Source: Lepidodermella squamata
Taxonomy: Eukaryota; Animalia; Gastrotricha
Reading direction: 5' to 3'
NCBI GenBank assembly: GCA_047495785.1
Contig: JBLDXI010000015.1
Coordinates: 2,542,001 to 2,606,000 of the forward strand
Length of the DNA: 64,000 bases
The notes under the pieces are model-generated. The model worked only from the letters and a program-made list of their open reading frames with translations. It searched no databases and was not told the origin of the DNA. Below, in pieces: positions 1-64,000 of this stretch. A program made the position numbers and the translations under genes. How positions within the stretch are numbered: the stretch's first letter is position 1; every line of letters starts with the position of its first letter.

Positions 1-1775
1 AGTATCTATAACCGACTGCTTCCGGGCTGATTCGCTCTCGCAAAGTTTTTCACAAAAATCACTGCACGCTGTGTTGTACAACTCGACAGGGAAGCATGCG
101 ATCCGGCCTAAAATATCGACAAAAATCGTCCAGGCCACGGAATTCGGAACGGATTTCGACGTTTTCGCGAAAAAATGACGCGCGAAAAACGTCTCTGCAA
201 TAAAAATCGCAATCGATATCATAACAATATCGATATGGCACGCCAAAATTGAAAATTGTTGAGACGACCTCGGTAATTCGTCCCGAATTGAAAAATTCAA
301 AATTGAAATTGCAATCAAATTAGCGGCGGAGAAAAATAATCGATTCGATGAATCATCAACCGGTAGAAAGTGCGCGAGAACTTGCAGGGTGGCTACAATT
401 AAAACCGGCCCTATCATCGTAGTGACGAAATAAAACGATTTTCGCTGCAGTGATAACGTGAAATCAACCCTTGAAAAATTGAAGTAAACATCGCCGTAGG
501 TGATTATCGAAGTTTTAGCCGCTGTTTTAGCCACTTGCCACAAGTTGTTTGTAGCGAAATGAGCCGAACTCAACGTAATCGATTTGCCGGTTGCGTTTAA
601 AAAATTAACTGGGTAGGACCAGCTTTCTAATCGGACGACGCACGTTTGATTATCGAATGGGAAGTAAGTGATGTCGAAATCGCATCGGGTAGCGAATTTC
701 CCAGCTGGTACCCATAAAACATTCCCGGTATAATCGACAACGGCAGCAAAGCGCTGGTTTCGAGTGATTGAAAACAGCTCAGGCGTGTTGATTAGGCCTA
801 AATCGGGTGTCCATATGTGTTCACTGGGTAGAACTATCCATTGAATGCCGCCAAACTGGCTTGGGCTCCATGACAAACGATCGTCGAGCCAGCCCTGAAT
901 TTATAACATTTTAGAATATTTTTTTTCAAATTTTTCAAATTTTTAATTTTCAATAATGTCAAAGGGCTACTTTCGAATAATCTGGCGGTTTTTATACCAA
1001 AATAAAATTCAGAAAACTCCCTATCGATTGAACATGGGATGTTGGGCGAAAAAACAAACTGGAAAATAATTTAAGAGTACTCTCTTAAATTCTGTGTGCG
1101 TGAGGAGTTCCAGCACACAACCGGCTCACAGCTTGGTGTGCGCATGATATTTTTTTGGCATTTATTTCTTCATGCGATTGAGACCCTATATTCAATCGAT
1201 AGCCTATTGCCCGAGCTCTATTTTGGTATAAAAACCGCCACAACATTCGACAGTTTCCCTTTGACATCATAGCGTGCCAAACTTTGGACTTCGCGCACAC
1301 TTTTCCTCCCACTTTTTAGGGTGTCTAAAAATGAGCAAAATTAACCAGTTTGAAATAAGCGGTGATGGTCATTTCCTGGTCGCTTTCGGAGACACTATTG
1401 ATTTTTAAGATAACCATCTCGATACTGACGCGGACTGAATCGTCATCCCCGCCGCATGGTCGAGCCTCCTTAACATACCTCCTGCCATACAAAATATTTC
1501 TAAATAACTCAGCTTCCCAGTCATCTATGAAAATAGTTTTTTGATTGGCTTTATTTTATTTTATTTTCGAAAGATTTACGTCTCGACATTTGTTGAACTT
1601 CGGGCGGTGGCGTTGCGAATCGTTCATTGCCGGTTGTAGTCGACGATTTTAGCGTTGTGGTAGTTTTCAGGTAGTTATTGAAACGGGTTATCTGCTCAAC
1701 TCCCGGGGGTCGGTTCGTTTTTTGACCCCAGGCACCGATAACAGCAAAAAATATCAGGTTACAAAAGTGTTGCAT
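1..1775 (-). CDS. Cys-loop ligand-gated ion channel subunit (nAChR-like, non-alpha), 3' end runs off the window
   Basis: Exons 1775-1580 (signal peptide MQHFCNLIFFAVIGAWG), 1524-1346 and 894-1 with GT-AG introns. Manual translation gives WTPDLGLIN, Cys-loop CDFDITYFPFDNQTC, ESWSY and M1-M3. The main exon is absent from the ORF track. Confidence 0.92.
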
Positions 1776-2316
1776 AGTTTTTATTTCATTTACGCCAGAC
1801 TGCCAAAAATAGAGAAAAAACTAGATTATTATTAGTTTTACCAGCATTGTACCGGAAAAGTGGTGACTTGTAGGGACCGGAAAGCGCTCCGCAGTCTTGT
1901 CTTTGTTCGCCAGCTATTCACTCGGGGCCAAAGTGCAGTAAATCACGCAGGGTCCTCGCGGATGACCGGAACCGCAATGACAGAACTGTCATTACGACAG
2001 AGTAACCAGCAGCAAAAAAACCCAACGCATGAAAAAACTCGACTCTAAATGATTGATTGGCATGCCTGGCTTTTATTATATCCAATGTGTGAGTTGTTTG
2101 AATCGAAAATCGACAAAGGACACAGCGAACGAGAAGCTTCTCAGGAATTATAGCTAAAATTTGACCGAATTCAATGTTTCCTCCTGGGTTCTAATTAACC
2201 TAATTATATTGGAACTCGAATAGTTTTGAGTAATTACATGAGTATTGCGAAATATTGCAAAATATTGAAAATGAAGAGGTGTCCTAACTCAAAGATTTCC
2301 CATATAGAGATAGATT

Positions 2317-4620
2317 TCACGCAGGAATGATCATGCCAGTATTTGCTGGGCTGTTCAAGTTCAAGTTGTTGGACGATCGACGCAAGCCGCCTAGAAAATC
2401 AGACGGTCGCAACGCCCGATTTTTATCAGGCACCGGCTTGGCAACAGCTGTAAGTTTCATGCTGATCAGTATCAGGCAAATTGCAGAGAGTAACAAAAGT
2501 CCGATTGAAATGACCAATTCGAGCATAACCGAATCTGACGAAATGAAAGAAATCGCCACAACGCCCATGAACAAAGTGATTGCCACAATGAATAGAAGAA
2601 CTACACGCTTGGCCTCTGAGTTGTATTTGAAATATGGGAGTGACCGTAACTTCAGCGCGAAACCAGCTCCCATCAACAGGACAGCGAAATTACACGCAAT
2701 AAGAGCGGCTAAAAACTCGCCTGAGTAATTGTCCGATTTGCACTCTAGATATTTCGGGGTGATGTACGTGTCTATCTCTTCAAAGTATTTCCGTGAAGCG
2801 AGACTATCGTTCGTGACGGCTTTTAACGGATCGATACAAGTCCAAGCAATGCAGATCGATGAACAAACCAAAGGAAAAATGATGGATAGTTTAACATTGT
2901 ATCGGGTGGTTTTTTCCGCAGTCAAATCTCTTGTTTCCTTGTAAGACTCTCTGAGACACAACACTAAGGTTGCAACTAGATGAGAAACTCCCAACGTTGT
3001 AGCGAAAAGTGAAAAGAGACAGGACGAGTCTGTCTTGCAGGATGTGGGAGTTGCAACCGCTATAGACGCGGCGCAATTCAAGACAATCGATAGTTTGAAG
3101 TAGTAGAGATAAGTCGTGATGTACCTTTTTTCATGGTCGCGAAATTTCGTGATCAGAAACGCAAGAGAACACAACGAAATAAGGACAGCTAGAGCACTTA
3201 TCACCGAAAAGACACCAGGCCTCATTCCTGTGTCGATTTCCGTCTCGAGCGGGCCATCCAGGGGAATTTCAGCTAGGGCCTCCATAACCTTGAAATCATA
3301 ATAGGACGAATTCAAAAGAGTAGATTGACTTTTCCCGTTGAATGTAATCGCATATCGAACAACCAAGCCCCGATCACTGTACCACTGCGAGACAAGTTGC
3401 GGCTCGTTGTCGAATTCCATGCGTTCTGAGTAGCGAAAATCTCCATGCCTCAAATTTCGAATCACCAACGCTCCAGCACTTCTGTTTGCAACAGATGCGA
3501 CCAACTTCGGCTTTTCAAAATAGTTCTTCAAAGTAAGGTTAAGTTTCTTGAGTTCATTCTCAGTGTTATGAAGCGTCATCAGTCCATGAAGAGCGATGTC
3601 GTAGCACAGATGGCGGAAGACATAGTCTGACCGAAAAGTGCCATTAGTTAACGTCTGGTAAATGACTTCAAAATCTGAAATAGAATGGCCTAAAGATGTT
3701 TTCCCGACGGGTGGAATTGGCGCGTCGTAAGGCGGGCCGACGAAGAGCGTTCGTTTCAGCTGATCATAGAACTTCTCCCGGCTACACCACGGAGGGTAGA
3801 ACGAGTCCGGCCACCCGGAAGGTAAGGTGTAAATGTGCGTGCCTGAAATAAACATGTACCTGGGCCCTCTGATGCCAACATTGTAGGCTCGGCAGAGAAA
3901 TAGCGGAACTTGCGCGAAAACTCCGGGGTCGACTATAAAAACGCGAATGCCAGCATTTTTCATCGCCAGCTAAACGTGGTCGTTCGAATCAGTAAGAGCC
4001 TCCATAGAGACAACTTTGATGTCAACCTTTGGAGCAAGTTCCAACACCATGTTTGCCAACTCTTGATTCAACGTGTTACCGTCCATATTTAACACAATTC
4101 CCACCTTTCGCCAACGTGCTATCATTCTTATGAACTGAACTCTTCCATAGATTGCAATTTGGGCCGATGATCGAATTCGGTACATGTTAGGATAAACATC
4201 TCGTCTAGCAGTTTGAGATGGAGCTGTACAACTTAATGCGATCATCACCAAGTCAACTTGGGCAGCTAGACGGCCCCAAGCCACACAGCCTGGGGTGTAC
4301 GTCGTTCCTAGCACTATTGGCGATATTAAGGTAGAATTATCGGTAAACTGGGAGAATTGCATGACATTTCTCACAACTCTAGTTGAAACAGCGCCTTCGT
4401 CCTGAAATACTAGGTCGATATGGTAGTCTGGTAGAATGTCATCCCGATTGTTCACAATATCGACCACCTTACGCTGAGTGGCAGCACAGGATTCGAAGTT
4501 GAGGGGCTCATTACCGGTGAAAGGTAACATCGACAGCATTTTCATTCGGTGGGGTTTTGTTTGGCAACTAACGGCAGCCGCGAACACGACCATGAAGAAA
4601 ATTTGACATTGGTAAGCCAT
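2317..4620 (-). CDS. Class C GPCR, GABA-B-receptor-like (Venus flytrap plus 7TM), intronless, interrupted by one in-frame TAG at 3970-3972 (possible pseudogene or readthrough)
   Basis: ORFs 3970..4620 and 2317..3963 are in the same frame. Signal peptide, VNNRDDILPDYHIDL, YPNMYRI, GIRGPRYMFI, seven hydrophobic helices and the W..IDPL and C.S motifs typical of GABA-B 7TM. Confidence 0.85.
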
Positions 4621-4663
4621 GCTTTAGTGAGGGTGAAATTATTCCGCTGTGATAGCGAGGCGC

Positions 4664-4670
4664 TTTTATA
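4664..4670 (-). promoter_or_regulatory. Putative TATA box of the class C GPCR
   Basis: TATAAAA on the minus strand ~45 nt upstream of the ATG at 4620. Confidence 0.35.
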
Positions 4671-5790
4671 AAGGTTTCTCAAGGGTCCAAAAATGCAGGA
4701 AGTGAAATAATGAAACTTGAAACGCCGTGGCAATTGACGTCTGCGGTGTGCGGAGGCTTCATCCGCACTTAGATACACCCCATAATTTAGCATGTCTGGG
4801 ACCTACATAGCTGCTTTCAGAAAACTTAAGATCTGGGACAGGGTTGAAGTTGAAGCTATCTCAGTTCACGACTAGCTCTGCTGTGACTCCGCTAGCTGCT
4901 ACTACGGGGAGTCAAACAACCGAAGTTTCTATGATTACTCAATCAGCTCAAATCACATCCCATTCAAGAAATTATCACGACCAGTGAGAAGAATTATAAT
5001 GGAGCAAATAGTGGATCAAATAGCGTAGTGGATCAAAAACATGGCTTTATATTCCAACATCCTTATCCTTATGCAACTTATGCGATGAAACAGTGCAATA
5101 TCGATATTTTCTGGCTATTTTTCCTGATCTTGGGGTTTCTTAATTCGAATGGTTTCTAGACAAACCTTGAAGCTCGATATTTTAAAAAATTAGGGTGCCA
5201 TGTCTAGAACAAATTGTCTCCATCCGAAAACAAATTCGAAAATTGTTAACCGGCTGAAGTTTCCCCAATTTATGGGTTTGAATTTGCTGTCGATAGATTC
5301 CCGCTATATTTCTAGTGCCTTATCAATTAATTTTACGATCAAATGGAAGTTAGCCGACCACCCCCAGCTGACCAGGTCTCGGTATGGCCGACCATCTTGT
5401 GGTCTATCTCATATTAGCTGTGTTGAGTCTGACACAGGAACAATATCGAGTGACACAAACTTGTAGACCGAGGACCGAGTTGCCTATGACTCGCTAAGGT
5501 TATTATGGAAAGGGTCGCCAACTTCCATGACGTATTTCATGGGCTCAAAGTCAAATAATCAGATTTTCATAGAGCAAATATCGAGTTTGAAGTCAAGCTA
5601 ATAAAATGTATCTTCAATGGAATTAAAATCAATACCACGACCATTTTTGAATGTGCTGCTGTTTATTGAGCAAACATGCAGGTTGTATATTGGGCAAAAA
5701 AACGATTTATTATTCATCCCAGTAAAATTCGCTAGCCCCTTATGTAACTCGAAGCGTAAAAATCATCGATAACAACTATATTTACAAAAG

Positions 5791-7333
5791 ATGATGCACC
5801 TGCGTGATTTTTGCAAACGACAAAAGCCATACTTCGCAGTTTTCAGCTTAATTTGTCTGTTCGCCATGCTTAACCTTATGATATGGAGCAACAGGGATTC
5901 GCCGTGCCTCATTAATTTCATCGTCGCCAACTTAACTTATCATGGCAATGATGATTCTTGCAATGAAAAGTGGCCAGATATGGAATTGATGTTGACTACG
6001 CCTTCGAATGAAGTCGGCGAAATCGAGACATCAACCTGGTTTATTCCAACTTTGGCAATGTTCTGGCCTACAAATCAGGAGTTGAAAGTATCAATTGTCA
6101 CCGATATTGAAGATCCTAACGTCCGGCAATTTGCTGATCGGGTTGAAAAACGAGCCCGGGCTTCTTTCGATGGAATCAAAGTTAGGACAGTCCTAACTCA
6201 ACGCGTGTTTCCTTGCTCGGGTTGGGACAAGTCTCAGTGGCTGAAAATGTGGGCTGATAACTGGACTAATACGACTTATGTTGGATTTGTCGATACTGAT
6301 ACGGCGTTTGTCACTAGGATTACAGGCCGGGATCTTTTCATCGATGGCAAACCTGTACTGAGGCCGCTGTATGGACGACCGAGAGAAGGCTGGCTGGGTA
6401 ATTGGCACCGAGTTCCTGGCAACACTTACGCTTATACAGGACTCAAAGGTATTGATATCAGATATAACTTAGATTTAGAGAATATAGTTAAAGGTTTAAG
6501 GTTCATAGTTTCCATAAAAATTGGACTTCAAATTTCCGAGCGGGTTCGATTCTCCTCAGAGGCCACGTTCTGTAACGTTTTTTAACTCGGGAACTGAAAT
6601 TAGTACAACTTAAATTACTTATATAATTCATAACGTATATTTCATTTCAGAAGTCTTCAATTGCATGTGCTTCTTCCCCGTCATTGTCAAAGTTGCCCAC
6701 TTGAAATTCGTCCGCGAAATCATCCGAGTGAAGCGAAATACAAAAACGTTCGACGAAGCTTTCGCTGCATTCAGCAAAAACGGCCTCTACTCCGAGTACA
6801 ACATGATGTGTACCATACTTTGGTGGCACTTTCGCGATGACTACTACTGGATTGTCAACGAGGTCGACCCGAATTGGCCGGGCCCAGCGCCTTACGGCCA
6901 AGTGGTGACTTTATCAGAGGCTGGAATCAGCAACGAAATGATATCGAGACTACGACCTCATTTATCGATCCATTGGTCTTATTTTGTACCAGGCCGATTA
7001 CCAAATGGAATTTTAGTCCACGCTCTAAGAAAAGGCTACTGCTACGGGCTGACTGAGTTCGAACTAAAGCCAGAATTCTGCGCGAATTACTCGAGGTGGC
7101 GCGAGGTGAATAGCTATGAATTTTTGTTTGAATTTGATGATTTATCAAAACGGCCATTAACTTTGCCTTCGCATATTGAGCGCTTGCGTTCAAATGAGAA
7201 ATGTCCGCATGCCTGGAACCCAATTATGGTGGCTAGGTTGAACTGGACTCTAGATAAAGATCTAACAGATTTGACCTTAATTACGGAAGATTTTATTACG
7301 TTACACACAAATGACCTCAGTGTCCATTTATGA
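5791..7333 (+). CDS. Type II membrane GT-A-fold glycosyltransferase-like protein
   Basis: Two exons joined by intron 6449-6650 (GLK-E-VFNC). N-terminal TM anchor and hydrophobic-DxD motif YVGFVDTD. Confidence 0.75.
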
Positions 7334-7464
7334 CTCTGAATTGTAAATCTGATAAAGTGTTTGATAGCATTATAAAAATTGTGAGGTATCCGGCGTCTTG
7401 ATCTTATTGAAGATTATTTGAATTAATCAATTCAGTCATCTCGTGTAATACTCAAACTTCCCGA

Positions 7465-7802
7465 TTATGAATTTGTGTTAATACAATGCGACTTGAAGTT
7501 GATTACGCAGTCACCGGGACAAGCCTGGTAGCATGCTATTTGTAAAACATGATCCGGGGGAGAATTGCATTCTGTGTCTTACGACGCCCCTCTCCTCCAA
7601 CCTAAGCTGGTCTTTTGCCAACTTCACAGGAAAGTCTGGCTCTTGAAAAGCGAATCAAACTCTCGCATGATTTGGTCCCCAAAGGTGGTCAAGGAAATGA
7701 TTATAAGCCTTTTGAAAAAACTGCATCGCAAACTCTCTCCACAATTTTGCAAATATTATGCCGTTGAATTTTTTGTTGAAGGCTGTTTTTTGTGAAAGTC
7801 GC
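7465..7802 (-). CDS. Possible unannotated small multi-exon gene with a Cys-rich C-terminus (partial model)
   Basis: Strong donor C|gtaaga (intron 7582-7536) and a 19-nt exon 7601-7583. Spliced end reads GRPCYQACPGDCVINFKSHCINTNS*. The 5' end is unresolved. Confidence 0.3.
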
Positions 7803-8398
7803 CTTATTTCAGATCAATGTAATTCAAAAACTTAGCGCAAATCATGCGTAATGTAGGATGATTCTAGAAATGCGGCGCAATGGCGAAGGTTGTTCCTATG
7901 TATGCAATGATCCTATGTGTTTTGCGCTACGGCTCAAGTACGCGTAACAGGGTCACGTTTGACGCGGGTATTCTTGCTGGGGGACTTTTTCTTGACCGGC
8001 GCTTCCGACCTGCCATCTAATTGAGACTCTTGGTTATCGAATGATATAAAAAAATCGAGAATCAACCGGGCGGTTCGATACTTTTCAGTCATCAGTATTT
8101 TCTGCCGTAAGACTGCGAGAGTTTTTGACAAAAGCACTTCACTAGCTCTACTTTATTGAAGCTGAATTAGTTTTCACAGTATGACTTATAATAGGTTTCA
8201 GCGTTTTTATTTGATTCGTCGGAGCATTAGAGTATTAGAGAAATGAGGCTGCCAACATTTTTATTCACCTGAGAAGGTTTGACAGTTTAGGATATCCTTC
8301 GTCTGAGTTTTGTGACAACTGAATTGAATAAAACGGAGAACTCAATAAAATCAATCCAATCCAATCATTATTTTTCGAGTCTTTAGGTCTGTTAAGAT

Positions 8399-11300
8399 TC
8401 AAATCGGGTAAACAACGATTTCAGCGATCGGGAGTAAACCAGGAGTGGCCCTCCTCAGAATAACGTAGCGTCCATAAGCTGGCTGCAGGCAGAATAACTC
8501 ATACGGCCGACTCGCATATCGGTAATCGAGTTCCATTAGGGGTAGAACGACGTCGCACAGCTGACTGGTTGCAGTAACGTTGGCCAGGGAGCTTCCGACT
8601 CGCAACTCGGTGTTAGTCAAACTGTAGCCATAACGATCGGCTGCAATGTAGACTAACACCCTTGAGACAACGCTTGCCAAACCCATATCGACAGCTATCC
8701 ACATTTCGGCTGATGGATCTGTAAAACATTGGAAATGAGACAAATTTCTGTCCTGATCCTAATCAAACCTATGACGTATCCCCTAGAAAGTTGATAGCGA
8801 TAACCTGCCGCTAAAGAAGCATTAGTTGTAACATCGACCAACGTTCCAACTGAAGTTTCGATTGACATGGGAAGGTTCCACGGCAGAGGGCCAGAAGTAG
8901 CAACAGATGGATTCCAGCCATGGAAGTCGCCAATATAGCTGACTCCACAGTACAAGCTGTTGGTAACACCCTGGTAGAACCCAAAAATGTCTCCATTGGT
9001 CACATTCATAGCCGTTGCAGCGTTGAATTCACTGTAAAATTACGAAAATGAACGTGGCTATAAAGAATTATGACTCACAGATATCGCCGACGCAAGGCGC
9101 CACTTGGAGCATGAATTGGAATGTTAAGACTTGATGTCAGTCGCATCGAGTTGTTGCTCACGTTTTGATAATTCTGTAAATAGCAGGTTCCTGGAGTTGT
9201 CAATGAGTTGTTTAATAGGCGACGTCTACTGAGAACCACTGTTTTCATGACCAATTCCCATTGAACGACTGATCCAGAGCAAGATGACGGTGGCGTGGCT
9301 CTGGCAACTCCTGCGGGTGATTGGTCATGAAAATCACTACTTGGCATCTCGAAAGGGGGAACCACAGGAGAGCCAATAGTGCAAACTTGGCCTGAAGCAA
9401 AGTTTGAATAGATAGGCAAATAGGTAAACAATTGGATCTTACCGGTAGAAGAAGCCTCGTTTGCAGCCGTAACGCCGTCAGTTGCTCTGTGCTTACTTCG
9501 CTCAGCTGAAGGAAACGAATTAGGTGCTAGGACGACCTTTCTATTTAGAGCGAAGTTGGTAGCTACAGAAAAATATTATTAAACAATTGATTAACGGTCG
9601 AATAGTTGTTACATCGGCTGTTATAAGCCTCGACTTGGCAGATGTCGAAACCAACATTCTTATAGGCAGATAGAATTGTAAGGTACCGGCCAGGATTTGA
9701 GTATGGATTAACCGTTAGCCTTATTTGCCTACGGTCCATAAGTTCGCCTTGGCTTATCGTTCTCGCTATTCTGGGATTCGTCAAAGCTGAAGCTGCATTA
9801 GACACTGAGTTGTTCCCAAACGTCACATCGATTGCTGGGAAAGGAGTGTCCATATCCTCCAGAGCACAGCCGTAAATTCTGACTGACAAAGCAATGTTGC
9901 CGTTCGCGTACCCAGTAGGGTAGATCCGCATGAAACGGCCGATGAGAGGATTTCGAAGAGGGACTTCTACAACCGTGGTTTTGTCTGTATTTGCTGTGAA
10001 ATCCTGAACGAAACCATTCTCGCTCTTCAACATCAGCCACTGATTGTTGTTGAAGCTGTAGCCCAACCGAAATCGAGTGACCCAGCCAGGTTTTGAGCAT
10101 ACGTTGTTACTCCCCCTCGTTTGTAGTCTCGTAACCCTAGCAATATACCCGAAAGTCACTTGCCAGAAAACCTCCCTCGCTGATTCAAATGGATCAGTTA
10201 TCGTAAAGGACCATATATTTGCAGCTTCAATCAGGCTAGATTTGAAGCCATTGCAATCTGAGTCGAAATGACTGACGGTTATAGCGTCATATTTCGTTGA
10301 GAATATCAGGCGACGATTGCAGTTTCGAACTGAAAGGGGCATTACGTAATATTGGTATTTTTATTGATTTAAGCATTAACCTTTGCAGCCTTTGAATCCA
10401 AATCTAGCTGCAGGCCAGCCGGATGAAGAGACAATTTCGAAAACGACGTATCTTGTTCTCACTGCATACGGCAATCGATTTTCGACGACTGAATTTCTAT
10501 CGCTGTTGCCAATAAAAACCTTCATCAGCAAAAAATTAATTGAACCATTAAATGGAAAGAAGAATACTGGAAATTACCATGTCTGCTCCATTCGGGTCCT
10601 TTATCCTGTAAGTGTCATCCTGCATAGTTGAAGCTAGATTCGGGCTGGAGAAAAATTTCAGCGTGAATGAAGTAACCCATTCATCTGCAACCGGACTCCC
10701 AGCGGTAAGAATCGACCTGATTTCATAGTCATTGTTGAAGGAAATCTCTACCCATACCCCGGAAGCTGCTGGTCCACGCCAGTAACCTATTACCAGATAT
10801 ATCAAACTTTTTTAAGGAGAAAATACTTGAAACAATTGCAATACACGATGGGCTGTCAATAGTCGGCATTTGGCCGCAGCTAGACGCGCTGTCCTGTGAC
10901 CATACAATCCAGTCTTCGTTTTGTAGCAATTGATACTCACAAGCACTCGGCGAAACTGAAAATAAAATTATGACCGTTAACAAGTGATAAGTGGGGTGCG
11001 GCGTATTTCTGTATTTTCCAGCAAATGGCAAAAGGTGTATATTGACTTGAAGACGGACGATTCGTGGAATCTTAGATATTCTTACTCAGCCATTCATGAG
11101 ACTTTTGAGGTTTCATAATTCAGACCTCTACGGGGCTCCCATCCACCTGAAAATTCGGGAGACCCTTAAGTGTCGCACAAAAGGCTTATATCGACTAACG
11201 GGGAAGCATTAGCATTTTTGAACACCCAACGAGATTCCTCACCTCAGATAACCCCCAGAAATCTCGCCTGAAGGAAATATAATGAATTTATTGCGCAACG

Positions 11301-14300
11301 AATTATTGATTGATGTAGAGTTTTTCGGAATTAGCTATTCCTACATGCGCATGGTAACATTTCGGCATTGGGAAATTAAGGAGTCTTGGATGGCACGGAA
11401 TGCAGAAACACTTTTCCTGCACAAATGACCGCTTGAATCGAGGTTCCGAAGGAACCGAAGTGAAAAGTGAGGCAAAGCTTACCTTCAACTTTTGAAGGAC
11501 AGCCATTCATGACATGTTGAATTGCATTGCTGTTCATCGTGGAGTTGAAGACGTAAAAGCAGCTGACCTGCATGTTTGGAGATAATCCTCCATTAGAGTC
11601 GGAACCCCCAATGCGAAAGCCAGCGGTCGTCGACATGTTGGCACAGCTGGCACTCGTTGTCGTACCAACCAGATTGCTGTTAACGAACAGCTGTAACGTG
11701 GCCGTCACGTTATCGTACGCCATAGCATAATGATTCCAAACATTCAGAACTACTGCGGTACTCCAAGTAATTTGATAAGTTCCGCCGCTGGGGCACTGAA
11801 ATTGTCCTGTGCTAAAATGAAACATAATTTGCTTCTTTCATAAGTTTTCGCATTAAATATACAAAATCCGCGCAGTTGATATGGTGAATGCAATATGTTG
11901 AAGGCCAGCAGTAGTCTTTGTCGCTAGAACGTAAACAGGGTTGCCAGGCGCGTTGTTAAGATTTATCCATTCCATGACCGTGAAGGCACCTGCTCTCAAC
12001 ATTTGGCTAGTCTGGGTAACCGGCTGGGTCGGCTGATAGATAGCCGCTGACGAGTACCTGTGCGATTTCATAGGTGGAGATACAGAATTAGCGAAGGAGA
12101 GGCTGCCATATAGAGTCACTTGATCGGCCGACGTAGCTGCAGGCTCGTCAGTGAACCACTGAGTGAAGCGGTAAACTTGGTCATGCGTCCAGGTTAAAAC
12201 CGGCCGAAGTCCATAAATCGGGCATCGTGAAATCTGCTGAATCTCCCGACTCGTCAAGGCTTGGCTATAAATCTGAACACACGCAACGCGATCGTTCAAT
12301 GTTAAGGTCGAGGGTGATGGCAAAGCTCCGATTCTAAATTGGCCCGAAGTTTCCAGCTCACAGCCTTGGGGCAGCTGCCTTAACATCGCAAGATTAGCTT
12401 CATGGTAGACAGCAAACTGGCCTGTAGCATAGTGGTAGGTGATAGCGATGTGGCGCAAGCGTTGAATAGTCGCGAGTCTAGAAGTCATGTTGGCACGAAA
12501 AACGCCAGTAAAAGCCATATTGCGGCAAGTCACAGTGAAGTTGAACAGGCCGTCTTTACAGTTGACCCCCAAAGAGTAAGCCGGGGGCGAGGCTGTCGGG
12601 TGGAGGTAGCCAAGAACTGCCTGAGTCGTAGTTTGAGTCTGGCACATAACGTAGAAACTGATAGTCAAAGCGAACGGTGACATTAGCTCGCCATTCGAGT
12701 TTGAATGGGACACGAATGAGCTGCTATCGCCGATGAAAATCATCGCAGAATTTGGGTACTTGTTATTTTCGGCTCCAGTCAAAAAACTTCCAATTTGAAC
12801 ACTACTGCCACGAGTTGCATTCAAAGAGGAGCCCATGTAGTCATTCAGTCCATATTTCGAATCCATTGGCCAAAACACTACTGGATTGGGCACTGAAATG
12901 AAATTCTGATTATAACCACAAGTAATTGAAATGAGGAATCAATTACATTGCCAGGGGCACAGCATAGCATCATCCATTTCGCTTCTTGTTAAAATTCGAT
13001 TGTAAATTTGAACACAGGCGAATCTCCGATCCATAAGTCTGTTACTGTTCGCCATATAAGGCCCGAAGGTTATCGATGTATCGGTGAAAATGATATTAGT
13101 GTAAGATGTAGCTATGTCTCCAGCTCCAATAACTACACCATTTGCCATGATGTAATAAGACGCTTCAATAACGCAAGACGAAAGGCATAACTATGGCTTT
13201 TATAATAAAATTCAACGAACATCTTGCGCGATCAAACGCTATTCCGATAAAGTACCATCGATCGACTTCCAGTGGAGCGTAAGCGAAGCCTTGACTCACC
13301 GATCTATAGCCGGACAGTATGTATTGCGAGGCATTAGTCGTTACTTGTTGTGCAAAGATATCGTAGAATCTTTCGAATGAATAAAGCCACAAAATATTCA
13401 AACCAAAGTTCATGTTATAATAGAGATAAATTACCCAGTAGCATCGTCCGAGTTGAACTGAAGGATAGGAACGGTGATAAGGGAAGGCCACGTTCCACTG
13501 CCAATATAAAGCCATAGAAAAACAGATAAGTCAGCCGTGGCCGAGTGAAAAGCGGCGGTTGGAGCTGCTTTTGGAATGAAAATCGAAGCTGTTTGTGCGG
13601 CAGGGTTCAAACGGAAAGCAGTTTTGGGCTTGCCAAACGGTCCAGTGACTAGTTCAACTGTGGGCGAAACTACGCCGTCTGAACCTTGGCCGCTTAGATC
13701 GTTCGCCATGGTCACGGCATCGAACAACCAAAGGCCATAAGGCTCGAGAGCTGAGTACATCCTAGGGGGAGTTATGATAACATCAGTTAGAGATTGCGTG
13801 GATCCAAGGTCGATTGTGACATAAGATTGGCTGCTTAGATCTGGATCGATTCTGACACAAGATCGAAGTCTGCCTTGGGTATCTCGATTCGGCTGATCAG
13901 TCAGTTTTCCATTGTTGGGTCTCATTCTCTGAAATAACGAGCCTGTTGAAGAAGTGACTGGCTTGAGAAGCGCAAGATCCGAACGACTTAAGAGCATGGA
14001 CGGAATTTCTAAGCGGTTTTCGATCAAATTTCAAGAACATGAGCTGTGTTCACATTACTGTTACCTCGGCAACCAAGAAGCTCCCATCGGATGCCCGCGA
14101 CAGTTGTTGACTGCAATACGTTCAATCGAACCACCCTAGCGATTATTGGAGCGTCAAAAAACGAAGTTGTGTAACTATCGCCTGAATTAGCGCTCGAAAA
14201 CACCTGGGAAGAAATCGTGAGAATAAAATCAAAATCTGAGGCCACATACCTGGAATACGCCTTCGCTTGCTCCCGTTCGTGCGACGTTTTGCCAGCGTGA

Positions 14301-15783
14301 GAAGCAATCTGGCTCCGAACAGAACTCCAAGCTAAATTGAGTAGCTCCTTTCAGCCCCTGAGCATTAGGCCTTGACAGCATAGTCGAAACCCCCGTTACC
14401 TATGAAACAATAGATTGACATGTGACCAAAATTATGAATTTCCCAACTATAAAGTTTTTCAGCAGATCAACTTGAATCCACTCGAAGGGGTTCGCAGTCA
14501 CTGCTTGCCATCCATGCCACGGGTTGTTTAAATTGGCAAACTTTGCCGTTCGATTTGCTGAATCAGATGAGGACTGAGAGAACTGGCTGTCACTCAGTTC
14601 CATAGCTTCAATGCCGAGGGGTTCTGGACAAAAGAGATTCAACGTCACCAATACATTATTGCCATGAAGGTTACCGCGACAAAGAGCTGGGCAGCCGTAG
14701 TACTCTATTTGTATTCCCCAGTCCGTGTTGTTCCAGGTTCTTGGGTAAAAGCGAACGTGGTGAGCGATGACTGGCTTCCACAGAGTTAGTCGAACAGTTG
14801 CAGGGTTGTTATTCGTTACTGTATGAGAGAAGATAACAACATCACCTGCTGGGGACAGGTAGTCCTGCCAGGCCACTCCGTTCAAGCTGTAGGCTATTGA
14901 TGAAGTGAATGTCATTCCGAGAGGTTTCAAGTCGAAGTAATGCAGCCAAGTGAATGTGTCAAACGAAACCTTGAATTAAAGAATAACCTCAGTCTAGATA
15001 CACTCGTAATCGAATAAGACTAGCCTGGTAAAAAGATGCTGGATAACTTGTGGTAGTGCCAGCGTAATAAAACCAGCCAGCGGGTGTGCTCGACCAAGTA
15101 TCTGTACCGAGGCATAGCCTACCAAATATGGGCCTGATTCGCAAAGTTGATTGAGGACTAGCTCCGCCTACGATTTGATCGTTTCGAATCGCAAGACCGT
15201 TGTCGTCCCACAGCTCGCCTGAACATGACCAAGTTCGTAGTCCCATAGCCTGAGCGTTCGTACAAGCTGAAACATTTTCGATGAGAATATTATTCAAAGG
15301 TTCGAATATCAAGTTACGTTTAGCGATAATGCTCAGTAAGTTCTTTACAGCCTTTCGACTCCGACCTAGAACTTGCTCCCGGGTATCGGGTTTGTTCGAG
15401 TTGGACACCAAGTCAAACGTTATGTCATCAGCTGCAGTTGAGTCTGTTGTTAGCTGGTTGGCTGAGACGGAAACTGAGTACAAAAAGCAGGTATTATCCG
15501 ATTTGCGATAATAGGCCGCATTGCAGTTCGGAGTTGCCACACAAGATCCAGCGCAGTGGTTTTCACTTTGCGAAACTGACCTTAACACAGAATTAGCAGA
15601 ACTTAGATGGAACCTTTGCAAAATAGTTGTCAGGGATTACGATGTTATCAAATAGTTGCTAATATTATCGCTTTGGATTGCAACGATCGGTTTCATTCCT
15701 GTCAATCTTGTGAAATGCTTTCCGCAAAGCGCTGATTGGCTCATCTGTAAGAGCACGAGTAGGGCTTCCCACAAAATTAACAT
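8399..15783 (-). CDS. Large secreted mosaic lectin-like protein: SP, PAN/apple, 4x F5/8 type C (discoidin), 3x LamG/ConA-like, 2 split F-type lectin domains
   Basis: ATG 15783 with signal peptide. The ORF fragments join in phase through short introns (e.g. 15640-15581, 15024-14970, 9442-9392, 8768-8719). Motifs include CAGSC/CNAAYY/CFLY (PAN), EWIQVDL and RFMRIYP (FA58C), ACVQIY (LamG) and GRYV...IAEIVVY (FTL). Confidence 0.88.
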
Positions 15784-16111
15784 TTTCTTTGCAAAACGAT
15801 TGCGATCAATGAGGGGTTGTTTTTTCTTCTGATGTTCAAAATTTTCGAGGTGAGCTCTGACCTTGTGATGTCAGGTGTCTCGTCTCACTGGTAACGACGG
15901 CAAGGTGCGAGACGGCTACCATCGCTGTGAGCGAGTTTTCCTGTGTTTCGGCTTACCGAGTGACATGCAAATATCGACCTATTTTCTGGCAACCATTTGA
16001 TGACCTGATGCACCATTATTTTATTACTTCATCACATCATTAATAGTAACCTGCTGATAAGATTCGCTTCTTCCTTTACGTGCTTCCAGCTGTCTTCTCC
16101 GGCCGGCTACC

Positions 16112-16122
16112 ACTGACGTCAT
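16112..16122. promoter_or_regulatory. CRE-type palindrome TGACGTCA upstream of the mosaic lectin gene
   Basis: Perfect TGACGTCA ~330 nt 5' of ATG 15783, in a locally GC-rich patch. Confidence 0.25.
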
Positions 16123-16590
16123 TTGGTGGCGCCTGGCGCCAACTTCCAAAATGCCGCCACCGGTGTCTACAAGGTACGAGGTGATTCATAACAATCGCGA
16201 AATTCGCGAAAACCGGTGCTTTATTTTGCTGTCCGGTTCAAGGCTTAGGTGGTACCACCTGCAACTTTGGTTCTATTCTTACGGTCTTCCCCAAAATTCG
16301 TTTTTTTTTCTCTCATAGACATACGAGGAATACATACGCACACAGCGAATCGCATACGCCCAAACATTCACGTTCTGATTTCTTTTTCTTCTCGAATTTG
16401 ATTTTTTTGCTCCAATAAGACCACGAAAGGAGAGATGGCGGCACGTTGAATCGAACCCTTGACGTACTCTCAGCTATCGATAATTATATATCGACCTGGC
16501 CGTTCATGCTTAATGTGTGACCTATAAATTAGCTTCACGGCAAAAAATGCCCTTATGCTTTCCAGTATGTATTATTAATGACTCATCCCA

Positions 16591-16733
16591 GCATTTGACC
16601 CAGAAAATACGCAAGTAATAGCTAAATTGATGGCAAAAAGGTGCAGTTGCTACCGGCTTAATCAACAAGCCGACGGGGTTCGAGCTCCGTCAACGTGGTT
16701 TTTCATTCGTCTCTGCATTGACCAGAAAGTACG
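16591..16733 (+). repeat. Degenerate tRNA-like/SINE-like element flanked by imperfect direct repeats
   Basis: A-box-like TAGCTAAATTG, hairpin CGGCTT/AAGCCG, T-arm GACGGGGTTCGAGCTCCGTC and a T5 run. Flanks are GCATTTGACCCAGAAAATACG and GCATTGACCAGAAAGTACG. Confidence 0.4.
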
Positions 16734-17147
16734 AGGAAAAAGAAATCAGTTTGTGAACGGGTGAACGGGTGAACGGGTGGGTATATGTATGCAGCTTATG
16801 TAAGCAAATACAATCCGCAAATAGCTTGAACGCTTATTAGAAGAAACTGACCTAGTCCTAACGAAAATTACTGCCGTCATCGATTTTCCATAATGTTTTA
16901 TTTTGCTGTCGCGGAAAAACGGCTCAATTCAACGTCGAACCAGCGGATCCAAGGTCCATGTTACTGATTGGTTTGAAAGGTTTGAAGCCTGATTGGTTGG
17001 ATAAATAAGCGCGCGACACGTCGCATATTCGTGTCCATATTTCTAACAGGCTCAACAGAAAATATCTGTGAAAGAAAACAGATTGTTTTTTTTCGGTTTA
17101 GCGATAAATTTTTATTGCTACCACAGCTAAGTGAAACATCATATTCA

Positions 17148-20100
17148 TCAAATCTGACCATGCTTAGAATCTTTGCCCGGTGGTAAGATCAAAAATAAGT
17201 AAATCGGTATGAACGTCGCCATCGAAAATGAAACAACGAAAAGGTATCGATCAGCTACCGTGAACAGCGCGTTCCAAACTTCGAGAGCAAGTTCGCGCAG
17301 TTGCCGCTCAGCTAATTCGTCACAAAGTTCGCGCAGTAGGGCAACGTCCTCGCGTAAATGGCCGATTGTATTTAGCAGCTTCGAACACGGATGGCACGGG
17401 CCGGTTTTATTACTGGTTTCGTTTGTCGATGTAAGCGTAGTCAGTGGCGTGTTGGCCGTTTCGCCGTTTGGCAATTGACCTGCGTTGGCGTGCTGGCTTG
17501 CATGGCGCCGGAGATAGGCCACTGACTCGTCCTCGTGCGAGTAATTGCTTTCATAGCCACTGTGAACAAAAGCAATAGATTCAGGTAAGGAAATGCGCAT
17601 CGGAAGTTCAAAGCGCAGCGAGGATTAGTAACATGGGACAAATTGTACACTTATGTTTTATGGGACACACTACCACGGCCAAAACCGAGAAATTGTGGGG
17701 ATGAAGAGTGTACAAATATAGGTACAACTGTGGATAAACTGTTCTTCCACTGTTGCACTGTTGCAAACTGTTGATAAACTGTTGCCGTGGTCTGAAAAGC
17801 GAAATGAACAGCGATTTTCGGGGAATTTTTGTTCTATTCCACGAAACACGATGTTCAGGAATCTTATATGAACTATTTTCCTTCCCGATTTCCTCCGATT
17901 CTAGAATGGTGAACCCTTTACCAATTATATCAGCTGTAAAGCTTAGAAGACCATATATTGAATCCATCAATGAGATATATATGAATAGGATTAGGATTAG
18001 CGGAACACAATTCGAAACTTCGTAATTTCGGTCATTTTTGAATATTTTTCATGAATAATTCTGATGCTTTGACCTTTAATCTTGCAAAACCAGGAATCAT
18101 ATTCAAGCACCTTTTCCGTTTGCTTTTTCATTTTTTCTCAAAACAAATTTCACCAATTGATCACTCCAGCTTTCCTCCAGTGAAAACAGCATGACAAATG
18201 AATACGCTGAAGAAGCAGAAAAATTAGCAAAAGCCGCCATGAAATTTGTTTTGAAAAAATGTGAAAAAGTAAAAAAAGGCTCTCGTTTCGGACAAAATAA
18301 TTTCTCAGAGTCTAGAAAATCGAAAAAATGTGTAAAAAATTATAAAATGAGTTCCGCTGTAAAACCGCAAATTAAATCTCCTTGAAACCTGGATTCAACA
18401 TTAGGGTAATAAAAAATGACAATAAAACATGCTTAAGGTGGGGGTTAGGTAAAAGAAATTCCCTGAAAAAGCAGAAAAAGCGAACAAGCATGCACACCTA
18501 TTGTAATACATTTTAGTTTTAGCGCCGTTTATCGTTGCGAAAGCCGGCCGAGGCGGTAGTATCAACCGGTTGACAGGCGGCCGGTAGCTGCTGGAAATGC
18601 TCGGATCCGACTCGTCGCAACAATTGTCAGAAAACGCGTAATCACTCTCCGGAATCGGAAAAGTTATACGCCGACCGACGACCAGCAACTTGCTGTTATT
18701 ATGGCTATTGTTATTCCTCGCATCACTGTGATAGGCCAATTCCCGCTCTTTCCGGCAGACCCGGTTCATAGATAGCCGCCGCTTTTGGGTCGCGCAGAAT
18801 CTCATCGTAGATTTCGACATTTTATCGACGATACTCGATGACGATTTTCGGGAATTTTTGTCGCGATTCGATTTATTTTTCACTGAAGAGTCAACTGCAT
18901 CTCGAATGTCGAGTAAGGAATCCGGCTCCAGATCTGCCTCGGTCGAGCAGTTTAGCGATAACGAAGCCGTGCCAGGCCGTTTCCGCCGGACTATCAACAT
19001 GCGCTCCAGCTCAAGGTATTTAGCATCGAATTTATCGACGGGGAAAAAGGTCGCTCGACCCATCACGCCGATAATCAGCGTCCAGGCTAATTTATGCGGA
19101 ATTTCGTAGTGAATTTTTTGCAGTAAATTCGTAATGACAAACGACTCGATGATGAAAGACCCAATAAGGCCCATAACCACATCGACATAGATTGAAACCA
19201 TAGGTAGATGCAAGCTAGTTTTCGGCATTTGTTCGCTGATTGAAACGCTCAACACGGAGAATGAGATTAAGCTCGTCGTAGCAAACGCGATTCGGTTATT
19301 AGCATCCTCAACGGGTAGGAAGTGGGAGAAGACCTGGAGGAGAGATAGGACCAGCGCTGGTACGATGATGTAATTGACGTAGTACAATGGTTTTCGATGC
19401 AGCATGACCATGAAATCGATTCTCGAAAAGTTGAACGCGCCTTCTTCATAGCCAACAACGTAATTTTTCGCATAGGTACCGCTCATATGCCACTGTTGAT
19501 CGGCGACGTAATGAGCCGGGCTGATTGTGAATGATTTTCCGGTGATGTTTAGGAAATTGATCGGGTACGACCAGCTTTCGATGCGGTAGTAGCACGTTTG
19601 GTTGTCGAATGGGAAGTACGTGATGTCGAATTCGCAACGAGCGGCTAGCTTGCCGGCTGGTACCCATATGACGTTGCCCATGAAGTCGATAACGGCTGGG
19701 AAGCGGTAGTCACGCGTCAGTGAGTACATGTCCACAGAGTTTATTAGGCCGATATCCGGCATCCAGACGTTGGCGCTAGGTACGACGATCCATTCTATGC
19801 CGCCGAAAGCTGACGGATCCCAAGATAACCTATCGTCGGTCCATGCCTGATAGATAAAATAGGTTTCAAAATTAGGATCAGATATCAGAAAAAAATGTCA
19901 ACTTGCAAGAACAGCGTTCCACAGGCTGCGGAGCTATTTTCTAATTTTGCAACTTTACCAGTGGATGCATAAGTATTTTTTCTTAAATTGAACCTACCGG
20001 GAGCATCTCCCATCCTTTATCCCTGGTTTCACTGGAGAAATTTAAAATTTACCGAAGGAAACCCTGAAAAGCCAGATGGTAACTGTTTCGGTGATTTTCA

Positions 20101-21408
20101 GTATTTCACCTGTTTGGACCAAATATCCTTATTCATTAAGTTTTTCAGGCCTGGAAGCATCGGACAACGTGATAAGACTCTCATTTTTTACTTCTTTCTA
20201 ACCCCCTTTCCGAGCATTTTTCGCTGTTTTTCCCTTTGTTTTAAGACACTGTGAAAATGTACAAATTTATGAATATTTGAGGCTTTTTTGATTTTTTTCA
20301 ATTTTATCAATTTTTTGATATTAATGGCATGAACCAGGAATATATGAATACTTCCTTACTTCGAATGAAATGTCAATAAATATTCAAGTTCACAGGCTAT
20401 CGATTTAATTTAATAATTGGTGATTTTTGAAGTGTCTTTTGCAAAATTGGACACACAATTTAAAAAATGTGTGGCAATATAAAATAAAATTATTTGAAAA
20501 AATTATTGGGCATTGGGATAATACAAATAAGACATAAACGACCCGATTATTTACCACAATTATCCAATCGATATTTCTCGTTAATTATTAAATGGAACAC
20601 ACCCAAGTTAAAATTCGCTATTTCTGATATACTATTAGTCATTATGAAGACTAATCGATACTCGAATGTCATGGGATGCTCTTGGTGGCTTGCTTTTTCT
20701 AGGTTATAATTAAATTCACCTTAACCCACGATTCAAGGGTCGCACTTCATAATATTTTAGGATGTACTTAACGAAAAGCAAGCAAGATTTTCCATAGGAT
20801 AAAGCTTGGCAGCAGAGTTTTCTTATCATTTGTACTGCTTTTGAGTTTTTGACAAAAAATTACCATTTTAACATAGCCGGTGATGATGATTTCTTGATCG
20901 CGTTCGATAAGTTGATTGATTTTCATCACAACCATTTCGAGGCTGACTGCAACTGGCTCGCCGGCTTCACGCGCCGGCCGCGCATCTTTGACATAACTTC
21001 GATGAAACAGCTTCTGAATTAGGTCACTTTCCCATTCATCTGAAAAAAATAATTCGATATAAATAAAAAATTTAATCTCAGATTACGAATTTAAATTTCT
21101 AACATTTCTAAAAAATTCTTGAAATTCTGAAATTTTAACAAAATTCTCAAATCGAAATTGTTGAACTTACACAAAGTCCTATTCCTTTCAGCGCTTAGAG
21201 CAACGTTATCGCTTTGCAAATTATTCGACTCGGGCGCATTGGCATTGAAAGTAACGTCGAGATCATCGTCGCCATAAGTCTTCGGAGGCGGCGTCGTTGT
21301 TCGTTTAATTACCGGCGTAGTCCTAAGCCCCCGCTCCACCCTAGATAACGTCGTAGACCAACCAGGCGTTATCACGAAAATCAGGCAAATCGCGAAATAT
21401 TTCAACAT
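17148..21408 (-). CDS. Cys-loop ligand-gated ion channel subunit (nAChR-like, non-alpha)
   Basis: Four exons (signal exon from 21408; ~21040-20863; ~19846-18510; ~17560-17148). Cys-loop CEFDITYFPFDNQTC, ESWSY, M1-M3, long intracellular loop and M4 (VADRYLFVV). Confidence 0.93.
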
Positions 21409-24086
21409 AGCCAGGGCGTTGTCGTGAAATAAAGAAGCAATAGCCCCGATGATTAGTGGCTGTTATAAGCGACCGGAGGAAACGACCGGACGCAATTTTC
21501 GCCAGTAATTGTTGATTTTATATATCCGCTTAAGCGATCGCCAGTCTATCGTAGTATAAGTAAACAATTTTGAAAGAGAAAATTACTGCTTTTCATAGGC
21601 CGGAAATTTTAGCCTAATTCGGGAAGAGAATCAAATTTTGTTCTGGACAAAATATACATGATGGTACATTGGGCTATAATGAGGATATGAAAGATCAGCG
21701 GTGAATCTCGTATAAAATTTCGCACTCGAAACATGATTGTTTTTTTATTCATTATTTGCCCCACATTGTGAAGCGGCGATTTGTTTCGCTAATAGACATT
21801 AGGCGATAAATAGCAGCGCATAGTGCTCGTGTTTAAAAGGCATGTTTGTGGGCGGATTATATATTATACTACCTGTGTTTGGACCGATTCATGAGAAAAT
21901 CATCGATTTTTCTCCAAAAAATGAATTGCCACATCATAATGTCCGTGGTAGTAAAGATAGTAATTTCAATAAATTAGCTCGATGGCTGGTTAATTAAAAA
22001 TAAAATTGAAAGTTCTAAAGCGAAATGACATATGTACGCGATTTTTTCTGCTCATTTATTTAGAATTTCAGGGTTAGGATTAGGGTTGGGCTGGGGTCTG
22101 ATCGATGTCAGCTATTTAATTTACTCATGCACGAGCAACAAAAATCACATATATCATAATATATACCTACGACCAGCGTCACTCATTCTATAAAAATTAT
22201 AGAAATTAAATAAATCGATACACGCTACATGAAAAGGAATTACGAAAATTTATTAAGGAGGATTTTATAAATTAGGAATAATTTTCTAGATCTTACACTT
22301 GGGCTGGGCTCGAGCCATTTATAAATTAAATTATTCTCTGAATTACAGCGATAGAATAATGCTAACCAGTGATTTATTCATAACTGTGATAAATAAATAA
22401 AAATTGTCAAAAATTTCGCATCAGTGTTTGAAAACCTTTCATAAGTTCCACTTCCACCAAAATATATATAATGCGGGCACAAAAAAGCCGCACTTGACTT
22501 CCAGTGTATAGCGTAGTGATAATTTACTTAGCCGATCAGAAATCGCCTCTCGTGATGCTTTTTAGCCGGCTTCCTTATTTACTTTTAACTCGCTGGGCAA
22601 ACATAAAAACCACGGGTGAAGTTCGATCGCGTGAGACAGTTTCAAACAAAATATTTGTACTCGGGATGCATTTGAAAAAACGGTGATGCGTTAAAGCCAA
22701 GGGTAAATAACAAAAATAATGCCGTTCTGGTTTCAATTATGGGTTATAAACAGCTCCCTATATAATTGCTTTTGCATGAGAAGGCGAATTAAAAGATCGC
22801 TGAAAAGAATCAATTCAGCTTTAGCCGAGAATCTAGGGAACTAGGTCAAAAATTCTGTAAAAAGAAAATAATATTCCTAATTCCAAATTTAAGACTTTGA
22901 CGAATTTCTTGATAACAAATATTGCAAATATACCTGAACTCAGTCTCGATAAAGTCTCGATAAATGAAAAAACGTGATGTTTTGATATAGCGCCTATATG
23001 CGCGAGAAAAACGCGATTGTATTTGCGGCAAAAGTTGATTTTCTGCTCATTTTATGCGTGATTTGTAGGTATGACCAGTAAACATTAGTGTCTGGTCGGC
23101 ATCTCACGGCAGGTAAACAAAGCATTTGTTTTAACATATTCCAGTGCGAAAAAGTGGCTTCGATACCGAGGATCTATAAATTTTAGAGTTTGTTGCGGAA
23201 TTCGTTAAATGCTACTATTTTCCGCAGCCAAAATGGCAGTTTAGCAAACTGACAAAATTGCAAATTGAGCAGGACGAATCAAGCACAGCGATAGGATTAA
23301 CATGGGGCAACCTTGAAATTGGGTAAAGTGGAAGGCATGCGAATTCCCTAAACTCCGTAACTTTGTTGAAATTTTTAGCGGGCAAAACCAACGGAAAAGG
23401 CTGGTACTTCGGGATAATGGAATCAGCGCATTGGTAATTGCGCACAATTTTAATGGCTTACACAAAGTGGTCACGTGCAACAACTTCTGGGCTAATTCTG
23501 GTATTGCAACATCACAATCGCTACATCTTCGATGAATACATGAGAAAAAAGTGAGGCGGAAAACGCTACTTTTGGACATGTGTGAACGCTCCCATACTGC
23601 ATTGAAGAAATCGTGAAAAAGTAATGTGGCGCGTAGTTTTAATTTGCTGTTATGTCATTTCGATCTAAATTCAGTGCTATTTTTACATTGCGCAATTTAC
23701 GGAGAATCTTCATTTGGCCTTTCATGAAATTGCTCTTTTTTCGTTGCTCTCTTGTCGCTTTGCTCTAACATCGTTGCTCTGAAGTCTTAAGTCTTTGCAC
23801 TCATCTCTTTGCTGATGTTTCGCTGACGAGAAAACTAAATTCAGCATTCAGCCGTTGAATTATTTGTCAGCGTGATTTACTAGTTCCTAGTACCCAGAAG
23901 AGCCTCAAATTTTAGGTGAAAATCATTGAAAAATGCATATGTTTTTATTATCTGCAATCAACATTGCGGAAGCATTGACATGAATTATTTTGAAGAAAAC
24001 ATAAATGAAAATCGGAGCCATGTAAGAGGTAATTTTTGCCAAAGAAAATCGGAAAATACTTGAAAAAGCGTTATATCGAACCAAGC

Positions 24087-27000
24087 TCAAACTGAAGGCA
24101 TAATAGTTTTCTCCGGCTGCGGCGGTATCACGATGAACAGGTAGAAGGGCGTGAGGACGCAGACGCAGAACGCAACCACGAAGATGTAACGGTCGATGAC
24201 GGTGAGCAGCGAGTTCCAGACCTCGCGCGACAACTCGCGCAGCTGCCGGTCCGCCAGGTCGTCGCTGAGTTTCCGCAGCAGCGCCACGTCCTCGTAGACG
24301 CCCGACAGCGACTTGAGAAGGCCGGCGCACGTCGCGCAGTCGTCGTTACTGTGCCGCCCGGCGCCGGGCATTTTCCCCGATATTTGAGTTAAGTTTCTGT
24401 GGGAAAAATTCAACATTATCATTGTTGAGAAATTTGAGAAATTTTATTCACATTTATAATAACTTTTAAAGGAGGTTTGATGGTATAAATAGGAGCCTGC
24501 ATAAGGCTGGCATTGTTAAGGAAGTTTGCCGGAGAAAAAGGCAGCCCAAAAAAGAAAAAGGGGAAAAGCCAGAAAAAAAAGAAAAAAAACCTGGCGTGAA
24601 GAAATGTGAAAAATTCGAAATCAAAATTGTCCCCGATTTACAATCGCGAAGAGGCTAAATAAAAAATTATTATTATTATTTAATATTATTAATTTTAAAT
24701 ATCCGCCTTAACTCTCGACTTTATAATTTAACTTCATGCGAAAAAAATAATCTCTGTGGTAACCCTGAAGATGGTTATGGTAAATAACCGAAACGTTGGA
24801 AATAAACTTATAGCGCTCAACTTCATCAATCGTTTGTACTCCAAAAAACTGGTTATCAAAAAATAATCTTTCAAGCTAATAACTGAAAATTTGAGGTCGA
24901 GCTTTGAAAGTTCAGCGCTAAATTTACACAAATTATTCGTTCTAATCTAAATTCTCAGATTTTTAATGATTATGCAGAACAGATAGACCTCACTATTACG
25001 CGCTATGAGAGTTCACTTTACGAATTAGGATTCACTCCGAAGAGCCATCAATATCGATTCGAAGTGTCAATTCAACCAATTTTGTGATTCTCCAAAATCA
25101 GCAGTCTCGGTAGCAAAAATTGAACATTTCCAGCGGCTGGATGCATGATTTTACCGTATAGCCGTACAAAAATTCAGGGCTAAATTCAGGCTGAATTTAC
25201 GCGTTGGGCAAGAACTATTAAAACTTTCCGAGTTCGAAATTTTGATAGTTTTCAAAGGTTGATTTTTCCTATCGAAGACGTATTTTGAACCTGTTTTATT
25301 GCGCTCGGTCGAATCTTGAACAAGTGGGATTTCTTTGGATTCGCCACTGGAATTCTCACAAGTCTTTCAGAATATCTTTTAGCGGAACCAATTTTTCGCA
25401 TTATGCGGAACCAAAGTCGAAATATTTTTGAATAATTTTACGAATTTTAAGCGAAGCATGAGTTCTGAGTTGAACCCTCTGTCTTATAGAGAATGTAACG
25501 CTGAATTTACTGACGACTTTTTTAATCATTGTGGTCAATCTTTACCCGCAAAAAATATCGGAATATCGATTTCAGGCCACTAGAAAATTCCAAAATTTGG
25601 TTCTGCTATGGCAAATTAGGTTCCGCTCACTCTAAATTTGGTTCCGATAAAAGGAATCCCCAAATTCTTTGTTATATTTTTTCGCTCTTATATTTTAAAA
25701 TCTTTGTTTCTCTCAGTTATGAAGCAAGGTTCTCACTTTTGAAAAATATTCTATGTATACTTACGTTAAATTTGACGGTGAAAAGTGCATTTGCTCGTTG
25801 TCGAACCGCGACGTTAGCTCGTTGAGTTGCGCTGACCACGGGTAAGCAACGCCCGCATGAGTCGCAGCGTTCCAACCGATCGGGCCGCCATTGAACGAAT
25901 GACTAGTCCTAACGTTAACATAATCCGGCTGCTGGCGTATCGTCTGGCAACCTGAAGCGTTGAAAATCTCTCGCTGTGTCAGGCTCGATTTGATACCCAT
26001 GCCACAATTCAAGTTCCCGTGGCTGTTAGATTGCGGCACTCTCGGAATGGTAAGCGGCGAGGGCGGTAGAACGACCTGGTTTCGCCGCCGATTTCTCCTC
26101 GCCGCTCGTCTATCCACCGTTATTCGACCCTTATTCTCCAAAAGCCGACGAAGTTCAAGGTATTTTGCTTGATGCTTCTCAGATCTGAAGAAGACAAATC
26201 GGCCTAGGATGTCAACTACGCCATTCCACAGCCACCGGGGTGGGCATGACCCGGTTGCTTTTTCGAGGCAATTTGCGGTTAGGAAGGCTTCGATTAAGGA
26301 GGCGGCGATTAGGCCCATTACTACGTCGACGTAAATTGCGATGAGTGGCACACTGTCGGAGGTTTTCGGCATATTTTCAGATACAGAAACATGGACGACC
26401 TAATGTTTTGAGAAAGAAAAAATTATGAAAGCTAAAAGCTGAATAAAAGAGTTTAGTTTTTATTTTTTCCCAAATTTTACCGAATATTCCAGAATTTTTG
26501 TCTAAAATAGAATCCAAAATTGTCCCACTTCATTCAAATATTTAGTGAATTGTTACTTATAATAGATAAAATTCGAAATATTGCTCAATTTGGCGGACGT
26601 ATCAGCAATTATTTCCCAGCCTTGTTTTCCAAAATAATTTTCGGAATTAATATTGTTTTGCGATCCTCGAAAAAGATGACTCATGTCAAAATTGTCCCAC
26701 GTTTCGATCACCAATTATTTATTTTTCGCAATTTTTCCGAATTTTGAAACTTACTGAAAATGCGATTAAGGTAGTAGTAGCGAATGCGATTCGATTGCTG
26801 TCAGCAACCGGCAGCAAATGGGAGCAAACTTGAAGTGCTGAAAGCGCTAGAGCCGGCATTATAGTATACGTAACATAGTAAAGCGGCTTTCGATGAAGAC
26901 GTAGCACGAAATCTATCCTCGAGAAACTGTACAAACCAGCCTCATAACTGAAATTAAACGATCAATTCATCTTTGAAATTTGAAAGATGGTCTCGCTTAC

Positions 27001-28359
27001 GATACGACGTAGGTTTTCGCCAATACGCCGGTAACATTCCACTGTTGATCTGGGACGTAATGAGCCTGACTCAGCACCATCGACTGGCCGGTAATATTGA
27101 GGAAATCACTCGGGTAACTCCAGGATTCGAAGCGGTAGAAACACGTTTGATTATCGAACGGGAAATAAGTGACCTAATTCGTGACAATTTGGTGAAAAAA
27201 AACCGGAAAAATTCGAGTTTTCGAGTGTTACATCAAGTTCACATCGAGCAGCGAATTTGCCAGCAGGAACCCATATCACATTGCCGTTGTAGTCGACCAC
27301 GGCTGGAAATCGATAGTCCCGTGTTATCGAATACATATCAGCAGACTATGGAAAAATTTGAACTTCGAGGTAAAATTATGAAATTTTAAAAAGAATCACA
27401 TTAATTAAGCCGATATCTGGTATCCAAATATTTGCACTCGGCACGACAATCCACTCAATTCCGCCGAACATCTTCGGATCCCATGATAGCCTTTCGTCTT
27501 TCCATGCCTGAAAAAATATTTAGAACCACGCAAAAATTTAGAAGATTTTTTTACGATTTTAAGGTAGCCGCTTAGAATAATTTCTTGATCTCGTTCGACG
27601 AGTTGATTGATTTTCATGATCATCATATCGACGCTAACTTGAACGCTGGAGCCGAGGGTTTGAGCCGGTCTTGCATCGCGGATATACGAGTCGAAGAGGC
27701 CGCGAAATAGCCGGCTTTCCCATTCATCTATAAAAATTAAAAAATAAATCATAAAAATCAGATGAAAATTAATACTCATTGGTAATGATTGGCAGGCGTT
27801 AATTTGTAGGTTAGAACAGCCGCTACTATGAAATCAATTTAATTATGCGGTTAGTATATTCCTTGCAGAGCATTTTGCTTTTACTACAGCTTTTGCAAAA
27901 CATTCAAAAATATGCAAAAAACTATCATATCCCTAGCTATCTCGCATGTCTACCAGCAACAACATAGCAGTTACCTGCGCGAGGTTTTTTGATACCAGCT
28001 AATGATCAAATTATTTATCAGCAAAATAGGTTGCTAAGGTTATTTTAATTTTTCCCACCACTTACATAGTGTAACTGAGTCGCTTGGGACGAGAATCGAG
28101 TCATTTTGAAGACCGTCAGCGAGCAAAAATGAAGTCGAAAGCAAAAAAACCAATTTTATTTGAAAAATAAAGCCATAAAAACCTAGATTGACCTCCATTT
28201 CCTGAAAAAATTGTAAAAAAAATCGGAATTATTTATAAAAAATGTAAAAAATAAAATATAAATATAAAAAATATTAATAATTAGTTTTATATATTGGGGG
28301 TAACAAAAAACAGAATAGATGATCAGCAATACTGCGCCGCCGACTTGGCCCAGCCGCAT
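24087..28359 (-). CDS. Cys-loop ligand-gated ion channel subunit (nAChR-like, non-alpha), close paralog of 17148-21408
   Basis: Exons 27727-27555, 27507-27400, 27345-27232, 27173-27001, ~26947-26755, ~26398-25765 and ~24396-24087 splice in phase. Cys-loop CELDVTYFPFDNQTC. The 5' exons and start (MRLGQVGGAVLLII) are less certain. Confidence 0.9.
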
Positions 28360-30501
28360 GCATAAAACTTCGGCCGAAACTATCACTCGACCATGAAATC
28401 AGACGCGTCCAAAGGAAAAATTCAACGCCCCCGCTGTAATCATGCAGCTATATTTTATCAATGCATGCCTATCATCTCGCATGCATCAGTATCAATGTAT
28501 CGACAATAAGTATATGCGCAATTTATTGACCCTATTTAGCCGCTAAAATTTTGTAACTCCATTCGACCTAATTTTTCCTGTTTTTTCCTAATATTATATG
28601 ATAAGTTATGCTATGTAACGAATCTTACGTCTGACTGATTTGATAAATTGACTGCATCGAATTATTTTTAGCTATCGTCTCAATTTGGTTAATTCAATAA
28701 TAATAAAGTTTTTTCAAATTTGCATAAGGGAAAAATTTTATTTTACATTTTGAGAATGCAAAATCCAGGCCCGCTTGTGCCAGGGTCATTACGGATTTTT
28801 CTGTCATTTTGACCGTGCCGCCCAGACTATCGAGGGACACCGTAGCTCTTAGCAGTTGTAAATAAAACAACATGATCATAATTTTGGGGCAAATATTTTC
28901 CGAAGATAATGCGTTGTTAAACAGTCTCAACTTCATCATGCGACCACTCTTGAGAATTGAGAATTCAGCAAGCATTAATGTGTGGACTTTTGTCTCGATA
29001 TACAACACTATGGGACAACTTGATGGGCGGGAAATATTGACTTTCCTATATATAATAAGTGTCGTTTCGGCAATATTTTGCAGCGTTCTAATAAGCTTAT
29101 AAAGGTCAACTTTGCTATGCAATCGTTTTTCCCGGTCCAGCATAATTCTAAACAAAAATATTCTAGATAATAACGCAATTATGCATCGATTTGTTCTGAG
29201 AAAAATAAAGCTGGAGCGAAAGTCAGCCTTCATCTTTCATCTGGTCGACCTAATTCTTCGCAACTAAATATACAACAGACGAGAAAATATAATAGGAAAA
29301 AAAACCAAATAAATGCTTTGTTTTATTTCCTGTTTATGGCGATTATTCGAGCCCATCAAACAAGTGCCTGTGGGTTTACACAACGGTTTACGATGCACGC
29401 AATAAAAAACAATGCGCGATTTGTTAACGCCTCGTAACTTGATCAGGGGCGTGGAATAACGGGGTTAATAGCCGCTGGCTGAAATATAATGTCCGCAAAA
29501 AAAAAAAGAAAAAATACGCATTTTTATTTTTTTTTATATTAAAAATTCGTGAAAAACATGTCCCGGTATTCCATTCGAGTTTTGCGAAAATTAGCAAAAT
29601 CAAGAGGTGAAGCATCGATTTTCTTTCTTTGCAGATAACACGTGCTGCTGCTGATCGATACGAGTCCGACTTGAACGATATCTTGCTGAAAAATATGCGG
29701 CTAATATATAGCGGATATAGAGATAAATTTTCCACGTTTGACCTTGAAGCGAAGTTAATTCTTTCATTCATCATTACTGCGCGCATTGCCTCGGAGCAGT
29801 TCTTTCATATTTCCGGTAATTTTTTTGTAATTAGTTTTGAGCAAATAAAGAGCGCTCGTGCAAGGCTCATTATAAAATAATTAGTAATCGGTGTATGCGG
29901 TGTGATCTTCCCTTGGAAACCACACGCGTGCGGTAACTGTTTGTTTTAGACCACCCGCCGCAAACCTGAGTACTATATCAATTGAAAATCACAGCTAGTA
30001 TCGAAAAATTTGGTTCATTCGACTAGTGCAAAAATAAGGGGTACGCAAATAGCATCATAATTCAAGCTTAAAGGTGGTTTGGATTTTTTTTATAAGAGCT
30101 TGTTATCTGTTCACGGATAAATCCTGATTGGCAATTAGAAGCGATCGATTCAGCTCAGAGAACTCTTTGAGGCTTAATTTCCTTTGCAGAATCGTTTTAG
30201 CCTCGGGCTGTGACGTTGATTTTAATATAGGACATGATAAAATAAATTGGGGCATCGCGCAAATTCCTTTATGGCCATACCTTTCCCTCTCAAAGCGCAG
30301 GTGCATTCTTAAAAGCTGAAATACCTAGGGAAAAACAGACCGTTTTCAAGTATTTTGATTGATGTTTTATCTAAAAAACAGGCAAATTGCGATCGTTTTG
30401 ATCCCCGCCTGAATTACCGTGCTAAAATAGGATTTGATTTCATCTTCTTCTCAGGACTAGTCTTTTATTTTAACCTGTTTTCTGCCTAGTAATTCCAGGC
30501 C

Positions 30502-32643
30502 ATGTATCTCCCCACGGCGAAACTGATATTCGTCTTGGCTATTGGAATTTCGGCTGGCAACGCAACCACGAGCGGAATTTCTGACACAGTTATTGGCTTC
30601 TCCAACCCTTCGGCATCCAATGGTTAGCTGAATTCCCCTATCTTCGAAATTTCAAATAATTTCAGAATCTTCCACAGATTCTTTAGAATTGAAGTCGGAA
30701 ACAGAGTTGGTCCGGTACCTTTTCAAAAATTACTCGAGCGATTGCAGGCCACGCCGAGACGCTTCGCAGCAAATCGTCATTTCTATAGGAATCAGCTTCT
30801 ATGCATTAAATGAAATAGTGAGTTTTTCAATAAAAAAAAATTACAAAATGAGAGTGCAAAATGTCCCGAAATTAAGGTTCGAGCCCTGAATCTTTCGAGA
30901 TTTTGCTCTGAAATATGACTTTTTAATTATCATGCCCTGACGAAAGATCTCATTTTTCTGCGTACTTTGATCTATGATAGATCAGTTTACTAGTTATATC
31001 TCGGCCTCTAGAGCCGATATCGATTTTCATTATCGATTTTATAAATCAGTGATATTTCCGATATTAGAAGTCTTTGAAGCCAGTGCTGAAAATGTTTCCG
31101 CTTAGCTGAGGGTACCAGGAGCTAAACTATAAAATCCTGGGCCTATAAAGGGTTATCATTATCAATTAAGTAAGGGAAATGTCAAATTGAATTTAGCTCT
31201 TATAATAAACTGCCTCAAAAATGTTGACCCTGTAATAATTATTTTAATAGTTTTAATTCGATTTATTATAATTTTTTTAGATTGAGAGAACGCATCAAAT
31301 TATAGCAACAGCCTCCTTAACAGTTCAGTGGTGGGACGAATTTTTAGCATGGGAAGGAACACCCTACGCCAGCGTTAAAATGTTCGCCTATCCTAACACA
31401 AAAATCTGGCTACCCGACATAGCGCTAACAAATTCCGGCGATTTATACGCGCTAATGAACTCAAGAGGCATGATGGCCGTCATTCATTCAAATGGCGCCG
31501 TTGAATACTTCCCAGAGGCCACGGTGACTACATTCTGCCAATTTGACCTCACATTTTTCCCATTCGACACGCAAATTTGCGACTACAAATTCGAAAGTTG
31601 GAGTTACATTCTGCCGCAGCAAATGTTTAAATTAGCCAACCCGCCGATTAATCTACATCGTTATGGCGATAATGAGCAGTGGGACCTGATTGATACCTAC
31701 GCTAGGGCATTTAATGTCTGCTACATTTACACAAATACGCTATCATATTGCTACCCGGCCGCAACTTTCCGGCTGTTATTGAAGCGAAAATCTGGTTATT
31801 ACACGATTATGATCATTATTCCGTCGATTATTTTCTCCGGCGTTGAACTGGTCGCCTTTGCCCTGCCGCTGGCTGAAGTTACGAAAATGCAGATTATTTT
31901 TACGTGTCTGCTGTCCTATGCCGTGTTTCAAACAACAGTAAGGGCTGATATGCCGCGGACGTCAGAGCACGATCCTTGGATGTCAATTTATTTCGATTTG
32001 CAAATGGCATTTATTGCTTATACACTGATCGGCGAGGCACTAGTTTTCATCATACAACAAGAAGCCTTCAGTGGAAAAGTAAATTTTTTGAACAATTATT
32101 TAATTTTAAATTTTAAATTGAAAAATTGCAATTTTTTAATTTTTTTTAATACTTTTTAATTGATTTTAAAATTCTACCTAAATTTATATTTTTACTGACT
32201 AACCTGGTTTTTATTTTTCTCAGAAAGCGCCTGAGTGGTTGATGAAAGCGCTATGCATCCAAAAATCTGCCTACGCGAAGCAGTCCACAAAATCTTACAG
32301 CCCAAAAACACCCGAGACTAAGGACGATAATCACGTTGAAATGTCGCAAATGAGCGAGCTGGTTCCTAACGGTGCAAGCGTGTCTCGAACCGTTGATATG
32401 GAGGTTTACCCGATACGAAACGTCCTCAGCCTCCAGACGGCTAAAATCGACGCGGCTGCTAATGAGGAGGACTGCAATAGCCCGGCAGTGATAGAGAGGA
32501 GAAAATGGCGGGCTTGTGCCTCGCGACTCGAATTTATTGTAGTCTCAACCTATGCGGCGGCTATTGTTGCAACGCCTTTCCTCATTTTTATAACGCTGCC
32601 ATCATTCGGGCCGCAACTCAAGCTGGAAGATATGAAAACTTGA
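30502..32643 (+). CDS. Cys-loop ligand-gated ion channel subunit (divergent nAChR-like)
   Basis: Signal peptide from ATG 30502 and four exons. Motifs IWLPDI, CQFDLTFFPFDTQIC, ESWSY and M1-M4. Confidence 0.92.
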
Positions 32644-33024
32644 TTGATCGGCATTTCAGTCTTTTTTTAAAACGAATTATTCGGTTTTTCCGGATCGTAC
32701 TTTATACTCTGCAATCAGCCGATATCGGTATTAAATTTTTTGTTATTTTACAATATGAGATCAATTATGCCATTTGTTTAAAACTTGCAATAAGTATCAA
32801 AAATTATTGTTTTTTAGGTAAATTTTGTGGTTTGAATAAATTTCACGGTGCCTTTCAGCGTGTTTCGCATAATATGTAAATGCAACTGTTTATTTTGTGT
32901 AAAAGCAGCCTCCTTAAAAATTGCAGCAGAATTCTGTCGTTCAATATGTGCCGTCTATCATTGTTTGCTCAGGCTTAATAATAGCGTGTATAAGAGTGCT
33001 ATAGCCTGCGCTGTTATGCACACA

Positions 33025-33098
33025 GGTTCCGTTGTGTAGTGGTTCATCACGTCTGCTTTACACGCAGAAGGTCGCGGGTTCGAACCCCGCCGGAACCT
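33025..33098 (+). tRNA. tRNA-Val(TAC)
   Basis: Full cloverleaf with acceptor GGTTCCG/CGGAACC, anticodon arm TCTGC-TT TAC AC-GCAGA and T-loop TTCGAAC. T-rich tract follows. Confidence 0.96.
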
Positions 33099-33470
33099 TA
33101 ATTGTTATTTTTATTTAATTTTTTTTTATTTTTATTTTTAGTTCACATTAAACTCTCAGCTTGCATGATGATTGCTTTCTGGCCTCTCAATAATATTTTG
33201 TACAAACAAAATTTACCAAAACCTCAATCAAACGCTCTCTCAGTGCAATTTAGTGGGTGAAATTATTGCGATAGAGGACACAGATAAAAACAGACTATAT
33301 GGGCGCGACTTTTTTGCCGGGTGGGAAGGGCAAGTCTTACGGAGATAACGGCAACCAATTTTTTGTCGCGAAGAGGGAAAAAACAGTTAGATAATCGGGT
33401 ATCAGCCGACTACCGTAACACGGCGGTAAAAAAGATGTTGAATAATCACACGAGGCGTACTTTTTATACC

Positions 33471-35790
33471 ATGAAGGATAATTACGCGATAATTACTGCT
33501 GTTTTAATAACTACCACCGCCTACTTCAGTGGTGGAGGGGCGTCTTTTTCTCCCAGCGACCGGAACAATTATTTCGCAGATCTTACCGAGCGGTCGGTAC
33601 GGCAATTAATCCTGAAAAATGACGAAACACTCGATTTTGAAGCCCTTCGAGAAATCACCCATCGGTTACTGCAACTCAACGAAGCGGCTAGATTTCGGCA
33701 TCCGGTGCAAAATTCAGAAATTCCAGCAGACTCGACGAATCGAGCCATGAGTAGCGAAAATTTGGCGATTAATGACTATCTGACTGTCAATGGGGTGCCA
33801 TCATCGACTCGGTTAATTGGTCTCAGTGCCGGCTGTGATATTTGTGCGTCGATTATCACAATAGCTGGGCCGATAGTTCAACTGGATTCAATTTGGCCTA
33901 GCGCAGTCGAATTCGTAAAAGATGTATGCATCGAAACTGGGTTGTCAAAAATGGCATGCGACGGCTACATCGGCATACACGATGTAATATAGCAAATTGA
34001 ACTTTTTCGAAGAATTTTCTGAATTTTTTTATTTCAGCCGATATTTCGTTACCTTATGCCAAACGTGGTCAAGTCACCCTACAGCACGTGCAATCGTTTC
34101 CTCCCCAATCTTGGATGCGGAACTTTCGACCATTTTCATTCGTTGTGGGAGATCGAGCTGCCCGATCCTTTGCCGGTTGAAAAGCCGATTTTAGCTGTCT
34201 CAGACGGGTCAACATTGAAAACCTTGCTACTAACGGATATTCATATTGATTTGAAATATGAAGTTGGATCACCTGTTCAATGTACCGAAAATCAGTGCTG
34301 TAGAAACGACTCGACACCCATCGATTACGGTGAGCTTAAAATTACTGAATTTTTTCAATTTTTATTAATTTTTATTAAAAATAGCCGATGGTGTAATCCC
34401 TGGGAAAGACAGGGCGCCCTATTGGGGTGACTATAGGTCATGTGACCTTCCCACGTGGACATTTGATGACACCCTGCGTGAAATCAGTGAGAAACACGGC
34501 GGCGAAATTGATTTCATCTTCATGGCCGGCGACATTCCACCCCACGACAACTGGAACCAGTCGCGATTCGTTCACATGGAACTCATCGAAATGGTTGCGG
34601 ATAAGCTGGGCGAAAAATTCCCGGGAGTACCGGTTTATTTCGCGGCTGGTAATCACGAAATCGCCCCGGTTAATTCATACCCGCTTGAACAGGATCAGGA
34701 ATCATTTTCATCCCAATGGCTGATGGACAAATTCGCTGAGACTTGGGGCAGATGGCTTGGTCCGGAAATTGCTAATTCGACTGTAAAATTGTAAAACAAA
34801 TTTGAAAATTTTTGAAAATTTTTGAAAATTCAATTTTTTTGTTGAAGAGCTGGATTTTACACGACTTTATTGAAACCTGGCTGGAGACTAATTTCTATTA
34901 ATGACAATTATTGCCTGGGCACTAATTTGTGAGTACCTTTGGAAAAATTAATCAGAACAAATTGATCAATTTTTACAGCTATATGTACGCTCGACGCGAT
35001 ATTTCGGACCCATACGGCGTTTTGAAGTGGCTCGTCGAAATTTTGACTCAAGCCGAATTGGACGGCGAGCGGGTTCAAATACTCGGCCACATCCCGCCTG
35101 GCGATAGCGACTGTTTGCAGGCGTGGAGTTGGAACTACTATCGAATCATCAGCCGATTCGGTCACTTGATAACCGGCCAATTTTTCGGACATATCCACAA
35201 GGACTATTTCATCATGTTCTACGACGCGGAAACTCTGACAATACCTAAATCGGTTCTTTTCGTCGGACCGCCTGGAACGCCGTTTTCTAGAAATAATATC
35301 GGATACCGAATTTACGAATTTGACTCGAAAACTTTTGTAAGCATTAAAATGGCAAATTCTGTTGCGCAATATCGCTAATTTTTAGGATATGGCTAACTAT
35401 CATACCTACTACGCCGATATCGATGAAGCGAATTCCAGTGGTAATAAGGAAAAGCTACCCTGGAGACATGAATATTCCGCTCGAGAGGCGTATGACCTGC
35501 CTGATATGTCCGCTAAATCGTGGAGCGATTTTGCCCTTCGAATGCAGTCTAACACGAGTTTATTCGAAACTTATCGGAAACATTGGAAACTCACGCTGAG
35601 AGACATTTTGGAACCGTGCGGCATTGAGTGCCGGCGAAATCGCCTGTGCCAGATCTACCAGGGTCTATCAGCTACACCTGGCGAATCTTGGTGTCAGCGA
35701 TTTTTCCCGCGGGACATAAAACCGGCAGATGATAGTTCGAAACGGAAATGTTCAGCTAGATTTATCAAAAAATTAGATAAAAATGACTAA
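33471..35790 (+). CDS. SMPD1: Acid sphingomyelinase-like (saposin B plus metallophosphoesterase), paralog 1
   Basis: Saposin CDIC...C. Metal-ligand motifs DIHID, GDIPPH, GNHE, ILGHIPPG and FFGHIH are intact, and the exons splice in phase. Confidence 0.92.
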
Positions 35791-35821
35791 AAATTATTTT
35801 AATTATGATAATTGAATTTTG

Positions 35822-35864
35822 TTTATAAAACGTAACGTTACGTAAATGCGTTACGTTTTATAAA
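35822..35864. repeat. Perfect 16-bp inverted repeat (hairpin) between the SMPD1 paralogs
   Basis: TTTATAAAACGTAACG-N11-CGTTACGTTTTATAAA. Confidence 0.85.
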
Positions 35865-35963
35865 TAACATTTACTCGAAAAAACTTGTAATACGGATAAT
35901 TAAATTGCCAAAAATTAACGCAATTTTAAGGCGGCATTTTTTATTTTTTTTAGATTTTAAAAA

Positions 35964-38623
35964 ATGAGAATAATTCTGGCTGTTTTAGCAATTGGGCTTG
36001 TTGCTTGCGCCCGAGCTGAGCCAGAAGAAGAGACGCGGTCGGATTTCCGAAAGCTGTCCGACAAAATCGTAGAAAAAATCATCCTCAGCCCGAATGGCGA
36101 GTTGGACATGGAAGCGCTCGAAGATCTAGCCATCCAGCTCATCGAACTCAACGAACGCGCCGCTGTTTTGAAGGGCCGTAGTAAGCAGAAGTCGGCCGTA
36201 GATCACCACGGCGGTCATCAGTCGTACGAAGCTGTCGAGCGGTCGTCGCCGTCGAAATTGGCCCTCAACGACTATTTGACTATCAATAAGCCACCGACGA
36301 GTCTCGGCCCGTTTGTCAGTGCAGGGTGTGATATTTGCGCGTCTGTCGTTGCGATCGGAGGTCGTATTGCGGCAATCGAAGCTGTTTGGCCGCGCATCAT
36401 TGACCTGGCGAAGCGGCTATGCCCACGGATTACTGGCGGTTTTTCTAAGTACTCCTGCGATGGATATGTCGACTCGTTTGACGTAAGTAAACAACCATAC
36501 GTGTTTATAATTAAGTATTCTCGCATTATTATTACACGAGAGCAGTGTGCGCGTGCTTCAGATTATATTACATCAAACACACTGTAATTTTCACATGGGG
36601 ATGTAGCTCAGTGGTAGAGCGCTTGCTTTGCATGTAAGATGTCCCGGGTTCAAACCCCGGCATCTCCAACTTTTTATGTTTTATTTTTTTTATTTTTATT
36701 TTTTATTTCATCCAACTAATTTCTAACTCTTATATTTTTTACGCAGCCTATTGTCAAGTATATTCTGCCGACCGTTATCAAGGCGCCCTACACTGCTTGC
36801 GATATGGTTCTCGGCTTCCTGGGCTGCGGTACCCCAGATCGCAATCATTATCTATGGGAAGTCCCTCTACCCGACCCGCTCGCGGAGGAAGTCCCACAAA
36901 TGACAGTCGATCCCGCGCCGACCAAGGACAAATTAACTGTCCTGCACATGACCGACATCCATATCGACCCTGAGTACAAGCCCGGCAGCCCGGCGCATTG
37001 CTTGGAGCCGATGTGCTGCCGTGAGGCGTCTACTCCTAATATTCCAGAAAGTGAGAAAAATCAACGCATTATATGAATTGAAGTGCTAACTTGCTAATAT
37101 TTTTAAAGATGGAACTTGGTCAGAGTCTGGAAACGCCGGTTATTGGAGCGACTATCGAGCCTGCGATACCCCGACTTGGACTTTTGAAGAATTGCTGCGA
37201 GATGCGAATGAGCAGCATGGAAAAGATGTATAAAATCGAGATTTGCACTACCTTTCAAAAAATTTATTTATTAATTTATTATAGATTGATATGGTCTTCA
37301 TTGCTGGCGATTTGCCGCCGCATGATACCTGGAACCAAACAGCTAAAGTTCACAGTGAAATTATCGATTTCGTCGCTGATGCTCTGGATAAGAAACTACC
37401 CGGAAAACCTGTTTATTTCGCTGTTGGAAATCACGAAGTTGCCCCTGTTAACACGTATAAACAATCGCAAAATATCCGCTGAATTTTTGAAAATTTTAAC
37501 ATTGTTAGGTACACCCTATCTGAGGCCGATGAGGCGGCTTTCCCATCTCAATGGCTTTTCGATAAATTCTCATCTGTTTGGACCAAATGGCTGCCGGATG
37601 GTTTCGATACTACGACCATCAAAAAGTGACAGCATAAAATTTTCCCTGGCATTTATCTTTAATTTTCCAATTTCAGGGCCGGATTTTACACCACCGTCCT
37701 TAAGCCTGGATGGCGATTGATTTCCATGAACGACAACTACTGCTTGTCGCAAAATTTGTGAGTCACTAAATTCGCTGGAACCCGAGAATTTCACGATTTT
37801 TTCTATTTTTTCAGCTTGCTTTTCGGCCCATCTTACGCTCCTGATCCACAGGGCCTTCTCAAATTTCTCGTAGACACCCTAACAGAGGCCGAGAAGAAGG
37901 GCGAACGCGTTCAAATCCTAGGCCACATTCCGCCAGGTGACGACGATTGCCTGCAGACGTGGAGCTGGAACTACTATCGCATCATCAGCCGTTTCGGACA
38001 CATTATCACCGGCCAATTTTTCGGCCACATCCACCGCGATTATTTCACTATGTACTACGACGATGAAACCCTGAATGTGCCAAAGGGCGTCGCTTTCGTC
38101 GGCCCACCTGGCACTACCTTTGCCCGCAACAACATTGCCTATCGTTTGTACGAGTTCGATTCGAAAACTTACGTAAGTTGAAATTATTTTAAGGAGGATT
38201 TATTAATTTTTGTAATTTTTACAGCAAATGTTGGACTACAAAACTTTCTACGCCGATATTGATGCGGAGAACAAGAAGGGTGACAAGACAAAGATGACCT
38301 GGATGCAGGAATATTCCGCGAAGGAGGCCTACGGTCTGCCAGACCTCAGCCCGAAGTCTTGGAGCGATTTCGTGAAGAAAATGCAAAGCGATCGGCCGTT
38401 GTTCAACACTTATCGCAAGCATTTCACCGTTAGCCTGAATGATCAAACCGAGCCATGCGGTATTGAATGCCGACGACTGAGGTTGTGCGAGATTTACCAG
38501 GGCTTCTCGCAGGTTCCGGAAAACTGGTGTGAGCGCTTTTTCCCGCGGGATCCGAAGCCAGCTGATGATCCGTCAATTCGGAAGTGCTCGGCCCGATTCA
38601 TTCGCCGCCCGGACATCGTCTAG
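35964..38623 (+). CDS. SMPD1: Acid sphingomyelinase-like, paralog 2
   Basis: Signal peptide, saposin domain, and DIHID, GDLPPH, GNHE, ILGHIPPG and FFGHIH. Collinear with paralog 1. Confidence 0.93.
36597..36668 (+). tRNA. tRNA-Ala(TGC), inside intron 1 (36483-36746) of SMPD1 paralog 2
   Basis: Cloverleaf with acceptor GGGGATG/CATCTCC containing the G3:U70 pair, anticodon TGC and an oligo-T terminator. Confidence 0.96.
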
Positions 38624-39979
38624 ATGCGTCTACGATCACTTGACTTTAAAATTAATTTGATTTTTTGAGAAATTCCAGGTATTAACGAGAATGAATAAAT
38701 ATGGTTGCTACTGACGCTTCTCCTTGACAACAAGGTCATTGTTAAAGAGATAAAAGGTGTTGTCGCTACCTGGAGGTTTATTAAAGAATAGGCGAAACAT
38801 AAAAGCGTCGCTAAAAATAGCCAGCGCATAAAACAAAGGTGGTCATCCAGCGATGAGCGCGGCGTATATTGTCTTGCGAGCATACCGCCGTTACAAGTGT
38901 TATCCTCGCTCACAGCACTCTCAGCAGCAATGAAGAAAAATAACGCTGTGCGACGACGGTGGTTTTTGCTGCGCGTTAAAGATGCGCCGCTATCTAGGTC
39001 ACGCACACTTTCAGCAGCAGCAGATGACTATCTATAATAGTGATGGTAATAAATAATACTGGCCGAGCGACCTACGCGCGCCTTCATATTACACACAGGC
39101 GTGTTTTTATGCGTGCTTTCTGTGCGACCCAAGATAAGAAAAGTATTGTGGCTCCGTTATTACAACGTTACGTACGCCTTTTCGTGCGATAAATATGCAC
39201 ACAGGTTTACAGGTAAATTTGTTTGTTCGGTAACGACAGAGAACTGTATCTTTACCTCCATGACTTTCGATAACAATTTTTGTTCTTTCACCGCAACACA
39301 ATTCACGCGAAATAAGTTCTTATTTCTTGCGAATTTTCGTAATCTCCAAGTCAAGATTATTTTTTAAATTTTATTATTGCTTAGTTGACGGTTGATTGAG
39401 GAGGACGTAGCGTAAAACAATTAAATTTTGATAATTGTTGGTCAATTGTTCATTTTTTAGTTTTAACCGCACTTATTATCACGTTTTCCTATCGACGTGA
39501 CGTGCTTTTTGCCCGGCTGACTTGCTTTATACTTGTTTATTTGATAACATTTAAAAAAAGTTGAATAGTTCCAAGAAGACCATATGTCGCATCTTTTCAT
39601 TATAACCAATGCCACGAATCTTTGAGGTACCTTGTTACTATTGAAAAAATTGTGCTGGGTTTATTTTCCCCCTCATTTTTCGAATTTAATATTTAAAAAT
39701 TAAAATTAAAAATGATGCCGTCTTCTTTTTGAAAAAATTCTCCTTAAACTGTGGAAATTGATTTTTTAAATTTTGTATCAGGTAAATCTGATTTATTGCG
39801 CACTTTCTCTTTGTTTGCCTCGATTGAGTCACCCTTAGCAACGACTTGTTTACTACGCACCACTACATCGCTGAAATAAACAATTTTATTATTTTTAATC
39901 AATATTTATAGAAGAAATGAAAAACCTCGGACGAGATTTTTCATAATTTTTAGACATCAGTGTTTCGCGACATTTTCTT

Positions 39980-41704
39980 ATGGATCATCATCACCACGAT
40001 CACAGCCAGCACGTACCGGCCGCTCCCTTGCCTCAGCCTGCTGATCAAGCCTTGGTTAACGTCCCATATCCAATACAACCGAACCCTTATGTTGTCCCGA
40101 CCGACAATAACGGTGCAACTGTATTTTACTACGGAACTCCGCCTTTAATTAAAAAGACAGGTGGCACAGCTTTTATCGGTCATTTACTTCCCGGGTCTTT
40201 TTTCATCGTGTTTTCATTATGGTGGATCGTCTGCACTTTTCAACGATACAAAAAATGCGTGAAAAATGGACGAACTTTCCGCGCATCAGCCAGTTATCAG
40301 TTGGCGTTGTCGAAAAATCAATCCGGCGACATGCGAGCTCCTTATTTTCTTGTCGATGGGGTCGTTAGACGATTCCTAAATTGTTGCTGTTGCTGTTGCT
40401 GCATTATTTTTACTCGTTTACCTATCGAAGGAGGAGTAAAATTGCTGGCAGCTGTGATAGGGACTCTAGGAGAATTAGCCACTGGTTGGGACTATGGAAT
40501 GCAACGATTCAGGCCTACAGGAACGCAGCACGTTACCATGTACCTGCTTTACGGCGTTTCTGGGCTTTGCGATGTTCTGGTCTATTTTCAAGCCTATTTC
40601 GCTCCTCGGAATCTAGATTACAGTAAGCCTTAATTTTCCATTTTTTTTCTTGCTGCCGCTACGCTGTCCAAATTTTAATCTTAATTTTTTTAAAGCATTC
40701 GCAAATGAGCCCATTTATGTCCCTAAAATTCCCAAATTTTCTCTTTTTTTTAGTATTTTCATACATAAACTCGAAAATGTCCGTAATTTTCTATTTTTAT
40801 TGTTATGGCTGATTTTTGCCATAAAACACCAGGTGTTACCTTTATTTTGATAAGAGCTGATAAAGGAATATTAGAATTCTCCAGAAAACGTGACTGTAAA
40901 ATTGTGTGCACACTTTTCTTGTTGACACATGTTTTATAAATAAGGTTTTGCATTTGTCACGCAGCCCTAGTGGCCTAATGGCAAGGCGTCGGCCTCCTAA
41001 GCCGAAGATTGTGGGTTCGAGTCCCACCTGGGGTGCAATATTTTTTTTTATTTTTATTTTTTATTTTTTATTTAGCCGGTCTAGCATTTGCTGTCGGTGG
41101 CGAGGCGCTCTTACTCTACCTCCACGCGCCTCATGGTGATGGCGGGGGTCATGGAGGTCACGCTATAGTCGAAAATTCCTGCCACCAATTGTTATTCTAC
41201 GCCGTCGCTGCTTGTTTCCTACTGATTTTAATCGAACAGATAATGCCTGAGTCTCTTTTGGTCACCCTGGCAAGGTCTTACGCTCTTCTTCTCCACGGAA
41301 CTTGGTTTGTCGCGGTAAGCTTAAAATTAAAAAAAAAATTAAAATTTTGTAATTAATTTTGCAATTTTTAGACTGGCTGTATTTTGGCACCGCCATGGGC
41401 TAGCCAACCCGAATGGGATCTGAACAATATGGAAAATGTCATGTACATAGTCGCGATTTTCTGCTGGGTCAGCATGGGTTTATTCGTTTTTATCCTCGTA
41501 ATTGGCGCCGTTATTCTAAGACCCGTCCGTGAACAGCTGCATCTGAATCATTTCAAATCTCAAAATTCTGAAAATGGAAGCGTTCATTCGAATGGGAAAG
41601 TCGGTAACGGGGGTTATGCGTACAAGAACTTACCATTAAATAACAGCAATGATCACTCTGGCAGCTCTCAAAGCTTACTAACGATTCATACAGATTCCAA
41701 TTAA
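39980..41704 (+). CDS. TMEM45: Transmembrane protein 45 (DUF716 family)
   Basis: Motifs GHLLPGSFFIVFSLWW, QHVTMY, HQLL and GTWF. Introns 40623-41075 and ~41315-41371. Confidence 0.9.
40964..41035 (+). tRNA. tRNA-Arg(CCT), inside the TMEM45 intron
   Basis: Cloverleaf with acceptor GCCCTAG/CTGGGGT, anticodon arm TCGGC-CT CCT AA-GCCGA and T-loop TTCGAGT. Confidence 0.96.
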
Positions 41705-41803
41705 TCGATTTGCTTATTTCGCCTTGAATCTGTCCACATATAAATAAATTATTTTTTCCGAGAACGGGAACGATGAATAAAATTGTTTTATTTCCGAATA
41801 TTC

Positions 41804-42957
41804 TCAAGTGCCTCGTGAGAATAATTTGTTGAAAATTAGCGTCACTAACAGGCCAGCTGATACGAAGATGGGTAAGGTGAGGTCGCTGCGTATTGAAGAC
41901 CAAGATTTGTTGCAAAAATCGTGGTTGCAAAAACATAGCTCGCCGGTTGCTGGTCGAGACTCAGGGAAGCAGACTAGCGCCTGAAAAAATAATTATTATG
42001 TAATGCAAAATTATTTTATTTTTGTGAACTTACTATTGGCATTTTTATCGTGAGGTTGTTCGAACAAGTTCGACGGAAGTATTGAACGCCGCCGGGCAGT
42101 AATCTGTGCCATTTAACGCAATAACCCTCGAAGCAGCTGATTTGAGGTATTACACTGGTGGCCTGGACATTGGAATTGATGCCGACGTGGCCTGGCAGGT
42201 GGACGTGGCTGCCGTGGCCCGGCGGTAGCTTGTCAAACGGATCTGCACACCTGTCAGTACCGTCCCACGTCTCGCAGTCGTAACATTGAAAAGCTGGAAA
42301 AAATTGAATTTTTTGAACTCCAATAAAATATTCAAAACAGGAATAAAAAATGGGCGTTAAATTCCAATTTTTGAATATTTTAATTTTTAATCGAAACCTG
42401 AAAAATCTGAAAAATCAAAAATCACTTTGAAAAATCTGGCTGTCTAAATAAATAAATAAATAAATAAATAAATATGCCTTCTCGAATTTGAAAACCGTTT
42501 TCTAAATTTCTCACAAATTCTTGAAAATTCTTGAATTTCACAATGCTGAATACCATGCATATGCAAATGAGCGTTCAAAATTACCCTCAAATTTGAAGAG
42601 CGTTGAATTGTCAAAAATCAGGTAAAAATACCGAAATTCTCAAAATTCGAAGGAGAAAAAAATCAAATAGGGGTAAATTTCAGCAAAATCTGAATTCTAC
42701 CTCAGAAAAAAACAGGACTTAGCGCCAAGATAAACTTCGTTACGGTAGCCAAGGATAAAAAAATTATGTTAAAACGTTCTTAATAATTAATAATGGAATT
42801 TATTTTAATTCTTGAAGTGAAAATACAACCAATGATTGAAATTAAAAAAATTACTTGAAGGGCATTCAGAGTCAGTATCAGCAGCTCGGACGATGCCGGT
42901 TTGAGCTTGCAATAAAATTATCGAAACAGGTAAAATTACTGCATAACCAGGCGGCAT
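41804..42957 (-). CDS. Quiver/Sleepless-like Ly6 (three-finger) GPI-anchored protein
   Basis: Three exons, not shown in the ORF track in the correct frame. Signal peptide, then FQCYDC...CADPF...CFEGYCVKW...RRTC...VC...LCFCNHDFCN and a hydrophobic tail. Confidence 0.88.
42445..42474 (+). repeat. (TAAA)n microsatellite, intronic
   Basis: About 7 tandem TAAA units. Confidence 0.9.
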
Positions 42958-43919
42958 TTTCCTAACATACGAAGATGTAGAAACTGCAAAAATATTCTGG
43001 CATTAACGAAGCAGGATATAGCAAAATCGCTTATGGCGAGTGCTTATTCGTATTTTTCTTAACAAATCATCGATGAATGCTTCTGGCTCCACTATTCAGG
43101 AACTGTTACGCGGTAGCAGTGATGATAATAGCCCACATGGAGCGCCGAACGCACAGCAGCAAACCACCGGTGGTACCTTATTATATACAAAATATCCAGT
43201 CTGCTACCAATATTATAGCACACGCGAGTTTTTTGGCGATAATAACGTAATATAGCTTTATCAAAAAGATGCAATAAATCACGCGTTCATGTAAATACTG
43301 GGTAAAAAATGCACTTTAATCTGTTAAAAATGTTGAGAAAAATCAAATTCACTGCTCAATAGAGTTTGCCTAACCTAAATAAGTGTGATGCCGAAAAATC
43401 GTAATTTCCTGATTTGAGAAGTATTCGATATTAATAGGCTGTACAAAATAACACAGGGCCGCGCGAAATCAATAAAATTAGACTTCACGCATTTCAATTT
43501 ACTTCGTTTATTTTGTTCATCATTATTTAATCACCGAGAGTGACCCACTGAAATGGGTAACACATCGAAAACAGCAATACAACAAATTATTAACAGTATC
43601 ATATCTATAAAAGATCACTGATCAAATAAAATCAAGCTAATTGATCATTGTCATCGGTTGAATAGTAAAGATCACATGGAAGAAACTTTTGACATTTTTT
43701 CTTTCACTCAAATTACACTCCGAGAAGAAACCAGCCCAGTTCATCTACGACGAACCGCTTGGCAAGACGTGGGTTCGGAAAGAAGGTATTACAACTTTAA
43801 AAATTATTGATTATAATTGACACATGAGCAAATATTTATCGACATGAATGAATAAATTAAATAGAAAAATCGAGATTTTAGTTCGAATATTTTCCGAAAA
43901 CAGTAGTTTGACTATTAAA

Positions 43920-46041
43920 TTAGCAAGTCGGGCCGAATTCTTCCAGTAACTTTCGCTGCTCGTGGACGCGTATCGATTTGTTGTGATGCTTTCCGTTTGT
44001 ATGAGGCTCAGCAGTTGTCGAACTTTGAAACTAAAATAAAAAAATTTAAAATATTTCTGGAATCTGGAAAAATTTCAAAAAATTTAAAAAATTAGAAAAT
44101 TTAGGCAAATTTTTAAAAAATTTTAAAATTAAAAAAAAATGGATTTTTCCAGGTCATAAGGGGTCATGCGACATAAAATACCTGAATAGCTGAAACCTCC
44201 GAGTCTCCAGAAAAAGTATTTCGCAATTTTCTATTTTCGATCATTTTCTCCAGGCCAAAACCGGTTTCTAACGAATGTCTCGCTTCGAAATTTTCCTGAG
44301 ATTCTTTGTCGTTTTTCTCGTTCAAGTGATTAATAGCCAAACTCGCACTGCGGCTTCGATTCGATCTAGGCGTCTCAGAATGCTTGCGACAATGTTTGCC
44401 CGAGCAGCAGTTGGCGATCGAAGTTGAAACTTCAATCAGCAATCTGTAGAGTTCACGGCGGAAAAGTGCGCCGAACAGACAGTAGAAAAACCCAGCAGCG
44501 TTGTTAACGTACTGCGCTAGGTTCAACACGGTCCACATGACGTAGAAGGCCATGTTGCGGCGAGCGTCGTTCTCCGGCATTTGCCGCCTTACCACGATGT
44601 AAAGGGACACGGGTAGCGTGAAGGCGAAGAATGAAAGCGAGCACGCGAACATGGTCATTGTAGTTCCGGATAGCATTCGGCCTTGAACTGAAGCTGCGTT
44701 AGCGTTTGGCGTTGCGGCTGACACGAATTCATCGCCGCGAAGAATCAAGCGGCCAGCGATAAGAGCTGAAAGAGCATATTGAGTTAGTTCGGGTTAAATG
44801 TCCCAAAAATTAGGTTGCGCAACCATTTAGTAATTTCAATTTTTTTAAGGAAATTTAACTAATTATCTGAAGTTAAGCCCACTGGAAGAATTATCTTCAA
44901 AATATTTAAAATTGAACTACAAATTGGAGAGATTGAAATTTTAAAATCTGAACTTAATTACCATTAAGAATGAGCATGACTAGGAAAGGAGCGAAGCAGA
45001 AAATAGTCAAGTGAACAACAGGCCAGATGTTGTCGTGAAAGTGCGCGTACGACCGCTTCGAATCGCAAACCACTTCCGTCAGCGTTTTAGTAGTGTTAGC
45101 TTCCTGAGCGTTCGGTACGTAGTTGCTAGGCAACGGACCGCCGACACGCTCGATCTCTTGTGCCTCGACTGTCATCAACAGCTGGCTGTTGTAGGTCACC
45201 TGGATCAGCAACAAGACGGAAGCCATTAGCTTAGCTGTTCGAACAGTGCAAAGTTTAAAAGTTTGCTGCGGAAACCAGACGGATAAAAATCGCTCAAGTG
45301 TGACTAGGACCAAGGTCCAAGATGTGAAGTGCAGGAAGGTGTACAGTAGAAACACCTGAATCTATAAACAGAAAACTTGTCAAGAGCAGAAAAATCGATA
45401 TTACTCGTGTTTACTTACTTGACACGCGTAGGGTATGCTGGTTCGAAGGAGATCAGCTTTCATCTCGTATTCAATTAATTTTGGCAAAAGTCCGAGAAAT
45501 AAAACCACAATGTTTGAAACAGCGAGTAAGCTCAGCAGAAATGAAGTTGCGTAAGGCCGGAGTGCCTACAATTTCAAAATTAAATAAAAAAATTAAAAGA
45601 TACTAGGTCATCTAACCTTCCGCCGAAAGACTGAATATGTAAGAATATTTCCTATTGTACCACCAAATAGCAAAATGCAACCTAAAAGTGCAAAAAGTAT
45701 AAATGAATAATTAAAAATTTAATTTAAATATAATTTAAAATAAATTTAATTTAAAGGAAAAATTATTTAAACATTTCAAAAATTTGATAAAAAATTTGAA
45801 TATTTCCAATAAATTTACCTATCGTAAGTTTAGAAACCCGTAGCCACTCGACAAGTTTTGATGCGAATTCAGCTTTCAGCTCTTCCTCGTAAAATCTCTC
45901 GTTGTTGAGTTGATCGAGGGCGGAGTAGAGCTCATCATCCTGAGCCGGTGGGGTGATGGCATTCGCCGCTTGTTTTGCGTGTCTAGCGGCCAACGCTGCG
46001 ACCATTACGGCCTGCTCATCCATCGAGCTCATCATATTCAT
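43920..46041 (-). CDS. Class A (rhodopsin-like) peptide GPCR, FMRFamide-receptor/GPR139-like group
   Basis: Multi-exon. Motifs GTIGNIL (TM1), LAVSN (TM2), SWTLVLVTLERFLSVWFP (TM3), FTLP (TM6) and FRREL (helix 8). Confidence 0.88.
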
Positions 46042-47763
46042 TTTATTGAAATCATCCGATGAAACGCTAAGAGTGGAGATCTAAAAAAAATGAGGAGGAT
46101 GAAGTAATTTGGAGTTTATGGCTGAATGCTGATAGCTGATTATCGCTGCTTGAGGTCAGAAAAAAACCTGGTAAAAGAGAGTTTAGAGACCGCTCGCTGC
46201 ACGTGAGTGGTGAATGATTCTCAAGTATTAGGTATCTTTCGCCATCAACATCCATCAGCCAAGTCGTCATTAGCGGGCGAGACCAACAGCGCACTCATAG
46301 ACACAAGCTTCCGCTCAATAGCGCGCGTGCGTGAGAAAATCGCAAAAAGTGCGCGCGCACACACAGGTGCACTCATCATCATCTCGTTCCGTTTCAGATC
46401 GCGTTTTTTTCCTCTCCACTCTCAGCGCACATTTTATATATGCCTACAAGATAATTATTCTACTGCACCTTCGAACATCGTTGAGATGGAGCGTAGTTTC
46501 TTCTTAATATAATATGGCACTAATATTGAAGAAAATTCGTGTCACATATTTACTATACTCGCTTGAATATTTAGTGACACTGCATATAGTCGTGGAAGGG
46601 CGAGAAAAAACCGCGCAATCAATAAAACAAGCTCCGGCTATGTCAACTGAAAGAAATTCGTGACTAAGCTTTAAAACATAAAAAATGTTATCAAAACAAT
46701 GTCCCTCTAGGATTTTCTTGTTTTGAACCCAGCTGACCGTTTAACCCAGAGTTTCCTTGGCAAGTCTAACCGAGGCTTAAAGATTAATCCTAGAACAGGA
46801 TTTCGTTCACAGGAAAAATGAGAATAAAACATGAGCCGTGCTGTAGATGTTTATGCGTCTGCGAAGATTGATTTTTACAGCCATTAAGCCTATGCACTGC
46901 GAACTCAAAAGGGGCGCGAATGATGTGGCAGGCTCGTGCGAACTCGTGGGATTATGCATTCGTGCAGCACAAGCCCATCATCTAATACTGCAGTAATGAT
47001 GATAATATCAAATAATATGAAACAGAGAAAAAACACAATATTTGCCCCCATATATCTTTCAACCCTAAATTATGGCTTGAAAGTAGGATTGTTTTTTTTG
47101 GCAGAACGCAAGTGCGCCTGCAAAGCAAACACGAAATATGCAATTTAGATTACCATAATTATGGCGGGTTTATGGGTTTAGCTAATCTAAACCTGAACAT
47201 GTGTGTCTGGAGATAAATATCGTGAATTTTTCTTTAATTGGGAACTAAATTCAATTTTACTTCATCGCATAAATCAAACTAGGCAATGCGTATCAGTTCT
47301 AAAAAATTTGGCAGGGATTATATTATGCGAGATTTAGATTGATTGCGACCGCAAATTGCCTGGGGCTCGAATTTTGCCGCTTGGCCGGTCAATCATATAA
47401 TTGCTATTTGCCAACAATCAAATTTATTCTAATAATATAGCGCTGAAATATTGTGTGATGAATGCTGATTGCTGATTATTTAACTATATATCCATCGATA
47501 TAGTCCACGCTGAATGAAACTCGTAAGGTATATGATATGCAGGACATATTTATCAGCGGTTTCTTTTTCACTGCAGAAAAAACTGTATCAGAAGCTCAAT
47601 ATTTGCGTCTCGTATTGATTATAAAACAAGAGCTTCACAAAAAAACGAATAAAAACAATAAGTCTCAGTCTGGTGAAATTGAATAACGAAATCAATATAC
47701 AAGCGATCTAAGTTTTCCTGGGAAAACATAAGAGATGTCCTTATATGTTCACATCGTCACTGG

Positions 47764-48752
47764 TTAATTAATATTCGCCCATATCCAGTCCCAGTACTCG
47801 GAAACCCTGAAAGGAAAAATCCTATATCGCTCTTAATATGAAAGGAATACTAACCTTGTCCAAACTCCAGGTTTCCTAACTTTGGCGCATCCGTAGCCCC
47901 AGGACGCTATGCCGACTTGAGTGTAGCTCCCATTTTTTCCAATTTGAACCAGAGGGCCTCCAGAGTCTCCGCGGCAAGCGTCTAAGATCAATTTGAAATC
48001 AATTTTCATACCATTTCGATTAATAAGACTTACCTACGCCTCCATGTGTCATGTTTCCTGTGCAAAGTTGGCCCGGAATCAAAAACTCCCTCGGATAGTA
48101 GACATAGTTGCATTCTTCGTTTCCCATGATCGGTAGTTGGACTTTTTGAAGAATATCAGAAACTGTTCCTCCCTCTACCGTATCTCCCCAGCCAATTGCT
48201 GTACCTGTCTCCTTATCCAACGATCCGTAATTCTTCGGTGGCAAGCAAACCGGTTGGACAAATTGGTTGAACTCGATAGTACTTTCAGTTTGAATCAACG
48301 CAATGTCGTTTTGTTGCGATAGGATTTGGTTGAAACTCCGGTGAATTATGATGCGTTGCACCTTCAGGCTCTCCCGGCCCTCCTGAGGATGCTGCAAGTT
48401 GTGCTCTCCGACTACAACTCGCCACATCCGGGTATCCTCGCGTCCGACAAAACAATGCGCGGCCGATAGGATCCAGCGATCGTTGATGATCGAACCGCCG
48501 CAAGCATGGTTTGGCTTTTGAAGGCTGACGATGAATGGGAACTCGTTAGGACGAGCGTCTTGACCTCCGACAATGTAAGGAGCCGATTTACCGCTGTATT
48601 TTGTGAGGCCACATGAGCCTTTCGGTGGGATGTTAGCTATACCACAGAGAGGCGCTGATGACGAAGGGTCGAAAAATTTATGACTTACCCGAGTTGAGGG
48701 CACTAACATTAACGCAGCAAAGGGTTAAAATGAAAAACTTCAGACCGATCAT
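47764..48752 (-). CDS. Trypsin-like serine protease (S1A)
   Basis: Signal peptide, IVGG, LSAAHC, NDIALI and [11 protein letters not shown], with three introns. Confidence 0.93.
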
Positions 48753-49045
48753 TTTGATAAATGAGTTGATCTTTTTATGGCGTGAGAGAGCTGGCTGGAG
48801 GGTTATCTTATCTGTATATTACAGGATCCTCAGTTAGTAGGACTGTTTTTCGCGATTATAACATCCCGCCACGAATTGTCTAGCCAACTAGTTTTCAGCT
48901 GCTCTACCGCAATGGCTGAGAGATTTAAGAAGACACGATTACGAAAGCCTCTCTTTTATTTGTTACATAGCCAAAGGCAACTCAATTGCATCAGAAAGGG
49001 TTGATAAAACACCGGATAATGTCTTGTTACTAAATTTCAGCGTTT

Positions 49046-50015
49046 TTACTGGATATTTTCCTGGATCCAGTCGTGCATCTCAGAGACGCGGGTGTAGACG
49101 CCAGGATAATTCTTCTGGGCGCAGCCGTAGCCCCATGATGTGATGCCAATTTGGACGTAGGTGCCATCCTCGTTGTAGTGGACCAGAGGACCGCCAGAGT
49201 CACCTTGGCAAGCATCTATAAGAAATCGGTATTCAGAAGTTATAGGGTAGGGTATTTTCAATCTCAATTTACCAATGCCTCCCTTCTTAATATCACCAGC
49301 GCAGATGGTTGAGTCGTAGATAGACTCTTTAGGGTATGCCTTGGCGCATTCCGCGTTGGAGACGACTGGGACGTCGACTTCTTGGAGAGTGCTAGCAATG
49401 CTGCCGCCTTGGCGCATGGCTCCCCAGCCGATAGCAGTAGACCATTCGCCAGTCACATCCATGTAATCCTTAGGAGCTAGGCAGACTGTGGTTACGTTGT
49501 CTGTGAACTCAATGTCAGTTGTCAACTGAAGGAGGGCAATATCGTTCATATTCGACTTGGCCGACGCATATTTCGGGTGCTTGATAATTTTAGCGACCTT
49601 GTACGTCTTTTCGCCGGGTTCGGTTTTCGAGATGCTGTGTTTGCCGACAATAACTCGCCAAATAGAGGCGTCGAGAGTCGAGAAGCAGTGGGCTGCGCTG
49701 AGGATCCATCGGCTGTTGATGATCGAGCCGCCGCAAGTGTGAGACGTGCGTTGCAGGGTGACGATGAACGGAAATTCATTGGCGTCAGCATTTTTGCCTC
49801 CGACGATGAATGGTGTCATGCCTCTGGTCCTTGGCGACGAGACCTTGTGGCCACCATACTTGTTCATACCGCAGGTGTCCTCGCGGTTGGCAACATCTTC
49901 ACCTGTTAGAACGCGTGAATGAGAGAGAGCCTATGGTGATGTTACATGACTTACGGATGACATTAGCGGAAACGGCCCCGAGAAACAGAGCAGCAATAGC
50001 GTAGGTAAAATGCAT
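49046..50015 (-). CDS. Trypsin-like serine protease (S1A), tandem paralog
   Basis: Signal peptide MHFTYAIAALFLGAVSA, IVGG, LSAAHC, NDIALL and DACQGDSGGPL. A stopless in-frame intron precedes DAC. Confidence 0.93.
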
Positions 50016-51042
50016 GTTGGCGGTCGAAAAATCGCGGAATTGAGCTTTTTTGAGGCTTGATAGCTCTCTTTAAATAGCCAACATTATCTCCGACACTTGC
50101 CTGCCGCTCATTTATCTCCCAAAAGAAGAACTTATCACTCGAAGCGGAAACGCTAAAGGTGAATCCTTGTGTGTAGAAGTGCGAATTGAGGGCTGCCTTA
50201 TCGCTGAGACAACACGAAGCGTCTTTTTTTAAACGCATTTTGGCATACATCTGCGGGCATGGATTCAAAAGGTCAAAAGCTAGCCGTTGAGATAAAAAGG
50301 ACGGGACGCTTCTCTTCCAGCTAATCATGTTGCGGGGGTGTGGCCTTGTCATATCGCTTTTCCAGTTAACTTGTCAGAAAAGCTGCCATTTGCATTTTTT
50401 TCTCGCTCATGCTGGAGGCGGTGATAACATAGGGTAAACATTTCCGCGTAATCGGAATTCGGCTAGACCAAGAGTTAGGGTCCCAAGATGACATTTTGAG
50501 AGAAATTACTTAGCTAGAGCACCCCGCTCTAATTTCGGCCATTTAGATTTTCCAGCCAGGTGAATTTTTAGAAAAAAAAATCTGCAAACACAGAATTATG
50601 GAGGGGATCTTAATTGGGCTATCGAATGCCGCTCCCCGCAAGTCCCGATGGTTTACTCTTGATTTATGGCTCATTTTGGAGTCACCTAGACCCCCGGCCG
50701 AAGAATACTAATATCATAAGTCTGGTATCATTGGGTTCGTCTCTGAAAGCTGAAACCTCCTTTCTTGCTTTTCTCCCCGTGAGCTTGACGACGAGAAGCA
50801 TGAACCTTTAGTGTTTACGGTAACAAAGTATTTTTAGAAACGACCTTGACCTCATCGCCCATCAAAATTAATTTTGTCGCGATCACGTGGTTAAAAAGTC
50901 TTGAACCAAATTGGCTAATCAATGCAAATTTCTTGAGTCGTCTGCGAAAAAACTCCGCTCACAGTCCAAATTTCGAATCAAGGCCGAAATCAAGGCGGTG
51001 TACTGTAATTTATAAAAATCAAGTATATTTCAAAATGCTTTA

Positions 51043-51268
51043 GGCATCTTAGTCTCGATATGCAGTGTCAAAGTCCAACTACTTGTGGCTGGGTCGGTCG
51101 CGATAGTGGGGCTGGTCGGGTTGGTGGGTGTGATTTTTTCATACTATATTAATCAATTGATAGAATCGCGTGCTGCCAAGCCCCATTGATCCAATTGATG
51201 CTATCATATCGACCATCAGAGCAACACGTAGTTGGACTTTGGCTCCGCAAAATCTGGCCTAAGATGCT
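51043..51268. mobile_element. MITE-like element with ~65-bp imperfect terminal inverted repeats
   Basis: Left GCATCTTAG...CAAAGTCCAACTAC and right GTAGTTGGACTTTG...CTAAGATGC. TA dinucleotides at the flanks and no ORF. Confidence 0.6.
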
Positions 51269-51775
51269 ATACCGCTGGAATTGGAAAGTAATAACCCAGG
51301 TGTTCTATGTTTCCAGCCTTCTAAGGTGAGCAGAAGAACGGTGAAAGGCTGATTGTCCACCTTAACACGTTCAAATTCAATCAACGTGTATGTAAATCGA
51401 AAAAAATCCAGCACTCGAATCGGAAACATAGTACGATGTTTTGCCATAAATTGATCTTCACCGCCATGTTATGTCATTTTTTCATTATTTGCCGAGGATC
51501 TGACATAAGAGCCGATTGTTTCAATATCTAATCAGTCAAAATTAAGGCTATTTTAAGCAGGCTACGTTTCGTGGAAATTTCGTGAAATTGCTTTTATATC
51601 TTATCTGAAAGGTCTGTAATATCGGCATAGAGTTGTGATAGCGTAATGGATTTGTTGGCTAATATAATTCCATTAGTATGAATAATACGTCTTCCCGAAT
51701 GCTAATTTGCATGGCCTAAAAGCCATTAAATGCGAGCGATAACAAGGCCAAGAAAACGACGAAACACTGCCATTC

Positions 51776-52747
51776 ATGAGGTTTACGTCGCATAACGAAA
51801 TGCTAGCCTACAAGATTTATAAAATAGCTCTAGTCATTGCGACACATGCTTTGATTACCGTTGCACAGACATCGACACCTTCGCCAGAGACAGGTTACGC
51901 GGAGGATCCGAATTGCGGCATTAGCCCGGTATCAAATGTGAACCTACGCATTATCGGCGGAGACGAAACGCAACCGGGTGAATTCCCATGGCTGCTCAGC
52001 CTTCAATATCGCAACAGACACATGTGCGGCGCGAGCATACTCAACTCCCGATTTGTCCTCACAGCGGCGCATTGCTTCAAAGACACAGATATTAACAAAC
52101 CCAGTTCATGGCAGATAGTAGCAGGTGACCATAGCTTATCTCGTTATGAAGGAACTGAGAGGACGATTTCGGTGTCAAAAATTATGATTCATATGCAATA
52201 TTCCAGCTCAACAAACGAAAATGACATCGCTGTGCTGAAACTCTCGTCCTCCTTAAAACCATTCAACACGAGGATCTCTACAATTTGCATTCCAAATGCC
52301 TCAGACCCTGCTCTACCCGCCCTTACCCCTGTAACAGTAGCCGGCTGGGGAGTTATCGACGTCAGCTCCGGCGTGTCTTCGGATGCATTGAAGAAGGTCG
52401 ATGTGGTTGTGTACAACACAACGAAGTGCAGCAACATCTACAGCCGGCTGGTTTCAGGCGCGACTGTTGTCCCACAAAGCATGATGTGTGCGGGCAGTCT
52501 TCAGGGCAATAAAGACTCGTGCCAGGGCGATTCTGGCGGGCCGTTGATGCAGAAGCGGGATGGTCGCTGGGTTCAGGTCGGAGTTGTGAGTTGGGGCGCT
52601 ACATGCGGGCGGCCACTGCTTGCTGGGGTCTACAGCCGGGTTGCGCCTTACCGTCAATGGATCGAAGAAACGATCGCTAGAAACGGGAGCTCCCAATTGC
52701 AATTCTTTTCTTTCGCCATTCTTTTGCTTTTACTGCTATTTACATGA
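51776..52747 (+). CDS. Trypsin-like serine protease with C-terminal hydrophobic (GPI-signal-like) tail, intronless
   Basis: R|IIGG, LTAAHC, NDIAVL and DSCQGDSGGPL. Tail NGSSQLQFFSFAILLLLLLFT. The true start may be the second Met (51799). Confidence 0.93.
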   Translation: MRFTSHNEMLAYKIYKIALVIATHALITVAQTSTPSPETGYAEDPNCGISPVSNVNLRIIGGDETQPGEFPWLLSLQYRNRHMCGASILNSRFVLTAAHCFKDTDINKPSSWQIVAGDHSLSRYEGTERTISVSKIMIHMQYSSSTNENDIAVLKLSSSLKPFNTRISTICIPNASDPALPALTPVTVAGWGVIDVSSGVSSDALKKVDVVVYNTTKCSNIYSRLVSGATVVPQSMMCAGSLQGNKDSCQGDSGGPLMQKRDGRWVQVGVVSWGATCGRPLLAGVYSRVAPYRQWIEETIARNGSSQLQFFSFAILLLLLLFT

Positions 52748-53065
52748 CAAGTTTGACTCATACACGACGTAATAAAGTGATTCTTTCTTTGTTCCAAGTT
52801 ATTGCTGAGTTTGCGAATTTTTTCTTTCTTTGCAAAGGGAATCGATGGCCATAGAGAACGCGTCTCCATGTCGATGGCTTTTGAATTCTTAGATAAATCA
52901 TTAATTAGCCAGGCGTCGCACATCATTGATCACCCAGCGTTTTAGTAATTTCGTTTATTTTTAAGTAAAATACCCAACATTTAACGGCTGGTTAATTAAT
53001 AATGGATAAGTGACGAAACGACTTTCAGTCAGAAGGAGTATGCTTGTTATTCACAACACAAAAGA

Positions 53066-55501
53066 ATGAAGTCTGTTGTAGCCTTGACTCTCGTCATTGC
53101 GAGTTGCAATGTTGCGACCGCTGAGTTTATCATGAGAGGCCAGTGTGCCAGCTACTTTCAAGCGCAAGATGTAGCAATCAACTTGAACCTTAACGACATA
53201 GCCCTGAATTTGTATGTGATCCAACCGGGACGAATATCGGTTACCAGCCAGGAGCAATGCCAAGTCAAGTGCCTAGCAACGAGACAGCCCCCATGTCGTT
53301 CAGCTTTCTTCCAGCCGGAAAGCTCAACTTGCTGGTTACTTCGAGCTGACAAGCAAACAGCCCTGGATTTTGATCGAGTCGAGGGTAATGTAACCTCAGG
53401 AATTTTGATCGCTCCTCAGACGATAAGTGACGGTGTTGCGGATCGAGTGGCCGGAGTCGCGAATTGCGACTCGTATTGCCCGGCGGTTACTACACCGTCT
53501 GCAGATTCTATCAGTCCAGTCTGCATCCAGGATTGTCCCGATGCGGCGCCGTATTGTGCAGGTAGCACTTGAACATTGTCACCGTGTAGTTTTGAAGAGT
53601 TGTTAAGGTGAACTTTCTTCATGCTTCGATTACCCACGTCGAGTCACCGTGCTGCAAACAGGAACGAATTTCGCGATTCGCCCTGGAAATGCGATGCCTT
53701 ACAAGCTCTGGGTAAGGGACCTCCAGTAAAATTTGACTTATTGAGACCTAATGTTATCTTTTCAGAGCTTGACAGTTAGCAAGAAGCATGATTTCACGCA
53801 TATGCGAATCATTCTCAACATCGCACATTGGGCACATTATAACTACTACACGCAGTGTTGCCCCTACAACGACGGTTACATCTACGCTGCTATCAATGGC
53901 GTGAACTGCATGGGCGAGGACAACCAGCTTCATGTTTTGCAAAACGAATACAGCGACACTCATAATAGCGACTATTTCGGGCTCAGTTTCCACGGCGAAT
54001 TCACGTGCACTTGGTCCGAAATCCCGGCTGGAACCTACACCGTTCAGTTTTATTTCGACTTTCGCGCCTGGTCAAACACGTTTGGAGGAGGCCATGACCT
54101 TGGCGCCAGTCTTTCTGGAGTCTTGTCCCCTACATTCATTTGGCTCGAAGAATACGTTCCTTCGAAATACCTGTTCAAACTTGGTATTGTTTCGGCAAAT
54201 ACAAACTCCGCCTTAAAATTGTTCTCATTTTTCTCAGACGATACTGCGCGATGCCCAAGTGCGACGGTATTCAACACAGTCTCAAAGCAATGGAGTAAGA
54301 ACACTAATTACGATGGTCGCCAGCCAGGTCCCACAAGGACAGACTGGGTAAATAATTCTGGCATAAAATGTCAAACTAATCCCCGAATCAACTGACTATG
54401 TAGGTAATCTGGAAGTTCAAGAAGAGATCCGATACTTCTGTGCTTCGCATTTATTGGACTGCAGTTACCCATTATAATGCCTATAATCGATGCCTTCGCT
54501 TCTACGCTACCATCAACGACCGCCACTGTTCCAATCCATTCCCGCTTGAGACTTCAGTTCGTGAAATCACGTATAACACAGTCCTCAACCGGGTTGGACC
54601 GTACGGCTACAGCTTTGAACGTATTAAATTTCAAAATTCAACATGCCAATAGGGTAACTACATTAATCATTTCAGTTGACGGAATCTGCCGAGGTTTGTC
54701 AGCGGGAAAGTACGATATTGCAATCTGGTGGGACCACGCTTGCATTAACTACACTGATGGCGGGTCGGCCGATGGTATCGACGTCGGGCGTAACAAGCCT
54801 TCCAACATGTTCGTTGAAGAAATCAACGAGAATGTACCGATTAATGCTCGTAAGAATATCAATTCAAGCATCAACTTGATTTCAAAATCTTTATAGTTTT
54901 GACCTCCGATGGATCTGTCCAACGTTTGCCGTACTACAACCGGCAGTACTATGTTTTCCGAGATGGTTGTAGGGACGTCATCTCTGCAGCCTGTTTCAAT
55001 CCTCTATTGGTAAAATTTGAGAGTGAACTTGGGCGAATTGTTAGATTTTATTTATGACAGACGAGGGTCTACAACAAATTGCAAGACAAATCAGCTCTAC
55101 ATGTCAGATGGTACGGAGTACAAGAAATGTGTACTGGGAGTGCAATCGGACAAGGAGATAGCCCTAGGTGGTATATCACCATCAACGGCGCTGATTGCTC
55201 GAACCCGACTCGAATCGAGTCTTGGTGGCACTACAATGCACCTGCTTTTGGCATATGTCGAGCCGTTCCCCGTGTTGGTAAGTCCATTTTCTTAAGATGG
55301 CTTAGGAAATAGCAATAATTACATTCATTTTTTTAAGTCGAGGGAATATGCAAGATGCCAATACCTGCCGGACCTGTTACGCTAAGCCTTTTAGTCGGTG
55401 ACACTCTGGCCGGCTGGGGCACTCGAACGAAAACCCTTGGAGCAACATTGGGCGGTACATCCTATTTGATGGTAGAGGAACTATACGATGGTAATTTATG
55501 A
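53066..55501 (+). CDS. Secreted PAN/apple plus three tandem CTHRC1 C-terminal-like domains (no collagen repeat)
   Basis: Signal peptide and PAN (CQVKC..CRSAFF..CWLL). Three repeats of the CTHRC1 pattern, e.g. SALHVRW...RWYITINGADCSNP...VEGIC...MVEEL. Confidence 0.8.
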
Positions 55502-55857
55502 ATGAGACAAAACTCGACTTTAATTCGTGTGATTTGTTAATTGTACTACGACGATTCATGAGTAAAGATTTTTCTGACTCGGCACGGACGTACTCTGATG
55601 TGTCCTGTTAAATTGTTGATGGCACGCAGGAAATGAGCATTCGAGCGCGATGAGCTGTTCCTGTAGGAACGCCGCACAATCCCTATAATAATGCGTAATA
55701 TCGCATCTTCTCACACTATTGCAATATGACCCACAGCCAAGTGGGCGTCGCATCTTTTAGCTCTCTGAGTTCAAGCTAAATCCCACGGTGACGATAATTC
55801 AAATATTACTTGATTTATCGCGCAAACTATCGCTTATTTCAGTCAAAACGCTTGCGT

Positions 55858-56293
55858 ATGATGAGACGATTTTTACACATTTTTTTATTGGGTGCAGCGG
55901 GTCTTGCGTTTTTATCTATGCAAGTTGAGGGAAGCCTAGGGCGATATCATGATAGGTCTTACTTGGACCCGAATCGCTCAACCTCCACTGCTACCCCAGA
56001 ATTCACAACGACTGCACCAATAACGATCTCGCAAGCAGACACAGCCGCGAGGATGAATGAAATCAGTATTTTTTCCATTTTTTTCTTTTAAAAATATTCA
56101 ATATATCGATCCAACAGAGCAGCTATTTGACACAATTGTGCGAAGAGGTGATGTAAACGAGATGGAGAAACTTGTCGCAACAATTATGGCATCAAAGAAA
56201 TTCCGCAAAACAGCGGCTTGTCTCGACCAATTCGGCGGAAAATCAGCTCGGGCAATTCCGATAATCTCAGTTTTATGCGTCAAATCTTCCTAA
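55858..56293 (+). CDS. Small secreted peptide precursor with C-terminal Cys ring (family member A)
   Basis: Signal peptide and phase-1 intron 56066-56117. Ends KKFRKTAACLDQFGGKSARAIPIISVLCVKSS*. A paralog lies at 62406. Confidence 0.8.
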
Positions 56294-56396
56294 AAAATTG
56301 CGAAGTTATCAGAAAAAAATGTCAACATTTATTTGATAATTTTCGTCAAGATGAAAGCTCCACTCAGTAGAACAGTAAAATTTGTCAGTTTCTTCT

Positions 56397-59329
56397 TCAA
56401 TAGCGGTCTGATTTCATGATGTTTGTGTTGTACCAGTCAAAGACACACGAATTTGCGCTTGAAAACTGAGCCATCAATCGATAGGTTGGTTTCATAGCGT
56501 AAATCGAAGCTGTCTCACCGAAACCGCCATTAGTAATCACAAGCCAATCCATTTGAGTCAAAACGACCCAATCAAACACTTCCAGCGCTGCTTTTCTCCA
56601 GTTATCATCCGAGTAATTAGGCGAATCTTCCAAGGCTCCAGTTGTAGCAATCACTTGTACGTTGTTTAAGCCATTCAGTCCAGTTCGAAGTGAGGCTATG
56701 ACCCGATTATATTGGTCGTTGTCTTCCTGATTACTTAAATCAGTAGTCACAACCACGAAAATTGACTTGGTGACAGATTCTTTTTTGGCCCGAATTTTCT
56801 CCAAAATAATGTCTTTAACCTTGCCGGAGAAGCATTTCCAGACTTCATCAGTCAAAACAGGGCATTGGCTCGATTTTGAGGATTGGCAAGTTTTGACCTG
56901 GACCCCAATTTTGATCGACTCATCACTGATTTTTTGGTCAGATTTCCATTTTCCCACAATTTCCCTGAATTGAGTTTGAAGATTGCCGAAAATAACTCGC
57001 ATTGCAGCACTGAGGTATATGGCGTGATTCACGTTGCTTTTGTACTCTGGCAGGGTAGAAATAGCTGAATGAAGATACGTGTGGAAATAGGTCACTCGGA
57101 AAATTGGCTCCAGCACAAATTTGCCCAGACTTGATGTGATAACCAGCACATCAGCTTTTTGCCTCAGCTCCATAATTCGCCATTGATTCAGCATGCTAAT
57201 AACTGGGTAGTTGTTCGTGAGATCGGCTTGAACGTAAAGAGGCCTGTATGATGACTGCATTAGATCGGCTTCGTACTGTTTCGCAGTAATGTTGTACCAA
57301 TTTTCGTTTGATAGGAAGAAATTTGCTGTCATGTCAGCTGGGTCTGTCCATTGCATGCCGAAAATACGATCAGAGACTATCGCCAGGTATAATAGGGTAG
57401 CAGCTCCCCGAATTCGATCACCAAAACCGCCGCATAGCTCATCAGGCCCACACCGGTAAATCAGAAACTGAAAAACAAAGAAATAACATTAAGGGACAGA
57501 TGACTAGTTTTTGGTTTTTATGAAGCAAAAACAGGGTTCCGAAAACATTTCAATTTTTCGGCATGAAAATGAGAATATTCCCAACTTAAAAATGGTTATA
57601 GGTGAAATATGCAAGGTCCATAAAATCGAACATTTGAAAACCCGGAAATTTGACTCAACCTTAAGGCCGATTCCTTACCGAGCCCTAACCCTAACCCTAA
57701 ACTTAACCCCGAATCCTAACCGAGCCCCACCCTTACCGCAATGCCAAACCTAACCCTAACTCTAACCCTAATCCTAGCCAGAACTTAGAACCCTAACCGA
57801 GCCTTAACCTTAACCCTAACCCGAACCCGAGCCCCTAACCCTATCTTCTCATCATCGAGCTGAAAACACAATTTTATGACAGAAATATGTATGAAAGATT
57901 AGTATTATGTCTATTGAATCACTTCGTAAAAAACACAGATGAAAAAATGAATGAAAAAAAATTAAAAAATCCTCCTTAAAATGTCAATTTTTAGTGAAAT
58001 CACCCAGGAAGACTAAGTTGCATGTAATCCTTGAAACTTTTTCAAAAAGCCTACCTGTAGACGGTAAGAATGAGGCCGTTTGATGATATCAGCTCGTTTT
58101 TTCATGTACTTCATCCGCATTTCCATCGCAATTTTCTCAACCATTTTCTCGCGGTACCGCAACGCCCTCTCATCCGCTGTTTCCTTCGCCCACACAGGCC
58201 CCTCTTGTATCCGATCATCGAACTGTATTTTTATAGGGTAATACGGCAGATCTGGTATGCTCTGGGCGAAGCAGTAATTCGGGTTGATGAACTTGGTCGG
58301 ATGCTTCACCTTGGCGTAGTAATAATTGAGTAATTGATGAAACTCCGGCTGTTCGAGGTCAGGGTCGTCATTTCTCGATTTAGGCGTATAGAAGCAATCA
58401 CTCAAAACCTGGCACATTTTCGCGATTTCAGCTGTCTCACCTGCGAAATACTGAGTGGCATAGTAGAACCTTTCCTCCTCAGATTTCACCGCGACATAAG
58501 CACAGCTATCTTTCCGCCGGTCGTAGGGAAACAGCGTATTTTCGCGAAACGTGTAATAAGCCGGGTGTAACACGGCGACAAATGGCCCGAGCAGCTCGTC
58601 GATAACGTTAGTTTGCTGTAGCACAGACATGCGGCCGTCGAACGACATGACGTAATCAAAGTGCGCCGGGTCAAAGTAATTAAAGCGGCGCGCGTAGTGC
58701 GCGTAAATACGGCACGGATTAGCCGCGTAACGCGCACGCTCTTTCGCGCTCACGTCCACCCTAACAAAACTGCCGTTTTTCGAGTCCTCCAGCAGTGATG
58801 ACGTCACTGCGGTATCGGTAAACAGGAAGTAAGTTGGCTCGAACGTGTCCGACGAGTGATTAACAGCGGATTTCCAGCGGAATTGAACGCGCGCCGACTC
58901 CCAGAACTGAATTCCTCTGCCCGCGCCGTTGTCAATGACTAAAATTGCGATTTTCCGCGTTTTACCTCTCACGCCTTTCGTAGTTGGCGCTTCGAGTAAA
59001 ATATGCTCCACTTTCTCCACTTTCTTCGTAGTTTGCGGGAGGGTGATCAGTTGCTGTTTAATCAATTTCGCGCCAGTTTCGTCGTTGGAAATCACAAGTG
59101 GGACATTGATTGATTTCAGCGTTGTAGTAATAGCTTCATCTGCCGATGTAATGAGGTCAAACGCCGGATATTCGTGATGAATTTGCCCATCAGTGGCGGG
59201 TTTGAGTTCTGCGGATCCTGATGGCGTAAGCCATAGTGAAATTAAGGCGAATAACAGCAGGCCTATCGAGATGATTGCGAGCCACCAGCGCCTCCTTAAT
59301 CGATGGAAACAATAACGAAGGGCGCGCAT
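56397..59329 (-). CDS. Type II membrane fusion protein: GT6 (ABO-like) domain plus GT-B fucosyltransferase-like domain
   Basis: Exon 59329-58055 carries the TM anchor, TYFLFTD and VAVLHPAYY..FPYDRR..AYV..FYY. It joins in phase 0 via intron 58054-57468 to exon 57467-56397 (CGGFGDRIRG, IGVQV, FVVVTTD, DWVVL..GGFG). Confidence 0.82.
57683..57843 (+). repeat. Degenerate (CCCTAA)n telomere-like tract, intronic
   Basis: CCCTAACCCTAACCCTAA plus variants (CCTTAA, CCCGAA, CTCTAA) over ~160 nt. Confidence 0.75.
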
Positions 59330-62300
59330 TCACTGATGATTGCGCTCTAGCTCATTTTCAGAATAAAATGATCAGCAGTAGATTCGTAAAAAAAATTTCC
59401 GCAGCATTTTCTAAATGAAAAATAACGAAAAAAGTTAAAAATTCTTGAAATCCCGCGCTGAGGAAAGAATGCTATGCCAAAATTGTTCCGGAACCAAAAT
59501 TAAAAACTTCTGACGTAAAACGCAAAATTCGAAAGTGCCAACATTTTAAAATATCAATTTAATTGCCCCACAATTATTTTTTTACAAATTGGTCGTAATT
59601 TTTCTGTTATTCGGCAGTTTTAAATATTTTTCCTGAAAATTCCGAAAATTCGTAATAATTACTGGGAAATTTCTGGATTATCCCGAAACAGACCCTCAGT
59701 AATAAAAAATATTATAATGATTTTGCGCACCAATTTTCGACCCGCATGAAAATAGCGCGAAAATTTGGCAAACCAGCATAATAAACAGGCGTGTTGTATA
59801 ATTTTTTGTTCAATATTTGTTGCATCGCTAGCGGCGTTTCACTCTGGAACAACACGGCTGATTTTGTAAATAATATGAATGCAAAAATAAGGCGAGGATT
59901 TTTCAAACCTCATAGCGCGACACACAGCATATGCACCGAACAAATAATAATAATAACTAGTATAACAAAAGAAGAGAGACGAATCAAGACAAAGCTTTTA
60001 CTACTATACACTTGCTGTTAATGGTCGTTTGCTATATAACCTACATATAACGGGTTGAGAATTAAACAAAACTGTTATTTATATTACATTAGAATATACC
60101 AGTAATATAAAGTAAACCGTGGTACACCGGGGACAAGTGCAGTATAGTGAAACTTGCGAGAAGTGAGCATATATAACGGGGTCTTTGTGGTGTAGGTATA
60201 CATATTTTTCTTTACCTAATTGTTATACCTGCATGCGTGAAGGCGCCGCGTTGGTTCCGTGAATGGTGGCATATATAAATGCGCGCGTGGGCTCTTGGCT
60301 CTTCTCGCTTCCGGATGCGGCTTATTCAGGTGCCGCACGCACATTGCACAGATGCGCGCGGCCTTTTCTGTAATTGCGAATATAAGTGATCTCTTCGGTT
60401 ATTTTAAGAGGCGTAATGCGTGTTCAGGCGATAACACCTTGAAAGCAACTATATTAGTAGCATTTAAATACAGGCTTTTAATGTACTAAACAAGTTTTCC
60501 AACTACAGGTACAGACGCAAAAAAATGAGGCGATTTTTTTCAGTTTTTCGGTGCAGTAATTTTTTTGTTTTATACGGGCAACAGGTGGTAATTTTATTGA
60601 CTCAGTCTCAGCCTTTACGGTCGCATTGTTTTCGCAGTAATAGGAAACAATGATGACGAGTAATAATTATTTGAACGCAAGAAGATGAGGTATAAGCTTA
60701 CATAAGCATTAGGATGAGTTAAGCGTAGAGTCGAGAATGGGCCAAAATTGTGAGCCTCGATATCTCGAAAGCTGGTGTTTTAGAATCAAATAAATATAAA
60801 CGGAATAAAAATAGCTTTATACTGCGTGTTCCATAAGTAACGCAAGGAAAGAATATACACGGAAAAGGGTTCATCATCATCATCAGAACCTCAAACATAA
60901 GAGAAGTCACATCTCATGGCCAGAAATTAAAAGAAAATTAAAAAAATTATGCGAATAGTAATCAAGTCTGCAACTTGTTTGGGATTAAGGAGTCCGGAGA
61001 AATTTGTCCAATTGGGTCCAATTTTGTCCAACTGGGTAAAATACCGGAAATTACCGAACCAGTTACCATCAGGATTTTCCGGGTTTTCTCCGGTAATTTT
61101 TTATTTCCTCGGTTAAATCGTGGATAAAAGATGAAATATTCTCTCGATATTTATAATAAAAGTTGAATGTCCTACACACAGTTGCCAAATTTAAATTTAG
61201 ATGCGCAAATTCTGGGACATGTGCTTCCTTTTCGTTTTCGTCATTTTCCAGGATATTTTCCGAGTTTAAGGGAAATTGACCAGTGAAGCGAATGAAACCG
61301 CTGAAAATACAATTAAAGCCATGGGGCTTCAATAGCGTAATGTCAGAAGTGTTAGCACGTGGTTAAAGAAATGACTTAATAATCAGCCAGAAAAAATAAG
61401 CCACTGTTAAAATTTGGCTGAAGTTTAATTGTAAAAATGAAAATCAAATTCGAAATTATACTGGCTTTCGGCCGAAATCTGATCGCACTTATAACGCCTT
61501 AAAACCGGCGCTTACGGCTAGAAACAGCCAAATCGATTTATTCTAGCGGCCATTATCGGCTAAGATTACATATGATCGCTATAGCCAATTAATCACTGTC
61601 ACAGCTCAGCATCAAAAATAAAGCAGACAACAGGCCTTCAAAGCTCTCTCCTACTGTTATATCAGCTGCTTAACCGGCCAAAAGAGAAAGGAAGTATTAT
61701 ACTTTCCTCTCGGTCAAGTTATATTATTTATGCATAATTTTCCAGAAAATCCTGTTTTCAATCGATAAAAATAGCTGATGCAGTGGTTATCGATCGATTC
61801 GAGAAAGTTGCGCAGCTCAGGAACGACAAGCATGGCTCGAACTTCCGGATTTTCCTTTAATGATTCACTTTCATTTCATAGCTTATAAGCTGACCGCTCT
61901 AGTTTTATCACATTATAGGACAACATCATATTATTTAATCATGAATAACGCCGATGAGGTAAATCTTTAACAAGCTTAGGTCATCTGTGCGTAGTTATTT
62001 AATCAGCCTGAGGCTAGGTCAAAAATGCGGACGCACCTGATTTATGAAAGCTGATTTTATGTTGATGACTTTAATTATCCAAAAAATTGGCATTTAGCTG
62101 GTTTCTGAACTCAAGCGGTTTGACTTGTCTGTTTATCGCGCCGGAAATGTCCGGAGTATTCGATAACCGTTTATGTCACTCGCTGGGATGAAAACCCGGA
62201 AGTTTTTCTAAACATAGTAATACCCCTGCTTACGTGATAGACTTTCAATTAATCCGGCTGATTATCCCGCGGCTAGTTCGCTGAAAAAATTAAACAACTT

Positions 62301-62405
62301 CTGGCTAAAACGGGATTAGGCAACGAACGAAGGCGATTTCCTGCAGCTACATATTTTGTTTCATTTGAATTAAATAGGTTTAAAAGACGTTTTTTGTTAA
62401 AAGAA

Positions 62406-62827
62406 ATGTCGCAAATATTTCTTATAATCAACTTCTTGGTCCTAATTTTGGCCGTTCTGGTTCTCAGCAATCCGGCTGATACCCAACACGAGAATGAACA
62501 GGATCCTAAACTTGACAGCTGTTACGATTTGGTCAGCTATCAAAAATTATCTGAGCTGAGTAGAGACGAAATTCTGGTCAAATTCAAGAACTGCGACTGT
62601 GAGCATTTTTTCACATTTTTTTCATATTTTTATGAATTTTTGTATTATTTATAGGGAGAGCTTTGTTGAGACAGGCCAAATTAGCACGCAAGCGTGTCGT
62701 GCATCTCATGCGTGACGAGCGGCAGCGACGAGTTATAGACGCTTGTTTGAAGGACTTCGGAGGAAGGGCAGCACGAGCCATTCCGATTGTTTCCCTTATT
62801 TGCACTTCGGCCGGAATAAAATTGTGA
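62406..62827 (+). CDS. Small secreted peptide precursor with C-terminal Cys ring (family member B)
   Basis: Signal peptide and phase-1 intron 62599-62654. Ends RQRRVIDACLKDFGGRAARAIPIVSLICTSAGIKL*. Confidence 0.8.
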
Positions 62828-63057
62828 AAATTCGTTTTTTAATTAAGGAGGATTTTTTCACTCATTTTTTGTCAGTATTGCCCTGTATTTTCACACGTGT
62901 CGTAGAGTTAATTAGTTGAGTTGTTGACGAAAGTCTCGGGAATTCGAACTTGGCATAGGTATCAGCCAATTAAAATCACACTCTACAGAAAATTAGCGGC
63001 CTTTATCTCCAATCAAAAAATCCTAATTAAACATTATATCACAAATGTTGAGAGTGT

Positions 63058-64000
63058 TCATTTAGCTGATCGGAATATAGCAATAATCCAAATGAGACCG
63101 GTCGACAGTGACAGGAAAACAGCCGAAAATGACAGCGTAATCTCCTGTCCGACTAAATCGTCAACAGCGAGTGCGATCAAAATTGCAGCGATCGAAATAG
63201 TCGTTAGATTTACCAAAGCCGCGATGATAACGCCTAATTGAGGAACGGCTCTGCGATAATTGCAACTCCGTATCTTGAAGAGGCAGATAGCTCCGATTAA
63301 AATTTGAACGAAATAAGCGCTGATCGCGGCGAAAATCCATGCAGAAAAATGGCGAGATTTGCAGGTTAACACAGATTTTTCTATCAAAATGTCTTCAAAA
63401 ATAACGTATAACGGCGCCTCCTTAACGGTGAAGCAGCTCAATGGATCAGCAATCAGCCAAACCGCTAAAAATATCGTAATTACAGCCGTGAAAGCTGACG
63501 TAGCGCTCAGAGAGATTAGGTCGATGGATTGTACCTCTTCGATGGTCAGCTTGGTCTGGGGACGAACGAGCATGGCGGAGATCCATGAGTCAGCTCGACC
63601 TCTCGATCCGACACTGTAGGTTCGACTTTCAGGGTAGACTCTGCCCGAGGCGGCTCGTATTGCTGATCTCGCACTTGCTGCAGCACTTGCAGCTTTTGAT
63701 TCGAATTTCGCCATGCCTAGGAAGTAGCCGAATCCTCGAAGACTTATACTACCACCCAACATGGCTAAACCGACAGTCATTAGGGCAATTCTTGCTACCC
63801 AGATTTGGTAAGCGGAATAAGGAGCCAACTTCACGGAAAACATAACTCCAGCTGCATTTAATAGGATACCGCCAATAAATCCTATAAAGGATGATTTTAG
63901 CAACTTCCTATGAGTTTCCTCATATTTCATTTTAATCAGCATTACAATCATCCCTGAGATATGAATAAGAGATGAAATGGCAGCGATTACAACGACTGTG
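63058..64000 (-). CDS. Class C GPCR 7TM region, GABA-B-like, 5' part outside the window
   Basis: Hydrophobic helices with WLIADPL and CKSRH motifs that parallel the 2317-4620 gene. Confidence 0.8.
   Translation of the reverse strand, partial: TVVVIAAISSLIHISGMIVMLIKMKYEETHRKLLKSSFIGFIGGILLNAAGVMFSVKLAPYSAYQIWVARIALMTVGLAMLGGSISLRGFGYFLGMAKFESKAASAAASARSAIRAASGRVYPESRTYSVGSRGRADSWISAMLVRPQTKLTIEEVQSIDLISLSATSAFTAVITIFLAVWLIADPLSCFTVKEAPLYVIFEDILIEKSVLTCKSRHFSAWIFAAISAYFVQILIGAICLFKIRSCNYRRAVPQLGVIIAALVNLTTISIAAILIALAVDDLVGQEITLSFSAVFLSLSTGLIWIIAIFRSAK

Follow-up and report, generated by a model that had tools for sequence, protein, structure and literature searches.

Glycosyltransferase families contain non-catalytic paralogues, among them Cosmc, a GT31-like chaperone, and GAUT7, the anchor of GAUT1. 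In active GT6 enzymes, a DXD motif (metal-dependent) or an NXN motif (metal-independent) lies where the subdomains meet, and the catalytic Glu is that of the W-H-D-E motif (E303 in GTA/GTB, E317 in α3GalT and E192 in BoGT6a). The bacterial enzymes of the NXN type function without DXD or metal (PMC3961637). Fucosyltransferases have conserved GDP-binding residues, and loss of R365 abolishes the activity of FUT8 (bioRxiv 10.1101/2020.02.14.949818); an Arg, a Ser and an Asp are important in these enzymes (bioRxiv 10.1101/2020.02.14.949818, PMC7014118, PMC12717137). In PgtA, two successive steps are carried out by one bifunctional β1,3-galactosyltransferase/α1,2-fucosyltransferase (PMC8439653).

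Here we describe a gene on the minus strand of a 64,000-nucleotide stretch of DNA (the window), in which a GT6-type and a GT37-type domain are predicted to share one membrane protein. Both domains come from well-studied enzyme families; our search of the literature found no paper on GT6-type and GT37-type domains united in this way.

Gene structure

The gene consists of two exons separated by a single intron, with the following features:

58055–59329, minus strand: exon 1, open for 425 codons, starting with the ATG at 59329
59225–59287, minus strand: type II signal anchor, residues ~15–35 (WLAIISIGLLLFALISLWL), with RLRRR just before it
57468–58054, minus strand: intron, GT..AG, phase 0, 587 nt, GC 0.37
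57683–57843, minus strand: degenerate (TTAGGG)n array of ~27 units within the intron
56397–57467, minus strand: exon 2, 356 codons plus stop (56399–56397), GT37-like GT-B fucosyltransferase-like domain
56328–56333, minus strand: AATAAA, likely poly(A) signal for the whole gene, 64 nt past the exon-2 stop

The predicted product, of ~781 residues, is a single type II membrane protein of the Golgi type. Exon 1 would supply a short, cytosolic Arg-rich tail, the anchor and a stem, then the GT6-like domain (GT-A type) with a helical linker after it, followed by the GT37-like GT-B domain from exon 2, the two halves being joined at the domain boundary by cis-splicing of the phase-0 intron. The intron opens with the donor G58054-T58053 and closes with the acceptor A57469-G57468 (ttttcag). 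Unspliced read-through from exon 1 would reach a TAG at 58015–58013, 13 codons past the donor, and a TAA shuts the exon-2 frame immediately upstream of the acceptor. With the base composition of the window, open frames of these lengths would be expected by chance with probabilities of 2e-10 and 3e-12. The strongest 19-residue Kyte–Doolittle window in exon 1 scored 2.49, at residue 17, while exon 2 contains no comparable segment (maximum 1.4). The first in-frame ATG of exon 2, at 57356, lies 37 codons in, downstream of the GGFGDR motif at residues 13–18. The sequence-only reading of this DNA had joined the two exons by a phase-0 GT-AG intron and had found the second to be without a start codon or anchor of its own ahead of GGFGDR. 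Both observations held: the frames are open, the splice sites are canonical, and neither an in-frame ATG nor a hydrophobic segment precedes the motif. Removal of 58054–57468 in this animal is thus the predicted event.

No ORF with an ATG and a hydrophobic anchor was found in the intron, nor did a scan of it reveal hidden exons, start codons, anchors or copies elsewhere in the window. A canonical poly(A) signal is likewise absent from the intron, including the stretch from 58013 to 57468; AATAAA occurs only after exon 2. The intron is long for its surroundings, where neighbouring ORF pieces in the genome are often <100 nt apart. The difference in GC3 between the exons (0.57 versus 0.46) was considered as a sign of two genes and dropped, since both values fall within the range of the other long ORFs in the window. 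Searches were run exon by exon, and tblastn with both exons found no paralogue elsewhere in the window.

The GT6-like and fucosyltransferase-like domains

The relevant features of the exon-1 domain are:

58220–58954, minus strand: GT6-like (GT-A type) domain, residues ~126–370, from Pfam, NCBIfam and ABO/α3GalT chain matches
58631–58639, minus strand: D231-G232-R233, where pairwise and family alignments put the metal-binding DXD of GT6
58331–58345, minus strand: E329-F-H-Q-L333, aligned to the GT6 catalytic segment W-H-D-E-S-H, motif not intact

Exon 1 matched Pfam PF03414 (GT6) over residues 223–360 with an E-value of 1.4e-15 and a score of 57.4 bits (cut-off 25). The NCBIfam model Gltr_6 aligned residues 126–358 with its positions 2–213 of 226, at a score far under its 250-bit cut-off, and ABO and α3GalT chains matched at 1e-10 to 1e-8. 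The atlas clusters nearest to the domain were PF03414 in every case. In the pairwise alignment, D231-G232-R233 falls on D211-V-D213 of the human ABO transferase; exon 1 has neither DXD nor NXN at this place, but D-G-R. Family alignments show DGR, DSF, DNR, DSN and DGD in the relatives. The catalytic segment is more ambiguous. The pairwise phmmer alignment places E329 on E303 and a His on H233, with the equivalents of W300, H301 and D302 lost, whereas the family profile and the pairwise alignment with one fused relative (P0006) put F-H-Q on W300-H301-D302, so that L333 comes to lie at E303. Whichever alignment is used, there is no intact four-residue W-H-D-E in exon 1. This copy is nonetheless the best-preserved GT6 domain in the family, with a Pfam E-value of 1e-15 versus 2e-3 or no match in the relatives.

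Exon 2 alone yielded no match to Pfam (E up to 1), NCBIfam or PDB sequences. It falls short of Pfam PF03254 (XG_FTase), for which a set of 20 relatives produced one sub-threshold match; the Pfam scan of these 20 gave two weak matches only. A search with exon 2 found 110 relatives, and a family profile of 77 sequences matched AtFUT4 (9NQH) at 6e-17 and AtFUT1 (5KOE) at 1e-16 over profile positions 13–305, followed by FUT8 at 6e-10 and NodZ at 2e-9. The AlphaFold model of exon 2 had a pLDDT of 86 and a pTM of 0.89 (pLDDT only 35 when predicted from the single sequence). Foldseek matched the model to AtFUT1 at 3e-12, and VIA gave Z-scores of 22.2 for AtFUT1 over 288 residues, 19.9 for FUT8, 18.3 for NodZ and 15.8 for POFUT1; the next fold after the fucosyltransferases scored 10.6. 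At the level of profile and predicted fold, exon 2 thus belongs to the GT-B fucosyltransferase superfamily (GT11/23/37/65/68/74), with GT37 as the best match.

The domain assignments of the sequence-only reading therefore stand on different footings: that of exon 1 as GT6-like agrees with a Pfam score above the gathering cut-off, whereas that of exon 2 as fucosyltransferase-like was borne out by profile and fold, the Pfam search with exon 2 being empty.

Several positions in the exon-2 domain could be compared with the characterized enzymes:

57414–57431, minus strand: G13-G-F-G-D-R18, N-terminal family motif (GLGNR in AtFUT1), retained
56892–56894, minus strand: K192, Arg in 74 of 77 relatives, equivalent to the Arg of AtFUT1 IGIQVR and to FUT8 R365
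56625–56627, minus strand: D281, His in 75 of 77 relatives
56526–56528, minus strand: G314, Ser in 72 of 77 relatives (motif III), aligned with the FUT8 S468/S469 pair

The family motif ISRSGFGETA has become ITNGGFGETA in this copy, and P283 replaces an Asp found in 60 of the 77 relatives. The FUT8 GDP-binding quartet H363, R365, D453 and S469 corresponds to Q190, K192, D299 and G314, of which only the Asp and the AtFUT1-like Gln are kept. Most fold-core residues and several motif residues (GGFGDR, D243, D299 and GFGETA) are retained. An engineered AtFUT1 with the identical Arg-to-Lys change (PDB 5KX6) still binds GDP, according to the title of the entry. Since Lys is able to pair with phosphate and this mutant binds GDP, some residual or altered activity may persist in the exon-2 domain.

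Relatives and the fusion

Two relatives of 758 and 727 residues (P0006 and P0096) match exon 1 in their N-terminal half and exon 2 in their C-terminal half, and both are uninterrupted ORFs on an animal contig. Four others (P0008, P0015, P0001 and P0010) match the GT6-like profile in their N-terminal domains as well, and a clade of 20 sequences with 95% support contains six of the seven fusions. A further locus (L004) has a 52-nt GT..AG phase-0 intron five residues ahead of a conserved Cys, matching the position and phase of the intron in the window, and its two exons correspond colinearly to P0004, a protein encoded in a single ORF. Colinear single-ORF relatives and an intron of equal position and phase in a relative make it a well-supported prediction that a GT6-type and a GT-B fucosyltransferase-type domain are fused in a single chain, with one Golgi-type anchor ahead of both. 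Most likely, the gene belongs to a lineage-specific GT6-like/GT37-like fusion family of small invertebrates.

We found no close orthologue, the best relatives having 28–34% identity. Word-indexed protein searches with each exon returned no match, a result of little weight because the fused relatives lie outside the length window of these searches. No relatives were detected in metagenome contigs with exon 2 as the query or in genome contigs with exon 1, and a phmmer search of the PDB with the N-terminal domain of P0096 found no match.

None of the family members examined has both the GT6 and the fucosyltransferase signatures. The fucosyltransferase half is intact in some copies; in others, including this one, both signatures are eroded. 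In the family alignment, three proteins have Glu in the column of E329, and these are exactly the three that lack the fucosyltransferase Arg. We considered a reciprocal decay, in which the Glu is kept where the Arg is lost, and softened this proposal since the profile alignments show the equivalence of the Glu to be alignment-dependent.

Proposed function and comparison with known systems

We consider it most probable, at roughly 58%, that the gene encodes a paralogue within the fusion family that is catalytically impaired or has been repurposed, made as one spliced type II protein. The donor-site signatures are worn away in both halves of this copy: in the fucosyltransferase half, the Arg that contacts the GDP β-phosphate has become Lys, the motif-III Ser Gly and a near-invariant His Asp, and in the GT6 half D-G-R stands in place of DXD and W-H-D-E is broken. 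Such a protein would probably serve active members of the family as a scaffold, or as a partner that binds sugar nucleotides or glycans. Unlike the substitutions themselves, its inactivity and its service as partner or scaffold are inferred.

A different possibility is that activity survives in one half: the GT6-like domain would act without metal, R233 taking its place and E329 serving as catalytic Glu, and the fucosyltransferase fold would only bind a GDP-sugar or a glycan. This would fit the superior preservation of the GT6 domain, the E and H retained at E303 and H233 in the pairwise alignment, the coincidence of the Glu column with loss of the fucosyltransferase Arg and the metal independence of the NXN-type enzymes (PMC3961637). 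However, the profile alignments shift the segment and leave Leu at E303, the equivalents of W300, H301 and D302 are missing even in the pairwise alignment, and no position could be assigned to the conserved C-terminal Lys of GT6; we regard this arrangement as unlikely.

Somewhat more doubtful is a bifunctional Golgi enzyme, in which Fuc-α1,2-Gal made by the GT37-like half would next receive α1,3-Gal or GalNAc from the GT6 half. AtFUT1, the closest solved relative, is an α1,2-fucosyltransferase acting on Gal, ABO and BoGT6a use 2'-fucosylated Gal (PMC3961637), the fusion is real, and fused two-step enzymes such as PgtA are known. Against this, K192, D281 and G314 replace residues conserved in 72–75 of the 77 relatives, the replaced Arg is the one that FUT8 cannot lose without becoming inactive, the GT6 half lacks both DXD, which is D-G-R there, and an intact W-H-D-E, and no family member examined retains both signatures. 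With the signatures eroded in both halves, the two successive blood-group-like steps are most likely not carried out. Of the sequence-only proposal that consecutive pathway steps are fused in one Golgi protein, the fusion is thus upheld by the relatives, whereas the two steps find no support in this copy, given the residues lost. Among GT6 enzymes, moreover, a fucosylated acceptor is required by some only (ABO, BoGT6a). An improbable variant would have single-chain synthases of "H then A/B-like" glycans exist as a family in small invertebrates, with this copy working, Lys taking over the role of the Arg, and Arg in place of the second Asp of DXD giving metal independence by a non-NXN route.

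It is still less probable that the gene is a functionless paralogue decaying into a pseudogene. The signature residues are gone from both halves, the long intron contains a repeat and no close orthologue was found, but both frames are fully open, which would be very unlikely by chance, the splice sites are canonical, the fold-core residues are kept in a confidently predicted model and the GC3 of both exons is unremarkable for the window. That both frames are intact argues for selection on some function. Least likely of all are two genes, the first stopping at the TAG at 58013 and the second, downstream in an operon, using the acceptor at 57468 as a spliced-leader trans-splice site, as the long gap and the stop 13 codons past the donor might suggest: no canonical poly(A) signal lies between these positions, starting at the first ATG after the acceptor would remove the nearly invariant GGFGDR strand and leave a protein without an anchor, one relative has a cis-intron at equal position and phase, and others are single ORFs.

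The preferred reading, an impaired or repurposed fusion protein, gives the locus by itself moderate value, as a probably inactive family member. The family, with its intact and eroded copies, amounts to a set of natural experiments and is for that reason tractable for studying the origin and role of glycosyltransferase pseudoenzymes.

The closest solved relatives of exon 2 are Arabidopsis FUT1 and FUT4 (GT37; 5KOE, 5KOP and 9NQH), xyloglucan and arabinogalactan α1,2-fucosyltransferases that are type II Golgi proteins. The exon-2 family shares with them the motifs GLGNR/GGFGDR, IG.Q.R and S..FG, whereas exon 2 itself has only ~16% identity, with the motif Arg changed to Lys and the motif Ser to Gly; the plant enzymes also lack a GT-A domain, which the window protein has. 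FUT8 and NodZ (GT23), POFUT1 (GT65) and POFUT2 (GT68) have the same GT-B-like fucosyltransferase fold, but are further from exon 2 than GT37 and carry other accessory domains (a coiled coil and SH3 in FUT8).

In its GT6-like half, the protein resembles ABO GTA/GTB, α3GalT and BoGT6a in the C-terminal subdomain, which aligns (ABO at 1e-10) including LHP (H233) and the FYY..FFGG region. It differs from them in D-G-R for DXD/NXN, the broken W-H-D-E, a long stem and the partner fused C-terminally. Its host is a protostome-grade invertebrate, which runs counter to a statement of 2014 that invertebrates had yielded no GT6 (PMC3961637). As in Cosmc and GAUT7, a glycosyltransferase fold is kept while catalytic residues are lost, and the partner role suggested for the window protein would be a functional analogy only. 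An architectural parallel is PgtA of Dictyostelium and Toxoplasma, which also joins a GT-A-type domain to one of the α2/α6/O-FucT superfamily in a single polypeptide (PMC8439653). PgtA is a cytoplasmic protein made of a GT2 and a GT74 half, both of them active, whereas the protein described here is predicted to be membrane-anchored and combines GT6-like and GT37-like domains with eroded signatures.

Gene structure and evidence for a single fusion gene

Features of the fusion gene, of the rest of the window and of a relative's scaffold
59329–58055, minus strand: exon 1, with an ATG at 59329 and 425 open codons
58054–58053, minus strand: donor GT, directly after the exon 1 frame
57683–57843, sense strand of the gene: degenerate telomere-like (TTAGGG)n array of ~27 units, inside the intron
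Ending at 57468, minus strand: acceptor ttttcAG, directly before the exon 2 frame
From 57467, stop at 56399–56397, minus strand: exon 2, with 356 open codons
33025–33098, plus strand: tRNA gene, above the Rfam gathering threshold
36597–36668, plus strand: tRNA gene, above the Rfam gathering threshold
40964–41035, plus strand: tRNA gene, above the Rfam gathering threshold
L001:3598–5781 and L001:6001–8277, in tandem: two ORFs (727 and 758 aa), each a GT6-like/fucosyltransferase-like fusion

The two exons join in phase 0. Reading through the donor adds 13 codons before a TAG at 58015–58013, and a TAA immediately upstream of the acceptor closes the exon 2 frame, in which the first ATG (57356) lies downstream of the GGFGDR motif. 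The small ORFs of the intron were checked for a start codon and a hydrophobic segment, and none had both. The sole strong hydrophobic segment of the whole gene model, at exon 1 residues 15–35, is preceded by an Arg-rich tail and is a type II signal anchor. The chance of frames of this length staying open is 2e-10 and 3e-12. Given these open frames, splice sites, phase and single anchor, the sequence-only reading had described the gene accurately to the base, including the intronic stop at 58013 and the lack of a start codon or anchor ahead of GGFGDR. The intron is long relative to the compact genome; the (TTAGGG)n array, the only one of its kind in the window, makes up more than a quarter of it. 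Small ORFs flank the fusion gene at 55810–56293.

Comparison with relatives makes a strong case that the two predicted exons form one gene, and the most telling evidence is an intron on L004, a relative's contig. There, a fusion gene spans 2377–4525, and a 52-nt GTATGT..TTCAG intron (3379–3430) in phase 0 connects the N-domain ORF, which bears the anchor, with the fucosyltransferase ORF. The downstream exon starts Y-L-A-Y-T-C on L004 and F-L-I-Y-R-C in the window, so the intron has the same position and phase in both, five residues ahead of a conserved Cys. The single-ORF protein P0004 is colinear with the two exons of L004. What the public protein collection lists as "stand-alone" fucosyltransferase-like proteins of 355 aa are exon fragments of fusion genes, called by a prokaryotic gene finder that was run on eukaryotic contigs; one of them, P0002 (355 residues), comes from the L004 gene.

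In the relative P0006 (758 aa), residues 26–420 match exon 1 and residues 435–753 match exon 2, and P0096 (727 aa) is likewise matched by exon 1 in its N-terminal and exon 2 in its C-terminal part. Both are uninterrupted single ORFs in tandem on L001, an ENA metagenome scaffold of an animal, in the company of animal genes including NPC1, CATIP and DUF229, showing that the family is tandemly amplified in another organism too. The GT6-like-domain profile also matches the N-terminal halves of P0008, P0015, P0001 and P0010. On the tree of the fucosyltransferase-like domain, a clade of 20 (support 95%) holds six of the seven recognised fusions, with the window's sequence as sister of P0006. The single-ORF relatives and the L004 intron thus bear out the single-chain fusion as a prediction from sequence. 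An operon of two genes, the second trans-spliced, is highly improbable: it would yield an anchorless protein without the nearly invariant first strand and GGFGDR motif, and the intron has no canonical AATAAA, the only one lying 64 nt past the exon 2 stop.

Identity of the two domains

The two exons were analysed separately. Exon 1 passed the Pfam GT6 model (PF03414) at 57 bits (cut-off 25, E 1.4e-15), in agreement with its earlier assignment as GT6-like. E-values of its alignments to ABO and alpha3GalT chains ranged from 1e-10 to 1e-8, and the NCBIfam bacterial GT6 model spans its residues 126–358.

Exon 2 alone had no match in Pfam, NCBIfam or the PDB sequences. An exhaustive HMMER search with it found 110 relatives, with a top identity of only 28–36%; no close orthologue of the gene was found. 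An alignment of 77 sequences of the domain (A1) supplied both the family profile and the AlphaFold input. The A1 profile matched GT37 best (AtFUT4, 6e-17; AtFUT1, 1e-16), covering nearly the whole domain, followed by GT23-type FUT8 (6e-10) and NodZ (2e-9). The AlphaFold model (pLDDT 86, pTM 0.89) had AtFUT1 as its top Foldseek match (3e-12), and VIA-align gave a Z of 22.2 over 288 residues for AtFUT1, 19.9 for FUT8, 18.3 for NodZ and 15.8 for POFUT1, the next unrelated fold scoring 10.6. Exon 2 is therefore GT-B fucosyltransferase-like, as had been proposed, with GT37 as the nearest named family. When the exon 2 model (m5dd9e78d1829) was compared with the ESM Atlas, unnamed clusters in molluscs (323 and 67 members), cnidarians and diatoms had a GT37/GT23-like fold (TM 0.67–0.72), so an unannotated fucosyltransferase-like family seems to be widespread among invertebrates.

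Catalytic residues

A1 has eleven columns with a conservation of 90% or more. Among these, the window copy keeps G13, G14, G16, D17, R18, G21, D243 and A320 and departs at three: position 192 is Lys (Arg in 74 of 77 relatives), 281 is Asp (His in 75 of 77) and 314 is Gly (Ser in 72 of 77). Other changes are D283 to Pro, R313 to Asn and S312 to Thr, and the local alignment has no gaps around any of the substituted positions. In profile alignments, R192 corresponds to the IGIQVR Arg of AtFUT1 and to R365 of FUT8, the retained D299 to FUT8 D453, and S314 falls on the S468/S469 pair of FUT8. [quoted passage not shown] PMC7014118 and PMC12717137 concur on what R365 does. The same Arg-to-Lys change is present in PDB 5KX6, an engineered AtFUT1 mutant crystallised with GDP, whose sequence departs from wild type exactly there. 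This mutant and FUT8 R365K are reportedly nearly inactive.

The GT6-like half has D-G-R in place of the metal-binding DXD, and its segment Q-P-E-F-H-Q-L aligns with the catalytic W-H-D-E-S-H of GT6; the GT6 signature is broken under every alignment. The missing DXD by itself is not disqualifying, because bacterial GT6 enzymes of the NXN type need no metal for their activity (PMC3961637). With that precedent, the GT6-like half might still be active and metal-independent, the fucosyltransferase fold serving as a binding module. Pairwise alignment, which places E329 on E303 while W300, H301 and D302 are lost, would allow this; in the family profile and the pairwise alignment with P0006, F-H-Q falls on W-H-D and E303 faces a Leu. 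Overall, we consider such activity unlikely.

Besides the window copy, only P0006 (Gly) and P0096 (Lys) among the 77 lack Arg 192. In A1 and in A2, the family alignment used for the GT6-like domain, with P0006, P0096, P0008, P0015, P0001 and P0010 as the relatives compared, these three proteins are also alone in having Glu where one of the alignments places the catalytic Glu of GT6. In copies with an intact fucosyltransferase half, this column holds Ser, Lys, Asp, Arg or Ile. The two halves may have decayed reciprocally across the family, the equivalence of the column being alignment-dependent.

Predicted function and known systems

The sequence-only reading had proposed a two-step, histo-blood-group-like Golgi enzyme. 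For the window copy, K192, D281 and G314 in one half and D-G-R with a broken W-H-D-E in the other argue against this, and a fully bifunctional enzyme appears quite unlikely, with Lys in place of the near-invariant Arg. A gene in decay is very unlikely. Most probably (about 0.6), the protein is a real single-chain fusion with both catalytic sites impaired, which would be a paralogue of the active family members with a binding, scaffolding or regulatory role, rather than a two-step synthase.

A literature search on GT6 with GT37, fusions, invertebrates, rotifers, gastrotrichs and tardigrades found no account of a GT6-like/GT37-like architecture, and in 2014 GT6 genes were stated not to have been found in invertebrates (PMC3961637). 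In function, the closest precedent is PgtA, a bifunctional galactosyl/fucosyltransferase that is cytoplasmic (PMC8439653).
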